In this document: positions 1-64,000 of the stretch, piece after piece
Layout of the letters: each line of letters begins with the position of its first letter
How positions within the stretch are numbered: position 1 is the stretch's first letter
Assembly: GCA_022072085.1 (NCBI GenBank)
Contig: JAJVII010000018.1
Location: forward strand, 114,496-178,495
Reading direction: 5' to 3'
Length of the DNA: 64,000 nt
From: Phycisphaerae bacterium
Lineage (GTDB): Bacteria > Planctomycetota > Phycisphaerae > JAJVII01
Made by a program: the position numbers and the translations under genes
The notes under the pieces: generated by a model
Seen by the model: only the letters and a program-made list of their open reading frames with translations
Told to the model about the DNA's origin: nothing
Databases searched by the model: none

Positions 1-1152
1 GGAGGTTACGACACACGGCGCAGGAACCCGGAACCCTCCTTTGCAGCCGCGCCACAGCAGCGATTCTCTCGGGCGAATCTGAAGAACGTCGACATAACCG
101 TCGTCGTCCCAGTCAGCCACCACACAAGACCAGGCCTCGCCGACCGGCGCCTGGGCGGCCGGGTCACCCGGCAGCCGCGTGACCTGCCAGCCCTGTGCGG
201 TCAAGGTGAGCAGGCGGGGCCAAGCCATGTCGGCCAGCAGGCCGGGCGACCCATCCTGCGACGGACCGACAGCCCAGAGCGCACGGCAGTCGCCCTCCAA
301 CGGGATGTCAGCCGGCGCGTTGGACGCGACAAATTCCCCGGACGCGTCGGAGAGGCGTACCTTCAGCAACCGTCCATCCCAACTGGCCAGGTCAGCCCGA
401 CCGTCGCCGTTCAGGTCAATCAGAGCCATCGCACGGGAAGACGTGTCTAGACCAGCCGACAGGGTCCGGTCATCGAAGCGCCCGGCAGTCTTGTCATACC
501 CCCAGAGGCGATCGCCGCCGGGACTTGCCGCCAGCAGCAACCCTCCTGACGCGGTCCCTCCGGACAGCGCCGAAATGGCGACCGCCGGCTGCCCGACCTG
601 GCCGACCGGCACGCGCCCCCGCCACTTGACGCCAACGGCAACCGGCACGTCCGCGTCGTCGTCGTGCAGAATGTAGTCGACCATCGGGATCAGCTTGTCG
701 GCCGCTCCGGCCCAGGTCTTCGGCAGGCGCTGATCCCTGAATTCGGTGATTTCATAGCCCCGTCCGGCGACGGACTTGATCTCCATCCAGACCGTCGAGA
801 TCAACATGTAGGAGGACTCTTCCGCCTCGAAGAGCACCACGTCCTGACCTGCCGAGGCCGCCAGGCATTCGCGAGCATCTCTGGCGTCACCCGTCGCGGC
901 GACGGCCAGCGAAAGGCCCACCTCCCGTGACTTGGGCCCCTTGAGAAACCGGGGCTCGGCCAGCCGCCAATGGTCGGCGTCGGCAGCCGCTTCGAGCTTG
1001 CCGGCGACAATGCGGCGGGCGTCGCGGACCAGTTCGACGGGAGTGAAGGAAGGATCGATCAGCGCCAGCGCGGGCCGGCCCATGCAGGCCGTCAGGCTCG
1101 CCAGCAGGCCGAGCCCGGCCAGAGCACGCGGACCTCGCAGGCGGGCGGGCAT
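1..1152 (-). CDS. Secreted FG-GAP/VCBS-repeat protein, runs off the left window edge
   Basis: Not in the ORF track (no stop in window). Manual translation from ATG 1152: signal-like MPARLRGPRALAGLGLLASLTAC, then FG-GAP motifs ALIDLNGDGRADL and VADWDDDGYVDVL. Confidence 0.85.
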   Translation of the reverse strand, partial: MPARLRGPRALAGLGLLASLTACMGRPALALIDPSFTPVELVRDARRIVAGKLEAAADADHWRLAEPRFLKGPKSREVGLSLAVAATGDARDARECLAASAGQDVVLFEAEESSYMLISTVWMEIKSVAGRGYEITEFRDQRLPKTWAGAADKLIPMVDYILHDDDADVPVAVGVKWRGRVPVGQVGQPAVAISALSGGTASGGLLLAASPGGDRLWGYDKTAGRFDDRTLSAGLDTSSRAMALIDLNGDGRADLASWDGRLLKVRLSDASGEFVASNAPADIPLEGDCRALWAVGPSQDGSPGLLADMAWPRLLTLTAQGWQVTRLPGDPAAQAPVGEAWSCVVADWDDDGYVDVLQIRPRESLLWRGCKGGFRVPAPCVVTS

Positions 1153-1153
1153 G

Positions 1154-2242
1154 TCAGCGGACCTCCAGCCCGGGCCGTAGCTGGGCCAGTTCAGCTTTCT
1201 GCGCCTTGGTGACGGTTAGCGAGGCGGGGGTGAGCAGATTGGCGCGGATTTTCGGGTCGGTCAGGATCAGCCGCTTGAGATGGGGCATGTTCTTCCTGTC
1301 GGCGATCAGGGCCCGCAGGCCGGCGAGAGTGACCGTGAACTTCGCGTGTCCGCCGCCGCGGTATTCTATCGCCCAGCCCATCTCCGTGTGAGACAGGTCC
1401 AGTTCTTCGATGGCCAGGTCCCTGAAGTTGGCCAGGCTGGCGTCGCTGAGCGAGCAACTGCCGATCTTGAGGGCTTTCAGGTTCTTCAGCCGGGCCAGGG
1501 CGCTCACGCCGGAACCCGTGATCGCCGGGCAGGAGCCGACTTCCAGCCGCTCAAGGGAAGCAATGCCCGCGGCGTTCACCAGCGCCACGTCGGTGATCGT
1601 CCGCGACAGGTTCATCGTGAGCGTCTTGAGGTGCTTGAGGTCCTGAAGGTATCGGACCCCGACGCCCGTCGCATCGATCATCTCCAGTCGCAGCGTCTGC
1701 ACGGACTGCGACAGGTGGCCCAGGTAGAACAGGCACTCGTCATCCAGGTCCTCCAGGTCGTGGGTGGCCTCGAACTTCTCCAGCTTCTCGAATGCGGCGA
1801 AGTAGCGGTAGTCGGACGGATCCAGGCGGGTGTGCATCTTGCCGATGAACTTGGGCAGGGCCTTTCGCTCCGGCCCGACCGGCTCGCCACGCCGCCACAT
1901 GGCCCCTGACCGCAGGTGGTAGCCGGGGTGAAGCGTCGTCATGGTCCGGATGTCCTCCACGGTGCGCTTCTGCCACGGCTGGACCCAGATGACGTTGCCC
2001 TCCTTGTCCTTGCCGCCCCACGTCATCGGCCATGTTCGCAGGAACGCCAGGGCCTCCTCGGCGGTCGGCTTGACGAACTCCAGGCGGGCCAGTCGGGCCT
2101 CCAGGTCGTCCGGCCGGGTCCGAGGGGCCGGTTCGCCGGCCTGCCGCCCTTCGTTGACAATGATGGGGGAATCCCCCTCTGACCGGCCGGGGGTCGCCAG
2201 ACACAGGGTCGCCAGGATCGCCAGGAGGAATTGACGACGCAT
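1154..2242 (-). CDS. Secreted leucine-rich repeat protein
   Basis: Start MRRQFLLAILATLCLA after an AAGGAG RBS; LRR units LKHLKTLTM, LERLEVGSCPAITGSGV, LKNLKALKIGSCSLSD. Confidence 0.85.
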   Translation of the reverse strand: MRRQFLLAILATLCLATPGRSEGDSPIIVNEGRQAGEPAPRTRPDDLEARLARLEFVKPTAEEALAFLRTWPMTWGGKDKEGNVIWVQPWQKRTVEDIRTMTTLHPGYHLRSGAMWRRGEPVGPERKALPKFIGKMHTRLDPSDYRYFAAFEKLEKFEATHDLEDLDDECLFYLGHLSQSVQTLRLEMIDATGVGVRYLQDLKHLKTLTMNLSRTITDVALVNAAGIASLERLEVGSCPAITGSGVSALARLKNLKALKIGSCSLSDASLANFRDLAIEELDLSHTEMGWAIEYRGGGHAKFTVTLAGLRALIADRKNMPHLKRLILTDPKIRANLLTPASLTVTKAQKAELAQLRPGLEVR

Positions 2243-2325
2243 GCGGTTGCTCCTTTCCAACAGGACGCTTCTGCCTTCCAGTATCGCCGTCAGGTCCCGG
2301 TTCTGCAATTGCCACCCCAGGCACG

Positions 2326-2501
2326 GTCATTTCTTTGGCGACTTCGACTTCCAGGCGGCGTCATGGAACTCGTTGCCGCAGCGCGGAATCATGTCCCTGG
2401 TCATGCTCCGGATGGGCGAGTCGGCTACAAAGACAGGCGGCGGGCAGCATCGGAGCCGCCAGCAGCAGCGCGGCCCCGACGCGATGGGTCGCAGGCGTCA
2501 T
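2326..2501 (-). pseudogene. Probable remnant of a secreted-protein gene
   Basis: GGAGA RBS plus MTPATHRVGAALLLAAPMLPAACLC that stops after 46 aa; a second frame reads ..CGNEFHDAAWKSKSPKK* to 2326. Confidence 0.35.
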
Positions 2502-2598
2502 CCGGGCTCTCCGAATTCTAAACGCGCCTCCCGGCTGCCTGTTTCGCCGCTTGCCGGCAGGAAAGGGCCGCCCCGGGTCGCGCCTCGCCGCCGGGTCC

Positions 2599-2720
2599 GG
2601 CAGCGGCGGCTGCCAGACGCCGTTCGTCGTCGAGGCCCCCGAGCCGACGACGCTGGGCCTGCTCCTGCTGGGCGGCCTGGGGCTGTGCGACGGCCTCCGC
2701 CGGCGGCGGCGGGGCTTGAA
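2599..2720 (+). pseudogene. Orphan PEP-CTERM sorting tail without a gene body
   Basis: GSGGCQTPFVVEAPEPTTLGLLLLGGLGLCDGLRRRRR; 2638-2681 is 42/44 nt identical to both 11217-11260 and 12867-12910. Confidence 0.75.
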
Positions 2721-2819
2721 CGCCGAGCCGCCCGGGCGTATTCTGCCCGGCGGCTGATGCGGCGCCGTCCTCGTCTGCGCTGCCAGTCAGGCGAGCCACA
2801 CCTTCCCCGGAGACATGCC

Positions 2820-4853
2820 GTGGCCCATCATCGCAATCGGTCGGTCGTTTGCTGCTTCGCGCTGATCGTCGCCCTGGCCGGCCTGCCGGCGCCGACGTCG
2901 CGTGGCGCCGACGACGCCCCCGCGCCCGCGCTGACGATGCGCCTGGACCCAGCCGACGGCCAGGCCCTCGCGGCCCCGGCGCCGGTCACGTTCGGCGTCG
3001 TCTTCCGCCCCGGGCAGATTCCCGCAGGCGCGTCGGCCGTTGTCGAACTGGACGGCAAAGCCGTCGCGGCCCAAGTCGACGCCAAACGACATTTCGCCGA
3101 CGGCTCGCTCAAGCACGCGGTGGTTTCGATGGTCCTGCCGAGCCTGGCGGCGGATGGATCAGCCATGACCTTCGCCGCCGGCAAGTCACGGGCGGCGAAG
3201 ATCGACCCGGCCGAGGTCGCAAAGAAACTGCTCGCGGGCGACTTCGATGCGGCCATCCGCTTCAAGGTTCCCGAGGGCAAGACCGTGTCAGCCAGCGCGC
3301 GGAAGATGCTCGAAGCCGCCGGCGACAAGGCGGCGCTCTGGCTTGGCGGGCCGGTCGCGGTCGAGTGGCTGCTCTCGGGCCCGCCGGTTGACGAACAGGG
3401 CGCCGCCGATGCGGACCTGAACGTCGCCTTCCACGTCCGCTACTACCCGGCCCTGGGGCTGGCCCGCGTGTCGGCGATCGTCGAGCTGTGCAGCGACGGC
3501 GGCAGCGACGGCGGGCTGAACTATGACGTGACGATCACCCGCGGCCGCGCCAAGCCCGAAGCCGTCTTCGAGCAGCAGGCCGTCGCCCAGCCGGACATGA
3601 CCCGCTGGCGGAAGGTGTTCTGGGTGGGCGGCCAGCCGGCGGGCCTAGAGGTGCGCCACGACGCCCGTGCGATGGCGGCCGCGGGCGTGATCCCGCAGTT
3701 CGATTTCAGCCAGGACGTCGCACCGGCCAAGGTCGAGCTGCTCAAGCACTGGGAAGGCGCCAGGACCGGGCTGTTCCAGAACGGCCTGATCACGACCTAC
3801 ATGCCGATGACCGGCGGGCGCGGCGACCTGGGCGTGCTGCCGCAGTGGACGACGGTCTACCTGATGACGATGGACCCGAAGGTCAAGCGGATCGTGCTGG
3901 AGAACGACGAACTGTCCGGCGGCATCCCGATTCACGCCCGCGAGCGAGCGACCGGCCGCGTGCCCTTCTACGCCGATCACAAGATGCTCTGGCTGTGCGA
4001 CGGACGGGCCGGGCGCTGGGGCACGCAGAAATGGCGGAGCAGGCCCAACCCGCCGCGCGCCGAGCCGCCGATCAAGAGCCTCTTCGTGCCCGACCCGGCG
4101 CACCTGCCCGGACTCTGCTACGTCTCCTACGTCGTCACCGGCGACTACTGGGACCTGGAGGAGAACTGGTTCTGGTCGACCTATGTGCTCTACAGCGACA
4201 ACCCGGGCTATGCCCGCGGCGTGATCATCGGCCAGCTTCGTGGCATCGCCTGGAGCCTGCGGACGCTGGCGCTGACCGCTGCGATCAGCCCGGACGGCCT
4301 GCCCGAGACGGCCGAGTTCACCGCCCGGACCGACGCGGCCCTTGCGGCATTCCACAAGTGGCTCGACGACAAGGCCATGCCCCTGGGCATGCTCACGCCG
4401 CACTCCGGCGGCGGGGTCGTCAACTACGCCCCCTGGCAACACGACCACATGATCATGGCCACCGACGCGGCGGCTGAGGCCGGCTTCAAGGAGGCCGTCC
4501 GGCTCCGCTCGCGACTGCTGGAGTTCTCCATCGGTCGCTTCACGCACCCGGACGAGTTCGACCCGCACTTCGGCTGCGGCTACTGGTGGACGGTCGGCAA
4601 GAGCGAGCGCGAGATGACGGTCAAGACCTGGAAGGACCTGTTCGCGGCCAACTGCGAAGGCAAGAAGGCCGACATGGCCGACTACGCCGGCGGATACGCC
4701 GACCTGGCGATCGCGGCGACGTCGATCGGCGTGCGGGTGGGCCAGCCCGACGCCCGCAAGGCGCTGGATTTCCTCAAGGAGAACTCGCACGGCGTCTTCC
4801 CCGGACGATCGCGCACGCCGGTCTTTGCCTACAGCACGGTCCCGGTCCGCTAG
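2820..4853 (+). CDS. Secreted hypothetical protein, possible polysaccharide lyase-like (PcRGLX/YetA-like N-terminus)
   Basis: GTG 2820 after GGAGA; signal peptide; PVTFGVVFRPG..DGSLKH N-terminal motif; aromatic-rich helical C-terminal half. Function is tentative. Confidence 0.6.
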   Translation: MAHHRNRSVVCCFALIVALAGLPAPTSRGADDAPAPALTMRLDPADGQALAAPAPVTFGVVFRPGQIPAGASAVVELDGKAVAAQVDAKRHFADGSLKHAVVSMVLPSLAADGSAMTFAAGKSRAAKIDPAEVAKKLLAGDFDAAIRFKVPEGKTVSASARKMLEAAGDKAALWLGGPVAVEWLLSGPPVDEQGAADADLNVAFHVRYYPALGLARVSAIVELCSDGGSDGGLNYDVTITRGRAKPEAVFEQQAVAQPDMTRWRKVFWVGGQPAGLEVRHDARAMAAAGVIPQFDFSQDVAPAKVELLKHWEGARTGLFQNGLITTYMPMTGGRGDLGVLPQWTTVYLMTMDPKVKRIVLENDELSGGIPIHARERATGRVPFYADHKMLWLCDGRAGRWGTQKWRSRPNPPRAEPPIKSLFVPDPAHLPGLCYVSYVVTGDYWDLEENWFWSTYVLYSDNPGYARGVIIGQLRGIAWSLRTLALTAAISPDGLPETAEFTARTDAALAAFHKWLDDKAMPLGMLTPHSGGGVVNYAPWQHDHMIMATDAAAEAGFKEAVRLRSRLLEFSIGRFTHPDEFDPHFGCGYWWTVGKSEREMTVKTWKDLFAANCEGKKADMADYAGGYADLAIAATSIGVRVGQPDARKALDFLKENSHGVFPGRSRTPVFAYSTVPVR

Positions 4854-4878
4854 ACGCCGGCGTACGGAGGTCCGCCCC

Positions 4879-5529
4879 ATGCTGATCGACCTCAGCCATA
4901 CCGTCGAGCACGGGATGGTCACCTATCGCGGCCTGCCCGCGCCGCTGATCTGCGACTTCATGAGCCGCGAGGCGTCGCGCGAGCACTACGCCCCCGGCAC
5001 CGAGTTCCACATCGGCCGCATCGACATGGTCGCCAACACCGGCACCTATCTCGACTCGCCGTTCCACCGCTACGCGGATGGCCAGGACCTCTCGCAGATT
5101 CCGCTGACCTCGCTGGCGGACCTGGAAACGGTGGTCGTGCCGGCGCCCCCCGGGCAGCGGGCGATCGACGCCGCCTGCTTCGACGGGCTGAAGGTCGAGG
5201 GCAAGGCCGTCCTGGTCGCGACCGGATGGGACCGTCACTGGCGGACGGATCAATACTTCGAGGGCCACCCCTTCCTGACCCGCGACGCGGCCGAGCGGCT
5301 GCGCGACGCCGCGGCGGCGCTGGTCGGCATCGATTCGCTGAACATCGACGACACGGCCGACCTGACGCGCCCGGCCCACAGCCTGCTGCTGGGCGCCCAG
5401 ATCCCCGTCTGCGAGCACATGCGCGGGCTGACGCAACTGCCCGACGCCGATCTGCGGTTCTTCGCCGTGCCGGTGAAGGTGAAGAACTTCGGAACGTTCC
5501 CGGTGCGGGCCTTCGCGATCGCCCGCTGA
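4879..5529 (+). CDS. Cyclase family protein (kynurenine formamidase-like)
   Basis: MLIDLSH, NTGTYLDSPFH, VGIDSLNID, CEH, FPVRAFA; GGAGG RBS. Confidence 0.9.
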   Translation: MLIDLSHTVEHGMVTYRGLPAPLICDFMSREASREHYAPGTEFHIGRIDMVANTGTYLDSPFHRYADGQDLSQIPLTSLADLETVVVPAPPGQRAIDAACFDGLKVEGKAVLVATGWDRHWRTDQYFEGHPFLTRDAAERLRDAAAALVGIDSLNIDDTADLTRPAHSLLLGAQIPVCEHMRGLTQLPDADLRFFAVPVKVKNFGTFPVRAFAIAR

Positions 5530-5636
5530 CCGCCGCAGCGCACCCGCGACGACGGGGATTTGCCCGCCGGCTGGCGGCGCGGTAAGCTGCGTTCTTGCCG
5601 AACCCGTTGTCCTCATCATCGAAAGCGAGACCACCG

Positions 5637-8258
5637 ATGTGCCATGCCCGTCGCCGCGGAGCGGAAGTCTTCGCGGCTGTCGTTGTCGCCCTCTGCGCGC
5701 TCACGCCTCCCCTGTCGCAGCCGGCCCGCGCAGCCGACCCAGCGGCGGCATCGCCCGCGGGCGTTGCGCTGCTGACGCAGGAGAGCCCCTGGCGGTGGCA
5801 CATCGCCATGCGCAAGCCGCTGATCCTGACCGGCAAGGCGGACGCGGCGCCCGAGTATCTGCCCATCGTCAAGCTCCACGGCGGCCGTGGCACGCCGGAC
5901 ATCCAGTTCCTGGACACCGCCCCGCCGGACGCGGCCTGGTCCGCAAGCGACTTCGACGACACCGACTGGCCGCGCAGCCGCGGCAGCATCGACGAACCCA
6001 ACCTTTGCGTCGGCCTGCTCTGCCTGCGAGGCCGGTTCCAGGTGGCCGACCCGGCCGCCGTCACGTCGCTGAAACTGGAGATGAAGTTCCGCGGCGGCGT
6101 GATCGTCTATCTCAACGGAAAGGAGATCGCCCGGTCGCACCTGTCAGCCGGCGCCGTGAAGCTGACCGAGCCCGGCGAAGCCTACCCCGACACGGCCTGG
6201 GTGGACGCCGCCGGCAAGGCGCTGCCCATCCCCCGGTTCGCCAAGGGCGACGAGGTCGCACGCATCGCGACGCGCGACCGCACGCTGCCGCCCCTGGACA
6301 TCCCGGCTGATAGGCTGCGCAAGGGCACGAACGTGCTGGCCGTCGAGCTGCACCGCAGCGACTACCACCCCGCGGGGACCGGCTGGTGGGCGGCGGCCAA
6401 CATGGTCCAGGGCATCACGCGGCAGTGGACGCCGGTCGGGCTGCTCGAACTGCACTTGTCGGCTGAGGGGAGCGGCGCCGCGGCGGCAAAGGAGGCCTTC
6501 GCCAAGCCGGCCGTCTGGACTGCGGACCTCAACAGCCGCATCGAGGACGTGCCGATGCCCGACTCGGACGAGTTGCTTCCGATGCGGATCGTGGGCGCCC
6601 GCAACGGCGTCTTCTCGGGCATGGCCGTGGTCTCCAACGCCGGCCCGGTCAAGGGCGTCAAGGCCGAGGCCGGCGAGTTGAACGGGCCGGCTGGCAAAAT
6701 CCCGGCGTCGGCGGTCGCTGCCCGCTACATGCTCTTCGCCCGCTGCCCGTCCGACTCGACGGGGGGCGGAAGAGGCGCTTACTACTTCAACCCGCTGACC
6801 GAACAGCCGCCGGGCGAGGTCGAGCCGCTGACCCGCGTCAAGTCGCCCTTTGCGGCCGTGCCGATCGTGCTGACCGTGCGCGTGCCGCGCGACGCCGTGC
6901 CCGGCGACTACGCGGGCGAGCTGCGCGTGTCGGCGGAGGGCCTGCCGCCGACGGCCGTGCCCGTGCGGCTGCACGTGGCCGACTGGACGCTGCCGGACCC
7001 GCTCGAGTTGCGGGCGCGGGTGGGCCTGTTCCAGTCGCCGACCTCCGTGGCGATGCACTACGGCGTGAAGGAGTGGTCCGAGGAGCACTGGAAGCTGCTG
7101 GAAAAGTCCTTCGCGATGCTCGGCCAGGTCGGCGCGGACATCGTCAACATCCCGATCGTGGAGCGGACGCAGTTCGGCAACAACGAGGGGATGATCACCT
7201 GGATCCGCAAGCCCGACGGGAGCTACGACCATGACTTCACAGTCTTCGAGCAATACCTCAAGCTGGTGAAGAAGCACCTGGGCTCGCCGCGCGTCGTGGC
7301 GCTGCACGTCTGGCACCCGGGCACGTGGAAGGTCCGCGACCCGGACGAGGAGAACACCGTCACGCTGCTCGACGCAGCCACGGGCAAGCGCGAGCACTTG
7401 CAGGTGCCGGTCTTCGGGACCGAGGCGAGCAAGGCGTTCTTCAAGCCGGTGCTGGAGGGCTGCCGCCAGCGGCTGGCGAAGGAGGGAATGGACAAGTCGA
7501 TGGCCCTGGGCATCCTCTGCGACGCGACCGCGCCGCCGGAGGTCTTCAAGGAGTTCGAGGAAATCGCCCCCGGAGCCGGCTGGACCCGCGGCTGCCACAG
7601 TGTGACCTTCTCGCCTGAACCCTACCCGCTCAAGGGCGGCGGGGTCTGCGTCTATCACGAATTCTGCTACGGGTTGAGCCTGGCCGACCCGGCCAAGGGA
7701 CTGCCTCGGATCTGGGAGGCCAACGGGCCCGGCGTCGCGTGGTTCCGCGGCGAGTACGATTACCGCCTCTGCCCGTACATCTACCGCACGATGATCGAGC
7801 GCGGGCTGGACTGCCGCACCAGCGGCGCCGGGCGGATGGGCCTGGACTTCTGGGGCGTGCCGGCCAACGAGGACGCCCGCAGGAAGGGACGCCTCGACTG
7901 CATCTTCAACCGCTGGCCGAACTCCTCGGTAGCCGGCCACGGCGACCCGACCATCACCTGCCTGGCCCACCCCGGGCCCGACGGGGCCCAGGCGACCGTC
8001 CGCTTCGAGCTGTTCCGCGAGGGGCTCCAGGAATCCGAAGCGATGATCCGCATCGCCGAGGCCCAGGACAAGCACGCCGACCGGCTGGGCAAGGAACTGA
8101 CCGACCGCTGCCGCAGAATCTTCGTCGATCGCATGAACATGTACCGCCTCAGCCAGGCGGTCTCGGAGGAGTTCTACGGCGGCTGGCAGAGCCGGTCGGC
8201 CGATCTCTACGCGACGGCTGCCGAGGTGGCCGGGAAGTTGAAGTCCGACGGCCAATGA
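5637..8258 (+). CDS. Secreted glycoside hydrolase-like protein (GH123-like) with N-terminal galactose-binding-like domain
   Basis: Signal peptide; WSASDFDDTDW, VYLNGKEI and LRKGTNVLAVELH beta-sandwich motifs; GARNGVFSG, PGDYAGELRV, VADWTLP, RFELFREGLQESE. Confidence 0.6.
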   Translation: MCHARRRGAEVFAAVVVALCALTPPLSQPARAADPAAASPAGVALLTQESPWRWHIAMRKPLILTGKADAAPEYLPIVKLHGGRGTPDIQFLDTAPPDAAWSASDFDDTDWPRSRGSIDEPNLCVGLLCLRGRFQVADPAAVTSLKLEMKFRGGVIVYLNGKEIARSHLSAGAVKLTEPGEAYPDTAWVDAAGKALPIPRFAKGDEVARIATRDRTLPPLDIPADRLRKGTNVLAVELHRSDYHPAGTGWWAAANMVQGITRQWTPVGLLELHLSAEGSGAAAAKEAFAKPAVWTADLNSRIEDVPMPDSDELLPMRIVGARNGVFSGMAVVSNAGPVKGVKAEAGELNGPAGKIPASAVAARYMLFARCPSDSTGGGRGAYYFNPLTEQPPGEVEPLTRVKSPFAAVPIVLTVRVPRDAVPGDYAGELRVSAEGLPPTAVPVRLHVADWTLPDPLELRARVGLFQSPTSVAMHYGVKEWSEEHWKLLEKSFAMLGQVGADIVNIPIVERTQFGNNEGMITWIRKPDGSYDHDFTVFEQYLKLVKKHLGSPRVVALHVWHPGTWKVRDPDEENTVTLLDAATGKREHLQVPVFGTEASKAFFKPVLEGCRQRLAKEGMDKSMALGILCDATAPPEVFKEFEEIAPGAGWTRGCHSVTFSPEPYPLKGGGVCVYHEFCYGLSLADPAKGLPRIWEANGPGVAWFRGEYDYRLCPYIYRTMIERGLDCRTSGAGRMGLDFWGVPANEDARRKGRLDCIFNRWPNSSVAGHGDPTITCLAHPGPDGAQATVRFELFREGLQESEAMIRIAEAQDKHADRLGKELTDRCRRIFVDRMNMYRLSQAVSEEFYGGWQSRSADLYATAAEVAGKLKSDGQ

Positions 8259-8285
8259 CCCCGGCGACAAGGTGAGAATCGCGGC

Positions 8286-9395
8286 ATGGCCCGCAAACGC
8301 AAGACAGGCGCAAGCGCGTCGGACGACCTGACCCCCGAGCAGGCGGCGTCGCTGCTGCGCTCGCGTCTGCGGTTCTACCTGCCGGGTTCCAAGCTGCCCG
8401 GGCGGGCGGCGCTGGCCGAGCAACTCGGCGTAAGCACCTACGTTTCGCGCCGCGCGGTGGAGCTGCTGGCCGAGCAGGGGCTGCTCAAGCTCTCGTCGCC
8501 CGGCGGCGCGTTCGTCACGCCCAAGGCCGCCGCGGTGGAGGCCATCCGCGCCATCCACATCCTGGCCAGCGCCATGCCCAACCAGCACTTCCACGAGCAG
8601 GAATTCCTGCTGGGCGCCAAACAGGCGTGCCTCGCCGGCGGGCTGCGGTTCCGGGTGACCGAGCTGGCCGGACGTGCGATAACGCCCGACCTGCCCGACC
8701 AACTGGCAGCCGGCGAGGACCCGCTCCAGACCGGATGGGCGCTGCTGGATCGGGCCCCGCCGGATTCGACGCTGCGTTCGTGGCAGGCCCGCGGCGTGCC
8801 GGCGGTGCTGGTCAACGCCGAGGCCGGCGTCGAAACGCACACCATCCGCACCAGCGGTCGCGAGGCGATTCACCTGGCAACCGAGCGCCTCATCCTGCTG
8901 GGCCATCGCCGCATCGCCTTCGCCGGCGCCGAGCCAGGGTTCTCCCCCATCGCGCAGTTGCGCTATGAAGGCTTCGAGCTGGCCATCGGCCGCCACGGGC
9001 TGGCCGACTCGTGCGAGTCGGTCCTTTGGGACGGCCGGCGGCAGTCGCGCGAGAAGATCCGCGGATTGCTGGCCGACCTGCTGGCCCGCCCGGATCGTCC
9101 GACCGCACTCGTGGTCGACAACCAACTCAACGGCTGCGACGCGCTGGCGGTCTGCGACGCGATGGGCCTGAAGATTCCCGCGCACGTCAGCGTGATCAGC
9201 GGGGGCATCGGCCGGCGGGTGATCCCGCCGATGGTCGAGCGGCTGACCCGCTACGACGAGGGGACCTCCGAAGAACAGAGCCACATGGTGGTGGAGTTCT
9301 TCGCGAACTACTTCAATCACCGCCAGCCAGTGCATCTTCTGCAAGGTACAAAGTTTGTAGACGCCGGCTCGATCGGCCCGCCGGACGGCGCATGA
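8286..9395 (+). CDS. GntR-type wHTH + LacI-type sugar-binding transcriptional regulator (AraR-like architecture)
   Basis: PGSKLPGRAALAEQLGVS..RRAVELLAEQGLL; LGHRRIAF, RYEGF, RPTAL, GLKIPAHVSVI. Confidence 0.9.
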   Translation: MARKRKTGASASDDLTPEQAASLLRSRLRFYLPGSKLPGRAALAEQLGVSTYVSRRAVELLAEQGLLKLSSPGGAFVTPKAAAVEAIRAIHILASAMPNQHFHEQEFLLGAKQACLAGGLRFRVTELAGRAITPDLPDQLAAGEDPLQTGWALLDRAPPDSTLRSWQARGVPAVLVNAEAGVETHTIRTSGREAIHLATERLILLGHRRIAFAGAEPGFSPIAQLRYEGFELAIGRHGLADSCESVLWDGRRQSREKIRGLLADLLARPDRPTALVVDNQLNGCDALAVCDAMGLKIPAHVSVISGGIGRRVIPPMVERLTRYDEGTSEEQSHMVVEFFANYFNHRQPVHLLQGTKFVDAGSIGPPDGA

Positions 9396-9621
9396 CCCGG
9401 CCACCCGCGGTCGGCATGTTGATTCTCGTGAACCCGTCCATTACTACACAACCACATATCTGACAATACATTACATATCACACATCCCGTCACGGGCGAA
9501 ATGTGTTGATAGCGGTCAACATACATGCTCTGCTCTCTGATTTAGACGTTGCCCAAGAGAGATTCCACAAAGCGTTATAAAAAAATGATTTAAGAAGACT
9601 CCGCAGGTCGGGAGTTGGCGA

Positions 9622-9637
9622 TGGTACGCCGTTTGCT
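9622..9637 (+). promoter_or_regulatory. Sigma-54 (-24/-12) promoter of the PEP-CTERM genes
   Basis: TGGTACG-CCGT-TTGCT matches TGGYACG-N4-TTGCW with GG-N10-GC spacing; IHF-like site at 9578-9590 and a palindrome at 9504-9521 upstream. Confidence 0.8.
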
Positions 9638-9770
9638 ACTTAATTGATGTGATGGTTTTCCTCTGAGGCGCATGGGCGCCCCTCGGGGGTTCCTGATTGG
9701 CACAGCGGCTCATGAGAATAGAGAGATTCGCGTTTTGACTGAGGCCGGAGACGGCCAGGAGGTTCGAGTC

Positions 9771-11297
9771 ATGTCACAACGGAAACTGACCGGCGCGATG
9801 GGACTGGCGATCGTGATCGCAGCGGCGCGATTGCGGGTCGTTGTGGCGGCAATCAGTTTGATGGCGCTGGTTCTCTTGCCGGGAAGCGCAGCCTTCGGCG
9901 CGTTCACAGCGGACAACTGGACGGGCGGTACGACGGACTTCAACAACACGGCCAACTGGTCGCTGGGCCATCTGCCGACCGCCCTGGGAGGCAGCGGCGA
10001 GCAGGGCGTGATCTCGGGCCTGACCTCCAACCAGCCGGTGCTGACCGCCCCGACTGCGGTCAACGCCCTCTTGTTCACCAACGGCGGGACGCTGTCATCC
10101 AACACGGCTGCCGACATCCTGACTCTGGATCTGAGCGCGGCCAACGGAACGGCACTTACCGTGTCCACCACGACGAACATCTCGGCGAATCTGGCGGCCA
10201 GGGCCAGTTCGGCCGGCACGAAAGTGGTGACAGTCTCCGTCACAGGATCGAACAACGTCCTCACCCTCAGCGGCAATCTGACGCCCAACGGCGCCACATG
10301 GTCGCTCGGCGCCTCGGCAACCGATAAGATCGTGTTGTCCGGCAGCAACACCTTCTCCGGCACGCTGCTGCTGACGAGCGGCGTCATCGAGACAAACTCC
10401 AATGCCGCGCTGAACAACTGGAGCGGCTCGATTCAGTTGGGCACCAATGGCACGCCCGCCTCGGCGACCTTGCGACTCAACAATACCTTCTCGCTGACCC
10501 AGACGAACCTGATCATTACGGCCAAGTCGAACTCAACCGTGGACGAATACGTCGAGGTCGTCGGCAGCAACAGCCTGACGGTCGCCAACCTGAATCTGAC
10601 CCAGGTCAACGTGTCCGGCGTCTCGGACGTCCAGTTTCACAAGACCGGCGCCGGGACGCTGGTCTTGACCGGCAACAACGGCACGGTCAGCAAGAGCGGC
10701 AGCGGCACGTCCTTTAATCCCACAGCCGGGATCAAGGTCGACGCCGGCACGCTGCTGGTCAACAACGCCTCGGGCTCGCCGACCGCCGCCTCCATCGGCT
10801 ACAACGTCAACAGCAACGCCACCTTCGGTGGCACCGGCGCGGTCACCGGCGCGGTCGACGTCAAGAGCGGCGGCCACATCGCCCCCGGCGCCAGCGTCGA
10901 GTCCCTGGGCGTCGGCTGGCTGCACCTGGAGGCCGGCAGCTACCTCGACGTCGAGTTCATCCCGTCGGCCAACGACACGATCAACATCGCCGCCCTCAAC
11001 GGCCTGACTATCGACAGCGGCGCCCTGGTCAACCTCTACGTCGAGGGCTCGACGAATCCGTGGACCACGGCGGGAACCTACGCCCTGATCAACTACACCG
11101 GAACGTTGAACGGGGCGGCCAGCAACCTGTCGGTGGCCAACCCGCAGAACGGCCTGGACTACGAGTTCGCGACCGACGGCAGCACGGTGTATGTGACGAT
11201 TTCGAGCGTGAGCGTCCCCGAGCCGGCGACGATGGGCCTGCTCCTGCTGGGCGGCCTGGGCCTGATCGGCGGGAGCGTCCGGCGGCGGCTGAATTGA
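9771..11297 (+). CDS. PEP-CTERM protein with autotransporter-associated beta-strand repeats
   Basis: AGGAGG RBS; signal peptide; LSGSNTFSGT and KTGAGTLVLTGNN repeats; ends VPEPATMGLLLLGGLGLIGGSVRRRLN. Confidence 0.92.
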   Translation: MSQRKLTGAMGLAIVIAAARLRVVVAAISLMALVLLPGSAAFGAFTADNWTGGTTDFNNTANWSLGHLPTALGGSGEQGVISGLTSNQPVLTAPTAVNALLFTNGGTLSSNTAADILTLDLSAANGTALTVSTTTNISANLAARASSAGTKVVTVSVTGSNNVLTLSGNLTPNGATWSLGASATDKIVLSGSNTFSGTLLLTSGVIETNSNAALNNWSGSIQLGTNGTPASATLRLNNTFSLTQTNLIITAKSNSTVDEYVEVVGSNSLTVANLNLTQVNVSGVSDVQFHKTGAGTLVLTGNNGTVSKSGSGTSFNPTAGIKVDAGTLLVNNASGSPTAASIGYNVNSNATFGGTGAVTGAVDVKSGGHIAPGASVESLGVGWLHLEAGSYLDVEFIPSANDTINIAALNGLTIDSGALVNLYVEGSTNPWTTAGTYALINYTGTLNGAASNLSVANPQNGLDYEFATDGSTVYVTISSVSVPEPATMGLLLLGGLGLIGGSVRRRLN

Positions 11298-11366
11298 AGC
11301 GATCGGCCGAGGCCCGGCTGATGCGGCGGCAAGTGAGAAATGAGGAAATCCGGGGAAAGGAAGACC

Positions 11367-12947
11367 ATGATGTGCAGCACACGGCGATTCGCACGCGTGA
11401 CACTGGCTCTGGTCGGACTGACGGCGTTCATGCTGTCGGCCGGCGGCGCCGTCCAGGTTGAACTGACCACGGGCGATGCCGCTTTGCTGACGGCCAACTT
11501 CGGCGCCGTCAAGGAACTGAAGGATCCGGGCGCGGGGGTCGGCGCCGGCATCACCGCGACCAGCGGGAGCGGACGACGGACCGACCCGTGGCTGTTCAAC
11601 TTCAGTTCCGGCGGCGGCGGTCTGAACGTCGGCCAGTACATGGTCAAGGCGTTCTATGACGCCTACAACGAATCGGGCAACACCGAAGGCGGCGCCAGCT
11701 TCGTCCTGAACATGGGCGGGCAGAACATCACCGGGACCAGCGGGTACACCTCGCTGTCGACGGCCAACCTGGTCACCGGCTGGAGCGGGAACGGGTCGGG
11801 CAACATCAGTATCTACAACGTCAACACTGTCGACCTCGGGGCAATCGACGCGCACAACCTGGCCTATTACGAGACGGGGGGGTCTGTCTACATCGGCGAG
11901 CCGGTCGGGACGGGCAACGGGCGGGCCTCCGGCAACATCCGCGTGGACAGCATCAACGCGTCCGACTCGGAGGAGCGTGCCGGCATGGTCAAGATCTACG
12001 GCGCCGGCAACGTCCTGATCCAGACCGGTGGCGGCTCGCCCGTGGCTGGCGATATCAACGCCGGCGTCGTCAACTTCAACAGCATCCGGGGAGCCCCACA
12101 GTATACCAGCTCGCGGACCAACACGATTGAAGTCATTCACGCCGGCAGTTTTATCGCCAAGGACCTGCTGACCGCCACGAACTTCACCACTTCCTCCGGC
12201 AACCCCTTCGGCAACTACACCTATCTTGGCGGCGTGAACCTCGACGGCGGGTCGGCCGGCGGGGCGGCCACCATCCGCGACATCGACACGAGCCTGACGA
12301 TCATCAAGACCTCGACCGGCCTGCCGGCCACCGACGCCAATTACTGGTATGGCTCGGGCAACGTCTCGATCGCCAACTACGGCAGCGTCACGGTCCGCAA
12401 CATCAACACGTCGTTCAACGTCGGTCCCTTGACCTCGACGACTGGCGTGGGCGGCGACGTCAGCATCACCGGCATCGCCCACGACATCACCATCGACGGC
12501 ACGATCAACCTGGACCGATATCAGGTGGCTTCAAAACGCGGCGTTCTGACCCTCGATGCCGGCGGCCACATCACTCTGGCCACGCTGGACATGAACCTGC
12601 TCAAGTCGGCCAAGCTCCAGGCCGTCGCCGACAGCGAGATCACCGGGGCGCTGTTCAACTTCGCCGTCTCGGGCGCGGGCACGGGCACGCCGCTCGACCC
12701 GGTCGTCACCACGCAGACCGTCCTGCGGACCGGCATCGGCAAGTTCATCTACTACGATCCGTCGGTCGACGATAACGCCTACCTCGGCGGCAAGACCTAC
12801 CAGGTCGCCGACCTGCTGGGCAACGCCGGGTCGGGCGGCTACCTGACGCCATACGCCGTCGCAGTCCCCGAGCCGGCGACGCTGGGCCTGCTCCTGCTGG
12901 GCGGGCTGGGCCTCGGGCTGCCGGTTGTCCGGCGGCGAAGGCGATAG
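11367..12947 (+). CDS. PEP-CTERM protein, Gly/Asn/Thr-rich probable beta-helix
   Basis: Signal peptide; repeated GNISI/GNIRV/GNVSI/GDVSI strands; ends VPEPATLGLLLLGGLGLGLPVVRRRRR. Confidence 0.92.
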   Translation: MMCSTRRFARVTLALVGLTAFMLSAGGAVQVELTTGDAALLTANFGAVKELKDPGAGVGAGITATSGSGRRTDPWLFNFSSGGGGLNVGQYMVKAFYDAYNESGNTEGGASFVLNMGGQNITGTSGYTSLSTANLVTGWSGNGSGNISIYNVNTVDLGAIDAHNLAYYETGGSVYIGEPVGTGNGRASGNIRVDSINASDSEERAGMVKIYGAGNVLIQTGGGSPVAGDINAGVVNFNSIRGAPQYTSSRTNTIEVIHAGSFIAKDLLTATNFTTSSGNPFGNYTYLGGVNLDGGSAGGAATIRDIDTSLTIIKTSTGLPATDANYWYGSGNVSIANYGSVTVRNINTSFNVGPLTSTTGVGGDVSITGIAHDITIDGTINLDRYQVASKRGVLTLDAGGHITLATLDMNLLKSAKLQAVADSEITGALFNFAVSGAGTGTPLDPVVTTQTVLRTGIGKFIYYDPSVDDNAYLGGKTYQVADLLGNAGSGGYLTPYAVAVPEPATLGLLLLGGLGLGLPVVRRRRR

Positions 12948-13256
12948 CGACAGAGCAGGGATGAAATGCAGCGGCCGGCGGGTCGGCGGGGACCGGTGAG
13001 GGGCTGGTCCCGCGAGCCCGGCCGTCGGCGGCAGGGAGGCCAGGACAGTCAGCACGCCAGTCCGGGCGGCCCGGGATGGGGTTCAACAGATGGCCCCATT
13101 GCGCGGCCGTCGATCGGGCGACCATCCGACGCCCGACGGACGTGCCCGGCCCGATGAGAGAGAGTGATTCCCCGGCTGGCCATAACACGCACGACCGAGG
13201 TCCCGCCCAACCCGCGGCGTAAGTCGAGGCATGAAATCGAGCGGAAAGGAAGTCGC

Positions 13257-15872
13257 ATGCAACGTGGATTGACACGTCTACTGTCGGCTGCGCTGTCAGG
13301 CGCAACGATGCTGATCCTGCCGCTGCTGGCCGCCGCGGAGCCGCCGGCGGCCAAGCCGGACCTGAAGCTGGAGTTCACGCGCCCGCCGACACTGACGGCG
13401 GTGACCGACGGCAAAGCCACCGTCGGGTTCGCGTTGAACGCGGCGGCCGACGTCGAGGTCGCGATTCTCGACGCCGCGGGCAAGGTGGTGCGCCACCTGG
13501 CCGCCGGCGTGCTGGGCGGACAGAACCCGCCGCCTCCGCCGCTGGCTGGCGGACTGGAGCAGAGCATCGCGTGGGACGGCCTGGACGACTACGGTCAGCG
13601 GCCGGCGGCGGCCGGGCCGTTCAGCGTCCGCGTGCGGGCGGGCATGAGCGTGAAGCTCGAGCGGATCGCCGGCGGCAACCCGCACATGTTCTTCCTCGGC
13701 AGCCACGGCGACCACGGCCGCTGGGGGATCACCGGGCTGGAGGTCAAGAGCGACGGCAAGGTCTACGTCTCCGGCCACTCCAGCACGCTGGGCCCGGTGG
13801 CTATCCGCCAGTACGACGCGGACGGGAAGTACGAGCGGACGGTCTTCCCGCCGCCGGCCGGCAAGGACCCCGAGGCCATGAAGGGCTGGGGCATCCACAT
13901 CAACGACGACGGGACCTACATGCTGCGGTTCAACCGCCTGACCGACCCGTCGGTCAGCACGACGCTGATCGACCCGGAGTTGGGCATGGCCCGCCTGATG
14001 CCCACGCCCGACGTCCACCGGCTGAGCCTGTGGGGCGGCGGGCTCGACCTGCTGACGATCAACACCGACGGCACGATCCCGCCGGCGGCTGAGCAGATGC
14101 GCGGGCTGCTGGCAGCCGATCCGCCGATCCGGGGCGGCGGGGACTCGGCCGCCGGGCCGGTGTTCACCTGCCTGGCCCCCGACGGCAAGAGCTTCTACCT
14201 CAGCGGCGTCTACGGCCTCACCCGCAACGGCAGGAACTGGGAGCCGGCGAAGGAAGGCTTCTGGCTCGACGGCCAGGTGTGGAAGGTGGACCTGGCGACG
14301 CGGAAGGCGACGCCCTTCTTCGCCCTGGACGCCAAGGCGGTGGCCGACTCCTTCGCCACGCGCGGCGGCAAGTGGGACAAGTCGTCGCTGGGCGGAGTCA
14401 AGAGCTACTCGGCGCTGCACGGCGTGGCCGTGGACAAGGAAGGCCGGCTCTTCGTCGCCGACCGCCTGGACAAGTGCGTCCTGGTCCTGGACAAGGATGC
14501 CAAGGAAATCCGCCGCCTGCCCGTCGAGTATCCCGACGCCGTCGCGGTCAGCGCCCGCACCGGGGCGCTCTACGTGACGACGCGTTGCGGGTGCGAGGGC
14601 TCGGGCGCCGGCAGCGTCGGGCTGGTCAAGTTCGACAACTGGCAGAAGGACGACAAACCGTCGGCGGCGCTGCCCAACCTGGCGCACACGTGGTACACCG
14701 ACGGGTTCAAGCACTCCTACGTCGCGCTGTGCGAGAAGGGCGACGCGACGAACGTCTGGGTCGCCTGGACAGAGCTGCCCGTGCAGGTATACCGGGACGA
14801 CGGCAAGGAGATGAAGCTGGTCAGCGACTTCCGCGCCCTGGCCGCCGAGCAGGGCTGCTGGGGCTTCGACCGCCTGGAGGTCGACCGCGCGACCGAGGCC
14901 GCCTACGTCGGCGACGACCACTCCACGTATTGGAAGATCGCCGACTGGAACGCCAGGCAGCCGGCGTTCGTGAAGGTGCCCGTGGCGGCCACCTCCATCG
15001 ACATCGACCCGCGGAACCGCTACCTCTTCTCCAACATCGGCGGGTCGGTCTGGGCCAAGCGCGGCATCGCCCGGTTCTTCCTGGACAAGGAGGGCAACCC
15101 GCCGGCCAACTTCGGCGACACCGGCAGCAACGTCTTCACCGGCAAGCTCTGGACCGAGTGGTGCTTCACCGGCAACGGCGACATGGGCTGGGCGGTCGCG
15201 GCCAACGGCAACCTGGCGGGCATGGACCAGCGCGGACATCTCTTCTTCTTCCAGGGGACCGACGCGAAGGTCCCCTGGGACGAGACCGAACTGGCCAACT
15301 TCGGCGGACGCGGCATCTACGGCGGCGTGCGGTTCGACCTGGCCGGCAATCTCTACGTCGGGCACCGGGACGGCACACCCAACAAGACCCCGCCGGCGTT
15401 CAAGGACGACCCCTTCGCCAACCAGACCGGCGGCGGGCAGGGCTGCGTCAAGATCGTCAAGTATGCCCCGACCGGAACGATGGCCAGCGGCAACCTGTTC
15501 CCGGCCAAGCCGACGGGCCCAGCCAAGGCATACGACGTCAACCTGGGCGCCTTCGACGTGAGCTGCATCGTCCGCACGCCGCAGTTCAACGTCGATGCCT
15601 TCGGGCGGATCTGCTTCCCGACCAATATCCAGCCGCGCGTCACGCTGCTGGACAACGCCGGCAACGAAATCCTGCACTTCGGGACCTGGGGCAACCGCGA
15701 CTCGACCGGCGGGCTGCCCGACGACCTCGTCCCGACGAAGGACATCCCGATGGGCCTGCCCAACAGCGTCGCCGCAACCGACGACTACATCTACGTCGCC
15801 GACATGGTGAACCTGCGAGTGCTGCGGATCAGGAAGGAGTTCGCCCTGACCGCCGGTGCGAAGGGACAATAG
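13257..15872 (+). CDS. Secreted FlgD-Ig-like + NHL/beta-propeller protein
   Basis: AAGGA RBS, signal peptide; ILDAAGKVVRHL..WDGLDD; HGVAVDKEGRLFVADR; NSVAATDDYIYVAD. Confidence 0.8.
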   Translation: MQRGLTRLLSAALSGATMLILPLLAAAEPPAAKPDLKLEFTRPPTLTAVTDGKATVGFALNAAADVEVAILDAAGKVVRHLAAGVLGGQNPPPPPLAGGLEQSIAWDGLDDYGQRPAAAGPFSVRVRAGMSVKLERIAGGNPHMFFLGSHGDHGRWGITGLEVKSDGKVYVSGHSSTLGPVAIRQYDADGKYERTVFPPPAGKDPEAMKGWGIHINDDGTYMLRFNRLTDPSVSTTLIDPELGMARLMPTPDVHRLSLWGGGLDLLTINTDGTIPPAAEQMRGLLAADPPIRGGGDSAAGPVFTCLAPDGKSFYLSGVYGLTRNGRNWEPAKEGFWLDGQVWKVDLATRKATPFFALDAKAVADSFATRGGKWDKSSLGGVKSYSALHGVAVDKEGRLFVADRLDKCVLVLDKDAKEIRRLPVEYPDAVAVSARTGALYVTTRCGCEGSGAGSVGLVKFDNWQKDDKPSAALPNLAHTWYTDGFKHSYVALCEKGDATNVWVAWTELPVQVYRDDGKEMKLVSDFRALAAEQGCWGFDRLEVDRATEAAYVGDDHSTYWKIADWNARQPAFVKVPVAATSIDIDPRNRYLFSNIGGSVWAKRGIARFFLDKEGNPPANFGDTGSNVFTGKLWTEWCFTGNGDMGWAVAANGNLAGMDQRGHLFFFQGTDAKVPWDETELANFGGRGIYGGVRFDLAGNLYVGHRDGTPNKTPPAFKDDPFANQTGGGQGCVKIVKYAPTGTMASGNLFPAKPTGPAKAYDVNLGAFDVSCIVRTPQFNVDAFGRICFPTNIQPRVTLLDNAGNEILHFGTWGNRDSTGGLPDDLVPTKDIPMGLPNSVAATDDYIYVADMVNLRVLRIRKEFALTAGAKGQ

Positions 15873-15972
15873 CGCGATTGGATTCTCCGTGTTGGGAAGG
15901 CGCGCACGCCTGTGGCCTTGCGGCTGAGCGTTCGGCCGCCCGACGACATCATCCAGTGGAAGGCACATCCGC

Positions 15973-18726
15973 ATGAAGCGTTTTGTAATCGCGATATTGC
16001 TGCTGGCGCCCGCGGCGGCCGCCGCCGCTGACGGGCCGGGCCCGAAGTTCGCCGCCCCGCCGACCGCCGCCAAGGCCGGCGACGGCGCTACCGTCGCATT
16101 CGCCGTCGATCGCGCCGCCGACGTGGCCGTCTGGGTGCTGGACGCCAAGGGCGGCGTCGTCCGCCACCTGGTCGCCGGCGTGCTGGGGCCCAACGCCCCC
16201 GCGCCGCTGAAGGCCGACTCGCTCGCGCAGACCCTCGCCTGGGACGGCAAGGACGACGCCGGCAAGCCGGCCGAGGGCGGGCCGTTCAGCTTCCGCGTGG
16301 CCGCGGGGCTGACGCCGCACCACGCGGGCTATCCGCTGGAGAAGCCCGGCGAATCCTACCTCGACCAGGGCATCGTTCTGGGCATCGCCGCACGCCCCGA
16401 CGGCGGCGTCTACACGATCAACCATCGCTCGATCATCCGCCAGAAGGGCTACTACGACATCAAACGCTACACGCACGACGGCGACTACGCCGGCACGCTC
16501 ATGCCGCTGGACAGCCAGGTCGACCCGAAGAACGCCCGCGGCGTCTCGCCGCTGGTCGATGCGACCGGCCGACCGATGATGGTCTACGGTTCAGCCAACT
16601 TCGCCCTGCTGGACTACATGCCGGCCAACCCGTTCATGCAGACCCCGGCGGTCCGGCGTAACGGCAACCTGCTGCTGTTCAGCATCGACGCGTTCAGTTG
16701 GGAGCGCGGCGCGACGGTCGGCCTGACGGAGTTGCTGCCCGGCGGCGGCACGCCCGAGACGCCCTACGTGCGGGTGAAGTTCAAGCTCAAGGGGGGCGAG
16801 AAGTTCGGCAACGGCGGCACGCCGGCGCTGGTGCTGGGCGACGACGAGAAGTTCGCCTACGTCGTCGGCCTCCAGCACTACCTCGGGGCCCGGCAGATGC
16901 CGACGTTCCACGCGGTGTTCCGCGTCGCCCTCGACGGCGACGGCACGCTGGAGCCGGTCTTCGGCGACCCGGCCGCCGCCGGCGGCGACGACAAGCATCT
17001 GTCCGATCCGTCCGCGATCGCCGCCGACGGCAAGGGCCGCCTGCTGATCGCCGACCGCGGCAACAACCGCGTCGTGGTGCTCAGCGCCAAGGACGCAAGT
17101 TGGGTGGGTTCATTCCCCGTTGACGGCGTCCTCTGGGTCGGCGCCAGCGCCCGCAGCGGCGCGATCTACGTCTGCTCGCACACGACCCCCGCGGCTGCGC
17201 CCGACGCCCCGGCCAAGCGGCGCTCCGCCGCGGCCGCCGACCCCGCCGGCGAGGCGCTGACCCGCTACTCGCCGTGGCCCGACCCCAAGGCGCAGCAGCA
17301 GGTCGCGCTGGCCAACTCGTCGCGGTTCTACAAGGGCGGGCAATACGTCGCCGCCGTGGACGACTCGGCCGACCATCCGCGGATCTGGCTGGGGCAGAAC
17401 TTCAACAGCGAGGCGATGAAGAGCCCCGTGCCCGAACTGCTGGCCTTCTGCGACGACCTGGGCGATTCTTTCTCGCCGATGAGGCCCGTGCAGGGCCGGC
17501 CCGGCGGGTCGATGGGCTGGGAGGCCTTCAGCGACCCCACCCACCGCTACGTCACTGTCGATGGCATGCTGATCGACGACCAGGAGCAGCGGATCACGCG
17601 CCCGGCCAAGACCAACGGCACCTGCCAGATGGGTCCGGACGGGCTGTTCTACCTGATGTCCAACGCAGGCAATATCCGCCGCTACACCGCCAAGGGCGAA
17701 GAGGTCCCCTTCAAGGCCATCAAGCCCGGCGCATGGGTCGTCGGCCGCGAGAAAGACGGCAAGCCGGTCATCCTGCGCGAACTGGAGAAGGGCGCCCGCC
17801 TCATGGGCGGGGTCAGCTACAAGGTCAACGAGTGGTCGGTCACCGGCCAGGCGCTGCCCAACTACCCCTCCGGCACGACGGGCAACGAGCGCGACTTCAC
17901 CCTCGACCGCGAGGGCAACATCTACGTCAAGAACCGCGCCTGCCAGTATCACGGGCCGATGACCGTGGACGTCTACGACAAGGACGGGGCCTACCTGCGG
18001 ACCGCGATCTGGGAGATCGGCGACCGGTCCTACGGGCCTCGCCTGGACGCAGCCGGCAATCTCTATTTCCTCGCCGGCGTCACCGGCGAGAAGGGCAACG
18101 CCCCGGACGTCTTCAAGTCGGTCGCGCTCTACCAGCGGCTGTTCGGCAGCATCGTCAAGTTCTCGCCCAGGGGCGGGGCCCTGCACCTGATGCCCGACGA
18201 CGCTTACGAGAAGAACTTCGGCTTCCCGATGCCAAAGCTCGACCTGCCGGCCCAGACCGTGTCGGTCGCGGCCGGGCGGGGCATCGAGCACGGCCGTAAG
18301 CTCGAGGGGGCCCTGTGGTGGCGGCCGGGCTTCTCGGTCTACAATGCCGCCGAATGCCACTGCAACGGCCACAGCTTCGATGTCGATCCGTTCGGCCGTG
18401 TCTACTACCCCGACATGCTCAGCTTCCAGATCGGCGTGCTGGACACCAACGGCAACACGATTCTTCGCCTGGGCGGCTACGGCAACCGCGACCAGCGCGG
18501 ATCCTACAGTTGGGTCCCCGACGCCGCAACCGGCGCCCTGCGTCCGCCGTCGGCCGACCAGATCGAGGCCTCGCCCAGCCCGTTCGCCCAGCCCGAGTTC
18601 GCTTTCGCCTTCCTCAACAGCGTTGCGGTGACCGAACGCCACCTGTTCGCCACCGACACGCTGAACCAGCGTGTGACCCGGATCAGCCTGGACTACGCCG
18701 TCGACCAGACTTGTCAGATCAAGTGA
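15973..18726 (+). CDS. Secreted FlgD-Ig-like + NHL/beta-propeller protein (paralogue of the preceding gene)
   Basis: VLDAKGGVVRHL..WDGKDD; LSDPSAIAADGKGRLLIADRGNNRV; FDVDPFGR..GGYGNRD. Confidence 0.8.
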   Translation: MKRFVIAILLLAPAAAAAADGPGPKFAAPPTAAKAGDGATVAFAVDRAADVAVWVLDAKGGVVRHLVAGVLGPNAPAPLKADSLAQTLAWDGKDDAGKPAEGGPFSFRVAAGLTPHHAGYPLEKPGESYLDQGIVLGIAARPDGGVYTINHRSIIRQKGYYDIKRYTHDGDYAGTLMPLDSQVDPKNARGVSPLVDATGRPMMVYGSANFALLDYMPANPFMQTPAVRRNGNLLLFSIDAFSWERGATVGLTELLPGGGTPETPYVRVKFKLKGGEKFGNGGTPALVLGDDEKFAYVVGLQHYLGARQMPTFHAVFRVALDGDGTLEPVFGDPAAAGGDDKHLSDPSAIAADGKGRLLIADRGNNRVVVLSAKDASWVGSFPVDGVLWVGASARSGAIYVCSHTTPAAAPDAPAKRRSAAAADPAGEALTRYSPWPDPKAQQQVALANSSRFYKGGQYVAAVDDSADHPRIWLGQNFNSEAMKSPVPELLAFCDDLGDSFSPMRPVQGRPGGSMGWEAFSDPTHRYVTVDGMLIDDQEQRITRPAKTNGTCQMGPDGLFYLMSNAGNIRRYTAKGEEVPFKAIKPGAWVVGREKDGKPVILRELEKGARLMGGVSYKVNEWSVTGQALPNYPSGTTGNERDFTLDREGNIYVKNRACQYHGPMTVDVYDKDGAYLRTAIWEIGDRSYGPRLDAAGNLYFLAGVTGEKGNAPDVFKSVALYQRLFGSIVKFSPRGGALHLMPDDAYEKNFGFPMPKLDLPAQTVSVAAGRGIEHGRKLEGALWWRPGFSVYNAAECHCNGHSFDVDPFGRVYYPDMLSFQIGVLDTNGNTILRLGGYGNRDQRGSYSWVPDAATGALRPPSADQIEASPSPFAQPEFAFAFLNSVAVTERHLFATDTLNQRVTRISLDYAVDQTCQIK

Positions 18727-18739
18727 AAGGATGACGCAG

Positions 18740-21625
18740 ATGAAACGCTTCGCAACCGCGGTACTCCTGCTGCTGGTTCCCGCGATGGCCGCCGCTGAGT
18801 CGGCCGACCCCGCGGGTCTGCGCAAGAGCACGGGCGTCAACGGGGGGCTGGCCCTGGACATCGGCGCGAAGGACACCGCCCTGCCCCAGGCGCTGGCCGG
18901 GGGCAGCGCCCTCTATGTGCAGGTGCTCCAGCCGGACGTGGTGCTGGCTGCCCGGTGGGGCGCGGATCTGTCGGCCGGCGAATTGCGCGAGCAACTCGGC
19001 GTGCGGTCAGCCGCCTTCAACGCCGACGACTACGGCAGCAACCTGTTCAACCTGGTCGTCGTCGAGGACCCGGCGGCGCTGGGCAAGGCCACGCTGGCCG
19101 ACCTGGTCCGCATCCTCGTGCCCCGCGGGTGGCTGGCCTGCGTCGCGGCGCCGGCGGCGCTGGCGGACGAAGCGAAGAAACTCGGCCTGGCCGTCGAACC
19201 GGCGGCCGGGTTTGCCCTGCTCTGCCGCAAGCCGGCTGAGCCGGTGGGCTGGAAGATCTGCGACAACCTGAAGTGGCGGGGCGGCCCGCGCGGGGCCAAC
19301 GCGTCGGCCTTCTCCGGCATCGCCGTGGGCAGCGGCAAGCTGTTCTATCGCGAGCGCATGGAAGTGGACGGCGACTTCTCGCCCAGCGGACGGTCGCAGT
19401 TCTTCGCCCGCGACGCGTATAACGGCCGCGTGGCCTGGTCCTTCGAGGAGACACTGGGCTTCAACCCCGGGTGGGGCGCTAACTTCGCGCCGCGGCAGAA
19501 GGGCATGGCCGCCGACGAGAAGGGCCGGCTGTTCACGACCACCGCCGACGGCAAATTCGTCTGCCTGGACGCCGAGACCGGCAAACACAAGTTCGACCTG
19601 ATCCCCGCGAACGTGAACGCCAAGGTCGGCATCGCCGTCCGCGGCGTGCAGGTCTACAACAACGAGCTGGTGCTGGCCGGCGGGTCGGCGTTCTCGGCCG
19701 ACGACGGCAGGAAGCTCTGGAGCTTCGACGACGGCGGATATCAGATCGTCGGAGAGCGCATGTTCATCCGCAGCGGCCGATGGGGCGAGCAGATCGAGGC
19801 CCGCAGCCTGCCCGACGGCAAGGTGCTTTGGACGCACCCCTGCCCGCGCGGGCAGGGCATCGGCCTGCTGTGCACCTCGACGCGGACGTGCATCGTGCAG
19901 ACGCGGCCGACCGTGTCGCTGACCGCCCTGGACGCGTCCACCGGCCAGGAGGTCTGGAGCTACACGCCCGAAGGCGACGAGCGAACCGGGCACGGCTTCA
20001 CCGTCTCCGGCGACAAGATCTACGTCCACTACTCCAAGAAGGGGGTGAAACAGGATTACTTCTTCACACGGCTGTCGCCGGCCGACGGCAAGGTCGAGCA
20101 GGACGACTTCGGCGCCCCGGGCAAGATGTGGGCCGGCGGATGCTGGGGGCCCTTCGTCGTCGGCGACTACATGGTGTATCACCACAACATCTGGCTGGAC
20201 CTCAAGACGCTTACGCGGACATTCCCCTACCTGGCGCACCCGGCCTGCTTCACCGGGCAGACGCCCGGCTACAACATGCTCTACAACTTCCCCAGCCGAA
20301 AGGGCGGCGTGCTGGAGGGGATCACCGCGATCGCGGCGGCCGACATGGCATTCGACCACGAGCCCGGCGGCAAGGTGCTCGTCAAGCTCGGCGACGCCCA
20401 GACCGACGCCGCCCCGACCCAGCCGGGCGACTGGCCCATGTTCCGCGCCAGCCCCGCCCGCGGCAACGCCGTCGACGCTGACCCCGGCGACGCGCCCGCG
20501 AGGAAGTGGGAAGCCAAGATCGGCCTGGGCAAGGCCACCTTCGGCGTGATGAGCGGCCAGCGGACAGGAGTCACCCAGCCGGTCTGCGCCTACGGGCTGG
20601 CCGTCGTCGCCGACATCGACGCCCAGCGGATCGTCGCCCTGGACCAGGCGACCGGCGCGACCAGGTGGACCTACGCCGTCGGCAGCCGCGTGGACTTCCC
20701 GCCGACGCTCTACAACGGCCTCTGCCTGTTCGCCGCCAAGGACGGCTGGGTCTACTGCCTGAACGCCCGCACCGGCGCGCCGGCCTGGAAGCTGCTGATC
20801 GCCCCCAGCCCCAGGTTGGTCGGCGGGCAGGAGAAGCTCGAATCGCAGTGGCCGTCGGCCGGCGACGTGCTGATCGCCGACGGCGTCGGCTACGCGAGCG
20901 TCGGGATCGGCTCGTCGCTGATGGGCGGCATCCGGGCGGTGGCCTTCAAGCCGGCGACCGGCGAGGTGATCTGGGCCCGCTGCTACCACGGCCAGCTCAG
21001 CGAGATACAGGACCGCCAGCTCCGCAACGGCATGTTCGTGTGGGCCGGGGGCAAGGCCCCGGTCCAGGCCGGCAGCCTCACGCTGGACCGCGCCACCGGC
21101 GAGCAGACCCGCGGCGGGGGCGGCGTCGGCGTACTCAACCCCGAGGCCATGGACGACTACCTTGCCTACGGCGACAGCGTCTGCCGCACCAACGAGGACC
21201 GCGCCGCCGACCTGCTGGAAGACGGCCGCCTCCGCGGGCGGACCCTCGCGTTCTCCAAGGACATCGCCGTCGCCTACACGATGAGCTGGGGCGGCGAAAG
21301 CTGGGACGCCAAGAGTAACAGGGGCATCCCGACGACGCTGACACTAAGCGCCGCCCGCGAGCCGAAGAAGACCCTCTGGACCAGCGAGCCGATCGAGCTG
21401 GTCGTGGACGACATCGTGCTGACGCCCAAACGGGCCTACTGCGTCGGCCACCACCAGCGCATCGCCAAGCCGCCGGAGATGTGGATCGTTTCGCCCGAGG
21501 ACGGCAAGGTCGTCGCCACGGTCGCCATCGACGGCTTCCCGTCGTTCAACGGCATGTCGGCCTGCGGGAATCGGCTGTTCGTCTCCACCCGCGACGGCCG
21601 CGTGATATGTTACGAAGGCAAGTGA
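18740..21625 (+). CDS. Secreted PQQ-like beta-propeller repeat protein with degenerate methyltransferase-like N-terminal domain
   Basis: GLALDIGAKD..LVRILVPRG; ARDAYNGRVAW, CLDAETGK, DWPMFRASPARG, ALDQATGATRW, DGRVICY. Confidence 0.85.
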   Translation: MKRFATAVLLLLVPAMAAAESADPAGLRKSTGVNGGLALDIGAKDTALPQALAGGSALYVQVLQPDVVLAARWGADLSAGELREQLGVRSAAFNADDYGSNLFNLVVVEDPAALGKATLADLVRILVPRGWLACVAAPAALADEAKKLGLAVEPAAGFALLCRKPAEPVGWKICDNLKWRGGPRGANASAFSGIAVGSGKLFYRERMEVDGDFSPSGRSQFFARDAYNGRVAWSFEETLGFNPGWGANFAPRQKGMAADEKGRLFTTTADGKFVCLDAETGKHKFDLIPANVNAKVGIAVRGVQVYNNELVLAGGSAFSADDGRKLWSFDDGGYQIVGERMFIRSGRWGEQIEARSLPDGKVLWTHPCPRGQGIGLLCTSTRTCIVQTRPTVSLTALDASTGQEVWSYTPEGDERTGHGFTVSGDKIYVHYSKKGVKQDYFFTRLSPADGKVEQDDFGAPGKMWAGGCWGPFVVGDYMVYHHNIWLDLKTLTRTFPYLAHPACFTGQTPGYNMLYNFPSRKGGVLEGITAIAAADMAFDHEPGGKVLVKLGDAQTDAAPTQPGDWPMFRASPARGNAVDADPGDAPARKWEAKIGLGKATFGVMSGQRTGVTQPVCAYGLAVVADIDAQRIVALDQATGATRWTYAVGSRVDFPPTLYNGLCLFAAKDGWVYCLNARTGAPAWKLLIAPSPRLVGGQEKLESQWPSAGDVLIADGVGYASVGIGSSLMGGIRAVAFKPATGEVIWARCYHGQLSEIQDRQLRNGMFVWAGGKAPVQAGSLTLDRATGEQTRGGGGVGVLNPEAMDDYLAYGDSVCRTNEDRAADLLEDGRLRGRTLAFSKDIAVAYTMSWGGESWDAKSNRGIPTTLTLSAAREPKKTLWTSEPIELVVDDIVLTPKRAYCVGHHQRIAKPPEMWIVSPEDGKVVATVAIDGFPSFNGMSACGNRLFVSTRDGRVICYEGK

Positions 21626-21662
21626 CCGCCGCACCGACTCTAACCGCGAGGTTCCGCAGCGC

Positions 21663-22862
21663 ATGAACACCTGGATCGCCGTGCCCACGTACTGGACGCA
21701 CCCGACGACTTCGCCGGGCCCCGAGACGACCGTCTTCGACCACCCCACGCCTCTGGACGAGGACGGGACGCTCGTCCGGACGCTGGAGTCGTTCGTCGGC
21801 CTCAACGGCGAGTTCCAGGTGATCGTCGTCGCCGCCGCCGCCCACGCGAGCCTGGGCGACGCGGTTCACCAGAAGGTCCGCTCGCTGATCGCCCCGTTGG
21901 CCCGCCGCCTGTCGCTGGTGCTGGCCTCGCCGGCAAACCTGGACGCGATCAACGGCCGCCTGCCCGAGCCGATCCTGGCGCTGAACAGCTACGGCAACAT
22001 CCGCAATGTGCAGCTCGCGGTCCCCCTGGCCGCCGGCGCCGACGTCGTCGTGGGCATCGACGACGACGAGCTGGTCCAGGACGCGGACTTCCTGGCCAAG
22101 GTCGAGCGGTTCATCGGACGCAAGTTCCGCGGCGTGACGGTCGCGGGGATGGCCGGCCCATACTACGACCGCGCGGGCAACTACCAGCTCCCCGACGGCG
22201 ACGCGCTGGCGAGTGAGCCCAACATCTTCCTCAAGAAGAACCACTTCATGAACGAGGCCCTGAAGCGCGTGATGGAGCCGCCCTGCCCCGAGGGGCTGGT
22301 GCGGTCCAACGTCGCCTTCGGCGGCAACATGTGCATGTCGCGCGACACGATCGCCGCCGCCTGCCACGACCCCTACATCCCGCGCGGCGAGGACTACGAC
22401 TATGTCCTGAACGCCGCGATGGCCGGGGCGACCTTCTTCTTCCAACCGGCGATGGCCATCCTGCACCTGCCGCCGGACTCCACCGGCCCGCAGGCCGCCG
22501 ACAAGCCCAGCAAGCTGATCGCCGACATCCGGCGGTTCATCTACATGCAGGAGAAGGTCCGCCGCCACCGCCGCGACTTCCCGGCCGAGGCCCTGGACCT
22601 GGCCCGCTTCAAGCCCTACCCCGCGCCCTACCTCGACCCCGAAGTCGACCTGCACGCCGCCGCCGTCGAGGCGATCCGAAGGAAGTATCCGCACCTTGTC
22701 GGCGAACTGTCGCCGAAGAAGCTGGCCGACGACGCCGTCGCGACCGCCCGCGTCAAGGCCGCCGAGTTCTTCAACTATCGCGTGAAGTGGCGCAAGGCGA
22801 CGGCCGCCCTGGCCGACGACGCCGGCGCGCCGACCGTCGTCGATTCGTTCCGCGTGGCGTAG
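21663..22862 (+). CDS. GT-A fold glycosyltransferase-like protein
   Basis: IAVPTY, YGNIRN, VVGIDDDE (DxD), FGGNM, RGEDYDY. Confidence 0.7.
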   Translation: MNTWIAVPTYWTHPTTSPGPETTVFDHPTPLDEDGTLVRTLESFVGLNGEFQVIVVAAAAHASLGDAVHQKVRSLIAPLARRLSLVLASPANLDAINGRLPEPILALNSYGNIRNVQLAVPLAAGADVVVGIDDDELVQDADFLAKVERFIGRKFRGVTVAGMAGPYYDRAGNYQLPDGDALASEPNIFLKKNHFMNEALKRVMEPPCPEGLVRSNVAFGGNMCMSRDTIAAACHDPYIPRGEDYDYVLNAAMAGATFFFQPAMAILHLPPDSTGPQAADKPSKLIADIRRFIYMQEKVRRHRRDFPAEALDLARFKPYPAPYLDPEVDLHAAAVEAIRRKYPHLVGELSPKKLADDAVATARVKAAEFFNYRVKWRKATAALADDAGAPTVVDSFRVA

Positions 22863-22902
22863 AAGGGGAATTGCCAACCGTCAGTCGAAGTCTCGCGCCG
22901 GC

Positions 22903-23907
22903 TCAAATCTTCGCGACCGTTTCCCACTTGCCCGACTTGCTGGAGGCGTAGATCGCCTCCATGATCGCGACCGCGTCGGCGGCCGCCGCCAGGTCGTCGG
23001 CCAGTTCCGTGGGCGTCACTTCGCCCTTGATCGTCGCAACCAGCCGGGCCAGTTGCGTCGGCTTCTGGTCGCCCGGGGCGACGGGCACGGGTTCGGTCTT
23101 GGGTCGGCCGACCGCGAGGTCGCCGATCTTGGGATCGTTGTAGATCGTGCCGGTGCTGCCGGTGATCTCCAGCCCCCCGATGCCGCCGGTCTGGACCCAC
23201 GACGCCTCGACCGTGCCCAGCACGCCGCTGGCGAACTCGAGCAGGGCGATGCCACAGTCATCGACGGCCGGGTAGACGCCGCTGGCGTTGCCGATTCGGC
23301 CCATCACGCGGCTGACCGGGCCCAGCAGCGACCGCAGGGCGTGGACGGCGTGCGTGCCCATGTCCATCATGGCCCCGCCGCCAGCCAGCGCCGGGTCGTG
23401 GAACCAGGCCAGGTCGGGCGAGTGGAACCACTTGCCGTAGGCGGCGTGGTGGGCGTTGCGGAACCGGGCGTGGGTTACCTTGCCGATCGCGCCCTCGGCC
23501 AGCAGCTTGGCGACGCCGCGGATGATCGGGCGGAAGGGCTGGAAATACCCCATGTGGACCGGTGTCTTGTGCTTGCGGATCAGGGCCATCGCGGCGGCCG
23601 CGTCGGCGACGGTCGTGGTGAAGGGCTTCTCGCAGAAGACCGCCTTGCCCGAGGGGACCGCGGCCTTGAGCAGCGGCAGGTGCCGCGTGTTCTCGGCGCA
23701 GATGATGAAGCCCTGGATGTCGGCCCGGCCGATCGTGGCGGCCAGGTCGTCGGTGTATTCGGCGCCGAACTCCGCGGCGTATCGCCGCCCGCGGTCGGGC
23801 ACGTCATCCCAGATCGCGACGACCTTGCAGTCGTCGCGCCCGGCGGCGTCCTTGAGGTAGCCCTTGGTGTGGATGTGCGCCGCCGACAGCAGTGCGAGAT
23901 TGATCAC
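22903..23907 (-). CDS. Gfo/Idh/MocA family oxidoreductase
   Basis: VFCEKP, GGGAMMDMGTHAVH. Confidence 0.92.
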   Translation of the reverse strand: MINLALLSAAHIHTKGYLKDAAGRDDCKVVAIWDDVPDRGRRYAAEFGAEYTDDLAATIGRADIQGFIICAENTRHLPLLKAAVPSGKAVFCEKPFTTTVADAAAAMALIRKHKTPVHMGYFQPFRPIIRGVAKLLAEGAIGKVTHARFRNAHHAAYGKWFHSPDLAWFHDPALAGGGAMMDMGTHAVHALRSLLGPVSRVMGRIGNASGVYPAVDDCGIALLEFASGVLGTVEASWVQTGGIGGLEITGSTGTIYNDPKIGDLAVGRPKTEPVPVAPGDQKPTQLARLVATIKGEVTPTELADDLAAAADAVAIMEAIYASSKSGKWETVAKI

Positions 23908-23939
23908 GGTCAGGCTCCTTCACGGTCCGGTGGCGTCGG

Positions 23940-24989
23940 TCACATCGCGACCTTGACTTCCTTGCCCGTGGCCGCGGACTTGTAGAGCGATTCGAGAATC
24001 GACACGACGGCCAGCGACTGCTCCGCGGGCACCGGCGACTTGTCGCCGCCCAGGACGGCCTGGGCGAAGACGCGGCACTCCTGCTCGTGGCCGGGCGGGG
24101 CGTTCTTGGGCGTGTAGGCGATCTTCGTGTCGGTCAGCACGCGGTTGGACTCGCCGATGATCTCCATCTCCGGCCACATCGCCCCGGCCTTGGTGCCGAA
24201 GACGCTGCACCGCATCGTCGGGTCCTTCTCGTTGAGCATGAACGAGCACTCCAGGCTCAGGGCGGCGCCGTTGGCGAACCGCACGAAGCCGGCCGCGAAG
24301 TCCTCCACGTCGAACTTCTTGCGGTCGTACTCGCCCCATTGGTTCATCAGCTTGGGGTTCCTGCCGAGCTTGTCGCAGGTCACGCCGGTGACGCTGACGG
24401 GCTTGAAGTTCTCCATCAGGTGCATCGTCAGGTCCAGGATGTGCACGCCGATGTCGATGCAGGGCCCGCCGCCGGCGACCTTCTTCTGGATGAAGTTGCC
24501 CCAGCCGGGCACCTGGCGTCGGCGGTTGGCCCACGCCCGGGCGAAGTAGACTTCGCCCAGCGTCCCGCCGCCCAGCAGCGCCTTGAGCGCCAGGCTCGGG
24601 GCGACGAACCGCTGGTGCTGGGCGCACATGAGCATCTTCCTGGACTTGTCGCGGGCGGCGATCATCTTCTTGACCTCGGCCGTGGTGATCGCCAGCGGCT
24701 TCTCGCAGAGCACGTGCTTGCCGGCGCGCAGCGCCGCGACGGTCATCGGCATGTGGTAGGCGTTGGGCGTGCAGATATCGACCGCATCAACGTCCTTCAT
24801 CGCCAGCACCCTGCGGTAGTCGGTCTCGGTGCGCGGAATCTGATATTCCTCCGCCGCCTTCTTGACCGCGTCGGCCCGAACGTCGCAGGCGGCCACGATC
24901 TCGGCTTCCGATATGTTGCGGTAACCCCGCAGGTGCGCTCCGGCGATCCCGCCGGTCCCGAGGATTGCGATGCGAAGCTTCCTGGCCAT
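23940..24989 (-). CDS. Gfo/Idh/MocA family oxidoreductase
   Basis: IAILGTGGIA, GKHVLCEKP, GGGPCIDIGVH; ATG 24989 after GGAG. Confidence 0.93.
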   Translation of the reverse strand: MARKLRIAILGTGGIAGAHLRGYRNISEAEIVAACDVRADAVKKAAEEYQIPRTETDYRRVLAMKDVDAVDICTPNAYHMPMTVAALRAGKHVLCEKPLAITTAEVKKMIAARDKSRKMLMCAQHQRFVAPSLALKALLGGGTLGEVYFARAWANRRRQVPGWGNFIQKKVAGGGPCIDIGVHILDLTMHLMENFKPVSVTGVTCDKLGRNPKLMNQWGEYDRKKFDVEDFAAGFVRFANGAALSLECSFMLNEKDPTMRCSVFGTKAGAMWPEMEIIGESNRVLTDTKIAYTPKNAPPGHEQECRVFAQAVLGGDKSPVPAEQSLAVVSILESLYKSAATGKEVKVAM

Positions 24990-25109
24990 CGTGCTGATCT
25001 CCGTTGAGAGTGGGTCGGTCGAACGGGCAAAGACAAAGTTCGGTGGAGTATACCGCGTCGAGAGGCGAACGCAATCCGGTCGCAAGCCGGGCGGGCCGCG
25101 GCCGGATTC

Positions 25110-25673
25110 TCAGTCCCTGGCGCTGCTGGGGATCAGCTTCTCGATTTCCGGGGAGAACTCGGCCGCGTCGCCGACGCGGATGCCGCGCCGGGCGAACTGG
25201 CCGCCGCGGACCTCCAGCGCGAACTGGGCGTCGGCCGTCGCTGGGTAGCGGACCAGGTAGGCCTCGGGCGTGTCGGGCGGCTCGACCTTCATGGTGTGGA
25301 TCGTCACGATCTTCCGCTGTGCGTTGATGAACGCGATGTCGATGTCGAACAGGCAGCGGCGCATCACGAAGACCATGTCGTCCTTCGGCCGCTCGGCCGG
25401 GTAGACGAAGAGCATCCCGGCGTCGTCGGCCATGCGGGCCCGCCCGCTCAGCCCTCGGTAGCGGGAGACGTCGTCGGCGGCCACCTCGACGACGAAGCGG
25501 CTGGGGCCGATCGCGACGGTGTAGGCCGGGCCCGCCTCCATGTGCCTCAGCCGCCACCAGCCGCCCGCGCCCAGCAGCAGGAGCAGGACCAGCCCGCCGC
25601 CCAGCCAGACCCGCCGACGCACCCGCCGCCGGGCGATCCGCCGCCGCGTTCTCAGGATGCGTGGAAGCGCCAT
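25110..25673 (-). CDS. DUF192 domain protein, membrane anchored
   Basis: VEVA..RYRGLSGR, GMLFVY, IDIAFI, ALEVRGG..GIRVGD. Confidence 0.9.
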   Translation of the reverse strand: MALPRILRTRRRIARRRVRRRVWLGGGLVLLLLLGAGGWWRLRHMEAGPAYTVAIGPSRFVVEVAADDVSRYRGLSGRARMADDAGMLFVYPAERPKDDMVFVMRRCLFDIDIAFINAQRKIVTIHTMKVEPPDTPEAYLVRYPATADAQFALEVRGGQFARRGIRVGDAAEFSPEIEKLIPSSARD

Positions 25674-25830
25674 GGGGTCATTGTATCAGTCCCGGGCGCC
25701 GCATGCAGGGGGCGGCACGGCTGCGGCGCAGGGAATTAGAAATAAACCGCCCCGCGCAATCTTCCGACAAGACTGGAGACAGATCGCACCGTCGATGCCG
25801 CCCTGTCCAGGGGCCTATTGCGAGATTCTG

Positions 25831-27024
25831 ATGTCCGCCGAAATCGGCCAGATTCTGCTTCTGAGCGACAATCCCCAGACTGTGGCGTCTCTGGAGGGGG
25901 CGCTGAGGCCGGGGCAGTTCCGTCTTCATCCGCTGGACCGCACCGACCGTCTGGAGCAGCAGATCCCAAGCCTGCTGACGACGGTCGACGCCGCCATCGT
26001 GGACGGGACTGCCCCACTCTTTTCCAACGGACGCCTGGAGAAGGTCCTCACGCTGCTGGACAACAACCAGCTCGGCGCGGTCGTGCTCTACAATCCGGCC
26101 GGTCCGGCGCCGGCCTTCGCGGGCCACCTGCCGCTGGCCTGGACCGTCGCCGTCGACAACACCCGCCAGCTCGCCGCGACGCTGAAGGTCATCGCGGGCT
26201 ACCAGCAGGTCGTCCGCCAGCTCCACCGCGAGATCAAGCTCTTCCAGCGCCTGGACGCCAGGCTGAGCGGGCAGTTCAACGAGATCGACGAGGAGATGCG
26301 GCTGGCCAGCCGAATCCAGCGGGACTTCCTGCCCAAGCAGCTCCCGGCCGTCGGGCCGGTGCAGTTCGCGACGCTCTATCGCCCGGCCAGTTGGGTCAGC
26401 GGCGACATCTACGACGTGTTCCGGCTGGACGAGAAGCACGTGGGCTTCTACGTCGCCGACGCGGTCGGCCACGGCATGCCGGCGGCCCTGCTGACGATGT
26501 TCATCAAGCGGTCGATGGAGACCAAGCAGATCAACCCGCAGGGCTACCAGCTTCTCTCGCCGGCCCAGACGATGGGCGTGCTCAACCGGGCGCTGCTGGA
26601 GGCGTCGCTGTCGACGACGCAGTTCACCACGGCCATCTACGCGATCGTGAACATCGAGACGCTCGAGGTGCGCTTCTCGCGCGGCGGGCATCCGCACCCC
26701 CTCTGGCTGCACGCCGACGGCACGACCACCGAGCCGGAGGTCGGCGGCGGGCTGCTGGGCGTGTTCGACGACACGGAGTTCGAGCTGGGGACGGTGCAAC
26801 TGGCCCCCGGCGACAAGTTCATCCTCTACAGCGACGGGCTGGAGACGGTGTTCGTGGAGGAAGGCCAGGTCACCAGCGAACTCTACCGCGAACGGATCAC
26901 GGCCATGCGCCACCTGCCGGCCGCCCACATGCTCCAGCAGATGGTCCAGGAGATGGACCGCCAGGCCGGCTCCCTCAACCCCCGCGACGACGTCACCCTG
27001 GTCGTGATGGACGTCGCCGGCTGA
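25831..27024 (+). CDS. PP2C/SpoIIE (RsbU-like) phosphatase with receiver-like N-terminus
   Basis: ASRIQRDFLP, VSGDIYD, ADAVGHGMPAAL, LYSDGL, RDDVTLV. Confidence 0.93.
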   Translation: MSAEIGQILLLSDNPQTVASLEGALRPGQFRLHPLDRTDRLEQQIPSLLTTVDAAIVDGTAPLFSNGRLEKVLTLLDNNQLGAVVLYNPAGPAPAFAGHLPLAWTVAVDNTRQLAATLKVIAGYQQVVRQLHREIKLFQRLDARLSGQFNEIDEEMRLASRIQRDFLPKQLPAVGPVQFATLYRPASWVSGDIYDVFRLDEKHVGFYVADAVGHGMPAALLTMFIKRSMETKQINPQGYQLLSPAQTMGVLNRALLEASLSTTQFTTAIYAIVNIETLEVRFSRGGHPHPLWLHADGTTTEPEVGGGLLGVFDDTEFELGTVQLAPGDKFILYSDGLETVFVEEGQVTSELYRERITAMRHLPAAHMLQQMVQEMDRQAGSLNPRDDVTLVVMDVAG

Positions 27025-27050
27025 CCTCGGAATCCGAACCGCAAGACGAC

Positions 27051-27078
27051 AAGGCCCCGGCGATTGCCGGGGCCTTTG
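27051..27078. terminator. Intrinsic terminator hairpin between convergent genes
   Basis: AAGGCCCCGGC-GATT-GCCGGGGCCTT. Confidence 0.8.
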
Positions 27079-27102
27079 ACGTTGATTGAGATGTCGGGTG
27101 CG

Positions 27103-28074
27103 TCATCGCATGCGACGGCGCAGGCCGCCCGCCAGCGGCAGGCCGCCCAGGAGCAGCAGCAGCGTGGCCGGGCCGGGAACGGCGGTCGTTCCGCCGATTT
27201 CCAGGTCGTGGCCTTTCTTGCCGCCGCCGCCGCTGCCTTTGCCGCCACCGCCGCTGGGCGCCGGAATGCCGCCGGTCAAAATCGAGTCGATCCAGTCGGC
27301 GTAGGACGAGACGCGGGTCACGCCCATGCCGTCGCCGTAGTCCGAGTCGATGTTGCGGTCCCAGGCGATGCCGAAAGAGTTGACGCCGACCAGGTAGCTG
27401 GTCCCGCCGACGTCGATGAACACGCCGCCGCCGCTGTCGCCGGGGGCGATCAGGTATTCCAGATTCAGCGGCGTGCTACTGCCGTAGTGGCTGTCGGAGG
27501 CCTTGCCGGGGCTGTCGAAGTCGCTCATCAGGATCTTGCTGCCGCTGCCGCCATAGTAGGCGTCCAGCACGTTCTGGCCGGCGCGCTTCTGCCCGTCGAA
27601 AACGGTTGCGCCGGTCAGGCCCGTGCCGGTCATGCCGTAGCCGACGAACGTCGCCACCTGGCCCAGTTCGGACGTGCCGGTGTAGAGCTGCGCCGCGGCG
27701 ATCCCGCTGACCGACGACGACAGGTGAACCAGGGCGATGTCGTTGCCCGCGCCCAGGTTGCCCTTCCAGGTCGGGTAGGACACCCACTGGTCGGCTGAGT
27801 AGGTCGACCCGCCGATGGTGAAGGTCATCGTCGTGACCTTGTCGGCCATGTGGCCGGCGGTCAGCACCCAGTTCGAGCCGATCAGCGTGCCCGAGCCGAT
27901 GTAGGCGCCCCCGCGAGCGACCGTGTCGATCCGTCCGACGCTGGGATACAGGTCGGCCAGGCTCAGATAGGCCGAGTCGCTGCGGTCGGCCCGGATCGTT
28001 CCGCCCATCGCCGGCGCGCACGCCCAGACGATTCCCAGGAGGCCCAGAAGGACCCCTGCCCTCCGCGTATTCAT
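27103..28074 (-). CDS. Trypsin-like serine protease with variant PEP-CTERM (VPGP) tail
   Basis: WVLTAGH, NDIALVHL, APGDSGG triad motifs; ends VPGPATLLLLLGGLPLAGGLRRRMR. Confidence 0.9.
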   Translation of the reverse strand: MNTRRAGVLLGLLGIVWACAPAMGGTIRADRSDSAYLSLADLYPSVGRIDTVARGGAYIGSGTLIGSNWVLTAGHMADKVTTMTFTIGGSTYSADQWVSYPTWKGNLGAGNDIALVHLSSSVSGIAAAQLYTGTSELGQVATFVGYGMTGTGLTGATVFDGQKRAGQNVLDAYYGGSGSKILMSDFDSPGKASDSHYGSSTPLNLEYLIAPGDSGGGVFIDVGGTSYLVGVNSFGIAWDRNIDSDYGDGMGVTRVSSYADWIDSILTGGIPAPSGGGGKGSGGGGKKGHDLEIGGTTAVPGPATLLLLLGGLPLAGGLRRRMR

Positions 28075-28125
28075 GTCCTGTCTCCAAGAGGGGTGAACTG
28101 CCCGCAAACGAGGCTCAACCTGATA

Positions 28126-28153
28126 ATTATCGCCTGAAAATGCCGGTTGTCAA
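28126..28153 (-). promoter_or_regulatory. Sigma-70-like promoter of the protease gene
   Basis: Minus strand TTGACA-16 nt-GATAAT. Confidence 0.55.
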
Positions 28154-28174
28154 ACGGTTCAGGCAACCGGGAAT

Positions 28175-28795
28175 CTACCCCCCGAACTGCCCCAGCAGGC
28201 GCTCCAGCAGTTCCATCGGCAGGCCGATCACGTTGCTGGTGCTGCCGTCGATCCGCTGGACGAAGGCGTCGGCGCCGGCTTGCAGGCCGTAGGCGCCGGC
28301 CTTGTCCTGCCAGGCCCCGCTGTCCAGGTAGGCCTCCATCTCGCCGTCGGCCAGCGGGCGCATGAAGACCTCGGTCACCGCGTCGGCGATGACCCGGTGG
28401 CCCTGCATCGGCGCCAGCAGGGCGACGCCGGTGATGACGCGGTGCGGCGCGGAGGTGATCAGCCGAAGCATCCGCCGGGCGTCGTCGCGGCCGGCCGGCT
28501 TGCCGAGCACCTCGTCGCCGACGGCGACGATGGTGTCGGCGCCCAGCAGGAGGCGGTCGGGGTAGCGGTCGGCCACCGAGCGGGCCTTGAAGTAGGCCAG
28601 CGCCTGGGCGTGCTCAGCCGGCGTCAGCTTGGGGCTGCGGGCCTCGGGCTCGTGCAGCGCGGGGGGGACGACCTCGAAACGATATCCGGCCTGGCGCAGC
28701 AGCATCGCCCGCTGGGGCGAGTTGGACACCAGCGTGAGCGAGGCAAGCCCCTCGCGCGGGCCCGCGGCCGCGTTGTCGATCGTTGTGCTGTTCAT
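28175..28795 (-). CDS. maf: Maf family nucleoside triphosphate pyrophosphatase
   Basis: LVSNSPQR, GADTIV, LGKP, DKAGAYG, GSTSNVIGLP. Confidence 0.93.
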   Translation of the reverse strand: MNSTTIDNAAAGPREGLASLTLVSNSPQRAMLLRQAGYRFEVVPPALHEPEARSPKLTPAEHAQALAYFKARSVADRYPDRLLLGADTIVAVGDEVLGKPAGRDDARRMLRLITSAPHRVITGVALLAPMQGHRVIADAVTEVFMRPLADGEMEAYLDSGAWQDKAGAYGLQAGADAFVQRIDGSTSNVIGLPMELLERLLGQFGG

Positions 28796-29016
28796 TGCGT
28801 ATTCACATTCGGCACGCCCGCCGGCGGCGGACGGCCCTCCCGGCCTCCATCCGGTTAAACCCCCATCGTCAGACAAGGTTGTTCATTCTATGCCCGCGGC
28901 GCGCATATTCCTTCTGCCGCGGGTCAGCGATCGGATATTTCCCTGCAAATCAGCGATGAGCAGTCCGACGTGTCCTGCCCCCTTATTCTACCACGCACAA
29001 CGCGTCCGCCGGCGGA

Positions 29017-29739
29017 CTATTGCCCGGCGTCCGTGTCGCCCCGGCGGTCGGACTCCGATCGGCCCGGGCGGAACTTGAGCTTGAGCCGCAGCCTGAACTT
29101 GCTGCCCGGGAATCGCCGCCGGTGCCAGGCCCGGTAACGGATCACCAGCCAGTAGCCCACGAAGTAGGTCGCCACGGCCAGCACCGCCGAGACGATCAGC
29201 GAGCCCAGCCAGCAGCGCCAGAAGACCTCCAGCAGCAGCCGCCAGACGTGGTGGGCGTAGGCGAACAGATCGGCCCAGAAACCCTGGCCGCCGCGGAAGC
29301 GGCTGAGTCGGCGGAAGCTCTCGTGCGCCGTCGACTTGCCCGGGCCCAGCAGCAGTTCACCGATGCGGAAGTTGAAATAGTAGATCGGTCCCATCGTCAC
29401 CGGGTTGGTGATCCAGACCAGCGGCACTCCGACCACCAGGTTGGCCCGCAGCAGCCAGCACAGCGCCACCGTCAGCACCATCTGGAACGGAATCGTCGGC
29501 GTGAACGTCACGAACATCCCGATCGCCAGGCCCAGGGCGATCCGGTGCGGCGTGTCGTCCACGTGCAGCACCTTGTGCAGCAGGAACCAGCGTGACCAGG
29601 CCAGCCACGTGCCCGGGCGCCAGCCCGTCGGCCTGGGGAACAGAGGCGTGCCGCAGTGGACGCACTGCCGCGCCCCCGGCGGGCTGGGCGTCCGGCACTG
29701 CGGACAGAGGGGTTCGTTCTGTGAGGGCTTATCGGCCAC
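29017..29739 (-). CDS. DUF2062 membrane protein with N-terminal zinc ribbon
   Basis: CPQC..CVHCG; DDTPHRIALGLAIG, WITNPVT. Confidence 0.88.
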   Translation of the reverse strand: MADKPSQNEPLCPQCRTPSPPGARQCVHCGTPLFPRPTGWRPGTWLAWSRWFLLHKVLHVDDTPHRIALGLAIGMFVTFTPTIPFQMVLTVALCWLLRANLVVGVPLVWITNPVTMGPIYYFNFRIGELLLGPGKSTAHESFRRLSRFRGGQGFWADLFAYAHHVWRLLLEVFWRCWLGSLIVSAVLAVATYFVGYWLVIRYRAWHRRRFPGSKFRLRLKLKFRPGRSESDRRGDTDAGQ

Positions 29740-30775
29740 GGGTCTTCAACTGCTCCTCCAGCGTCGCAACGGCCCTCTCGACCGTCACCGCTGCCACCTG
29801 CGAATCGTCGTCGTGCCGGAAATGGTGCCGGGCGTCGTCCACGGCCCGCACGACGCTGTCGGGCCGGCCCCACGGGCCGGTCCGCGCCGGGTCGGTCGGA
29901 CCGAAGATCGCCACCAGCGGGCGGCCCAGCGCCGCGGCGATGTGCATCGGACCGCTGTCGTTGCTGACCACCACCGCCGCCCGCTCCAACAGCGCGATCA
30001 TCACGGCCACGCTGGTCGCACCCGACAGGTCAGCCGGTCCGCACCGCGCCGCCGACCGCACCGCCTCGCACACCGTCCGCTCGCCCGGGGCGCCGATCAG
30101 CACCGACCCGATGCCGTGCCGGTCGGCCAGGTGGTCGGCCAGCGCGGCGAACCGCTCCGCCGGCCAGCGCTTCGAGCCGTAGCTGGCCCCCGGCGCCAAG
30201 GCCGCGAACCGCCCGCCGGCGCCTACCCCCGCCCCGGCCAGCAGTTCCGCCGCTGCTCGGCGCGACTCGTCGCTGATCGGCAGTTCGAACCGCGGCGGCA
30301 CGTGGGCAAAGCCCAGCGAGGCGGCGAACCGGTAGTTCCGCTCCACGGCGTGCCGGGCCTGCCCGTTGGACCCGATGCGGTGATTATAGAACAGCCAGCC
30401 GAACTCCCGCGCCCCGGCCGGTCCGTACCGCCGCCGGGCCAGGCTGACCAGCGAGAAGAACCCGCTGCGGAACAACCCCTGGAGGTCCACGACCAGGTCG
30501 AAGCGGCGCTCGGCCAGCCCCCACAGCCAGCGCACCAGGTCGCGCATCGCCCCCGGCGACCGCCACGCCTGCCCGTAGCGGCGGCGGTCGAAGAGGATCA
30601 CTTCGTCCAGTTCGCGGTGGCCGCGGATCGCGTCGGCGAACGCCGGGCGGATCATCCACGCAATATGCGCCGCCGGATGCACGACGCGCAGCCCGTGCAG
30701 CACCGGCAGCCCGTGAACCACGTCGCCCAGCGCCGACGGCTTGATGATCAGGATGCGTCGGATCGGATCGCTCAC
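29729..30775 (-). CDS. Glycosyltransferase family 9 (LPS heptosyltransferase-like)
   Basis: ILIIKPSALGDVVH, DLQGLFRS, SKRWP, SNDSGPMHIAAA, FGPT. Confidence 0.93.
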   Translation of the reverse strand: MSDPIRRILIIKPSALGDVVHGLPVLHGLRVVHPAAHIAWMIRPAFADAIRGHRELDEVILFDRRRYGQAWRSPGAMRDLVRWLWGLAERRFDLVVDLQGLFRSGFFSLVSLARRRYGPAGAREFGWLFYNHRIGSNGQARHAVERNYRFAASLGFAHVPPRFELPISDESRRAAAELLAGAGVGAGGRFAALAPGASYGSKRWPAERFAALADHLADRHGIGSVLIGAPGERTVCEAVRSAARCGPADLSGATSVAVMIALLERAAVVVSNDSGPMHIAAALGRPLVAIFGPTDPARTGPWGRPDSVVRAVDDARHHFRHDDDSQVAAVTVERAVATLEEQLKTRGR

Positions 30776-30932
30776 GCCTGCCCGTCCCGCAGCGACAACT
30801 GCCGCCAACACCCCCGTATTGCCCGCCAATATACCACATCGGCAATCGGCGTTGAATCACGCGACAGGCCGGGCCCGCCCGCGGACACATCGCGCAGTTG
30901 AATCCCGCCCCGCGACCCGATAGGCTGTTGGC

Positions 30933-32015
30933 ATGAGAATCTCCGTGATCCGCCTTTGCGCCGGAATGCTGTTGCTGGGGCCGGCGTTGACATTGCAGGC
31001 TGCCGATCCGCCCGCGACCACCGCGCCCGACGCGGGCGACTTGTCGACGGCCGAACTGCTCCGGCTGGCCCGCAGCGCCGGCGAGCCGACGAGCGCCCTG
31101 GTCTGGGGCAAGCCGACGACCTGGGATTTCAATGACAAGCTGGATATCAAGGGCTGGACCTCCGATTCGGTCACGATCGCCCGCCGCGCGGACTGCTGGG
31201 AACTGGTCCCGACGGGCCGATTCGTCCTGTGCACCCCGCTGCCCAGGGGCGTCAACGCGGACACGGGCTTCCGCGTCGACGTCTGGCTGCGCTGCTGGAG
31301 CCCGAAGGAGGCGCCCATCCGCGGCGCGGTCTTCGTCGGCCCGGGCGGCAATCCCTTCGACTTCACCGCGGTGACCTACGACTTCGAGATGAACGAGAGC
31401 GGCAAACAGCAGCAGATCAACTGCGGCGTCTCCAACATGGTCAGCAAGCAGGAGGAGCTGAAGTGGGGCCGCCTCGTCCACGTCACCCTCCAGATCGCCG
31501 GGGCCCAGGCCTCGGGCTCGCGCGACGCCTGCGAGCCGCTGCGCGCCACGATCAGCCGCAACGTCGCGGGCAACCCCGCGGGCCTTTCGGTCGGACTGGC
31601 CGGCTGGCTCAAGAAGGTCGAGCTGGTGCGGATGTCGATCCGCTCGCTGGAGCAGGGCAGGACGGCCCCGGCCTCCAAGGCCGACCAGGTCGCCGCCGAC
31701 CGGGCCAGGCTCAAGGAATACCTGCTCGGCCGCGTCTTTCCCGACCTGGACAACCGCAGCTACGACGTGCGGCGGAAGGCGAGCGAACTGCTGGACAAGC
31801 TGGGTCTGGCCGCCGCCGAGGCCGCCGGCGAGGCGCTGAAGTCGGGCAAGGTTTTCGGCCCCGAGGCCCGCACGCGTCTGGAGCAGATCGCCGCGCCGCC
31901 GGACGTCAGGAACGTCGATCTCGACCGGATTCCCGCCCCGGACCTGGCCGAGGCCCCGACGACTCAGCCCGACGAGGACTCGACCCCGACCACCCGCCCT
32001 GCCGCCGACGACTGA
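30933..32015 (+). CDS. Secreted hypothetical protein (beta-sandwich + HEAT-like tail), paralogue 1
   Basis: Signal peptide; motifs shared with 37374 and 38465 genes; DLDNRSYDVRRKASELL. Confidence 0.75.
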   Translation: MRISVIRLCAGMLLLGPALTLQAADPPATTAPDAGDLSTAELLRLARSAGEPTSALVWGKPTTWDFNDKLDIKGWTSDSVTIARRADCWELVPTGRFVLCTPLPRGVNADTGFRVDVWLRCWSPKEAPIRGAVFVGPGGNPFDFTAVTYDFEMNESGKQQQINCGVSNMVSKQEELKWGRLVHVTLQIAGAQASGSRDACEPLRATISRNVAGNPAGLSVGLAGWLKKVELVRMSIRSLEQGRTAPASKADQVAADRARLKEYLLGRVFPDLDNRSYDVRRKASELLDKLGLAAAEAAGEALKSGKVFGPEARTRLEQIAAPPDVRNVDLDRIPAPDLAEAPTTQPDEDSTPTTRPAADD

Positions 32016-32199
32016 CCGCCGCACGACGGGGGCTCGCATGTCGATCTGGAGGAAACTGCGTCAGCCGCCCTGGCTTGGATCAAATGGGCCGGTCGCTTGC
32101 CCCAAAGAAGGAACTCGTGATCCGTCCTCCCGCCTGCCCGCCTTGTCCGTTTTGTATCCATCCGCTACAATGCCCCGGACCCTCCGGGCAGGATCTACA

Positions 32200-33675
32200 A
32201 TGATTCAGGCAGGGAACGCCGACAGATTGCTTATCCAGGTGACGGCCGGCAACGTCCGCAACCACCATATCTCCATAGCAGGACACTACAGCTTCTTTCC
32301 CCGCGACGTTTTCGGCCAGCCGCGCCGATCTGACCCCAAGACCGGCAAGCCAATCTCAATCGCCCTGGCGGGTCTGGACAGGACAATCGAGACGGACATC
32401 GGCACGGATGCAGACGGCAAGCCCCGGCGACAGTTCCGCCGCCGCGCGTGGGTCCGCGAATTCTTTCAGCACCACCATGTCAAGCCGGGCGACCAACTCG
32501 AACTCCGACGCACCGGGGACCGGTGTTATTGCCTGTCGTTGGCTACTCGCAACGGCTCGACTCCGCGCTTCCGCGCCGCCGAGTTCTTCGCTGGCATCGG
32601 CTTGGTCCGCCTGGCCCTTGAAAAGCATGGCTTCGAGGTCGTCTTCGCCAACGACATTGACCCCGATAAGCACGAGATGTACGCCGCCAACTTCCCGGCT
32701 GGTGACTTCTCGCTCGGCGATATTCACAGACTAACCGCCCAGGACATTCCCGACATCGACCTTGCCACAGCGTCCTTTCCATGCAACGACCTGTCCATTG
32801 CAGGTGCGATGAACGGCATCCACGCCGGCCAGTCGAGTGCCTTTTGGGGCCTTGTTCGCCTGCTGGACCACATGGGCGGCCGCCGGCCTCCGCTGCTGCT
32901 GCTGGAGAATGTGCCGGGCTTCCTAATGTCCCACGACGGCCGGGACTTCCACGCCGCGTTGCACGCGTTAAACGAACTCGGCTACGCCTGCGATACGTTC
33001 ATGCTCGACGCCGCCGCGTTCGTGCCGCAGAGCCGATTGCGACTCTTCGTCGTCGGTCAGTTGCACGAGCCGGGCGGCCCCGCGTTCGGTCTTGAGCCCT
33101 CTGCGATCCGGCCGGCGGCGCTCGTCCGCTTCATTCACGCCCACGCAGACATCCGGTGGAACATCCGTCCCCTGGCCACGCCGCCCGTCCGTCGAGCCGA
33201 CCTTGAATCCATCATCGAGGACCTTCCCGCCAACGACCCCGCATGGTGGAACAAGGAGCGCACCAACTACTTCATGGCCCAACTCAGCGACCGCCACGCC
33301 GCCGTCGCCCGAAAGATGATCCGCCAGCCCTTCGTCTCATACGGCACGGCTTTTCGCCGGGTCCGCCACGGCCGATCCATGGCTGAGCTTCGCACCGACG
33401 GCCTGGCCGGCTGCCTTCGCACCCCCCGAGGCGGCAGCGGCCGACAGATTCTTTTCAAGGCCGGCAACGGTCGCCGCCAAGTGCGTCTGCTGACCGCTCG
33501 CGAGTGCGCAAGGTTGCAGGGCGTTCCCGACGATTACAGAATCGGCGGAATTCCGCTGAACCAGGCTCTCTTCGGGTTCGGTGACGCCGTATGCGTTCCC
33601 GTGATATCCTGGATCGCAGAGCACTACTTGAACCCATTGGCTGCGCCCGCAAACTCTTCAACGATCTCTTCCTGA
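32200..33675 (+). CDS. DNA (cytosine-5) methyltransferase with extra N-terminal domain
   Basis: EFFAGIG, SFPCNDLS, ENV, QSRLR, RECARLQG, GDAV; ~120 aa N-terminal extension. Start approximate. Confidence 0.93.
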   Translation: MIQAGNADRLLIQVTAGNVRNHHISIAGHYSFFPRDVFGQPRRSDPKTGKPISIALAGLDRTIETDIGTDADGKPRRQFRRRAWVREFFQHHHVKPGDQLELRRTGDRCYCLSLATRNGSTPRFRAAEFFAGIGLVRLALEKHGFEVVFANDIDPDKHEMYAANFPAGDFSLGDIHRLTAQDIPDIDLATASFPCNDLSIAGAMNGIHAGQSSAFWGLVRLLDHMGGRRPPLLLLENVPGFLMSHDGRDFHAALHALNELGYACDTFMLDAAAFVPQSRLRLFVVGQLHEPGGPAFGLEPSAIRPAALVRFIHAHADIRWNIRPLATPPVRRADLESIIEDLPANDPAWWNKERTNYFMAQLSDRHAAVARKMIRQPFVSYGTAFRRVRHGRSMAELRTDGLAGCLRTPRGGSGRQILFKAGNGRRQVRLLTARECARLQGVPDDYRIGGIPLNQALFGFGDAVCVPVISWIAEHYLNPLAAPANSSTISS

Positions 33676-33690
33676 CCGGGAACGCCAGAC

Positions 33691-34668
33691 ATGACACAGA
33701 TGCCAGAGAACCCCGTAGTTTCCGCCATACTTGACGGGATCAAACCAAACAAGAGCGTAATCTGCGCCGTTCTGGCATTTCTCGAAGCGGTCTTTGAGGA
33801 CATTGAAAGCCCAAAGGGACCATCTTCAATCGACGTTGTTAGGCAACGAGAGGTGAACAGAAATGGGGTAGTCGCGCAAGGCAGGCGTGCGCCAAAGCAC
33901 CTCAAGAGATTCGGGCTTCCTACCGAGAATGTTTCCGGAGATCTTAGTGGGCGAAAGACCCCGTGGGCGGGGAAGCTTGCGCTTGGGGTCGTAGGGCTCC
34001 TTCAGTCTCAGGAGTTTGAATCTGCGGACGTTGCCAAGAAGGAACAGATGCTCTGCACGATATCGGAGCCCTTCCGGTCAATGCTCGGTTCCTCCCTCGG
34101 CCCGATGAGGATTGCCCGGAGCGGGATGTCCGCGGCAGCCGTTGTTGAGGAACTGCTCAAACAAGCCGAGTCGCGGGGGATTGTATCGGCCATCGCCGAA
34201 TTGCTCGTTGGGAGCAAATTGGAGGTTTGCATCGATAGCCGCCATGGTGCGGCAATTGCAGAGCAACACAAGTGGGACAACGGCCACGATGACCCCAATG
34301 CCCTTGGGGATTATCGAATCGAGAACGTCGCCATAGAAGTGACGATGGTAAGAGGCCCTGACGAGTCCCATCGCACAAAGGCAAACAGGATCACTGCGGA
34401 AGGAACTTCGCAGTGCTGGCTAATCGTTCGCAGCGACAAGATCAAAACCTGGCAGGACTACATCGCAAAGGCACCGAGTAAGTATCCGAAGCTGGTCCGC
34501 TGCTTTGGCATCTGCGAGTTCGTCGGGCAGAATGTGGCGGAAACGCGATGGCGTTCCATCGACGATGCCAGCGACCCGCTCCGGGATGTTCTGGAGAAAC
34601 TGAATGAACTAGTGTTTCGGTTGGGGCGCCAGTCCTTGCCTGCCGCACAAGTGCAATTGGTTGATTGA
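33691..34668 (+). CDS. Putative restriction endonuclease, DUF4928-like
   Basis: Between a C5-MTase and vsr; ELLVGSKL and GDYRIENVAIEVT resemble DUF4928/PD-(D/E)xK-type motifs; atypical lower-GC codon use. Confidence 0.6.
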   Translation: MTQMPENPVVSAILDGIKPNKSVICAVLAFLEAVFEDIESPKGPSSIDVVRQREVNRNGVVAQGRRAPKHLKRFGLPTENVSGDLSGRKTPWAGKLALGVVGLLQSQEFESADVAKKEQMLCTISEPFRSMLGSSLGPMRIARSGMSAAAVVEELLKQAESRGIVSAIAELLVGSKLEVCIDSRHGAAIAEQHKWDNGHDDPNALGDYRIENVAIEVTMVRGPDESHRTKANRITAEGTSQCWLIVRSDKIKTWQDYIAKAPSKYPKLVRCFGICEFVGQNVAETRWRSIDDASDPLRDVLEKLNELVFRLGRQSLPAAQVQLVD

Positions 34669-34752
34669 CTGTCTGACCAAACCTCAATTTTGCGCTCCTG
34701 ATTTGGGAGCGCTGCCTCTTTGTGCTATGGTTGGGATCAAGGAGGCAATCAG

Positions 34753-34923
34753 ATGTCAAAGAACAAGAAGAAACTGAAAGCCAAACAGACCCCCCAAAGG
34801 TCGAAGACTTCCACGAAAAGCCAAAGGCGATCTTCTCGTGGGTCTATCCTCGGCATTCCAATCGAGGATGACCTGATTCATCACCGAGTAGGCGGAACGA
34901 CTTTCGCGGACCTGTTGCGGTGA
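34753..34923 (+). CDS. Small basic hypothetical protein (56 aa)
   Basis: AAGGAGG RBS before ATG; MSKNKKKLKAKQ..; stop 3 nt before the vsr start. Confidence 0.55.
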   Translation: MSKNKKKLKAKQTPQRSKTSTKSQRRSSRGSILGIPIEDDLIHHRVGGTTFADLLR

Positions 34924-34926
34924 GTC

Positions 34927-35337
34927 ATGGCCGACGTGTTCACGCCCGAGGAACGGAGCGCGATCATGCGGGCCGTCCGCAGCACCGACACCAAGCCAGA
35001 AATGATCGTTCGCCGGCTGGTTCACTCGATGGGCTATCGATATCGCCTGCATGTCAAGTCCCTGCCCGGCTGTCCCGATCTGGTCTTCCCCAAATACCGG
35101 GCCGTGATCTTCGTCCACGGCTGCTATTGGCATCGCCACAATTGCCGCGAAGGCCGCTCCATGCCCGCGTCCAACACCGACTACTGGCAGGTCAAGTTCG
35201 CCAGGAACCGTCGAAGGGACGCCTGCGTACGCCGCAATCTCAGACGGCTTGGCTGGAAAGTGCTGGTCCTTTGGGAATGCCAGACCAGGAACGCTGCCAC
35301 GCTCAAGGAACGGATTCAACGCCTCTTCGCCTCCTGA
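34927..35337 (+). CDS. vsr: Very short patch repair endonuclease
   Basis: RSAIMRAVRSTDTKPE, LPGCPDLV, FVHGCYWH, LGWKVLVLWEC. Confidence 0.96.
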   Translation: MADVFTPEERSAIMRAVRSTDTKPEMIVRRLVHSMGYRYRLHVKSLPGCPDLVFPKYRAVIFVHGCYWHRHNCREGRSMPASNTDYWQVKFARNRRRDACVRRNLRRLGWKVLVLWECQTRNAATLKERIQRLFAS

Positions 35338-35685
35338 CTCCTGCCAATAGCACGGTTCCCCCGCAGAACGAGCAAAGGGATGGCTGGGGTGCGTCCCTGC
35401 TCAAGTGATTGCCTGCCCCGGCTGGGGCGATTCTCCCGGCTGCTGCCGGTTCGACTGCTCGCCGCAGGCGAGCGGGCGGGGACGCAGAATGAGACGCGAG
35501 CCCTCCGTATATACGCTCGCGGCCGGGGGAAAAAGGGGACTTACGGAAGCCGCGTAAATCGGGCCGATTCCGGCCGGCGGCCCAGGTGTCGGCCCGGCCG
35601 ACGGTTGGCCCGGCGAAAAATTTTCGGAATTTCGGGGGGATTTTCGCAGGCGGGTCAACACGAAGGGGCACAAAGAGGGGGAGAG

Positions 35686-35775
35686 GGGGACCGGTCCCTT
35701 TTTCGCGAAGACGCGAAAAACGGACCAGTCCCCTAAGACGCGAAAAACGGACCAGTCCCCTAAGAGCAGTCCCCT
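35686..35775. repeat. 22-bp-arm palindrome with tandem duplications of its right arm
   Basis: GGGGACCGGTCCCTTTTTCGCG-AAGA-CGCGAAAAACGGACCAGTCCCC; 27-bp unit at 35708-35734 and 35735-35761, partial to 35775. Confidence 0.8.
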
Positions 35776-35781
35776 AAGAGG

Positions 35782-35839
35782 CCCCCTCATCCGGTCCCGG
35801 CTGCGCCGGGACCACCTTCTCCCGCAAGGGGAGAAGGGG
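35782..35839. repeat. REP-like double hairpin element
   Basis: GGTCCCGG-CTGCG-CCGGGACC followed by CCTTCTCCC-GCAA-GGGGAGAAGG. Confidence 0.65.
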
Positions 35840-35848
35840 GCGGAAGGG

Positions 35849-37225
35849 CTACATCAGGGCTTCGTCGGCTGTCACCCGGCGCTGGCCGGCGGGGCGGATT
35901 TCGGGCGGGGGGTCGATAGTCGCGGGCGGCTCGCCGGCGTCGGCGAGTCGGCGGAGCAGGCGCTCGCGCATCACGTCGCAGACGACGCGGTGGCTCTTGA
36001 GGTCGACCAGGTTGCGCAGCTCGTGCGGGTCGGACGCCAGATCGTAGAGATACTGCTCGACGTAGCGTTCGGCGCCGGCGTCGTTGCGCGTGTCGGCGCC
36101 GGGGGCGTCCACGCCGTACTTCCAGCGTTGCGTGCGGACGCATCGGCCGACCTGCGACTCGCTGATCTGGGCGAAGACGTCGGTCGGCCAATCGGGCACG
36201 TCGCGCCCGCCCAGCAACGGCAGGATGCTGCGGCCCTTCATGGCGGGGGGGACTTGCAGGCCGCAGGCGTCCAGCAGCGTCGGCGGCATGTCGAGGAGGC
36301 TGACAAGCTGGCGAAGGCGGCCGCCGCCGTCGAAGCCCGGCCCGGACAGGGCCATCGGGACGCGGATGGAACTGTCGTGGCAGGAGCGTTTATATTCGCC
36401 GTTGCGGGTCTTGAAGTGGCAGCCGTGGTCGCTGGTGAACAGCACTACGGTGTTGCGGCGGAGGTCGAGGCTCTTGAGGGCGTCCAGCACGCGGCCGAAG
36501 GCCTCGTCGAGGCGCTTGACCATGCCCCAGTATCCGCCCAGGTGCTGGTGGGTCGTGCCGCCGAGGGCGGCCAGGTCGGCGGGGGTCCATCGGCCGGTGT
36601 AGCGCTCGCGATAGCCGTCGGGGGCCGGGTAGTCGTCGAGGTGGTTCTGGAAATGCGGCTCGATGAAACTGCTGAACAGGAAGAAGGGGTCGTCGCGGTG
36701 GCGGTCGATGTAGCGGATGACGCAGTCGGCGACGGCATCGACGCGATAGCCGGGCAGGTCGTGCGGGCGGCTTTCGGCGTCGAACATGCGCGTGCGGTAG
36801 GCGTCGGAGGTGAATTCGAGGCAGTTGGCGGCCAGCCAGTCGGCGTAGCCGCCGCGATACTCGGGCGAGACGGCCTCGCCGCCGTCGTCCGGTCCGCCCA
36901 GGTGCCACTTGCCGATGTAGCCCGTGCGGTAGCCGGCGTCGTTGAAGCAGTCGGCGAGGGTGCGGTAGTCTCGCGTGAGGTGGGCCCGGCCGTTGGTGAA
37001 GCAGCCCGTCTGCGTCGCGTAGAGACCCGTCTGGAGGCAGGCGCGGGCCGGTCCGCAGACCGGCTGAGGGGTGAAGGCGCAGGCCGGGAACGTGCCCTCG
37101 GCGGCCATGCGGTCGAGGTTGGGCGTCAGTTCCAGCGGGTTGCCGTGCAACCCCATGCTGTCCCATCGCTGCTGGTCGGTGAAGAAGACTACGACGTTGG
37201 GTCGGTCGCCGGTTGTGCGCGCCAT
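35849..37225 (-). CDS. Sulfatase (Cys-type)
   Basis: RPNVVVFFTDQQR, CGPARACLQTG, IGKWHL, FTSDHG, LYDLASDPHE. Confidence 0.95.
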   Translation of the reverse strand: MARTTGDRPNVVVFFTDQQRWDSMGLHGNPLELTPNLDRMAAEGTFPACAFTPQPVCGPARACLQTGLYATQTGCFTNGRAHLTRDYRTLADCFNDAGYRTGYIGKWHLGGPDDGGEAVSPEYRGGYADWLAANCLEFTSDAYRTRMFDAESRPHDLPGYRVDAVADCVIRYIDRHRDDPFFLFSSFIEPHFQNHLDDYPAPDGYRERYTGRWTPADLAALGGTTHQHLGGYWGMVKRLDEAFGRVLDALKSLDLRRNTVVLFTSDHGCHFKTRNGEYKRSCHDSSIRVPMALSGPGFDGGGRLRQLVSLLDMPPTLLDACGLQVPPAMKGRSILPLLGGRDVPDWPTDVFAQISESQVGRCVRTQRWKYGVDAPGADTRNDAGAERYVEQYLYDLASDPHELRNLVDLKSHRVVCDVMRERLLRRLADAGEPPATIDPPPEIRPAGQRRVTADEALM

Positions 37226-37373
37226 GTGCGTCTCCAGTGCGGGCAGGCCGTGACTATAGCAGAAACGGGCGGTGGTGTCGGGGCGCAAATCGCCTTGCGG
37301 GGCATCAGGCGCGGGCTTACGATCAAGGGGTGTCGGCCCCCGGCCCGTCCGCCGCGATCTGGCACAGGTGACT

Positions 37374-38459
37374 ATGCAGCCGAATCAGCCAACTCCGTCC
37401 CGTCGCGTGACGCTGCTAGTGCTGGTCGCCTGCGTCGCACTGCTGCCGGCGTCGGCGGCGCTGCGGGCAGCCGACGGTCCGACCAGCCGCCCCGACGCCG
37501 ACCCGGCGCTGACGCCCAAAGAGGTCCACACGCTGGAGAAGATGGCGTCGAAGCTGAACCGCTACCGCTGGGCCGACCCGGTGGTCGAGGAGTTCAAGGA
37601 CGCCGGCGCCGCGAAGCAGTGGACGGCCGCCATGGGCGGCAAAGTCGGCGTGGCCAACGGCGAACTGGTCGTCGCGCCGGGCAACGCGAACGGCCTGGTG
37701 ACCGCCGACCACACGATTCCCAAGGGCCTGACTGACGACGCGACCGGGCTGCGGATCGACGTGGACCTGAAGGTCAGCGGGTTGAACAACGTGCCCCAGG
37801 CGGGGATCTACCTCTCCAGCCCCGGGGCCCAGTTCTACCAGTGGGACTACATCTACTTCTTCGCGTTCATGCAGAACGGACGGAATCAGCGGCTCCAGGC
37901 GATCGGCCAGGGCGGCCCGCTGACCCAGTCCGACGAGATGAAGAACAACCAGCTCGTCCGCGTCACGATGGCCGTGACGGGCAACCGCCTGCACGGGCAG
38001 CGCGACGGAAAGAATGATCAGGAGCTGGCGTCGGTGCCGGCACTGCAGGTCGGCCGGGAGATGCGGATGGGGCTGACGGCGCGCGGCGTAACGATCCGCG
38101 TCCAGCGGATCACCTACCGCCGGCTCGTGCCGGTGCACGACCCCGGCCGGCCGGACCCGGCGCTGTGGCGGGACGCGCCCCTCCCCAGCCAGGAAGCTCT
38201 GGACGAGTATCTCCGCCGCCGGGTGATTCCGGCGCTGTCGGCCGGGTCGTGGCAGGAACGTCACGACGCGACCGAGATGCTGCTGGCCCTGATGCCGCTC
38301 TCCCAGCAGGCCGTCGTGGACGCCCTGAAGCGGGGCAACGACCCCGAGGGCGAGGCCCGCCTGGAGATGGTCCGCTTGAACCTCGCCGTGAAAGTCGAAA
38401 AGCTGGACGCTGCCGAGGACACGCCGCCCAAGGCCCCGACGACTCAGCCCAAGGGGTAG
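37374..38459 (+). CDS. Secreted hypothetical protein, paralogue 2
   Basis: Signal peptide; LRIDVDL, WDYIYFF, NGRNQRL, LVRVTM, WQERHDATEML. Confidence 0.75.
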   Translation: MQPNQPTPSRRVTLLVLVACVALLPASAALRAADGPTSRPDADPALTPKEVHTLEKMASKLNRYRWADPVVEEFKDAGAAKQWTAAMGGKVGVANGELVVAPGNANGLVTADHTIPKGLTDDATGLRIDVDLKVSGLNNVPQAGIYLSSPGAQFYQWDYIYFFAFMQNGRNQRLQAIGQGGPLTQSDEMKNNQLVRVTMAVTGNRLHGQRDGKNDQELASVPALQVGREMRMGLTARGVTIRVQRITYRRLVPVHDPGRPDPALWRDAPLPSQEALDEYLRRRVIPALSAGSWQERHDATEMLLALMPLSQQAVVDALKRGNDPEGEARLEMVRLNLAVKVEKLDAAEDTPPKAPTTQPKG

Positions 38460-38464
38460 GCACC

Positions 38465-39538
38465 ATGTCCGTTCTGCGACACATCCCGTTGGCGATGCTG
38501 GCGGCGGCGACGCTGTCGGCCGTCGCCGCCCGGGGCGACGGGCCGCCCGCGACGCAGCCGGCCTACGACGGGCCGATCACCCCGGCGCTGGTCGAGTCGC
38601 TCACCGGCGCGATCGCCAGCCGATTCCGCTACGCCTGGAGCCCCCCGCTGGCCGATCGGCTCACCGACCCCAAGGCCGCGCCCGACTGGCAGGTGCAGGA
38701 GCAAGCGTCGCTGGAGGTCGCGAAGGGGACCATGACGATCAAGCCGACCGACGCCCGCAACGCCTTCGGCGCCGTGCTCCGCACGCTGCCCAGGGAGCTG
38801 CGCGACCAGCCCGGCGGGCGCGTCGACATCTGGCTGACCCTCCCGGCGGTCGACGCCAACAGTCGGCTGATCCTCTTCCTGCACCAGGGCCAGCCGCAGC
38901 GGGTCGCGTGGGACTTCGCCTACTACTTCGCCTACGGACAGAACGGCCGACAGCAGCAGCTCTCGCAGTGGATCGGCAACTCGGGCTACCGCGAGGAGCG
39001 CTGGTCAGGCCCGCCGATCGTCGCCGGCCAGGTCGTTCACGTCGCCATGCAGGTCGTCGGCGAGAAGATGACGCTGATCCGCGACGACGGTTCGCATGAG
39101 CACAAGGAAGCGGCGGCCATCGCCCTGGACGATCAGACCCGGATCGGCCTGGCTGCCTATCGCTGCCAGGCGCAGGTGACGCGGATCGAGTATCGGGCGT
39201 TGAAGATGACCGGCTCGCTCGGCGGCGCGGACGCGTGGAAGGGGACGCCGTTCGCCGGCCGGGCCCAGTTCGAGGCGTGGCTGGACCGCCGGGCGATCCC
39301 GATGCTGGGCGACCCGTCGTTCGAGGCCAGGCGGCGGGCCGCCGACCTGCTGGGACGTCTGGGTCCGCTGGCCAGGCCGAGCCTGGAGAAGGCCCGCGAC
39401 GCGACGCGCGACCCGGAGATCGCCGCCAGCCTGGCGATGCTGCTGGCGACCAAGCCGACCGGCGCGATCGCCCCGCCGCAGATTGAACTGGAAGAGAAGC
39501 CCGCCCCTGCCCCGCCCGACGCCGACGGACAGCCCTGA
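38465..39538 (+). CDS. Secreted hypothetical protein, paralogue 3
   Basis: Signal peptide; GRVDIWL, WDFAYYF, NGRQQQL, VVHVAMQ, LGDPSFEARRRAADLL. Confidence 0.75.
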   Translation: MSVLRHIPLAMLAAATLSAVAARGDGPPATQPAYDGPITPALVESLTGAIASRFRYAWSPPLADRLTDPKAAPDWQVQEQASLEVAKGTMTIKPTDARNAFGAVLRTLPRELRDQPGGRVDIWLTLPAVDANSRLILFLHQGQPQRVAWDFAYYFAYGQNGRQQQLSQWIGNSGYREERWSGPPIVAGQVVHVAMQVVGEKMTLIRDDGSHEHKEAAAIALDDQTRIGLAAYRCQAQVTRIEYRALKMTGSLGGADAWKGTPFAGRAQFEAWLDRRAIPMLGDPSFEARRRAADLLGRLGPLARPSLEKARDATRDPEIAASLAMLLATKPTGAIAPPQIELEEKPAPAPPDADGQP

Positions 39539-39546
39539 CCGCCCGG

Positions 39547-40890
39547 TCAGCGGACCAGTGCGTACTTCAGTACGAACAGCGCCGCGAAGAGATAGACCAG
39601 CCACGGGCACTGCCGCGGGCGGCCGCTCAGCAGCTTGGCCAGGGCGTAGGCGATGAACCCGAACGCAATGCCGTCGCTGATCGAGTAGCTGAAGGGGATC
39701 ACGGTCAGCGTGAGGAAGGCCGGGATGCCCTCGGTCGGGTCGTCCCAGCGGATGTCCTTGACGACGGTGAGCATCATCGCGCCCACCGCGATCAGCCCCG
39801 GGGCGATGATCGGGTGCAGGCTGGGCCCGCCCATCTCGCCGCCGATGAACCGCGCCAGCGGCAGGAAGAAGATCGACGCCAGCAGCAGCGCCGCGGTGAC
39901 CACGCTGGCCAGTCCGGTGCGGGCGCCGTCGGTGACGCCGGCCGCCGACTCGATGTAGCTGCTGACCGTGCTCGTGCCCAGCGTCGCGCCCACGACGGTG
40001 GCGGTTGCGTCCGCGAGCAGCGCCCGCTCAGCCCGCGGCAGGCGGCCCTTCTCGTCGAGGAACCCGGCCCGCTCGGCGACGCCGACCAGCGTGCCGACCG
40101 TGTCGAACAGATCCAGGAAGAACAGCACGAAGATGATCGTGACCAGGCCCGTCCAGCCGTGCGTGTGCAGGTCGAACAGGCCGGCGAAGTCCATCTTCCC
40201 CAGCGTAGACATCGGGTTGGCCGGCGCCGAGACGACCTGGCCGGGCCAGCGGGCCAGTCCCAGCGCGGCGGCGATTCCGCCGGTGGCCAGGATGCCCAGC
40301 AGGACCGCGCCGCGAATCCGCCAGGCGGTCAGGACCATGATGATCGCCAGCCCGCCCAGGCAGGTCAGCGCGACCGGCGAAGTGAGATGGCCCAGCGTGA
40401 CCAGCGTAGCGGGGTGATCGACGATCAGCCCGCCGTATTGCATGCCGATCAGGGCGATGAACAGGCCGATGCCCGCGGCGATGGATTTCTTCAGGGCGTC
40501 GGGGATGCTGTTGAGCACCGCCGAGCGGAAGCCGAACAGGCTGAGCGCCACGAACAGCGCGCCGGAGCAGAAGACGGCCGCCAGCCCCTGCTGCCAGGTG
40601 AGCACCGACGCCGCCCCCGCGACGCCCGCGCCGCAGACGGTATAGGCGAAGAACGCGTTGTGCCCCATCGCCGGCGCCTGGGCGACGGGGTAGTTGGCCA
40701 GGAACGCCATGAGCAGGCAGCCGACGGCGGCCGACACGCAGGTGGCCAGCATGACCTGGTCGTGCGGCATGCCCGCCGCCGACAGGATGGCCGGGTTGAC
40801 GAAAATGATGTAGGACAGAGCCATGAACGTGGAGACCCCGCCGACGACTTCGCGGGTCACCGTGCTGCCGCGCTCGGCGATGCGGAACAT
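39547..40890 (-). CDS. NCS2/AzgA family purine permease
   Basis: YIIFVNPAILS, APAMGHNAFF, DLFDTVGT, SSYIESAAGV, YSISDGI. Confidence 0.94.
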   Translation of the reverse strand: MFRIAERGSTVTREVVGGVSTFMALSYIIFVNPAILSAAGMPHDQVMLATCVSAAVGCLLMAFLANYPVAQAPAMGHNAFFAYTVCGAGVAGAASVLTWQQGLAAVFCSGALFVALSLFGFRSAVLNSIPDALKKSIAAGIGLFIALIGMQYGGLIVDHPATLVTLGHLTSPVALTCLGGLAIIMVLTAWRIRGAVLLGILATGGIAAALGLARWPGQVVSAPANPMSTLGKMDFAGLFDLHTHGWTGLVTIIFVLFFLDLFDTVGTLVGVAERAGFLDEKGRLPRAERALLADATATVVGATLGTSTVSSYIESAAGVTDGARTGLASVVTAALLLASIFFLPLARFIGGEMGGPSLHPIIAPGLIAVGAMMLTVVKDIRWDDPTEGIPAFLTLTVIPFSYSISDGIAFGFIAYALAKLLSGRPRQCPWLVYLFAALFVLKYALVR

Positions 40891-40913
40891 GATGTGTCCC
40901 ATCACAGTTGAGT

Positions 40914-41570
40914 TTACGTCTGACTGGACGTCGCACCAAACAAATCTCTCAGGACTCGGCGCAACTTTGCGAAGGCCGGGTCGGCGCATCTGGCGAGGCT
41001 GACGTTCTCTGCCAGTTCACGGTAGAGGGAGGAGGATCGTGGCCTGCGCAATTCGCGAAGGGCAGCATTCAATGCTTCCTTTGGACGTGCCGGCTTGACT
41101 TGGCCGGGAAAGAGGAAAGCTCGGGCGGGATCGCTTAGCCAGGATCTCAGGGACGGCAGTCGATTGGTCCAGCCGAGGACCGCGTCGACCTGCGGTGAAT
41201 CGCTCCAGGCCCAGGCCTCGAGTTCAGGACAGATGGCAATGGCAGTCACCTGTTCAACCGCCCACCCTGAGCTTTGGAGTCTTTCTGCAATGTTCTGCTC
41301 CATTTGGCTTGCAGTTAGTCTCTTCTCCTGTCCGCTGCCTTCCCAGTCCAGAAGAACAAGAGCATGGCGATGCGTGCGGCAGAAGGGGCGAAGAAAACTG
41401 TGGGCTTCTTTGAATACGCCGCAATCGTGTTCTGGATGCACATAGTAATCAGCAACGATCGGGCGGATGCCCAGCGATCGCTCTCTGGACAGTATACCTC
41501 GCATGGCGTATTCACCGTCTTTGCATGCGGCAAGCACCACGAGATCTTTGATCCCCTGCGGTTCCGTCAT
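40914..41570 (-). CDS. TOPRIM-like partner of the ABC ATPase (MAD4-like)
   Basis: DLVVL..DGE, HPEHDCG, LLDWEG, PELEAW; overlaps the ATPase stop (ATGA). Confidence 0.6.
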   Translation of the reverse strand: MTEPQGIKDLVVLAACKDGEYAMRGILSRERSLGIRPIVADYYVHPEHDCGVFKEAHSFLRPFCRTHRHALVLLDWEGSGQEKRLTASQMEQNIAERLQSSGWAVEQVTAIAICPELEAWAWSDSPQVDAVLGWTNRLPSLRSWLSDPARAFLFPGQVKPARPKEALNAALRELRRPRSSSLYRELAENVSLARCADPAFAKLRRVLRDLFGATSSQT

Positions 41571-42829
41571 CCAAGGACTCCCCCCGCAAGCAAGGTGCCT
41601 AGACTTATCTCGCCCTTCCAGTTCCGAAGGGCCGGATGGTCGCTTCCCCTAACGATATCTGTAGCGCCATCATCGTTCTTCTTAAAGCAGAGCACCGTCT
41701 CGACATGAGCGGCATTGAGAACAACCGGAGAATGTGATGCTAGCAGAATCTGGGCATCGTAGACTGAGGAGAGAGATTGAAATATCGTCTCCACAGCTCG
41801 GGGGTGAACGCCGTTTTCCGGCTCCTCGATCAAGTAGATGCCCTTGAATTCTGGCAAATAGGCAGGCAGAGTCAGACCTAACATCCTCAGGGTCCCGTCG
41901 GAAACCATCCATGATGGGACCTCTAGCCCGCCGAGATAGCGGACGAGTAGATAACGGTGTCTGTCATCCGGCCGCTCAGTCGTACGGATGCTCTGAATAT
42001 CCGGCAGAGCGGTTCTTAAGTGGGCAACCCACTCTTTCATGCGCCCTTCATTCCCCGGCGTCTCCAAGACGCTAATTACCCAAGGCAGGTTGCCGCCGTC
42101 CGGGTGAAACCCTCGTCTTTGGCCCGGGGGACTTGCCTTACGAATAAGAAGGCTGTTCAGAACAAATCGCTGAACGCCTTCCGTAAGCAGGCCCTTGAGC
42201 CAAGTGGAAACCGGGAATCGAGCTTCATCCTCGGGAAGATTGCCTAGAGCCGATTTGCGGGGTCCTATCTTGATCGCCGGGTACCAGCTCTTGCCTGTTT
42301 CTTTCTCGACTTCAGAGTAGTAGTTGTCGTTCCCTCCGTAGGTCTTGGTAATAACTCTCCGAGCCCCGCTTCGCGCCCCGGCCGACAAGAGCGTCTCTGG
42401 AGGAAGAAGCGGATCGGGGAACAGGGGCAAAGCCCTAGCCTTCGGCTCCTCCCAGGATTTGAGAATGACTCTTTCTTCAAGAATCCCGTTCTCACCCGTC
42501 TTCTGGTCTTGCCCTACACGAACCTCGTAGCGGATTGTATCAAATTCCTGTTTGGGCAGAAGGACCCGCCGATCCTCAGGAATGGCAGCCTCCACAGCTA
42601 ATTCAAATCGATCACCTGCCCGGCTCCAAACCAAGTCCTCCAAGTTCTGGCTTCGATCGCGAATTGCCGCTTCCGGGCCCTCGGAAATGGTCTGGCCGAG
42701 AAAGGCGACCACATCCAAGAAAGTCGTCTTCCCACTTGCATTGGGTCCGACGAGGACATGGAATGGCCCTAACGGCTGACGCACGTACCTTAGGCATCGG
42801 AAACCTAGAGCCTCTATTAGTCGGATCAT
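41567..42829 (-). CDS. ABC/AAA_21-type ATPase (MAD3-like)
   Basis: Walker A GPNASGKT, signature VSDGT, Walker B/D-loop LIEEPENGVHP, H-loop SHSP. Confidence 0.88.
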   Translation of the reverse strand: MIRLIEALGFRCLRYVRQPLGPFHVLVGPNASGKTTFLDVVAFLGQTISEGPEAAIRDRSQNLEDLVWSRAGDRFELAVEAAIPEDRRVLLPKQEFDTIRYEVRVGQDQKTGENGILEERVILKSWEEPKARALPLFPDPLLPPETLLSAGARSGARRVITKTYGGNDNYYSEVEKETGKSWYPAIKIGPRKSALGNLPEDEARFPVSTWLKGLLTEGVQRFVLNSLLIRKASPPGQRRGFHPDGGNLPWVISVLETPGNEGRMKEWVAHLRTALPDIQSIRTTERPDDRHRYLLVRYLGGLEVPSWMVSDGTLRMLGLTLPAYLPEFKGIYLIEEPENGVHPRAVETIFQSLSSVYDAQILLASHSPVVLNAAHVETVLCFKKNDDGATDIVRGSDHPALRNWKGEISLGTLLAGGVLG

Positions 42830-42896
42830 AGGTCACCTTGACTTCCTGTCCAAGTCACTCCCCGAACCTTTCGCCCAGTCCTAGGAAGCAAGCCGA

Positions 42897-43919
42897 TCAG
42901 GCCCCCTCGCTCTGGCGGCGGGCCAGTTCCCACTGCACGGCCTCGCGGATGCCCTGGTCGTAGCCGATCGTCGCCTTCCAGCCCAGTTCGGTGCGGGCCT
43001 TGTTGCAACTGAAGAAGCAGCGTCGCCCGATCAGCCAGACCGAGTAGCGCGTCGCCAGCGGCGGGCGTTTGCGGCGGGTCAGTCGGCCGAACAGCTCCAT
43101 CACCAGCGCCCCGAACTTGGCGATGCGGTAGGGCACGTGCTTGAACTTCGGTTCGACGCCCAGTTCCTCGGCGATCTTGGTGAAGTATTCCTGCTGCGTG
43201 ATGACCCCGTCGTTGGAGAGGTTGTAGCTTTCGCCGACGGCCTTGGGGTTGGTGGCCGCCAGGATGCAGCCCTCGGCCTCGTTGGCGGCGTTGGTCAGGT
43301 TCATCCGGTTCTTGCCGTCGCCGATGACCTTCACCTTGCCGCTGCGGACCGCGTCGACCAGCCGCGGCATGCTCGCCCGGTCGCGCAGGCCGTAAAGCCA
43401 GCTCGGCCGGACGACCGTCACCGGGAACTTCGCCTTCTCCCACGCGTCCCAGACCAGCCGCTCAGCCGCCACCTTGGCGCGGCTGTAATAGCTCCACTTG
43501 TGCAGGTTGGCGCCCAGCGGGGCCCGCTCGTCGAGGACGAGCCCCTCGCCGTCGGGATGGCCGTAGGCCGAAATGCTCGACACGTGCAGGAACCGCCCGA
43601 CGCCGGCCGCCGTCGCGGCCGCGAGCATGTTGCGCGTGCCCTCGATGGTGATCGCAACGAACTGGGGCCAAGGGCCCCAGTCGCCCACGCGGGCCGCGGC
43701 GTGATAGACCGTGCCGACGCCCTTGCACGCGCGGGCGAGCGAGTCGGCGTCGGTCACGTCGCCGTCGACCAGCTCGACGCCCAGACCGGCCAGGAACGCC
43801 CGATCGCTGCCGGGGCGCACCAGGGCCCGCACCGGCTGGCCGCGGTTCACGAGTTGCTCGACGATGTGGCTGCCCAGTAACCCCGTGCCGCCAGTGACCA
43901 GGTTCAAGTCGGAGGCCAT
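42897..43919 (-). CDS. NAD-dependent epimerase/dehydratase (extended SDR)
   Basis: LVTGGTGLLGS, YSRAK, VRPSWLYG. Confidence 0.93.
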   Translation of the reverse strand: MASDLNLVTGGTGLLGSHIVEQLVNRGQPVRALVRPGSDRAFLAGLGVELVDGDVTDADSLARACKGVGTVYHAAARVGDWGPWPQFVAITIEGTRNMLAAATAAGVGRFLHVSSISAYGHPDGEGLVLDERAPLGANLHKWSYYSRAKVAAERLVWDAWEKAKFPVTVVRPSWLYGLRDRASMPRLVDAVRSGKVKVIGDGKNRMNLTNAANEAEGCILAATNPKAVGESYNLSNDGVITQQEYFTKIAEELGVEPKFKHVPYRIAKFGALVMELFGRLTRRKRPPLATRYSVWLIGRRCFFSCNKARTELGWKATIGYDQGIREAVQWELARRQSEGA

Positions 43920-44047
43920 TCAATCCCTTTCTGTGCCCGCGGGTCGTTCGTCCGCACCGGACCGGCGCTTGTGGCCGGACCGGGAGCCTGTAGAATGTAA
44001 ACGCCGACTAGCGTGCCGTCAAGGAAACCCGGAAGTGGAGCCTCGCC

Positions 44048-45214
44048 ATGCCGCGCATCCCCTCGCGATTCCATCCGGACCGACACGCAAGCGACGCCCT
44101 CCCCGGCCTCCGGGCACGGCTCTGCCTGGGCCTGGTCGCAGCCGGCGCGATCTGCACTCTGCTGGCCGGCTGCGGCTACGCCCCGACGGCCGCGGACAAG
44201 GCCGTCATGGACGCGCGCGCGGGGCGCGTGCTCACGCCGCCGGGCCACGGGCTGGGCGGGGTGGCCGTGGTCTACTCCTACCGCGAAGACATCAACGTCA
44301 AGTACGACTACGAGAAGTGGCACCCCCACGACCTGCACCGCGGCCGCAAGATCTACGACCAGCTCGTCGCCGACAAGGCCCTGACGCCCGAGGACGTGTT
44401 TGTGCCCGGGGCGGCGGACGACAACATGCTCCTGCGGGTCCACCAGCGCGAGTATCTCGCCTCGCTGGCCAACAAGCACGTCGCCGCCGCGCTGATGGAG
44501 TCCAACGTCGCGTCGCTCCAGTCGGACAAGGACTACACCGAGCGCGTGCTGGCGCCTTACCGCGTGGACGTCGGCGGCACGGTGCTGTCAGCCGAACTGG
44601 CGAAGATTCACGGCATGGCCATCCACCTCGGCGGCGGGCAGAAGCACGCCTCGACCGACCGTGGCGCCCGCAGCGACCTGCTGGCCGACGTGCCGATCGC
44701 GATGGACATGCTCCGCGAGCGGAAGCTGGCTGACCGCATCCTGGTCATCGACCTGGGCGCGTCGCAGGCCAACGGCATCGCCGTCTGCACCGCCGAGCAG
44801 GAGAACACCTACCTGTTCGACGTCTACGAGAAGAGCAACTACCCCAAAGCCAAGCAGCTCGAGAACGGCGGCGTGGCCATCGACGACGGCATCGGCGACG
44901 GGGAATACCTGGCGATCCTGCGGGCGCGGCTGCCGAAGATTCTCGACGACTTCAAGCCGGACTTCGTTTTCTATCTCGCCGGCGCCGACGTGGTCGGCGG
45001 CGACCTGGAAGGCCGATCGAAGCTCACGCCCGCGGGCATGACCGAGCGCGACCTCTACGTGGCCGAGCAGGCCCGCAGCCGCGAGATTCCGCTGTGCGTG
45101 GTGCTCGACGGCGGCTGGGCCCAGGACGCGTGGCGGCTCTACTACCGCTCGATCCGGGCGCTGCTGGCCCGCTACGGCGGCGTCGAATTCCGCGTCCCGT
45201 TGGCTGAGAAATAG
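44048..45214 (+). CDS. Histone deacetylase family (HDAC11-like) lipoprotein with degenerate active site
   Basis: LAGC lipobox; EKWHPHD, GGT, GGGQKHA, IDLGASQANG, AGAD..GD, DGGW. Confidence 0.85.
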   Translation: MPRIPSRFHPDRHASDALPGLRARLCLGLVAAGAICTLLAGCGYAPTAADKAVMDARAGRVLTPPGHGLGGVAVVYSYREDINVKYDYEKWHPHDLHRGRKIYDQLVADKALTPEDVFVPGAADDNMLLRVHQREYLASLANKHVAAALMESNVASLQSDKDYTERVLAPYRVDVGGTVLSAELAKIHGMAIHLGGGQKHASTDRGARSDLLADVPIAMDMLRERKLADRILVIDLGASQANGIAVCTAEQENTYLFDVYEKSNYPKAKQLENGGVAIDDGIGDGEYLAILRARLPKILDDFKPDFVFYLAGADVVGGDLEGRSKLTPAGMTERDLYVAEQARSREIPLCVVLDGGWAQDAWRLYYRSIRALLARYGGVEFRVPLAEK

Positions 45215-45284
45215 GGAATTTCCGGGGGGCCGGGGGCCTCTCAGGGTGGAACCAACCGCGGGCAACCGCAGGGGAGAGATCGCC

Positions 45285-46235
45285 ATGACCGACGCGTACG
45301 ACGCTACCCGAAAGGCCCGGAACCGGCGGATTTTCGTTCAGGCGTTCCTGGTTCTGCTTGTGCTGCTCGTTCTTGTTGCCCTCCTGAGGCCAGGCCTTGT
45401 CGCCAACAGGGCAATCCATTTCACAGGGGAGAGCCCCCACGCGAAGGCCCCAATGATGGCGGACGCTGACAGGTCACTCTCCCAAGGATCCGGACAACCC
45501 GGCCTGTTCGACCTGCCCGCGGCGTCGGCTGCCCCAATCCCTGACATCGCCCAGAAGATCATCTACAACGCCGCGATGAGCACGAGCGTCAAGGACGCCG
45601 ACGCCTTCCGCACGGGCCTGACCGGGCGCATCGTCGCCCTGGGCGGCTACGTCTCGCAGATGTCGGCCGACACCCGCGCGGGCCGGCAGCCCTCCGGCCA
45701 GATCGTCGCCAAGGTGCCGGCCGAGAAGCTCGCCGAGCTGCGCGACGCCGTCCGCTCGATGGCCACCGTACTGAGCGACGAGTTGACCAGCGAGAACGTT
45801 ACCGACCAGTACGTGGACCTCGAAGCCCGGCTGACCAGCAAGCAGGCCGAGGAGGCCAGGCTGACCGAGCTGATGAAGACGGTGTCGGCCAAGCTGGAGG
45901 ATCTGCTGAAGGTCGAGGAGCAGCTCACCCGCGTCCGCGGGGAGATCGAGCAGCTCCAGGGCCGCAAGCGCGTCTGGGACCACCAGGTCCGCTACTCGAC
46001 GCTGTCGGTCTCCTACACGGTCGCGGAGGTCTACCAGGCCCAGCCGCTGGCGCCGGCGGAAGAGACGTTCGGCCAGGAAGTCAGCCGCACGCTGCGCGAG
46101 TCCTGGTCGTCGCTGGTGAGCACCGGCCGGGCGGTTGCGATCGCGGGCGTCGCCTTCGCCCCGTGGCTGCCGCTGGCGCTGGTGCTGATCCTGCTGGCGT
46201 GGTGGCTGATCCGCCGCGTCACCCGGACGAAATGA
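45285..46235 (+). CDS. DUF4349 domain protein
   Basis: KIIYNA, GGYV, ENVTDQYVDLEARL, VEEQLTRVRGEIEQLQG, C-terminal TM helix. Confidence 0.9.
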   Translation: MTDAYDATRKARNRRIFVQAFLVLLVLLVLVALLRPGLVANRAIHFTGESPHAKAPMMADADRSLSQGSGQPGLFDLPAASAAPIPDIAQKIIYNAAMSTSVKDADAFRTGLTGRIVALGGYVSQMSADTRAGRQPSGQIVAKVPAEKLAELRDAVRSMATVLSDELTSENVTDQYVDLEARLTSKQAEEARLTELMKTVSAKLEDLLKVEEQLTRVRGEIEQLQGRKRVWDHQVRYSTLSVSYTVAEVYQAQPLAPAEETFGQEVSRTLRESWSSLVSTGRAVAIAGVAFAPWLPLALVLILLAWWLIRRVTRTK

Positions 46236-46271
46236 TCGAAGAGACGAGCATCGGCCAACACCGTATAGCCA

Positions 46272-46299
46272 ACAGGCCGGCCCCGAGGGGTCGGCCTGT
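46272..46299. terminator. Hairpin between convergent DUF4349 gene and tRNA
   Basis: ACAGGCCGGCCCC-GA-GGGGTCGGCCTGT. Confidence 0.65.
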
Positions 46300-46377
46300 C
46301 GCATTGACGGGGGCTCGCGGAAAAGTGAGCTGCCGCTTCTCCGCGTTCTCCGCGACTCCATAGCGGAGTCTCGGAAC

Positions 46378-46463
46378 TGCCCGGGACTGGAGTCGAACCA
46401 GCACGGGGTTTTAACCCCACCAGGCCCTCAACCTGGCGCGTCTGCCAATTCCGCCACCCGGGC
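46378..46463 (-). tRNA. tRNA-Leu (anticodon GAG)
   Basis: GCCCGGG acceptor stem, CCAGG-TTGAGGG-CCTGG anticodon arm, long variable arm, GTTCGACTC T-loop; CCA not encoded. Confidence 0.97.
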
Positions 46464-46647
46464 GGGCAATCCTTCAACCCCGGTTGAAGGATTGCAGAGC
46501 AGGCGAGCAGGGGAACAGTTGAACAGGCGAAAGGCGACACCAGGCGGCCGACCGCGGTTTACGCGTATCAGCCGGCCCGCCTGCGGTCTCCTGCTCTCCT
46601 GTTCCACTCACTCACAATGCTGCAAAAGCAATCCCGCAGCCAAGGCT

Positions 46648-47017
46648 GTCGGAACGGGGCATTATAACCGATTCGTTCTGTCCGCCAAGACCTAACCCCG
46701 GCGGGCCCCGTGTGTCTTAATAACTGTTCTTCCGAGGGCCCTCAACGCGAGCCCTCGGAGAGAACCGAAAGGTTCACGTGAGCCGGCACAACGACCCGGC
46801 CGGCCATGCGGCGATCCCCACCCCACTCCGCCTCCCCCCGGGCGGAAAGCCGCACCCGGCCGGCTCGTTTGAGACTCCGCCCCGCAGGGAAGCGGGGATC
46901 TGAAATGCCGGGCCTCGACCGGCTGAGCCGCTCGGGGCCCCGACGAAGCGGGTTCAGTCGGAACTTGGAGTTCCGACGACCAGGCGCCGGCTGTCGGGGG
47001 CCGGCGCCTTTCTTCTT
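46648..47017 (+). ncRNA. Candidate large structured non-coding RNA, family not recognised
   Basis: About ten mutually compatible nested stems, a GAAA tetraloop and a terminal hairpin with pyrimidine tract; no credible ORF. 5' end uncertain. Confidence 0.6.
46982..47017 (+). terminator. Intrinsic terminator
   Basis: AGGCGCCGGC-8 nt-GCCGGCGCCT then TTCTTCTT. Confidence 0.7.
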
Positions 47018-47229
47018 GCGCCCGGGGCGGTTGCAGCGGCAACGCGTCGGAGCGGAGCATGGATTGTACGGAGGGGACGGATTTCACGGAAACAAGGCAG
47101 GTTGGGACGAGGAACCGTTGCCGGATTCTCCCGTCGGCGTAATCGGTTTCAATCCGTGCCATCCGTGTTCCCCGGCCGCACGGCCTTCAGGAAGCGCCTG
47201 TCGGCCTGCTTTTTTGTACCCCCAACCCC

Positions 47230-47257
47230 TTGCCAGGACGCTGAAATCGCGTATACT
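47230..47257 (+). promoter_or_regulatory. Sigma-70-like promoter of rpmE
   Basis: TTGCCA-16 nt-TATACT, 60 nt upstream of the ATG. Confidence 0.65.
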
Positions 47258-47317
47258 GTGGCGTTCCGCGTCGGGTCTCGCGACAGGTTCGCCCTTGCAA
47301 TCGCCGGAGTCGGAAAC

Positions 47318-47563
47318 ATGAAGGAAGGCATCCATCCCAAGTACGTCGAGTGCATGGTCCACTGCGCCTGCGGCAGCAACTTCAAGACCCGCGCCACGGT
47401 CGAGAAGATGACCGTTGATATCTGCTCGGCCTGCCACCCGTTCTACACGGGCAAGCAGAAGCTGATCGACACGGCCGGCCGCGTCGAGAAGTTCCAGCGG
47501 AAATACGGCTGGGGCAAGAAGCAGCAGGAGGCCGCCCCGGCTGCCCCTGCCGACAAGGCTTAG
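47318..47563 (+). CDS. rpmE: 50S ribosomal protein L31 (zinc-binding type)
   Basis: [32 protein letters not shown]. Confidence 0.98.
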
Positions 47564-47702
47564 CGACGATTCACCGCCACGCCGCGCCCCGCTTTGCGGG
47601 CCAACCCGGCGTGGCGTTCTTGTACCAGGGCCGCACGCAGAGAGTCCCGTCGCGTTGAGGAAAGCCCGGGCCGGGCCTGGCCCGGCCTTCGGGTGACCGC
47701 AC

Positions 47703-48806
47703 ATGGTCCAGATATCGCAAGACCAGCTCGAAATCGTGCTCCACAAGCTCGGCGCCCTGGCGGCCCGGCACGCGGAGATTCAGCAGCAGCTCAACGACCC
47801 GGCGGTCGCGTCCGACCCCAACCGCCTCGTTCCGCTGAGCAAGGAACTCGCCCGCCTCGGCGAGGTCGTCGCCCCGTTCAACGAATACCGCCAGTTGGCC
47901 GCCGAACTCGCCGAGGCCCGCACGCTGGCCGACGACCCCGCGACCGACGCCGAGATGCGCGAACTGGCCCGCTCCGAGATCGACGGCCTCCAGACCCGCA
48001 CCGGCGGGATCATGGACCGCATCGTCGACGCCCTGCTGAGCAGCGAGGGCCCGTCGGCTGACTCGGTCATCCTGGAAATCCGTGCCGGCACCGGCGGCGA
48101 CGAGGCCGCCCTGTTCGCCGGCGACCTGCTGAACATGTACGAGCGATACTGCGAACGGCACGGCCTGCGCACCGAGGTGCTCAGCGCGTCGCCGGGCAAC
48201 ATGGGCGGATTCAAGGAAGCCGTGCTGGGCGTGAAGGGGCGCGACGCGTACCGCCGGCTCCAGTTCGAGGCCGGCGGCCACCGCGTCCAGCGCGTTCCCG
48301 AGACCGAGAGCCAGGGCCGCATCCACACGTCAGCGGCCACCGTCGCCGTCCTGCCCGAGCCGCAGGACGTGGACATCGACATCAAGCCCGAGGACGTGCG
48401 CGAGGACGTCAGCCGGGCCGGCGGGCCGGGCGGCCAGAACGTCAACAAGGTCGCCTCGGCGATCCGCCTGACGCACCTGGAGACGGGCATCACGGTGAAC
48501 ATGCGCGACGAGAAGAGCCAGCACAAGAACCGCGCCAAGGCATGGCGCATCCTGCGATCGCGCGTCTACGAGCACTTCGCCAGCATCGAGCGGGCCCAGC
48601 GCGACGCCGCCCGCAAGAGCATGGTCGGCAGCGGCGACCGCAGCCAGCGGATCCGCACCTACAACTTCCCGCAAAATCGGCTGACCGACCACCGCATCGG
48701 CCTGGACCTCTATCGTCTCGACGGGATCATTTCCACCGGCGACCTGGACGAAATGGTCGACGCCCTGCTGGTCCGCGAACGCGAGACGCAACTGGCGAAC
48801 CTGTGA
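47703..48806 (+). CDS. prfA: Peptide chain release factor 1
   Basis: EIRAGTGGDEA, HRVQRVPETESQGRIHTS (PxT), GGQNVNK, IRTYNFPQ. Confidence 0.97.
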   Translation: MVQISQDQLEIVLHKLGALAARHAEIQQQLNDPAVASDPNRLVPLSKELARLGEVVAPFNEYRQLAAELAEARTLADDPATDAEMRELARSEIDGLQTRTGGIMDRIVDALLSSEGPSADSVILEIRAGTGGDEAALFAGDLLNMYERYCERHGLRTEVLSASPGNMGGFKEAVLGVKGRDAYRRLQFEAGGHRVQRVPETESQGRIHTSAATVAVLPEPQDVDIDIKPEDVREDVSRAGGPGGQNVNKVASAIRLTHLETGITVNMRDEKSQHKNRAKAWRILRSRVYEHFASIERAQRDAARKSMVGSGDRSQRIRTYNFPQNRLTDHRIGLDLYRLDGIISTGDLDEMVDALLVRERETQLANL

Positions 48807-49570
48807 ACGAGAACGAGTTCCCCATCCTGGAGTTCGACCCGTCGCCCGAGGCGCTCATCGAGCCCTCGCGGCTGCTGGCCCGCGCCGACGTTCCGGAGCA
48901 CTGCGTGCTCTGCTTCTTCCGGGAGGTGATCGGGAAGTTCGCCGCCGAGCCTGGCGCCCGCGTCGTGGCCGAGGTCCGCAGCGAGGCCGGCGTCGAACCG
49001 GTGTACGAGATCGACTACGGCGACCGCCGACTCGGCTTTGCCCATCCCGGCATCGGGGCGCCTTTCGCCGGAGGGATGCTGGAGGAACTGATCGCCCGCG
49101 GGTTCGGCAAGTTCATCGCCTGCGGCGGTTGCGGCGTGCTCAGGCGGGACGTGGTCGTCGGCCACGTCGTGCTGCCGACCTCCGCGGTCCGCGACGAAGG
49201 CACTTCCTACCACTACCTGCCGCCGTCGCGCGAGGTGCAGCCGGACCCGGCCGCCCTGTCGGCGCTGCGGGCGACGCTGGAGGCCCGCGGCGTGCCGCAC
49301 CTCGAGGGCAAGACCTGGACGACCGACGGCTTCTACCGCGAGACGCCGGCCAAGGTCGCCCGCCGACGCGAAGAGGGATGCCTGACTGTTGAGATGGAGG
49401 CGTCCGCCTTCTTCGCCGTCGCCCGGTTCCGCGGCGTCCAGTTCGCCCAGCTCCTCTACGCCGGCGACGACCTGAGCGGGCCGCAGTGGAACAGCCGCCG
49501 CTGGCACAGCCGCGCCGAAATCCGCGAGCAGTTGTTCCGCCTGTCAGCCGAGGCCTGCCTGTCGCTGTAG
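48803..49570 (+). CDS. Nucleoside phosphorylase (PNP/UDP family)
   Basis: GTG overlapping the prfA stop; GIGAP, AVRDEGTSYHY, TWTTDGFYRET, VEME. Confidence 0.92.
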   Translation: MNENEFPILEFDPSPEALIEPSRLLARADVPEHCVLCFFREVIGKFAAEPGARVVAEVRSEAGVEPVYEIDYGDRRLGFAHPGIGAPFAGGMLEELIARGFGKFIACGGCGVLRRDVVVGHVVLPTSAVRDEGTSYHYLPPSREVQPDPAALSALRATLEARGVPHLEGKTWTTDGFYRETPAKVARRREEGCLTVEMEASAFFAVARFRGVQFAQLLYAGDDLSGPQWNSRRWHSRAEIREQLFRLSAEACLSL

Positions 49571-49591
49571 GCCGGCCGCGCCCGACGCGCC

Positions 49592-50551
49592 TTACGGCGC
49601 AGCCGCGCCGCGGGCCTCCAGGAACCGCACCATGCACGCGACCGCGGAGTTGGCCGGCGTGTCGATTCCCACGCCGCGGCCCAGCCGCTCGATCGCCCCG
49701 TTGAGCGCCTCGATCTCCGTCCGCTTGGCGGCCCGCAGGTCCTGGAGCATGCTCGGCGTGTGGCCGGCCGTCGGCGGCAGCAGCCGCTCGTAGAACACGC
49801 GCAGAAACTCCTCCGGCGTCGGCCAGAATCGCGGCAGATCGTGGGCCGCCATCACGGCGTAGGCCTCACGGACGATCCGCTCCATCAACTCGCGCGTCTC
49901 GGCCCGCTCGCCGAGGCGGCCGTAGGCCACGCCCAGGATCGCCCCCAGCGGATTGAGCGCACAGTTGTAGAGAATCTTGCCCCACAGTTCGCCCTGCACG
50001 CGTGGGCTGGGCCGGGCGGGCAGGCCGGCCGCGGACAGCGCCTCAGCCAGCGCGTCGGCATGGGGCGAGTCCGCCCCGTCGAACCTTCCGATGCTCACCG
50101 CATCGGCATGGACCGTGATCCGCACGACGCCGGGCCGGTCGATCACGAACCCCGTGATCACCCGCCCGCAGAGCACGTGATCGGGCCCCAGCGCCGCAGC
50201 CAGCCGCTCGACATTGCCGTAACCGTTCTGCATCGAGACGACCGTGGACCCGCCGCCGGCGATCAGTCGCAGGGCGTCGGCGGCTGCCGGCGTGTCGTAG
50301 CTCTTGACGGTGACCAGGATGAAATCGAAGGGCCCGGCTGCCCGCAAGAGTTCTTTCGCATCCGTGAACAGGGTCACCCGATCCGGCGGTATGTGATGTT
50401 CGCCGAAGATGCCGGCGACGCGCAGGCCGTCGCGGTCGATCGCCTCGGCGTGGGTCGCCCGCAGCAGCAGGCTCACGTCGTGCCCGGCGTCCGCCAGCAG
50501 TCCGCCGACCGCCTGCCCCAACGCCCCGGCGCCGAATACCAGGATGCGCAT
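49592..50551 (-). CDS. panE: 2-dehydropantoate 2-reductase
   Basis: GAGALG, VKSYD, QNG, WGKILYNCALN, SMLQD, TEIEALNG. Confidence 0.9.
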   Translation of the reverse strand: MRILVFGAGALGQAVGGLLADAGHDVSLLLRATHAEAIDRDGLRVAGIFGEHHIPPDRVTLFTDAKELLRAAGPFDFILVTVKSYDTPAAADALRLIAGGGSTVVSMQNGYGNVERLAAALGPDHVLCGRVITGFVIDRPGVVRITVHADAVSIGRFDGADSPHADALAEALSAAGLPARPSPRVQGELWGKILYNCALNPLGAILGVAYGRLGERAETRELMERIVREAYAVMAAHDLPRFWPTPEEFLRVFYERLLPPTAGHTPSMLQDLRAAKRTEIEALNGAIERLGRGVGIDTPANSAVACMVRFLEARGAAAP

Positions 50552-50658
50552 CGTGCTCTCCTTCGCCCGACAGCATATCGGATTTCGCCGCCCGCGACGA
50601 CCCGCGCCCGCTTGCCGCCCCCCGACGTCGACCGATACACTACCTGTCGGAGGTGACC

Positions 50659-52671
50659 ATGTCCGATCGGCCCGCCCAACCGCCGTTGATGATCATCCGC
50701 CTGCACCGGGATCACCACAGTCGGCCGGAAATGACCGACCAACTGATTGCCGAGTTGGCCCGCCACCCCGGCTGTTGTGACGAGGTGTGGATGGACACCG
50801 GGCCGGGGTTCCTTTCGCTGGACGAGGACCGCCGTCTGGCGGAAATGATGGCGGTGGCTGCGGGCAAGTTCCGCGCCGCCGGCATCGTGGCATCGCTCCA
50901 GATCGGCGTGACGCTCGGCCATGCGGACATGGCCATCCACCCCGCTGACGGCATCACCTGGCAGCGGATCGTCGGCCCGGACGGGTCGGCCTGCACCCAG
51001 TGCGGCTGCCCGCGCGACCCGGCCCTGCACGACTATTACCGCGGGCAAATCGGGGCCTACGCGGCCTGGGGGCCGGCGTGGATCTGGCTCGACGACGACA
51101 TGCGGATGCACCACCACTATCCCGTGACCTGGGGCTGCTTCTGCGACCGCTGCGTGGTGGCGTTCGCCGCGTTCAACGGCAGGGACCGGGACCGCCCGGC
51201 CCTGGTAAGGGCCATCAACGCCCCCGACGACGGCAGCGTGCGGCTGGCCTGGACGCACTTCAACGGCCAGGCGCTGGCGGACATCGCCGCGACCATCGCC
51301 GCGGCCGCCCACGCCGTCGCCCCCGACTGCCGGCTCGGCCTCCAGCAGTGCAGTCACGACCGCAATCTCTATGACGGGCCCGACTACAGGCCGGTGTTTG
51401 AGGCGATGGCCCGGGCGACCGGCCATGGCGTCGGCGCGCGTCTGGGCTGCGGTTGCTACGACGATCACGCCCCGCGCGAGATGATCCGCAAGGCCTACGC
51501 CATCGCCCAGCAGACGGCCCGGCTGCCCGCGTCGGTCGAAGCGGTCTGCCCCGAGGTCGAGAACTTCACGCACATCGCCATGGGCAAGAGCGCCCACGGC
51601 ACGGCCGTCGAGACCACGCTCGAACTGGCCATGGGGTGCAACTGCCTCTCGTTCGCCGTCATCTGCTGCGCGCACGAGTCGCTGGAATGGTACGGCCGGG
51701 TCATGCTCAACCGGCTCGCGGCGTGGCGGCCGTTCTGGCAGCGTTACGTCGAGCTGCACGAGGGCACAAACCCGGGCGGCCTCGAAATCATCCTCGGCCC
51801 AGACCAGGCCGGGCGGCGGATGCAACCCGGCGAGCCGCCCTTCGCCTGGGCCACGGTGAACCTGGAGCAGGTCTATCAGCTCGCCACCGTCGGTCTCCCG
51901 CTCTGTTTCCACGCGTCGGCGGCGTCGGGACGGCTGCTGCACGCGAGCGTCGTCGGCGGGTTGAGCGACGCGGAGCTTCGCGAAGTGCTCTCAGGCGGCG
52001 TGCTCATGGACGGCGCGGCCGCGCTGGCGGTGCAGCGCCGCGGGCTGGGCGGATTGCTCGGCGTCCAGGTCGAGCCCTTCTGGCCGCTGGACAGTTGGGA
52101 GCGCCTGACGACCGATCCGACAAACGGCGCGGACGCCGGCTACGAGTGGCACATCTACTTCGCGCGGGCGGACTCGCCGATCCACCGCCTTCGGCCGGCG
52201 GCAGAGACGCGGGTGCTGGGCGAATTCATCAACCGCCACGGCCAGGTGACCGGGGCCGCGACCGTGCTGGCCGAGAACGACGCCGGGGGGCGCGTGGCGA
52301 TCCTCGGCATGGACGGCTGGCGGAACCTGCTGAGCAGCGCCAAGCGGCGGCAGCTCCTGGCGGCGGCCGACTGGATCAGCCGCGACCGCCTGCCGGCTCT
52401 GATCGAGACGACCGCGCAGGTGGTGGCTGTGCCGCGCGTCGCGCCGGGCGGCCGGCTCCGCAGCGTGCTGCTCCTGAACGCGAGCATCGACGTGAGCGAA
52501 CCGCCGTGCGTCCGTCTGCGCGGGGCATCAGCCGGTAATGCGGTCCGCTGGATCGCTCCGCAGGCCGGCGACCGACCGCTGACACCAACGCGCAACGGCG
52601 ACGAGCTGATCGTCGAGGTCCCGCCGATCGGCCCGTGGCAGACAGGCTGCATCCTGCTCGGCGACGGCTGA
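50659..52671 (+). CDS. Hypothetical glycoside hydrolase-like protein (TIM barrel with Cys cluster)
   Basis: CPRDP, WIWLDDDMR, CFCDRC, CPEVEN; GH42-like layout by eye; no signal peptide. Confidence 0.55.
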   Translation: MSDRPAQPPLMIIRLHRDHHSRPEMTDQLIAELARHPGCCDEVWMDTGPGFLSLDEDRRLAEMMAVAAGKFRAAGIVASLQIGVTLGHADMAIHPADGITWQRIVGPDGSACTQCGCPRDPALHDYYRGQIGAYAAWGPAWIWLDDDMRMHHHYPVTWGCFCDRCVVAFAAFNGRDRDRPALVRAINAPDDGSVRLAWTHFNGQALADIAATIAAAAHAVAPDCRLGLQQCSHDRNLYDGPDYRPVFEAMARATGHGVGARLGCGCYDDHAPREMIRKAYAIAQQTARLPASVEAVCPEVENFTHIAMGKSAHGTAVETTLELAMGCNCLSFAVICCAHESLEWYGRVMLNRLAAWRPFWQRYVELHEGTNPGGLEIILGPDQAGRRMQPGEPPFAWATVNLEQVYQLATVGLPLCFHASAASGRLLHASVVGGLSDAELREVLSGGVLMDGAAALAVQRRGLGGLLGVQVEPFWPLDSWERLTTDPTNGADAGYEWHIYFARADSPIHRLRPAAETRVLGEFINRHGQVTGAATVLAENDAGGRVAILGMDGWRNLLSSAKRRQLLAAADWISRDRLPALIETTAQVVAVPRVAPGGRLRSVLLLNASIDVSEPPCVRLRGASAGNAVRWIAPQAGDRPLTPTRNGDELIVEVPPIGPWQTGCILLGDG

Positions 52672-52738
52672 GCGAGGGGGTTGCAACAATGCGTGCATTG
52701 GTTTAGAACCGGCGACACTCGGGCATAGGAGCCATGCC

Positions 52739-53986
52739 ATGCCGCAGACCACATCGAAACTCGCCATCGACGGCGGCGAACCGGTGATCCCCGTGGACCG
52801 GCGCCCGGGCAAGCCTGTCCGCTGGGACGACGCCGAGCGCGAGCAACTCGCCCGCGCGATCGACCAGGAGTCGCTGTTCTACTGGAACGGTCCGCAGACG
52901 CGGCTGCTCATCGAGCGGTTCAAGCAGCACTACCCGTTCAAGTACGTGTACCCCTGCTCCTCGGGCACGGCCGCCATCCACATCGCGGTCGCGGCGGCAG
53001 GCATCGGCCTGGGCGACGAGGTCATCACCACCGCCCTGTCGGACATGGGGACCTACGTCGGCGTGCTCTACCAGCAGGCGGTGCCGATCTTCGCCGACCT
53101 GGAGCCCGGCCGGCTGACGCTGGACCCGGCCGATGTGGCCCGGCACATCACCCCCCGGACCAAGGCGATCATCGCCGTGCACCTGGCCGGCAACCCGTGC
53201 GACATGGCCGGCCTGCGGGCGCTAGCCGACAAGCACGACCTGATCCTCATCGAGGACTGCGCCCAGGCGTGGGGCGCGAAGTCCGCCGGCCGCCCGGTCG
53301 GCACGATCGGCGAGCTGGGCTGCTATTCGCTGAACGACTTCAAGCACATCGGCTGCGGCGACGGCGGCATCGTCGCGACCAACGACGACCGGTTCGGCCC
53401 GCTGCTTCAGAAGTTCGGCGACAAGGCCTACGACCGCCTTGGCGCGACGCGCAACGTCGACGTGCTGGCGCCCAACTACCGCATCAGCGAACTCCAGTCG
53501 GCGGTCGCGGCGGTCCAGATGAACCGCCTGGTCCAGATCACCTCGCGGCGGCACGAGCTGGGCGAGCGGCTGACCGCGAAGATCCGCGAGCTGGGGATCC
53601 CCGGCGTCCCGCCGCACCGCGTGGATCCGCAGGACTATTGCAGCTACTGGTTCTACATGTTCTGCATCGACCCTAAGGCGTTCACCTGCGACCGCGACCG
53701 CTTCGCCGACGTGCTGGCGGCCGAGGGCACGGGCGCGTGGGGCGGCTACGCCAGTTCGCCGTATTACCAGCGGCCGATCTTCGCGGAGCAGAACATCTTC
53801 GCGGGCGGCTGGCCGGTGAAGATGCTCGGCCTGACCGACGTGGACTACACCAGGGTGCGGCTGCCGGTGACCGAAGCCATCGCGGCCAACAGCATCTATA
53901 TCGGCATCCGCCAGAACATGACCGACGCCTTCATCGACGGCGTGGCAGAGGCAATCGCGAAGGTCGCCGACCACCTGGCAAAATAG
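52739..53986 (+). CDS. DegT/DnrJ/EryC1/StrS aminotransferase
   Basis: SSGTAAIH, GDEVI, IEDCAQA, SLNDFKHIGCGDGG, NYRISELQSA. Confidence 0.94.
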   Translation: MPQTTSKLAIDGGEPVIPVDRRPGKPVRWDDAEREQLARAIDQESLFYWNGPQTRLLIERFKQHYPFKYVYPCSSGTAAIHIAVAAAGIGLGDEVITTALSDMGTYVGVLYQQAVPIFADLEPGRLTLDPADVARHITPRTKAIIAVHLAGNPCDMAGLRALADKHDLILIEDCAQAWGAKSAGRPVGTIGELGCYSLNDFKHIGCGDGGIVATNDDRFGPLLQKFGDKAYDRLGATRNVDVLAPNYRISELQSAVAAVQMNRLVQITSRRHELGERLTAKIRELGIPGVPPHRVDPQDYCSYWFYMFCIDPKAFTCDRDRFADVLAAEGTGAWGGYASSPYYQRPIFAEQNIFAGGWPVKMLGLTDVDYTRVRLPVTEAIAANSIYIGIRQNMTDAFIDGVAEAIAKVADHLAK

Positions 53987-54028
53987 ATCTCTCTGGCCGA
54001 CCCCTCGGCCCCGGAACATCGTGCCGGA

Positions 54029-54793
54029 ATGGGCATCGTTACCTTCTCACTCCAGTCGGGCAGCAACGGCAACTCGATCTACGTCCAGACGCCCGACGCC
54101 CGGCTGCTCTTTGACGCCGGCATCAGCGGACGCCAGGCCGAGCGCCGCATGGCCCGCCACAGCCGCGACCTCCGCGACTGCGACGCGCTGATCCTCAGCC
54201 ACGGCCACGTCGACCACGTGCGATGCGCCGGCGTGTTTCATCGCAAGTTCAACCTGCCCGTGCTGACCACCCGCGCCGCCTGGGACGCGGCCGCCCGCTT
54301 CCAGGGCGCGGTCGACGGGCCGGAGTTCTTCGCACCGGGCCAGACGCTGCGGTTTGGCGGCACGACCGTCGAGACGATCCCCACGCCGCACGACGCCCTC
54401 GACTCGGTCGCGTTCGTCGTCGCCTGCAACGGCAGCCGCCTGGGCATTCTGACCGACCTGGGCCACGTCTTCGACGGGCTGGCCGACCTGCTGGACGGGC
54501 TGGACGCGGCCTACCTGGAGACCAACTACGACCCGGACATGCTCTGGAACGGGACCTACCCCTGGCCGCTCAAGCAGCGGATCAGCGGCGGTGCGGGCCA
54601 CCTGTCCAACGACGAGTCGGGGAGTCTGGCCGGAGGGAGCGGGCGACGGCTGCGCTGGGTGGCGGCGGCGCACCTGAGCGAGGAGAACAACTCGCCGGCC
54701 AAGGCCCTGGCGGCGATGAAGGCCGGGCTCGGCCGATCGCTGCCGGTCATGCTGGCCGGGCGATACGACGTCAGCGACGCCTGGGACGTCTGA
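54029..54793 (+). CDS. MBL-fold metallohydrolase (YycJ/WalJ-like)
   Basis: SGSNGN, SHGHVDH, PHDA, TDLG, ETNYD, GHLSN, HLSEENN. Confidence 0.92.
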   Translation: MGIVTFSLQSGSNGNSIYVQTPDARLLFDAGISGRQAERRMARHSRDLRDCDALILSHGHVDHVRCAGVFHRKFNLPVLTTRAAWDAAARFQGAVDGPEFFAPGQTLRFGGTTVETIPTPHDALDSVAFVVACNGSRLGILTDLGHVFDGLADLLDGLDAAYLETNYDPDMLWNGTYPWPLKQRISGGAGHLSNDESGSLAGGSGRRLRWVAAAHLSEENNSPAKALAAMKAGLGRSLPVMLAGRYDVSDAWDV

Positions 54794-54831
54794 CCCCGAA
54801 AACCGCACCCCTTCGAGCGGAGGATCGGAAC

Positions 54832-57429
54832 ATGCGAACGATCGAATGGATAGGCCTGCTGTCGGCGGCGGCGATGCTCTGGTCGGCGGGGGCCCTGTGG
54901 GCCGGCGACGTGGCGATGTCGCCGCGCGTCGTCGCCGACGGCCAGGTGGACTGCTACAGCGTGCAGTCGATCCTGGACTCCATCCTGCGCCCGGGCATGA
55001 CGCAACGCGAGAAGGCCGAGGCGATCTACGCCTTCGTGCGCGACTGCCGCTATCACTGGCCGGCGGCCAGCGACGGCGTCGAGCAGCCGGTCAGCTTCGA
55101 ATACAATGTCATCTACGACCCGGTGAAGCTGGCGAACGTCTACGGCTACGGCTACTGCTTCCAGTCGCGCGGCATGCAGGAGGCGCTGTGGCAGGCGGCC
55201 GGCCTGGCGACGCGCGGCGCGGGCATCGGCGGCCACGCCATCTGCGAGTGCTACTACGACGGCGCGTGGCATTACTACGACTCCGAAATGATGGCCCACT
55301 GCCTGCTGCCCGACGGCCGGACCGTCGCCAGCCTCGACGAGATTTCCCGCGACCCGATCCGGCTGGTCCTTCAGCAGAAGCACCCCAGCACGCCCTACTT
55401 CCCGTCGGCGGCCAACCCGCTGATGCCGTGGGAGTCGAAGGTCATTGTCGCGGGCTACTTCGCCAGCCGCGACAACAACTACTACAGCTACGCCCACCGC
55501 ATCCTCGGCCATCGCATGAACCTGACGCTCGCGCCGGGCATGCGGCTGGTCCGCTGGTTCTCGCCCAAGGGGGCTTGGAACTATCGGGCCGGCTCGATGG
55601 ACATCGAGGCAAAGATGGGCTTCGTCGACCCGGCCGTCGGGCCCAAGTGCAGCTTCGACGACCGCCGCTACGGCGACGGTTGCCTGCTCTATCAGCCCGA
55701 CCTGACCGACGCCGGCGACGAATACCCCGCCGGCGTGCTGCGCGACCGCAACATGACCCGCGACCGCGAAGGCCTTCGCCCGGCCGATCCGGCCAAGCCG
55801 GCCTACGCGATCTTCCGCATCGCCCTGCCCTACGTCATCGTCGGTTGGCCGACACAGTGGACCGGCGACTCGGCCAAGCCCGTCGGGGCGGCCGTCGTGT
55901 CGGCCGAGTTCGACCGCGGCGACAAGGACGCCCAGAGCCTCAGCGTGTCGGCCGACGGCGGGGCGACCTGGACGCCGGTGCTGGCCAACGACGCGGTCGG
56001 CCGATCGCAGGCCGTCGCCGACTTCAGCGCGGCCGCCGTCGCCCGCTACGGGTATCTGCTGCGCGTGGACCTGCGGGCCGGCGGCAAGGACGCGGCCGCC
56101 TGCCGGCTGCGGAAGCTGTCGGTCCGCACGACGTTCCAGTGCTCGCCCTGGGCCCTGCCGGCGGTGCGGGCGGGGGAGACGAAGATGACCTTCAAACTCG
56201 GCGACCCCGTGCGAACCGAGGACTGGACCCCTGACCTGCTGACGCCCGAGGGGTTCCTGCGCGACCTCTACGCGGTCAAGGCGATCCGCTTTGCCAAGGG
56301 TCGCCTCCAGAGCACCGGCGACGAGACCGGCGAACTCGTCTTCGAGCTGGCCCCGCCGATGGACGTGCCCGGCCGCGTCCGCGGATTCCGCTACACCGTC
56401 GGCTGCCGGCGCGAGCCCGGCGTGATGGACTGGCGCGACGACGTGAAGGTCTATTGGGCGCCGGACGAGCCGGCCAACTGGCGGCTGCTGGCCGACGACG
56501 ACCCGCCGCCGTTCATGGAGCACTGGTCCTACGTGCTCAACGGCGAGACCGTCTGCCCGGCCGGCGCGGACGCCCCGCGGCGGGTCTTCGTCAAGGTCGC
56601 CCTCCGCTCGCACCTCAGCGCGTCGGTGCAGTACGTCCATTTCTACACCGACTGGTCGCCCGACGGCGACGACGCCTCCCTGCCGGCCCGCGGCGTGCGC
56701 GTCGTCCACGCCTGGAGCGAGGGCGGGCAGGCCCGGCGGTTCGAGAAGATACTCACCAGCGCCCCTGCCGACTACGTCGTCGCCGCCGGCGGCAAGCCCG
56801 TCAACGACTACGTTCTGATCGAGCCGGTCCGCGACGCAAAGCTCGCCTGGCGCGAGGACGATCCCAAGGTCGTCCCGCCGACAATCGCGCCGCCCAACCT
56901 GCTCGACGCCAGGCTGCATGAGCACCTCAAGATGATGCTGGCGGCGATCGAGGCCGACCCGGCAAAAGGCCTTCCGGCGGCAGCGAAGAGCGACTTCACC
57001 TGGCTGGCCGGCGGCGCCCGGCAGGCCGAGCAGATGTTCCGCGACGCAACTCGCTATCCGCTGCCGCCGGACAAGCCCGACTCCCGGCACATGCGCGATG
57101 CCGCGGCCCTGGCGAGGATCGTAGACCTGCTCAAGGCGGGCGACGCCGCTGGCGGCGAACTGGCGGCCAGACTGATGGCTGGGCCCGATACGTTCGCCAA
57201 GCTCCACCTGCTGTCGCTCTGCCGGGCGGCCGGTTTCAAGGCGCCGCCCGACGCCCTGGTCGCCGGGCTGGCCGACGGCTCGCAGTGGGTGCGGCTGGCG
57301 ACGCTGGAGCTCGTGCGATCTGCGCCGACGAACGCCGCCCGGACGGCGCTGCGGAAGATGGCGGCTGACGACCCCTTGTCCTGGCTGCGGATCGAGGCGG
57401 CGTGCGCCCTGTCCGCGGCGGGCGACTGA
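54832..57429 (+). CDS. Secreted transglutaminase-like domain protein with C-terminal HEAT-like repeats
   Basis: Signal peptide after GAGGA; GYGYC..GHAICECYYDGAWHYYD Cys-His-Asp pattern. Confidence 0.7.
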   Translation: MRTIEWIGLLSAAAMLWSAGALWAGDVAMSPRVVADGQVDCYSVQSILDSILRPGMTQREKAEAIYAFVRDCRYHWPAASDGVEQPVSFEYNVIYDPVKLANVYGYGYCFQSRGMQEALWQAAGLATRGAGIGGHAICECYYDGAWHYYDSEMMAHCLLPDGRTVASLDEISRDPIRLVLQQKHPSTPYFPSAANPLMPWESKVIVAGYFASRDNNYYSYAHRILGHRMNLTLAPGMRLVRWFSPKGAWNYRAGSMDIEAKMGFVDPAVGPKCSFDDRRYGDGCLLYQPDLTDAGDEYPAGVLRDRNMTRDREGLRPADPAKPAYAIFRIALPYVIVGWPTQWTGDSAKPVGAAVVSAEFDRGDKDAQSLSVSADGGATWTPVLANDAVGRSQAVADFSAAAVARYGYLLRVDLRAGGKDAAACRLRKLSVRTTFQCSPWALPAVRAGETKMTFKLGDPVRTEDWTPDLLTPEGFLRDLYAVKAIRFAKGRLQSTGDETGELVFELAPPMDVPGRVRGFRYTVGCRREPGVMDWRDDVKVYWAPDEPANWRLLADDDPPPFMEHWSYVLNGETVCPAGADAPRRVFVKVALRSHLSASVQYVHFYTDWSPDGDDASLPARGVRVVHAWSEGGQARRFEKILTSAPADYVVAAGGKPVNDYVLIEPVRDAKLAWREDDPKVVPPTIAPPNLLDARLHEHLKMMLAAIEADPAKGLPAAAKSDFTWLAGGARQAEQMFRDATRYPLPPDKPDSRHMRDAAALARIVDLLKAGDAAGGELAARLMAGPDTFAKLHLLSLCRAAGFKAPPDALVAGLADGSQWVRLATLELVRSAPTNAARTALRKMAADDPLSWLRIEAACALSAAGD

Positions 57430-57439
57430 CGGACGACCC

Positions 57440-58717
57440 ATGTCACAGGTGATCTGCAACGACAGCGGGCGGGTGCTGCTGCACTACGGCGAGGAAATCA
57501 GCCGATGGTCGCAGGCCCGCAAAATGCTCGACGTCCCCCAGCCCGGGCAGCGCGGCGAGTTGTGGCTCTACCTCGCCCAGTACGCCGGCAACCGCGTGCC
57601 GCTGGAGGTGAGCGTGAACGGGCGGGCAGCCGGCCGCATCAGCCCGTCGGCTTCCCTGGGCTGGGACTGGCGCTGTGTGACGGTCGGCCGCGGGCTGCTG
57701 AAGCGCGGCCGCAACCAGTTCGTGCTCAGCACGCGCAGCGACGAGCCCTGCACCTGGATTCTCGGCGTCGAGCCCGGCGGCGGGCGGGCGTCGGCGGTCT
57801 CGCTGGACGGCGGGCGGACCTGGCACGCCGACGCGAAGGGCCCGCAGCGTTTGTTCGCGGGAGAGTACCTCGCCCGGCTGTACCTGCCCGACCTGCCCGA
57901 TCGGCGCAAGCGCGTGAAGGTAATCTACGAGGACTTCGGCCACCCGCAACTGGCGGCGCTTCGTCGGCGGCTGAAACTCGGCCAGGCGCTGCGCGGCCGG
58001 CGGCACGCGATGGACAAGGTTCGCGCCCTGATGTCGCTGGTCGCCAAACTCTGGAAGGTCCGCGTGAAGGGCTGGACGCCCAGCGGCACGCCGGCTGAGG
58101 GAACCCGCACGGTCGCGCCATGGGACACGCTGACGACGCGGGCGTGGATGGAACGCAACAACGTGCAGCACGACCTCCAGCCGGTCGCCTTCTGCGTCCA
58201 TTTCGGCATCGCGATGGTGCAGTGCTGCGCCGCGGTGGGGCTCTACGCCAGGCCGGTAGTCATGGAAGCCGACGATCCGCGCTGTCCCAACGGGCACTTC
58301 TGCGCCGAGGTGTGGATTCCGCAGTGGAAGCGATGGGTCTACGTCGATCCCGATCACGATATCTGCTACCGCCGCGGCGACGAATACCTGAACCTCGCCC
58401 AGGTCTCCGACGCGTCGCTGTCGGGGCGGCTGGACGAAGTGACGCCGGAGTTCGGGCCCAGCTTCGGCTACGACCCGCGGCTGGTCCCGGGGCAGGAGTG
58501 GCGGTTCCACAAGTTCGGCGGCTACAACCGGTGGGGAATCTATCCGCGGACGGACTTCTTCAGCACGCCGGGCGTGCATCCGGTGCACCACGGCCATGGG
58601 AACTACCGATTCGCGGGGTTCATCTGGTACGACGACCCGCGGCTGGAGCGGCGGCACTGGTTTCCGCGCTACACGGCGGACCTGGAGGCGATCTACGCGC
58701 CGCCGCCGGGGCAGTGA
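57440..58717 (+). CDS. Transglutaminase-like domain protein
   Basis: AFCVHF, GHFCAEVWIPQWKRWVYVDP. Confidence 0.78.
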   Translation: MSQVICNDSGRVLLHYGEEISRWSQARKMLDVPQPGQRGELWLYLAQYAGNRVPLEVSVNGRAAGRISPSASLGWDWRCVTVGRGLLKRGRNQFVLSTRSDEPCTWILGVEPGGGRASAVSLDGGRTWHADAKGPQRLFAGEYLARLYLPDLPDRRKRVKVIYEDFGHPQLAALRRRLKLGQALRGRRHAMDKVRALMSLVAKLWKVRVKGWTPSGTPAEGTRTVAPWDTLTTRAWMERNNVQHDLQPVAFCVHFGIAMVQCCAAVGLYARPVVMEADDPRCPNGHFCAEVWIPQWKRWVYVDPDHDICYRRGDEYLNLAQVSDASLSGRLDEVTPEFGPSFGYDPRLVPGQEWRFHKFGGYNRWGIYPRTDFFSTPGVHPVHHGHGNYRFAGFIWYDDPRLERRHWFPRYTADLEAIYAPPPGQ

Positions 58718-58729
58718 CGGCGTCGCCGG

Positions 58730-60475
58730 TCACCGGGATATCTTCAGCTCGGTCGCCTGGCCGGGCTTGATCTGGAGCTTCTCGATGGTGACCAGACCCC
58801 ATGGGTCGGCCGTCACGTCGCCGGACTGGCCGCTCGAGGCGGACCACTTGAACTTGTCGCCGGCCTTGGGCTTGAACTGCTGGCACTGCCGCGGCGTGAC
58901 GTCGACGGTCATCGCGTCCCTGCACAGCGAGTTGCTGATCTTCGCGGACCAGGAGTCGGCCGTCTCGGCGACGTCGGTCCAGTCGAAGCCCAGGTTGATG
59001 CCGCCCTCGAGTTGGCCGTCCTTGACGACGCGGACCTTGCGTTCCTTGCCGTTTTCAGTGACCGTTTTTTCGACCAGCTCGCCGCTGCCGATGTCGTCGT
59101 TGATCGAGCTGTTGCCGAAGGCCGGGTAGCTCAGGTTCAGCGCGAACTTCTGCGGCGGGTAATACTTCATCACCTCGCGCATCGGGACCGCGCCGCTGGA
59201 GTGGTCGCCGTCGTTCCAGGCGAAGGCAAAGCCGTGGTGGGCGGCTGTCATCGCCGCGACCATGTCGACCTGCTCCTTGAACGATGCGAAGCCGTCGCGC
59301 CGCCCGCAGCACCAGCCCAGGAACGGCAGGTCGCCGTGGTTCTCGACGGCGAACTTCGTCATGTCCATCCGCTCGTAATAGTCGGTCTTGCCGTCGGGCA
59401 TGAGCACCGGCGGGGTCATCTTCGTCAGCGCCGGCAGGCCGCGCTGTTTCGTGCGGGGCCGGTTGGGATAGACCGCCGCAAACAGACCGGCCTGGCGGAA
59501 GGCGAACGTGCTGGAGCCCCACGCGCCCATCGAGCCGCCGGTCGCGTAGACGCGGTTGGGATCGACGCCGTAGCGGTCGATCACCCAACGCACCATCCAG
59601 AGGGCGCGCATCTCGGTGAAGTTGTAGGCCCGCGGCGGGTCGTTCGACCCCTGCGGCTTGCAGTAGTAGCCGAACCAGTAGGTCTCGACGGTGCTCATGC
59701 CGTCGGGGCGCACCATCGTCTCGCGGGAGTTGAACTCCAGCCGCCGCCCGACGTCCTTGCCGTAGTCGCGCTCGTGAACGGTAAACTCCCACGGCAGGCC
59801 GTCGCGATAACCCCAGTCCCGCCGGCTCCACATCAGGTAATAATCGCCGTGGTCGTAGCCCGGCCCGCCCTGGGCGCTGCTGGCGTGCAGGTTCACCATC
59901 AGCGGGAGATTCTTCGCGCCGGTCACCTTGACGACGGCGGCGTATTGCCCGCGGGTCGCGCTGTCGCCGATCTTGATCGGCTGGATCGGGGCAACCTTCT
60001 CCTCGACCGCCTCGGTCGTCGCCGACTGGCTGGGGACGACCTGGCTGACAGCCTTGCCGGACAGGTCGGTCGCGACGACGGCGTAGAAGCTCCTGCCGTC
60101 CTTCTCGACGGTGCGGACCGCCAGGCCGGACCACTCGGGCAGCGGCTGGCCGCCGGCGACAATGATCGCCATCGGCCGCTTGGGCTCGATCCGCGACTTG
60201 GCATTCATGCCGTATCCGTACTGGCAGGCCGAGTTGTTCTCGATGCCGCTGATGGCCAACTCGGCCGCCGCCAGGCTGTCCTGCGTGATCGGCTGGTCGC
60301 TGCGATAGAGGTTGTAGCGGAAGTCCTTGCCGGCTTCGCCCTCGGCGACGTCGGTCCAGGTGACGAACGTCTGGCCGTCGTGGGAGACGGCCTTGACGTT
60401 TGCGACCTTCGCGTCGTCGGCGAGGGCGGCGGCGCAAGCCAGCAGAACGGTCAGACAGAAGGCGAACGGCTTCAT
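58730..60475 (-). CDS. Secreted alpha/beta hydrolase-fold protein
   Basis: Signal peptide after AAGGAGG; VDPNRVYATGGSMGAWG elbow; RRD and GDH candidate triad residues. Confidence 0.8.
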   Translation of the reverse strand: MKPFAFCLTVLLACAAALADDAKVANVKAVSHDGQTFVTWTDVAEGEAGKDFRYNLYRSDQPITQDSLAAAELAISGIENNSACQYGYGMNAKSRIEPKRPMAIIVAGGQPLPEWSGLAVRTVEKDGRSFYAVVATDLSGKAVSQVVPSQSATTEAVEEKVAPIQPIKIGDSATRGQYAAVVKVTGAKNLPLMVNLHASSAQGGPGYDHGDYYLMWSRRDWGYRDGLPWEFTVHERDYGKDVGRRLEFNSRETMVRPDGMSTVETYWFGYYCKPQGSNDPPRAYNFTEMRALWMVRWVIDRYGVDPNRVYATGGSMGAWGSSTFAFRQAGLFAAVYPNRPRTKQRGLPALTKMTPPVLMPDGKTDYYERMDMTKFAVENHGDLPFLGWCCGRRDGFASFKEQVDMVAAMTAAHHGFAFAWNDGDHSSGAVPMREVMKYYPPQKFALNLSYPAFGNSSINDDIGSGELVEKTVTENGKERKVRVVKDGQLEGGINLGFDWTDVAETADSWSAKISNSLCRDAMTVDVTPRQCQQFKPKAGDKFKWSASSGQSGDVTADPWGLVTIEKLQIKPGQATELKISR

Positions 60476-60548
60476 GGCGTATCCTCCTTCGGGTCGGCGG
60501 ATCCGACGCACGCGTTAAACCCCTGCAATGGAGGCGAGTTGCCCCATA

Positions 60549-61751
60549 TCACGCCTCGACGATCGCGGCGCGGATGATGTCCGGGTTGTCGTTGAGGGCC
60601 CTAAGCATCGCCTCGCTGGGGGCCTTGCTGAGAGTCAGGCGGCAGACGGCCGCCTTGGCGCCGCGGAAGATGCGGTTCTCCATCTGCTCCACGTTGATGC
60701 CCTCGTCGCGGAGACAATCCAGCACGCCGGCCAGCACGCCCACCTTATCCAGGTGGCGCACGACCAGTCCGGCGGCCGCGTTCACCTCGCTGGGGGGCGC
60801 CATGTTCACGCAGTTGCCGACCTGGCCCGCGGTCAGGAAGCCGCCCAGGATGGCCATCGCCATCTCGGCCGTCTCGTCCTGGGCCTGCTCGGTCGAAGCG
60901 CCGATATGGTGCGTGCCGATCCAGTTGGGCACGTCGCGCAGCGGGTGGTCGAAGGCCTCGTCCGCGGCGCCGGGCTCGTCGGCGTAGACGTCCAGCCCGG
61001 CGCGGAGCTTGCCGGCCTTGAGGGCCTCAATCAGGGCGGCCTGATCGACGACTTCGCCGCGGGCGGTGTTGATGAGCATCGCCCCGGGCTTCATCGCCGC
61101 GATGAACTTCGCGTCGATCAGCCCCTTGGTCTCCTTGGCCTTGGCGACGTGCAGGCTGATGACATCGGCGCCTCGGGCGACCTCCAGCGGGGTCTTGCAG
61201 AAGCCGACGCCCAGGTCAGCCGCCCCGTCGGGGGTCAGGCTGCGCGACCAGGCGATGACCTTCATGCCGAACGCCCGGGCCCGCTCGACGACCAGCCGCC
61301 CGATCGCCCCGACGCCGACGACGCCCAGCGTCTTGCCCTTGATGCCGTCGGCCTTGGAGTAGAGTTTCTTGGCCCACTTGCCGGCGCGCAGGTCGGCGAC
61401 GTTGTCGGGGATGCGGCGGTCCAGGGCGAGCATCAGGCCGAGGGCCAGTTCCGCGACGGCGGCCGAGTTGGTCCCCGGGCAGTTGGCGACATAGATGCCG
61501 CGGCCGGCTGCGTGGTCGCAGTCGATGTTGTCCACGCCCGCGCCGGCGCGGATGATCAACGACAGACTCGGCGCGGCGTCGATGACCTCGCGGGTGACCT
61601 TGGTCGAGCGGACGATCAGCACATTGGCGTCGGCGACGGCCGCGGCGAGGGCGGCGTCCTTCAGGCCGGTCTTGACGATCGGCTCGGCGTGAAACGACCG
61701 CACGCGGTCCTCGCACCAGCCGGGCAACCTATCAGCGATGAAGATTTTCAT
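60549..61751 (-). CDS. serA: D-3-phosphoglycerate dehydrogenase-like protein with ACT domain
   Basis: RAGAGVDNID, GVVGVGAIG, INTARG, LDVYADEP, HIGASTEQAQ, HLDKVGVLA. Confidence 0.8.
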   Translation of the reverse strand: MKIFIADRLPGWCEDRVRSFHAEPIVKTGLKDAALAAAVADANVLIVRSTKVTREVIDAAPSLSLIIRAGAGVDNIDCDHAAGRGIYVANCPGTNSAAVAELALGLMLALDRRIPDNVADLRAGKWAKKLYSKADGIKGKTLGVVGVGAIGRLVVERARAFGMKVIAWSRSLTPDGAADLGVGFCKTPLEVARGADVISLHVAKAKETKGLIDAKFIAAMKPGAMLINTARGEVVDQAALIEALKAGKLRAGLDVYADEPGAADEAFDHPLRDVPNWIGTHHIGASTEQAQDETAEMAMAILGGFLTAGQVGNCVNMAPPSEVNAAAGLVVRHLDKVGVLAGVLDCLRDEGINVEQMENRIFRGAKAAVCRLTLSKAPSEAMLRALNDNPDIIRAAIVEA

Positions 61752-61789
61752 GGTGTTTCTCCTGTGGGATGGATTGTCGCACGAAGAAC

Positions 61790-61904
61790 CCCGGCGTCAA
61801 GGAGACGCCGGGCCTGGGGGGAGAAGAACGAGTCGCGGGGATTGGGGAAGCAAGCATCCGGGAAGTCGCGTCCTCCCCAAGCCCCGGGTCTCCTTGACCC
61901 GGGG
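61790..61904. repeat. Inverted pair of REP-like palindromes downstream of the transposase
   Basis: CCCGGCGTC-AAGGA-GACGCCGGG-CCTGGGG at 61790 and a reverse-oriented variant at 61874-61904. Confidence 0.85.
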
Positions 61905-61932
61905 GAAGCGTCCGGAACCCATCCCGCACCGA

Positions 61933-62475
61933 TCATGTCCGCAACCAACTGTGAAAGAGATCCCCCTGGTCAACGTGCCCCCACAGGTACGCCAGCGCCG
62001 ACTTGACGGCGGCGGCGTCGGGGAGCGACCGCATGTGGCGCCCTTCCACCCACCAGCGCGGGCGGGGCGGCGGCGGCGGGCCCAGCGCCCTGCTCGCAGC
62101 CTGCTTGTAGCGCCCCACCGCGGGACGGATGTGGGTCTCGGGAAAGCAGGCGACGAGGTGAACGTGCCAGCTCCCCAACACGATCAGGCCCGGCTGGACG
62201 TTGGGCTTCATTCGCTCGATGCGATCCGCGGTCGCGATCAGGGCCGCTTTCTGTTATCGGCCGGTCAGGAAGATCGCGCCCCTGGAAAGGGACCGGGCGT
62301 ACTCGAACAGCGCCCGGTATCGCCGGGCGTCGTAGACGTCTTCACCGGGCGCGGCGTAACGGACGGGCGGGGGGACGTGCTGGCGGCCTCGACGCGTCTG
62401 AAAGCCCCGCGGGTCGCCCGGCAACCATGCGCCGTAGGTGGACCAGGTGACCAACCAGGGCTTCAGGTCGATCAT
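61933..62475 (-). pseudogene. REP-associated/IS200-like HUH tyrosine transposase with one in-frame stop
   Basis: TWSTYGAWLPGDPRG, WHVHLV (HUH), ALAYL; the two ORF-track pieces share a frame and are split by TAA at 62254-62256. Confidence 0.8.
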
Positions 62476-62501
62476 GGGGACGCCTCGCGGAAGGCGGATT
62501 T

Positions 62502-62560
62502 CCCGGCGTCAAGGAGACGCCGGGCTTGGGGAAGAAGGAGACGCCGGGCTTGGGGAAGAA
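62502..62560. repeat. REP-like palindrome plus partial tandem copy upstream of the transposase
   Basis: CCCGGCGTCAAGGAGACGCCGGGCTTGGGGAAG then AAGGAGACGCCGGGCTTGGGGAAGAA. Confidence 0.85.
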
Positions 62561-62596
62561 CATTGCAGTGGGAGTTTTCACCCCCGGACCCCTGCG

Positions 62597-63649
62597 CTAC
62601 AGTTCGTCCTCGTCGGACTCCATCGTGTCGCGCCAGTCGTCGATGTTTTCGAGGTAGACGGCGGTCCCGCGGGCGACGCAGGTGAGGGGGTCGTCGGCCA
62701 AGCGGCAGTCCAAGCCGGTCGCGTTGGCCAGCACGCGGTTCATGCCGCGCAACAGAGCCCCGCCGCCGGCCAGCACGATGCCGTGATCGACCAGGTCGGC
62801 GGCCAGTTCGGGCTCGGCCTTCTCCAGGGTGCGGGTGACGGTCTCGACGATCTGGCCGACGGGCTCCTTGAGGGCCTCGCGGATCTCCTCGGACGAGACG
62901 ATGGTCTTGCGCGGCAGGCCGGAGATCATGTCGCGGCCGCGGACCTCCATCGTCTGCTCCTCGCCGACGGGGTAGGCCGAGCCGATCTCGATCTTGACCC
63001 GCTCAGCCGTCTGCTCGCCGATCATCAGGTTGTAGGTGCGTTTCATGTGGTTGATGATGGCCTCGTCCATGTCGTCGCCGGCGACGCGGATGGACTCGCA
63101 GACGGAGATGTCAGCCAGCGTGAGGATGGCCACCTCGGTGGTGCCGCCACCGATGTCGACGATCATCGAGCCGGTGGGCTCGGTGATGGGCAGCAGGGCG
63201 CCGATGGCGGCGGCCTTGGGCTCCTCGACGAGGTAGCATCGGCGGGCGCCGGCGCGTTCGGCGCTGTTGAGGACGGCCCGCTTCTCGACAGCGGTAATGC
63301 CCGAGGGAATGGCGATGACGACGCGCGGCTTGAGGAAGCTGCGGCGTCCGTGGACCTTGCGGATGAAGTAGCTGAGCATCGCCTCGGTGATGTCAAAGTC
63401 GGCGATGACGCCGTCCTTGAGCGGTCGGATGGCGGTGATCGAGCCGGGGGTCTTGCCGAGCATCTGCTTGGCGACCAGCCCGACGGCGTTGCCGTTGTCC
63501 AGGACCTGGTTGGTGCCACGCTTGACGGCGACGACGGAGGGCTCGTTCAGGACGATGCCTTCGCCGCGGACACAGACCAGGGTGTTGCAGGTGCCCAGGT
63601 CGATGCCCATGTCGGTTGAGAAGTGACCTAAGATGGAGTCGAACAGCAC
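62597..63649 (-). CDS. mreB: Rod shape-determining protein MreB
   Basis: GIDLGT, NEPSVVA, RPLKDGVIADF, DIGGGTTEVA, GGGALL; GTG start after GAGGGG. Confidence 0.96.
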   Translation of the reverse strand: MLFDSILGHFSTDMGIDLGTCNTLVCVRGEGIVLNEPSVVAVKRGTNQVLDNGNAVGLVAKQMLGKTPGSITAIRPLKDGVIADFDITEAMLSYFIRKVHGRRSFLKPRVVIAIPSGITAVEKRAVLNSAERAGARRCYLVEEPKAAAIGALLPITEPTGSMIVDIGGGTTEVAILTLADISVCESIRVAGDDMDEAIINHMKRTYNLMIGEQTAERVKIEIGSAYPVGEEQTMEVRGRDMISGLPRKTIVSSEEIREALKEPVGQIVETVTRTLEKAEPELAADLVDHGIVLAGGGALLRGMNRVLANATGLDCRLADDPLTCVARGTAVYLENIDDWRDTMESDEDEL

Positions 63650-63832
63650 GGGCCGTCCCCTCATCAGGTGAACGGGTCAACCTGGACCGAAGCGGCTCCG
63701 GACGCCCGGAACCACCCAGATGCGCTGAACCTGAAATCCCGGTTATTATCGGTCAGGCGAACGGCTTCTAAACAGGAAAAGTGCGGATTGCGCAAGCGGC
63801 CTTCTCGATCGCTGCCTCGCGCCGCGGCGGGC

Positions 63833-64000
63833 TCAGGCGATCCGCTCGATCGGGGCGACCGCAACGGTGTCGAGGATCCGCATGCTGGCGGCCGGCTTGT
63901 TGGCAGCGCCCGGGACGGCCGGCGGGTTCTGCACCTCGGGACGCACCACCAGCAGTTCCCACGCCAAAGCCGCGGCCACGAACAGACAGGCCACGATGAC
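63833..64000 (-). CDS. 3' end of a probable membrane protein entering from the right edge
   Basis: Manual translation VIVACLFVAAALAWELLVVRPEVQNPP..IERIA*. Confidence 0.5.
   Translation of the reverse strand, partial: VIVACLFVAAALAWELLVVRPEVQNPPAVPGAANKPAASMRILDTVAVAPIERIA

Follow-up and report, generated by a model that had tools for sequence, protein, structure and literature searches.

Staphylococcus aureus RNAIII is a large, multi-hairpin RNA that encodes a peptide and whose C-rich loops pair with Shine-Dalgarno regions; 6C RNA is a short two-hairpin RNA, and 6S RNA, which binds RNA polymerase holoenzyme and serves as template for product RNA, forms an extended rod that is mostly double-stranded, opens into a large bubble at its center and is closed by pairing between its 5′ and 3′ ends. 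Lineage-specific sRNAs are expected in principle. The C-rich loops of 6C (RF01066; 6C/B11 of Mycobacterium tuberculosis) are described as binding mRNA directly, without Hfq or ProQ (PMC6486639), and sX13 of Xanthomonas, a three-stem RNA with apical C-rich loops, is described as an Hfq-independent repressor of mRNAs with G-rich motifs at their ribosome-binding sites (PMC3771888). Hardly any regulatory RNAs are known from the Planctomycetes-Verrucomicrobia-Chlamydiae group, for which the table of a 2022 review counts 8 distinct annotated sRNAs, versus 345 for Proteobacteria (PMC9029176).

Here we describe a locus of ~350 nt on the plus strand (~46671-47016) of a 64,000-nt stretch of DNA from a Phycisphaerae bacterium, the whole of which we call the window. 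This locus is very probably a real, functional gene for a structured non-coding RNA that is absent from earlier records. Like RNAIII, the candidate is a large multi-hairpin RNA with C-rich loops, but it has no conserved ORF and no homology to RNAIII. Its likeness to 6C lies in a high-GC host and a hairpin loop of at least six cytosines, here an invariant CCCCCC loop that is predicted to be unpaired in an organism in which Hfq was not found. It differs from 6C in its length of ~350 nt, its six or more hairpins, its occurrence in a phylum other than Actinobacteria and its failure to match the 6C model at E ≤ 10; where two loops of at least six cytosines are the criterion for 6C, the candidate has a single C6 loop, joined in its relatives by a C5 loop. 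The logic proposed below for the candidate is the same as that of sX13, but the two are unrelated in sequence and family and differ in size and architecture, and we found no enrichment of G-rich targets for the candidate over a reversed control. In size and degree of structure it also resembles 6S RNA (RF00013) and Ms1, which are abundant, highly structured RNAs of a few hundred nucleotides.

Results

The tRNA-Leu-rpmE intergenic region holds a strongly folded element

The candidate lies in a long intergenic stretch bordered downstream by rpmE (47318-47563), beyond a minus-strand tRNA-Leu(GAG) gene (46378-46463) that was called by both the Rfam tRNA model and ARAGORN. An earlier note had proposed an unrecognised structured RNA here on the basis of nested complementary segments. 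All 11 complementary pairs are present where they were placed, ten as perfect Watson-Crick helices and GTCTTA/TGAGAC with one G.U pair, and the terminator claimed downstream is recovered by a terminator scan as a stem at 46982-47009 with a T-rich tail. Folded as RNA, 46640-47020 has a minimum free energy (MFE) of −193.7 kcal/mol and a z-score of −4.95, and 46671-47016 has a z-score of −4.75; for neither segment did any of 100 dinucleotide shuffles fold as well. The homologous copies introduced below, G001 and L077, gave z-scores of −3.75 and −5.25. As a genome control, we took 24 segments of 346 nt at random from the window's own genome (G000, 67.8% G+C) and folded each against 30 shuffles, which yielded a mean z-score of −0.62 (sd 0.98, minimum −3.01). 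Because the element lies far below this control, we regard the fold as real and as exceeding what chance would give in a GC-rich genome; the folding test that the note had suggested thus came out in its favor, beyond both shuffles and genome windows. The minus strand of the element also folds well (z = −3.97), so folding energy is uninformative as to strand.

We compared the region with known RNA families. At Rfam 15 gathering thresholds, the sole match in the whole window was the tRNA. At E ≤ 10, the region 46460-47330 gave 12 weak matches, all far under their cut-offs and none of them to 6S or 6C; the best within the element, over the terminator, was to GA-cis (19.6 bits; cut-off 34.7). The genome carries genuine genes for RNase P RNA (C17:74816-75231, 243.7 bits), tmRNA (C32:48996-49347, 155.9 bits) and SRP RNA (C12:70411-70510, 78.7 bits), all above cut-off and all outside the window, in which none of these family models matches; we therefore rejected these identities for the candidate. 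Its 6S RNA gene is likewise elsewhere (C5:39779-39962, 57.1 bits; gathering score 46.4). The absence of any Rfam family match to the element agrees with the proposal that the RNA is unrecognised and is no tmRNA, RNase P RNA, SRP RNA or known riboswitch. Two overlapping ORFs (171 and 156 aa) matched no Pfam family, and no conserved ORF is seen: the homologues differ by indels whose lengths are not divisible by three. The literature searched, as titles and abstract openings, described no such RNA; motif lists in supplements, for example those of PMC2864571, could hold the motif under another name.

Several other features were observed in and around this region. Two structures stand upstream of tRNA-Leu: a perfect hairpin of 14 bp (46465-46496) and an inverted repeat of ~85 nt (46520-46606) that weakly matches a plant miRNA-precursor model on both strands. 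A minus-strand promoter-like sequence, TTGGCG-16-TATAAT, at 46688..46661 would give tRNA-Leu a structured leader of ~190 nt. Between the terminator of the RNA and the rpmE promoter, 47060-47175 holds a palindromic pair of short repeats of the CACGGATT(T/G)CACGGA type, also present at L011:497-590; their 12-mer GGATTTCACGGA is found 21 times genome-wide, and the family looks REP- or MITE-like. These repeats probably account for the difference between the RNA-rpmE spacer of ~300 nt in the window and that of ~85 nt on L077. Elsewhere in the window, ARAGORN called a 92-nt tRNA-Arg(tct) at 23660-23751 which has no Rfam tRNA match and reads as coding sequence, and is probably a false positive.

The element is conserved in one uncultured order

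BLAST against 60 relatives returned a single collinear match, in G001, the family's sole other genome; the matches in the other 8 genomes were short (E 0.001-0.009) and were judged to be noise. The element is present once in G000 and in one full copy in G001, and we thus rejected a dispersed repeat or mobile element, the outcome that the earlier note had named as one that would count against it. An exact 21-mer scan of contigs from 185,579 species found the G001 contig together with two chance matches, in a Gemmatimonadaceae genome and in Caulobacter, neither of which matches the covariance model described below. An 18-mer scan of metagenome contigs fetched at least 120 loci; among the matches listed, the conserved flanks occurred in one, the metagenome contig L077, and further metagenome homologues probably exist beyond it. 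Exact-pattern scans of viral contigs with both of the invariant blocks described below gave no match.

From the three sequences (window, G001 and L077) we built a covariance model, R1, of 263 positions and 77 pairs, which scores its members at 197.5, 259.3 and 250.7 bits, respectively. R1 matched both of the two genomes sampled from the order, and outside the order no match exceeded 26 bits in the class, phylum and relative genomes sampled. The best score among 149 other genomes of the class was 25.8 bits, in a piece of G081 whose sequence reads like protein-coding DNA, leaving nothing credible, and 150 genomes of the phylum reached at most 23.1 bits (E 0.009). Laxer filters applied to 37 relatives from the class also gave nothing credible, and with default filters the 28 rpmE loci of other families gave no match with E below 1.9. 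The RNA measures ~350 nt in the window, ~390 nt in G001 and ~425 nt on L077, and two blocks of ~31 nt are invariant across all three despite divergence of the rpmE protein, which is 73% identical between G000 and G001. The RNA is thus conserved in an uncultured Phycisphaerae lineage and constitutes a new family of an uncultured order.

Two further sets of sequences came to light in these searches. A second G001 match (C526, L149:1501-1663; 21.5 bits with R1) was rejected as a paralogue, having only generic GC hairpins in common with the RNA. It is a stretch resembling a 3′ UTR, directly after an 86-aa ORF, with one hairpin that bears a CUCCCC loop and a second that resembles the terminator stem of the RNA without a U tract, and it is probably unrelated. 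At least 20 of the loci fetched with the 18-mer (L025, L041, L043, L049, L052, L054, L056, L058 and 12 more) carry a different conserved non-coding motif of ~200 nt, which has the same C6 hairpin at its end, followed by a terminator-like stem CAAGGGCCGGAACC...GGUUCCGGCCCUUG. The C6 hairpin is common to the RNA and this motif because the 18-mer was the fetching pattern. In four of the eight such loci displayed (L041, L043, L049 and L052), the ORF that follows resembles, by eye, a 2-oxoacid dehydrogenase E1-alpha. No Rfam gathering match was obtained for L043, L082 or L096, and none of meaning at E ≤ 1 for L043; the motif may be an undescribed leader or a riboswitch candidate.

A row of hairpins with two invariant blocks

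The three copies have in common hairpins A to E and a terminator, preceded by a variable 5′ domain (46671..46765). In the window this domain is GC-rich, with two hairpins in the MFE structure (46680-46686/46700-46706 and 46726-46740/46749-46765), and in G001 and L077 it is AT-rich and aligns poorly. Hairpin A (46762..46775) has the form GAACC-GAAA-GGUUC, with counterparts CGGUCC-CCUGU-GGACCG in G001 and GCGGUCC-CUAGU-GGACCGC on L077. Hairpin B (46791..46868; helices 3-5), delineated from the MFE structure and comparison of the three homologues, rises from a lower stem of 12 bp through a middle stem of 6 bp and an asymmetric, C-rich internal loop to an apical stem of 7 bp closed by a CCCCCC loop; its three helices are paired in 94%, 75% and 100% of cells. 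Within it lies the near-invariant block CCCC(AC)CCCACUCCGCCUCCCCCCGGGCGGAA (46816..46847), in which a 2-nt indel is the sole difference among the three homologues. The block contains CUCC twice and CCUCC once and is anti-Shine-Dalgarno-like, and its C runs are predicted to be unpaired, with probabilities of 0.97-1.0, in every homologue.

Hairpin C (46869..46904; helix 6) has two pairs with double changes, and its loop reads CUCCCCCAC in G001 and L077, with a divergent version in the window. It is followed by hairpin D (46907..46940; helix 7), paired in 83% of cells, and by a conserved single-stranded segment, AAGCGGGUUC (46946..46955), identified from comparison and fold and reading GAGCGGGUUC in G001 and AAGCGGGAAA on L077; this segment is the 3′ strand of what the earlier note took to be the outermost stem. 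Hairpin E (46957..46977; helix 9), GUCGGAACU-UGG-AGUUCCGAC, shows three pairs with double changes and is paired in 93% of cells. The RNA ends in an intrinsic terminator found by scan (46981..47016), whose stem of 11 bp carries a G-rich loop and leads into a U tract. Its first 31 nt, the block CAGGCGCCGGCUGUCGGGGGCCGGCGCCUUU (46981-47011), do not differ between the three homologues, and helices 5 (the apical stem of B) and 10 (the terminator) show no variation.

The consensus, which covers hairpin A onward, retains part of the pairing scheme first proposed. The helices at 46731/46751, 46762, 46880/46892, 46907/46919 and 46957/46969, as well as the terminator, agree with the MFE structure. Others lost out to conserved alternatives: GCGG-AAAG-CCGC (46842) and GAGCCGGC/GCCGGCUC (46780/46859) compete with the conserved CCGCC/GGCGG and CCGGCCGG/CCGGCCGG pairings. 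The long-range stems thought to close a multi-junction (46694/46950, 46703/46933 and 46714/46870) could not be matched to equivalent stems in G001 or L077. The MFE structure of each homologue does contain some long-range helix around hairpins A-D, formed from different, non-homologous positions, and going by these predicted folds a multi-junction closure is thermodynamically plausible in G000 only. A switch-like alternative had also been suggested, built on a second GTCGGAAC at 46648; neither G001 nor L077 shows an equivalent of this copy, which adjoins the minus-strand promoter-like site at 46688..46661, and we regard the switch as coincidence.

In the R1-fitted alignment of the three sequences, 90.2% of 225 cells were paired and 12 of 77 pairs showed double changes. 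None of 500 column shuffles reached these values, and sliding the partners by 1-3 columns left at most 4 double-change pairs. With three full sequences and an alignment fitted to the model, this covariation is suggestive and would favor a conserved structure. Terminator U tracts are present in all three copies, and several G.U pairs are conserved that on the opposite strand would give A.C; together, these place the RNA on the plus strand.

The RNA is a gene of its own

In the window, the RNA is flanked by a DUF4349 gene and tRNA-Leu, with rpmE-prfA downstream, and L077 shows the same order of RNA, rpmE and prfA. In G001, the RNA lies on a contig other than that of rpmE, upstream of a small SHOCT-like ORF, and rpmE there has a different upstream neighbor and no such RNA. 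Adjacency to rpmE-prfA is therefore not constant, holding in the window and L077 and failing in G001, and the core-genome position claimed for the RNA applies to the former two. Since the G001 copy lies elsewhere, the RNA is not the leader of rpmE; it is a stand-alone gene with its own Rho-independent terminator.

The promoter scan placed a promoter-like sequence for rpmE, TTGCCA-N16-TATACT, at 47230-47257, between the terminator and rpmE, and the same TTGCCA/TATACT hexamers were read by eye upstream of rpmE in G001. For the RNA itself, G001 has a near-consensus promoter TGGACA-16-TATAAT, agreeing at 11 of 12 positions, ~130 nt before the start of hairpin A; on L077 a perfect TATAAT can be read by eye, although no full promoter emerged from the scan, and the scan of the window's plus strand found no sigma-70-like promoter for the RNA.

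Four RNA-library runs were among the runs holding part of 46600-47330. Three of them, from two studies, yielded contigs wholly inside the element (46671-46951): 155 nt without differences (46739-46893), 210 nt without differences (46742-46951) and 255 nt with one difference (46671-46925). The fourth, from a third study, yielded 107 nt (46790-46896) with 7 differences, a level of divergence that points to a relative as its likely source. Such contigs are silent on strand, ends and level, and DNA can occur in these libraries; the uncovered stretches 46504-46656 and 46963-47268 were not counted as evidence, as contigs and filters leave holes. The contigs are compatible with expression of the RNA gene, short of proof.

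A tentative model of action through C-rich loops

As to function, we tentatively propose, by analogy with known RNAs, a trans-acting sRNA that may mask G-rich ribosome-binding sites through its C-rich loops. The RNA would act in trans, by way of its C-rich elements, which are its most constrained parts and are predicted to be single-stranded, namely the internal loop of B, the CCCCCC apical loop and, in the relatives, the CUCCCCCAC loop of C. These elements, predicted to stay unpaired throughout and containing the anti-Shine-Dalgarno core CUCC/CCUCC, would pair with the G-rich ribosome-binding regions of mRNAs, and this pairing would block initiation of translation without Hfq. Exposed C-rich loop motifs, as in the class of C-rich-loop, Hfq-independent sRNAs, are present in the predicted fold: in each of the three homologues, unpaired probabilities of 0.96-1.0 were obtained for the C runs in both loops of B, internal and apical, and in the loop of C. 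Searches of G000 and of G001, which is 87% complete, found no Hfq. The 3′ end of the 16S rRNA of G000 is canonical (...GGAUCACCUCCUUUCU), and GGAGG precedes ORF starts about twice as often as its complement (1386 versus 682).

The target searches gave no signal over their controls. Antisense and sense BLAST matches were alike in number (1845 versus 1803) and in best score (38.2 versus 36.2 bits), and complements of the invariant C-rich block with up to 3 mismatches were found 26 times in G000 and 22 times in G001, versus 29 and 22 for the reversed-pattern control. The motif GGGGGGAGG occurred at 4 ORF starts only. One perfect 19-nt complement of the invariant C-rich block was found in G000 (C51:11205-11223); it belongs to a G-rich repeat dispersed through the genome and has not been retained in G001, and we judged it to be chance. 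This repeat, seen at G000:C51:10455-11545 and in no fewer than 11 further genomic locations, terminates in a GGGGACCGGTCCCC-UUUU hairpin, after which comes CGCGAAGACGCGAAAAGCGGACCAGTCCCC. A look-alike pair of sites, on C32 of G000 and C580 of G001, was rejected since the gene contexts differ, and no target was kept in both genomes.

A grander version, which we consider unlikely, is a large, RNAIII-like multi-hairpin master regulator of a Planctomycetota lineage, outside all known families, in which the invariant CACUCCGCCUCCCCCC would mimic the 16S 3′ tail, either masking Shine-Dalgarno sites on a broad scale or acting as decoy for a factor that recognises the anti-Shine-Dalgarno sequence, and in which the GGGGG loop of the terminator would kiss the C6 loop, giving a compact tertiary fold. 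The C6 loop and the G5 loop of the terminator, both of them invariant in the three homologues, could contact each other.

Alternative readings of the locus

Apart from masking of ribosome-binding sites, the invariant top of hairpin B and the invariant 3′ hairpin could be protein sites, making the RNA a decoy, sponge or RNP scaffold, a reading that we hold to be rather doubtful. The two invariant blocks of ~31 nt, one of which includes a terminator stem and loop unvaried in all three homologues, speak for it, and it would sit well with the lack of an mRNA target that stands out; a wholly invariant terminator and a ~30-nt block exceed the needs of a short seed, which keeps protein sites under consideration. 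The B block also appears to resemble the ...CACCUCC tail of 16S rRNA, so that it could, for example, decoy a factor that recognises this C-rich tail. Against such a role, however, no partner gene is linked at all three loci, where DUF4349, tRNA-Leu and a SHOCT-like ORF are the neighbors, and no known protein-binding RNA family matches. Sequestration of CsrA in the manner of CsrB or RsmZ is a reading that we find hardly credible: G000 and G001 both encode CsrA and the RNA is a multi-hairpin one, but there are just 6 to 10 GGA triplets per homologue with no conserved GGA loop motif, and among the 26 GGA triplets, 16 have an unpaired probability of at most 0.33 and 2 exceed 0.6. GGA triplets this few, and mostly predicted to be paired, argue against a CsrA sponge. 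Binding of RNA polymerase by a 6S-like or Ms1-like RNA is also highly improbable. A loose 6S likeness had been noticed earlier, and the size, the high degree of structure and the partial conservation of GAAGCGGGUUCA would agree with it; however, the canonical 6S gene lies elsewhere in the genome and the region gave no 6S match, and the consensus is a row of tandem local hairpins with variable long-range stems, rather than a rod with a closing helix and a central bubble.

Two readings dispense with a trans-acting RNA altogether. A cis-acting leader or attenuator, controlling rpmE-prfA via termination or read-through, is suggested by the position of the RNA directly upstream of these genes in the window and L077 and by its terminal hairpin. 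We consider it extremely improbable, as in G001 the RNA is elsewhere and rpmE manages with the same promoter hexamers and no such RNA, a promoter-like site separates terminator from rpmE in the window, and none of the 28 rpmE loci of other families carries a match with E below 1.9. The element could also be functionless: structured spacer DNA of high GC content, what is left of some element, or a terminator region whose folding is fortuitous; GC-rich DNA does fold on both strands here, as the minus-strand z-score illustrates, and palindromic repeats abound nearby. This is quite improbable for a single-copy sequence that occurs in both order genomes and a metagenome contig, at two genomic positions, with invariant blocks, compensatory changes and RNA-library contigs.

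Discussion

Judged by analogy, the reading that we favor is that the candidate would work most like the known C-rich-loop sRNAs, being several times larger than they are and a member of none of their families. The finding is modest in extent, comprising two genomes of one order, one metagenome contig and one metatranscriptome relative, all of them uncultured. Within this compass, the locus offers a concrete RNA to study, one that is conserved, probably expressed and under unusually strong constraint in its C-rich loop and terminator hairpin. Should ribosome-binding sites indeed be what its C-rich loops act on, G-C pairing without Hfq would reach a third distant GC-rich lineage, after Actinobacteria and Xanthomonas; if not, the invariant hairpins would point to a new RNA-protein partnership.
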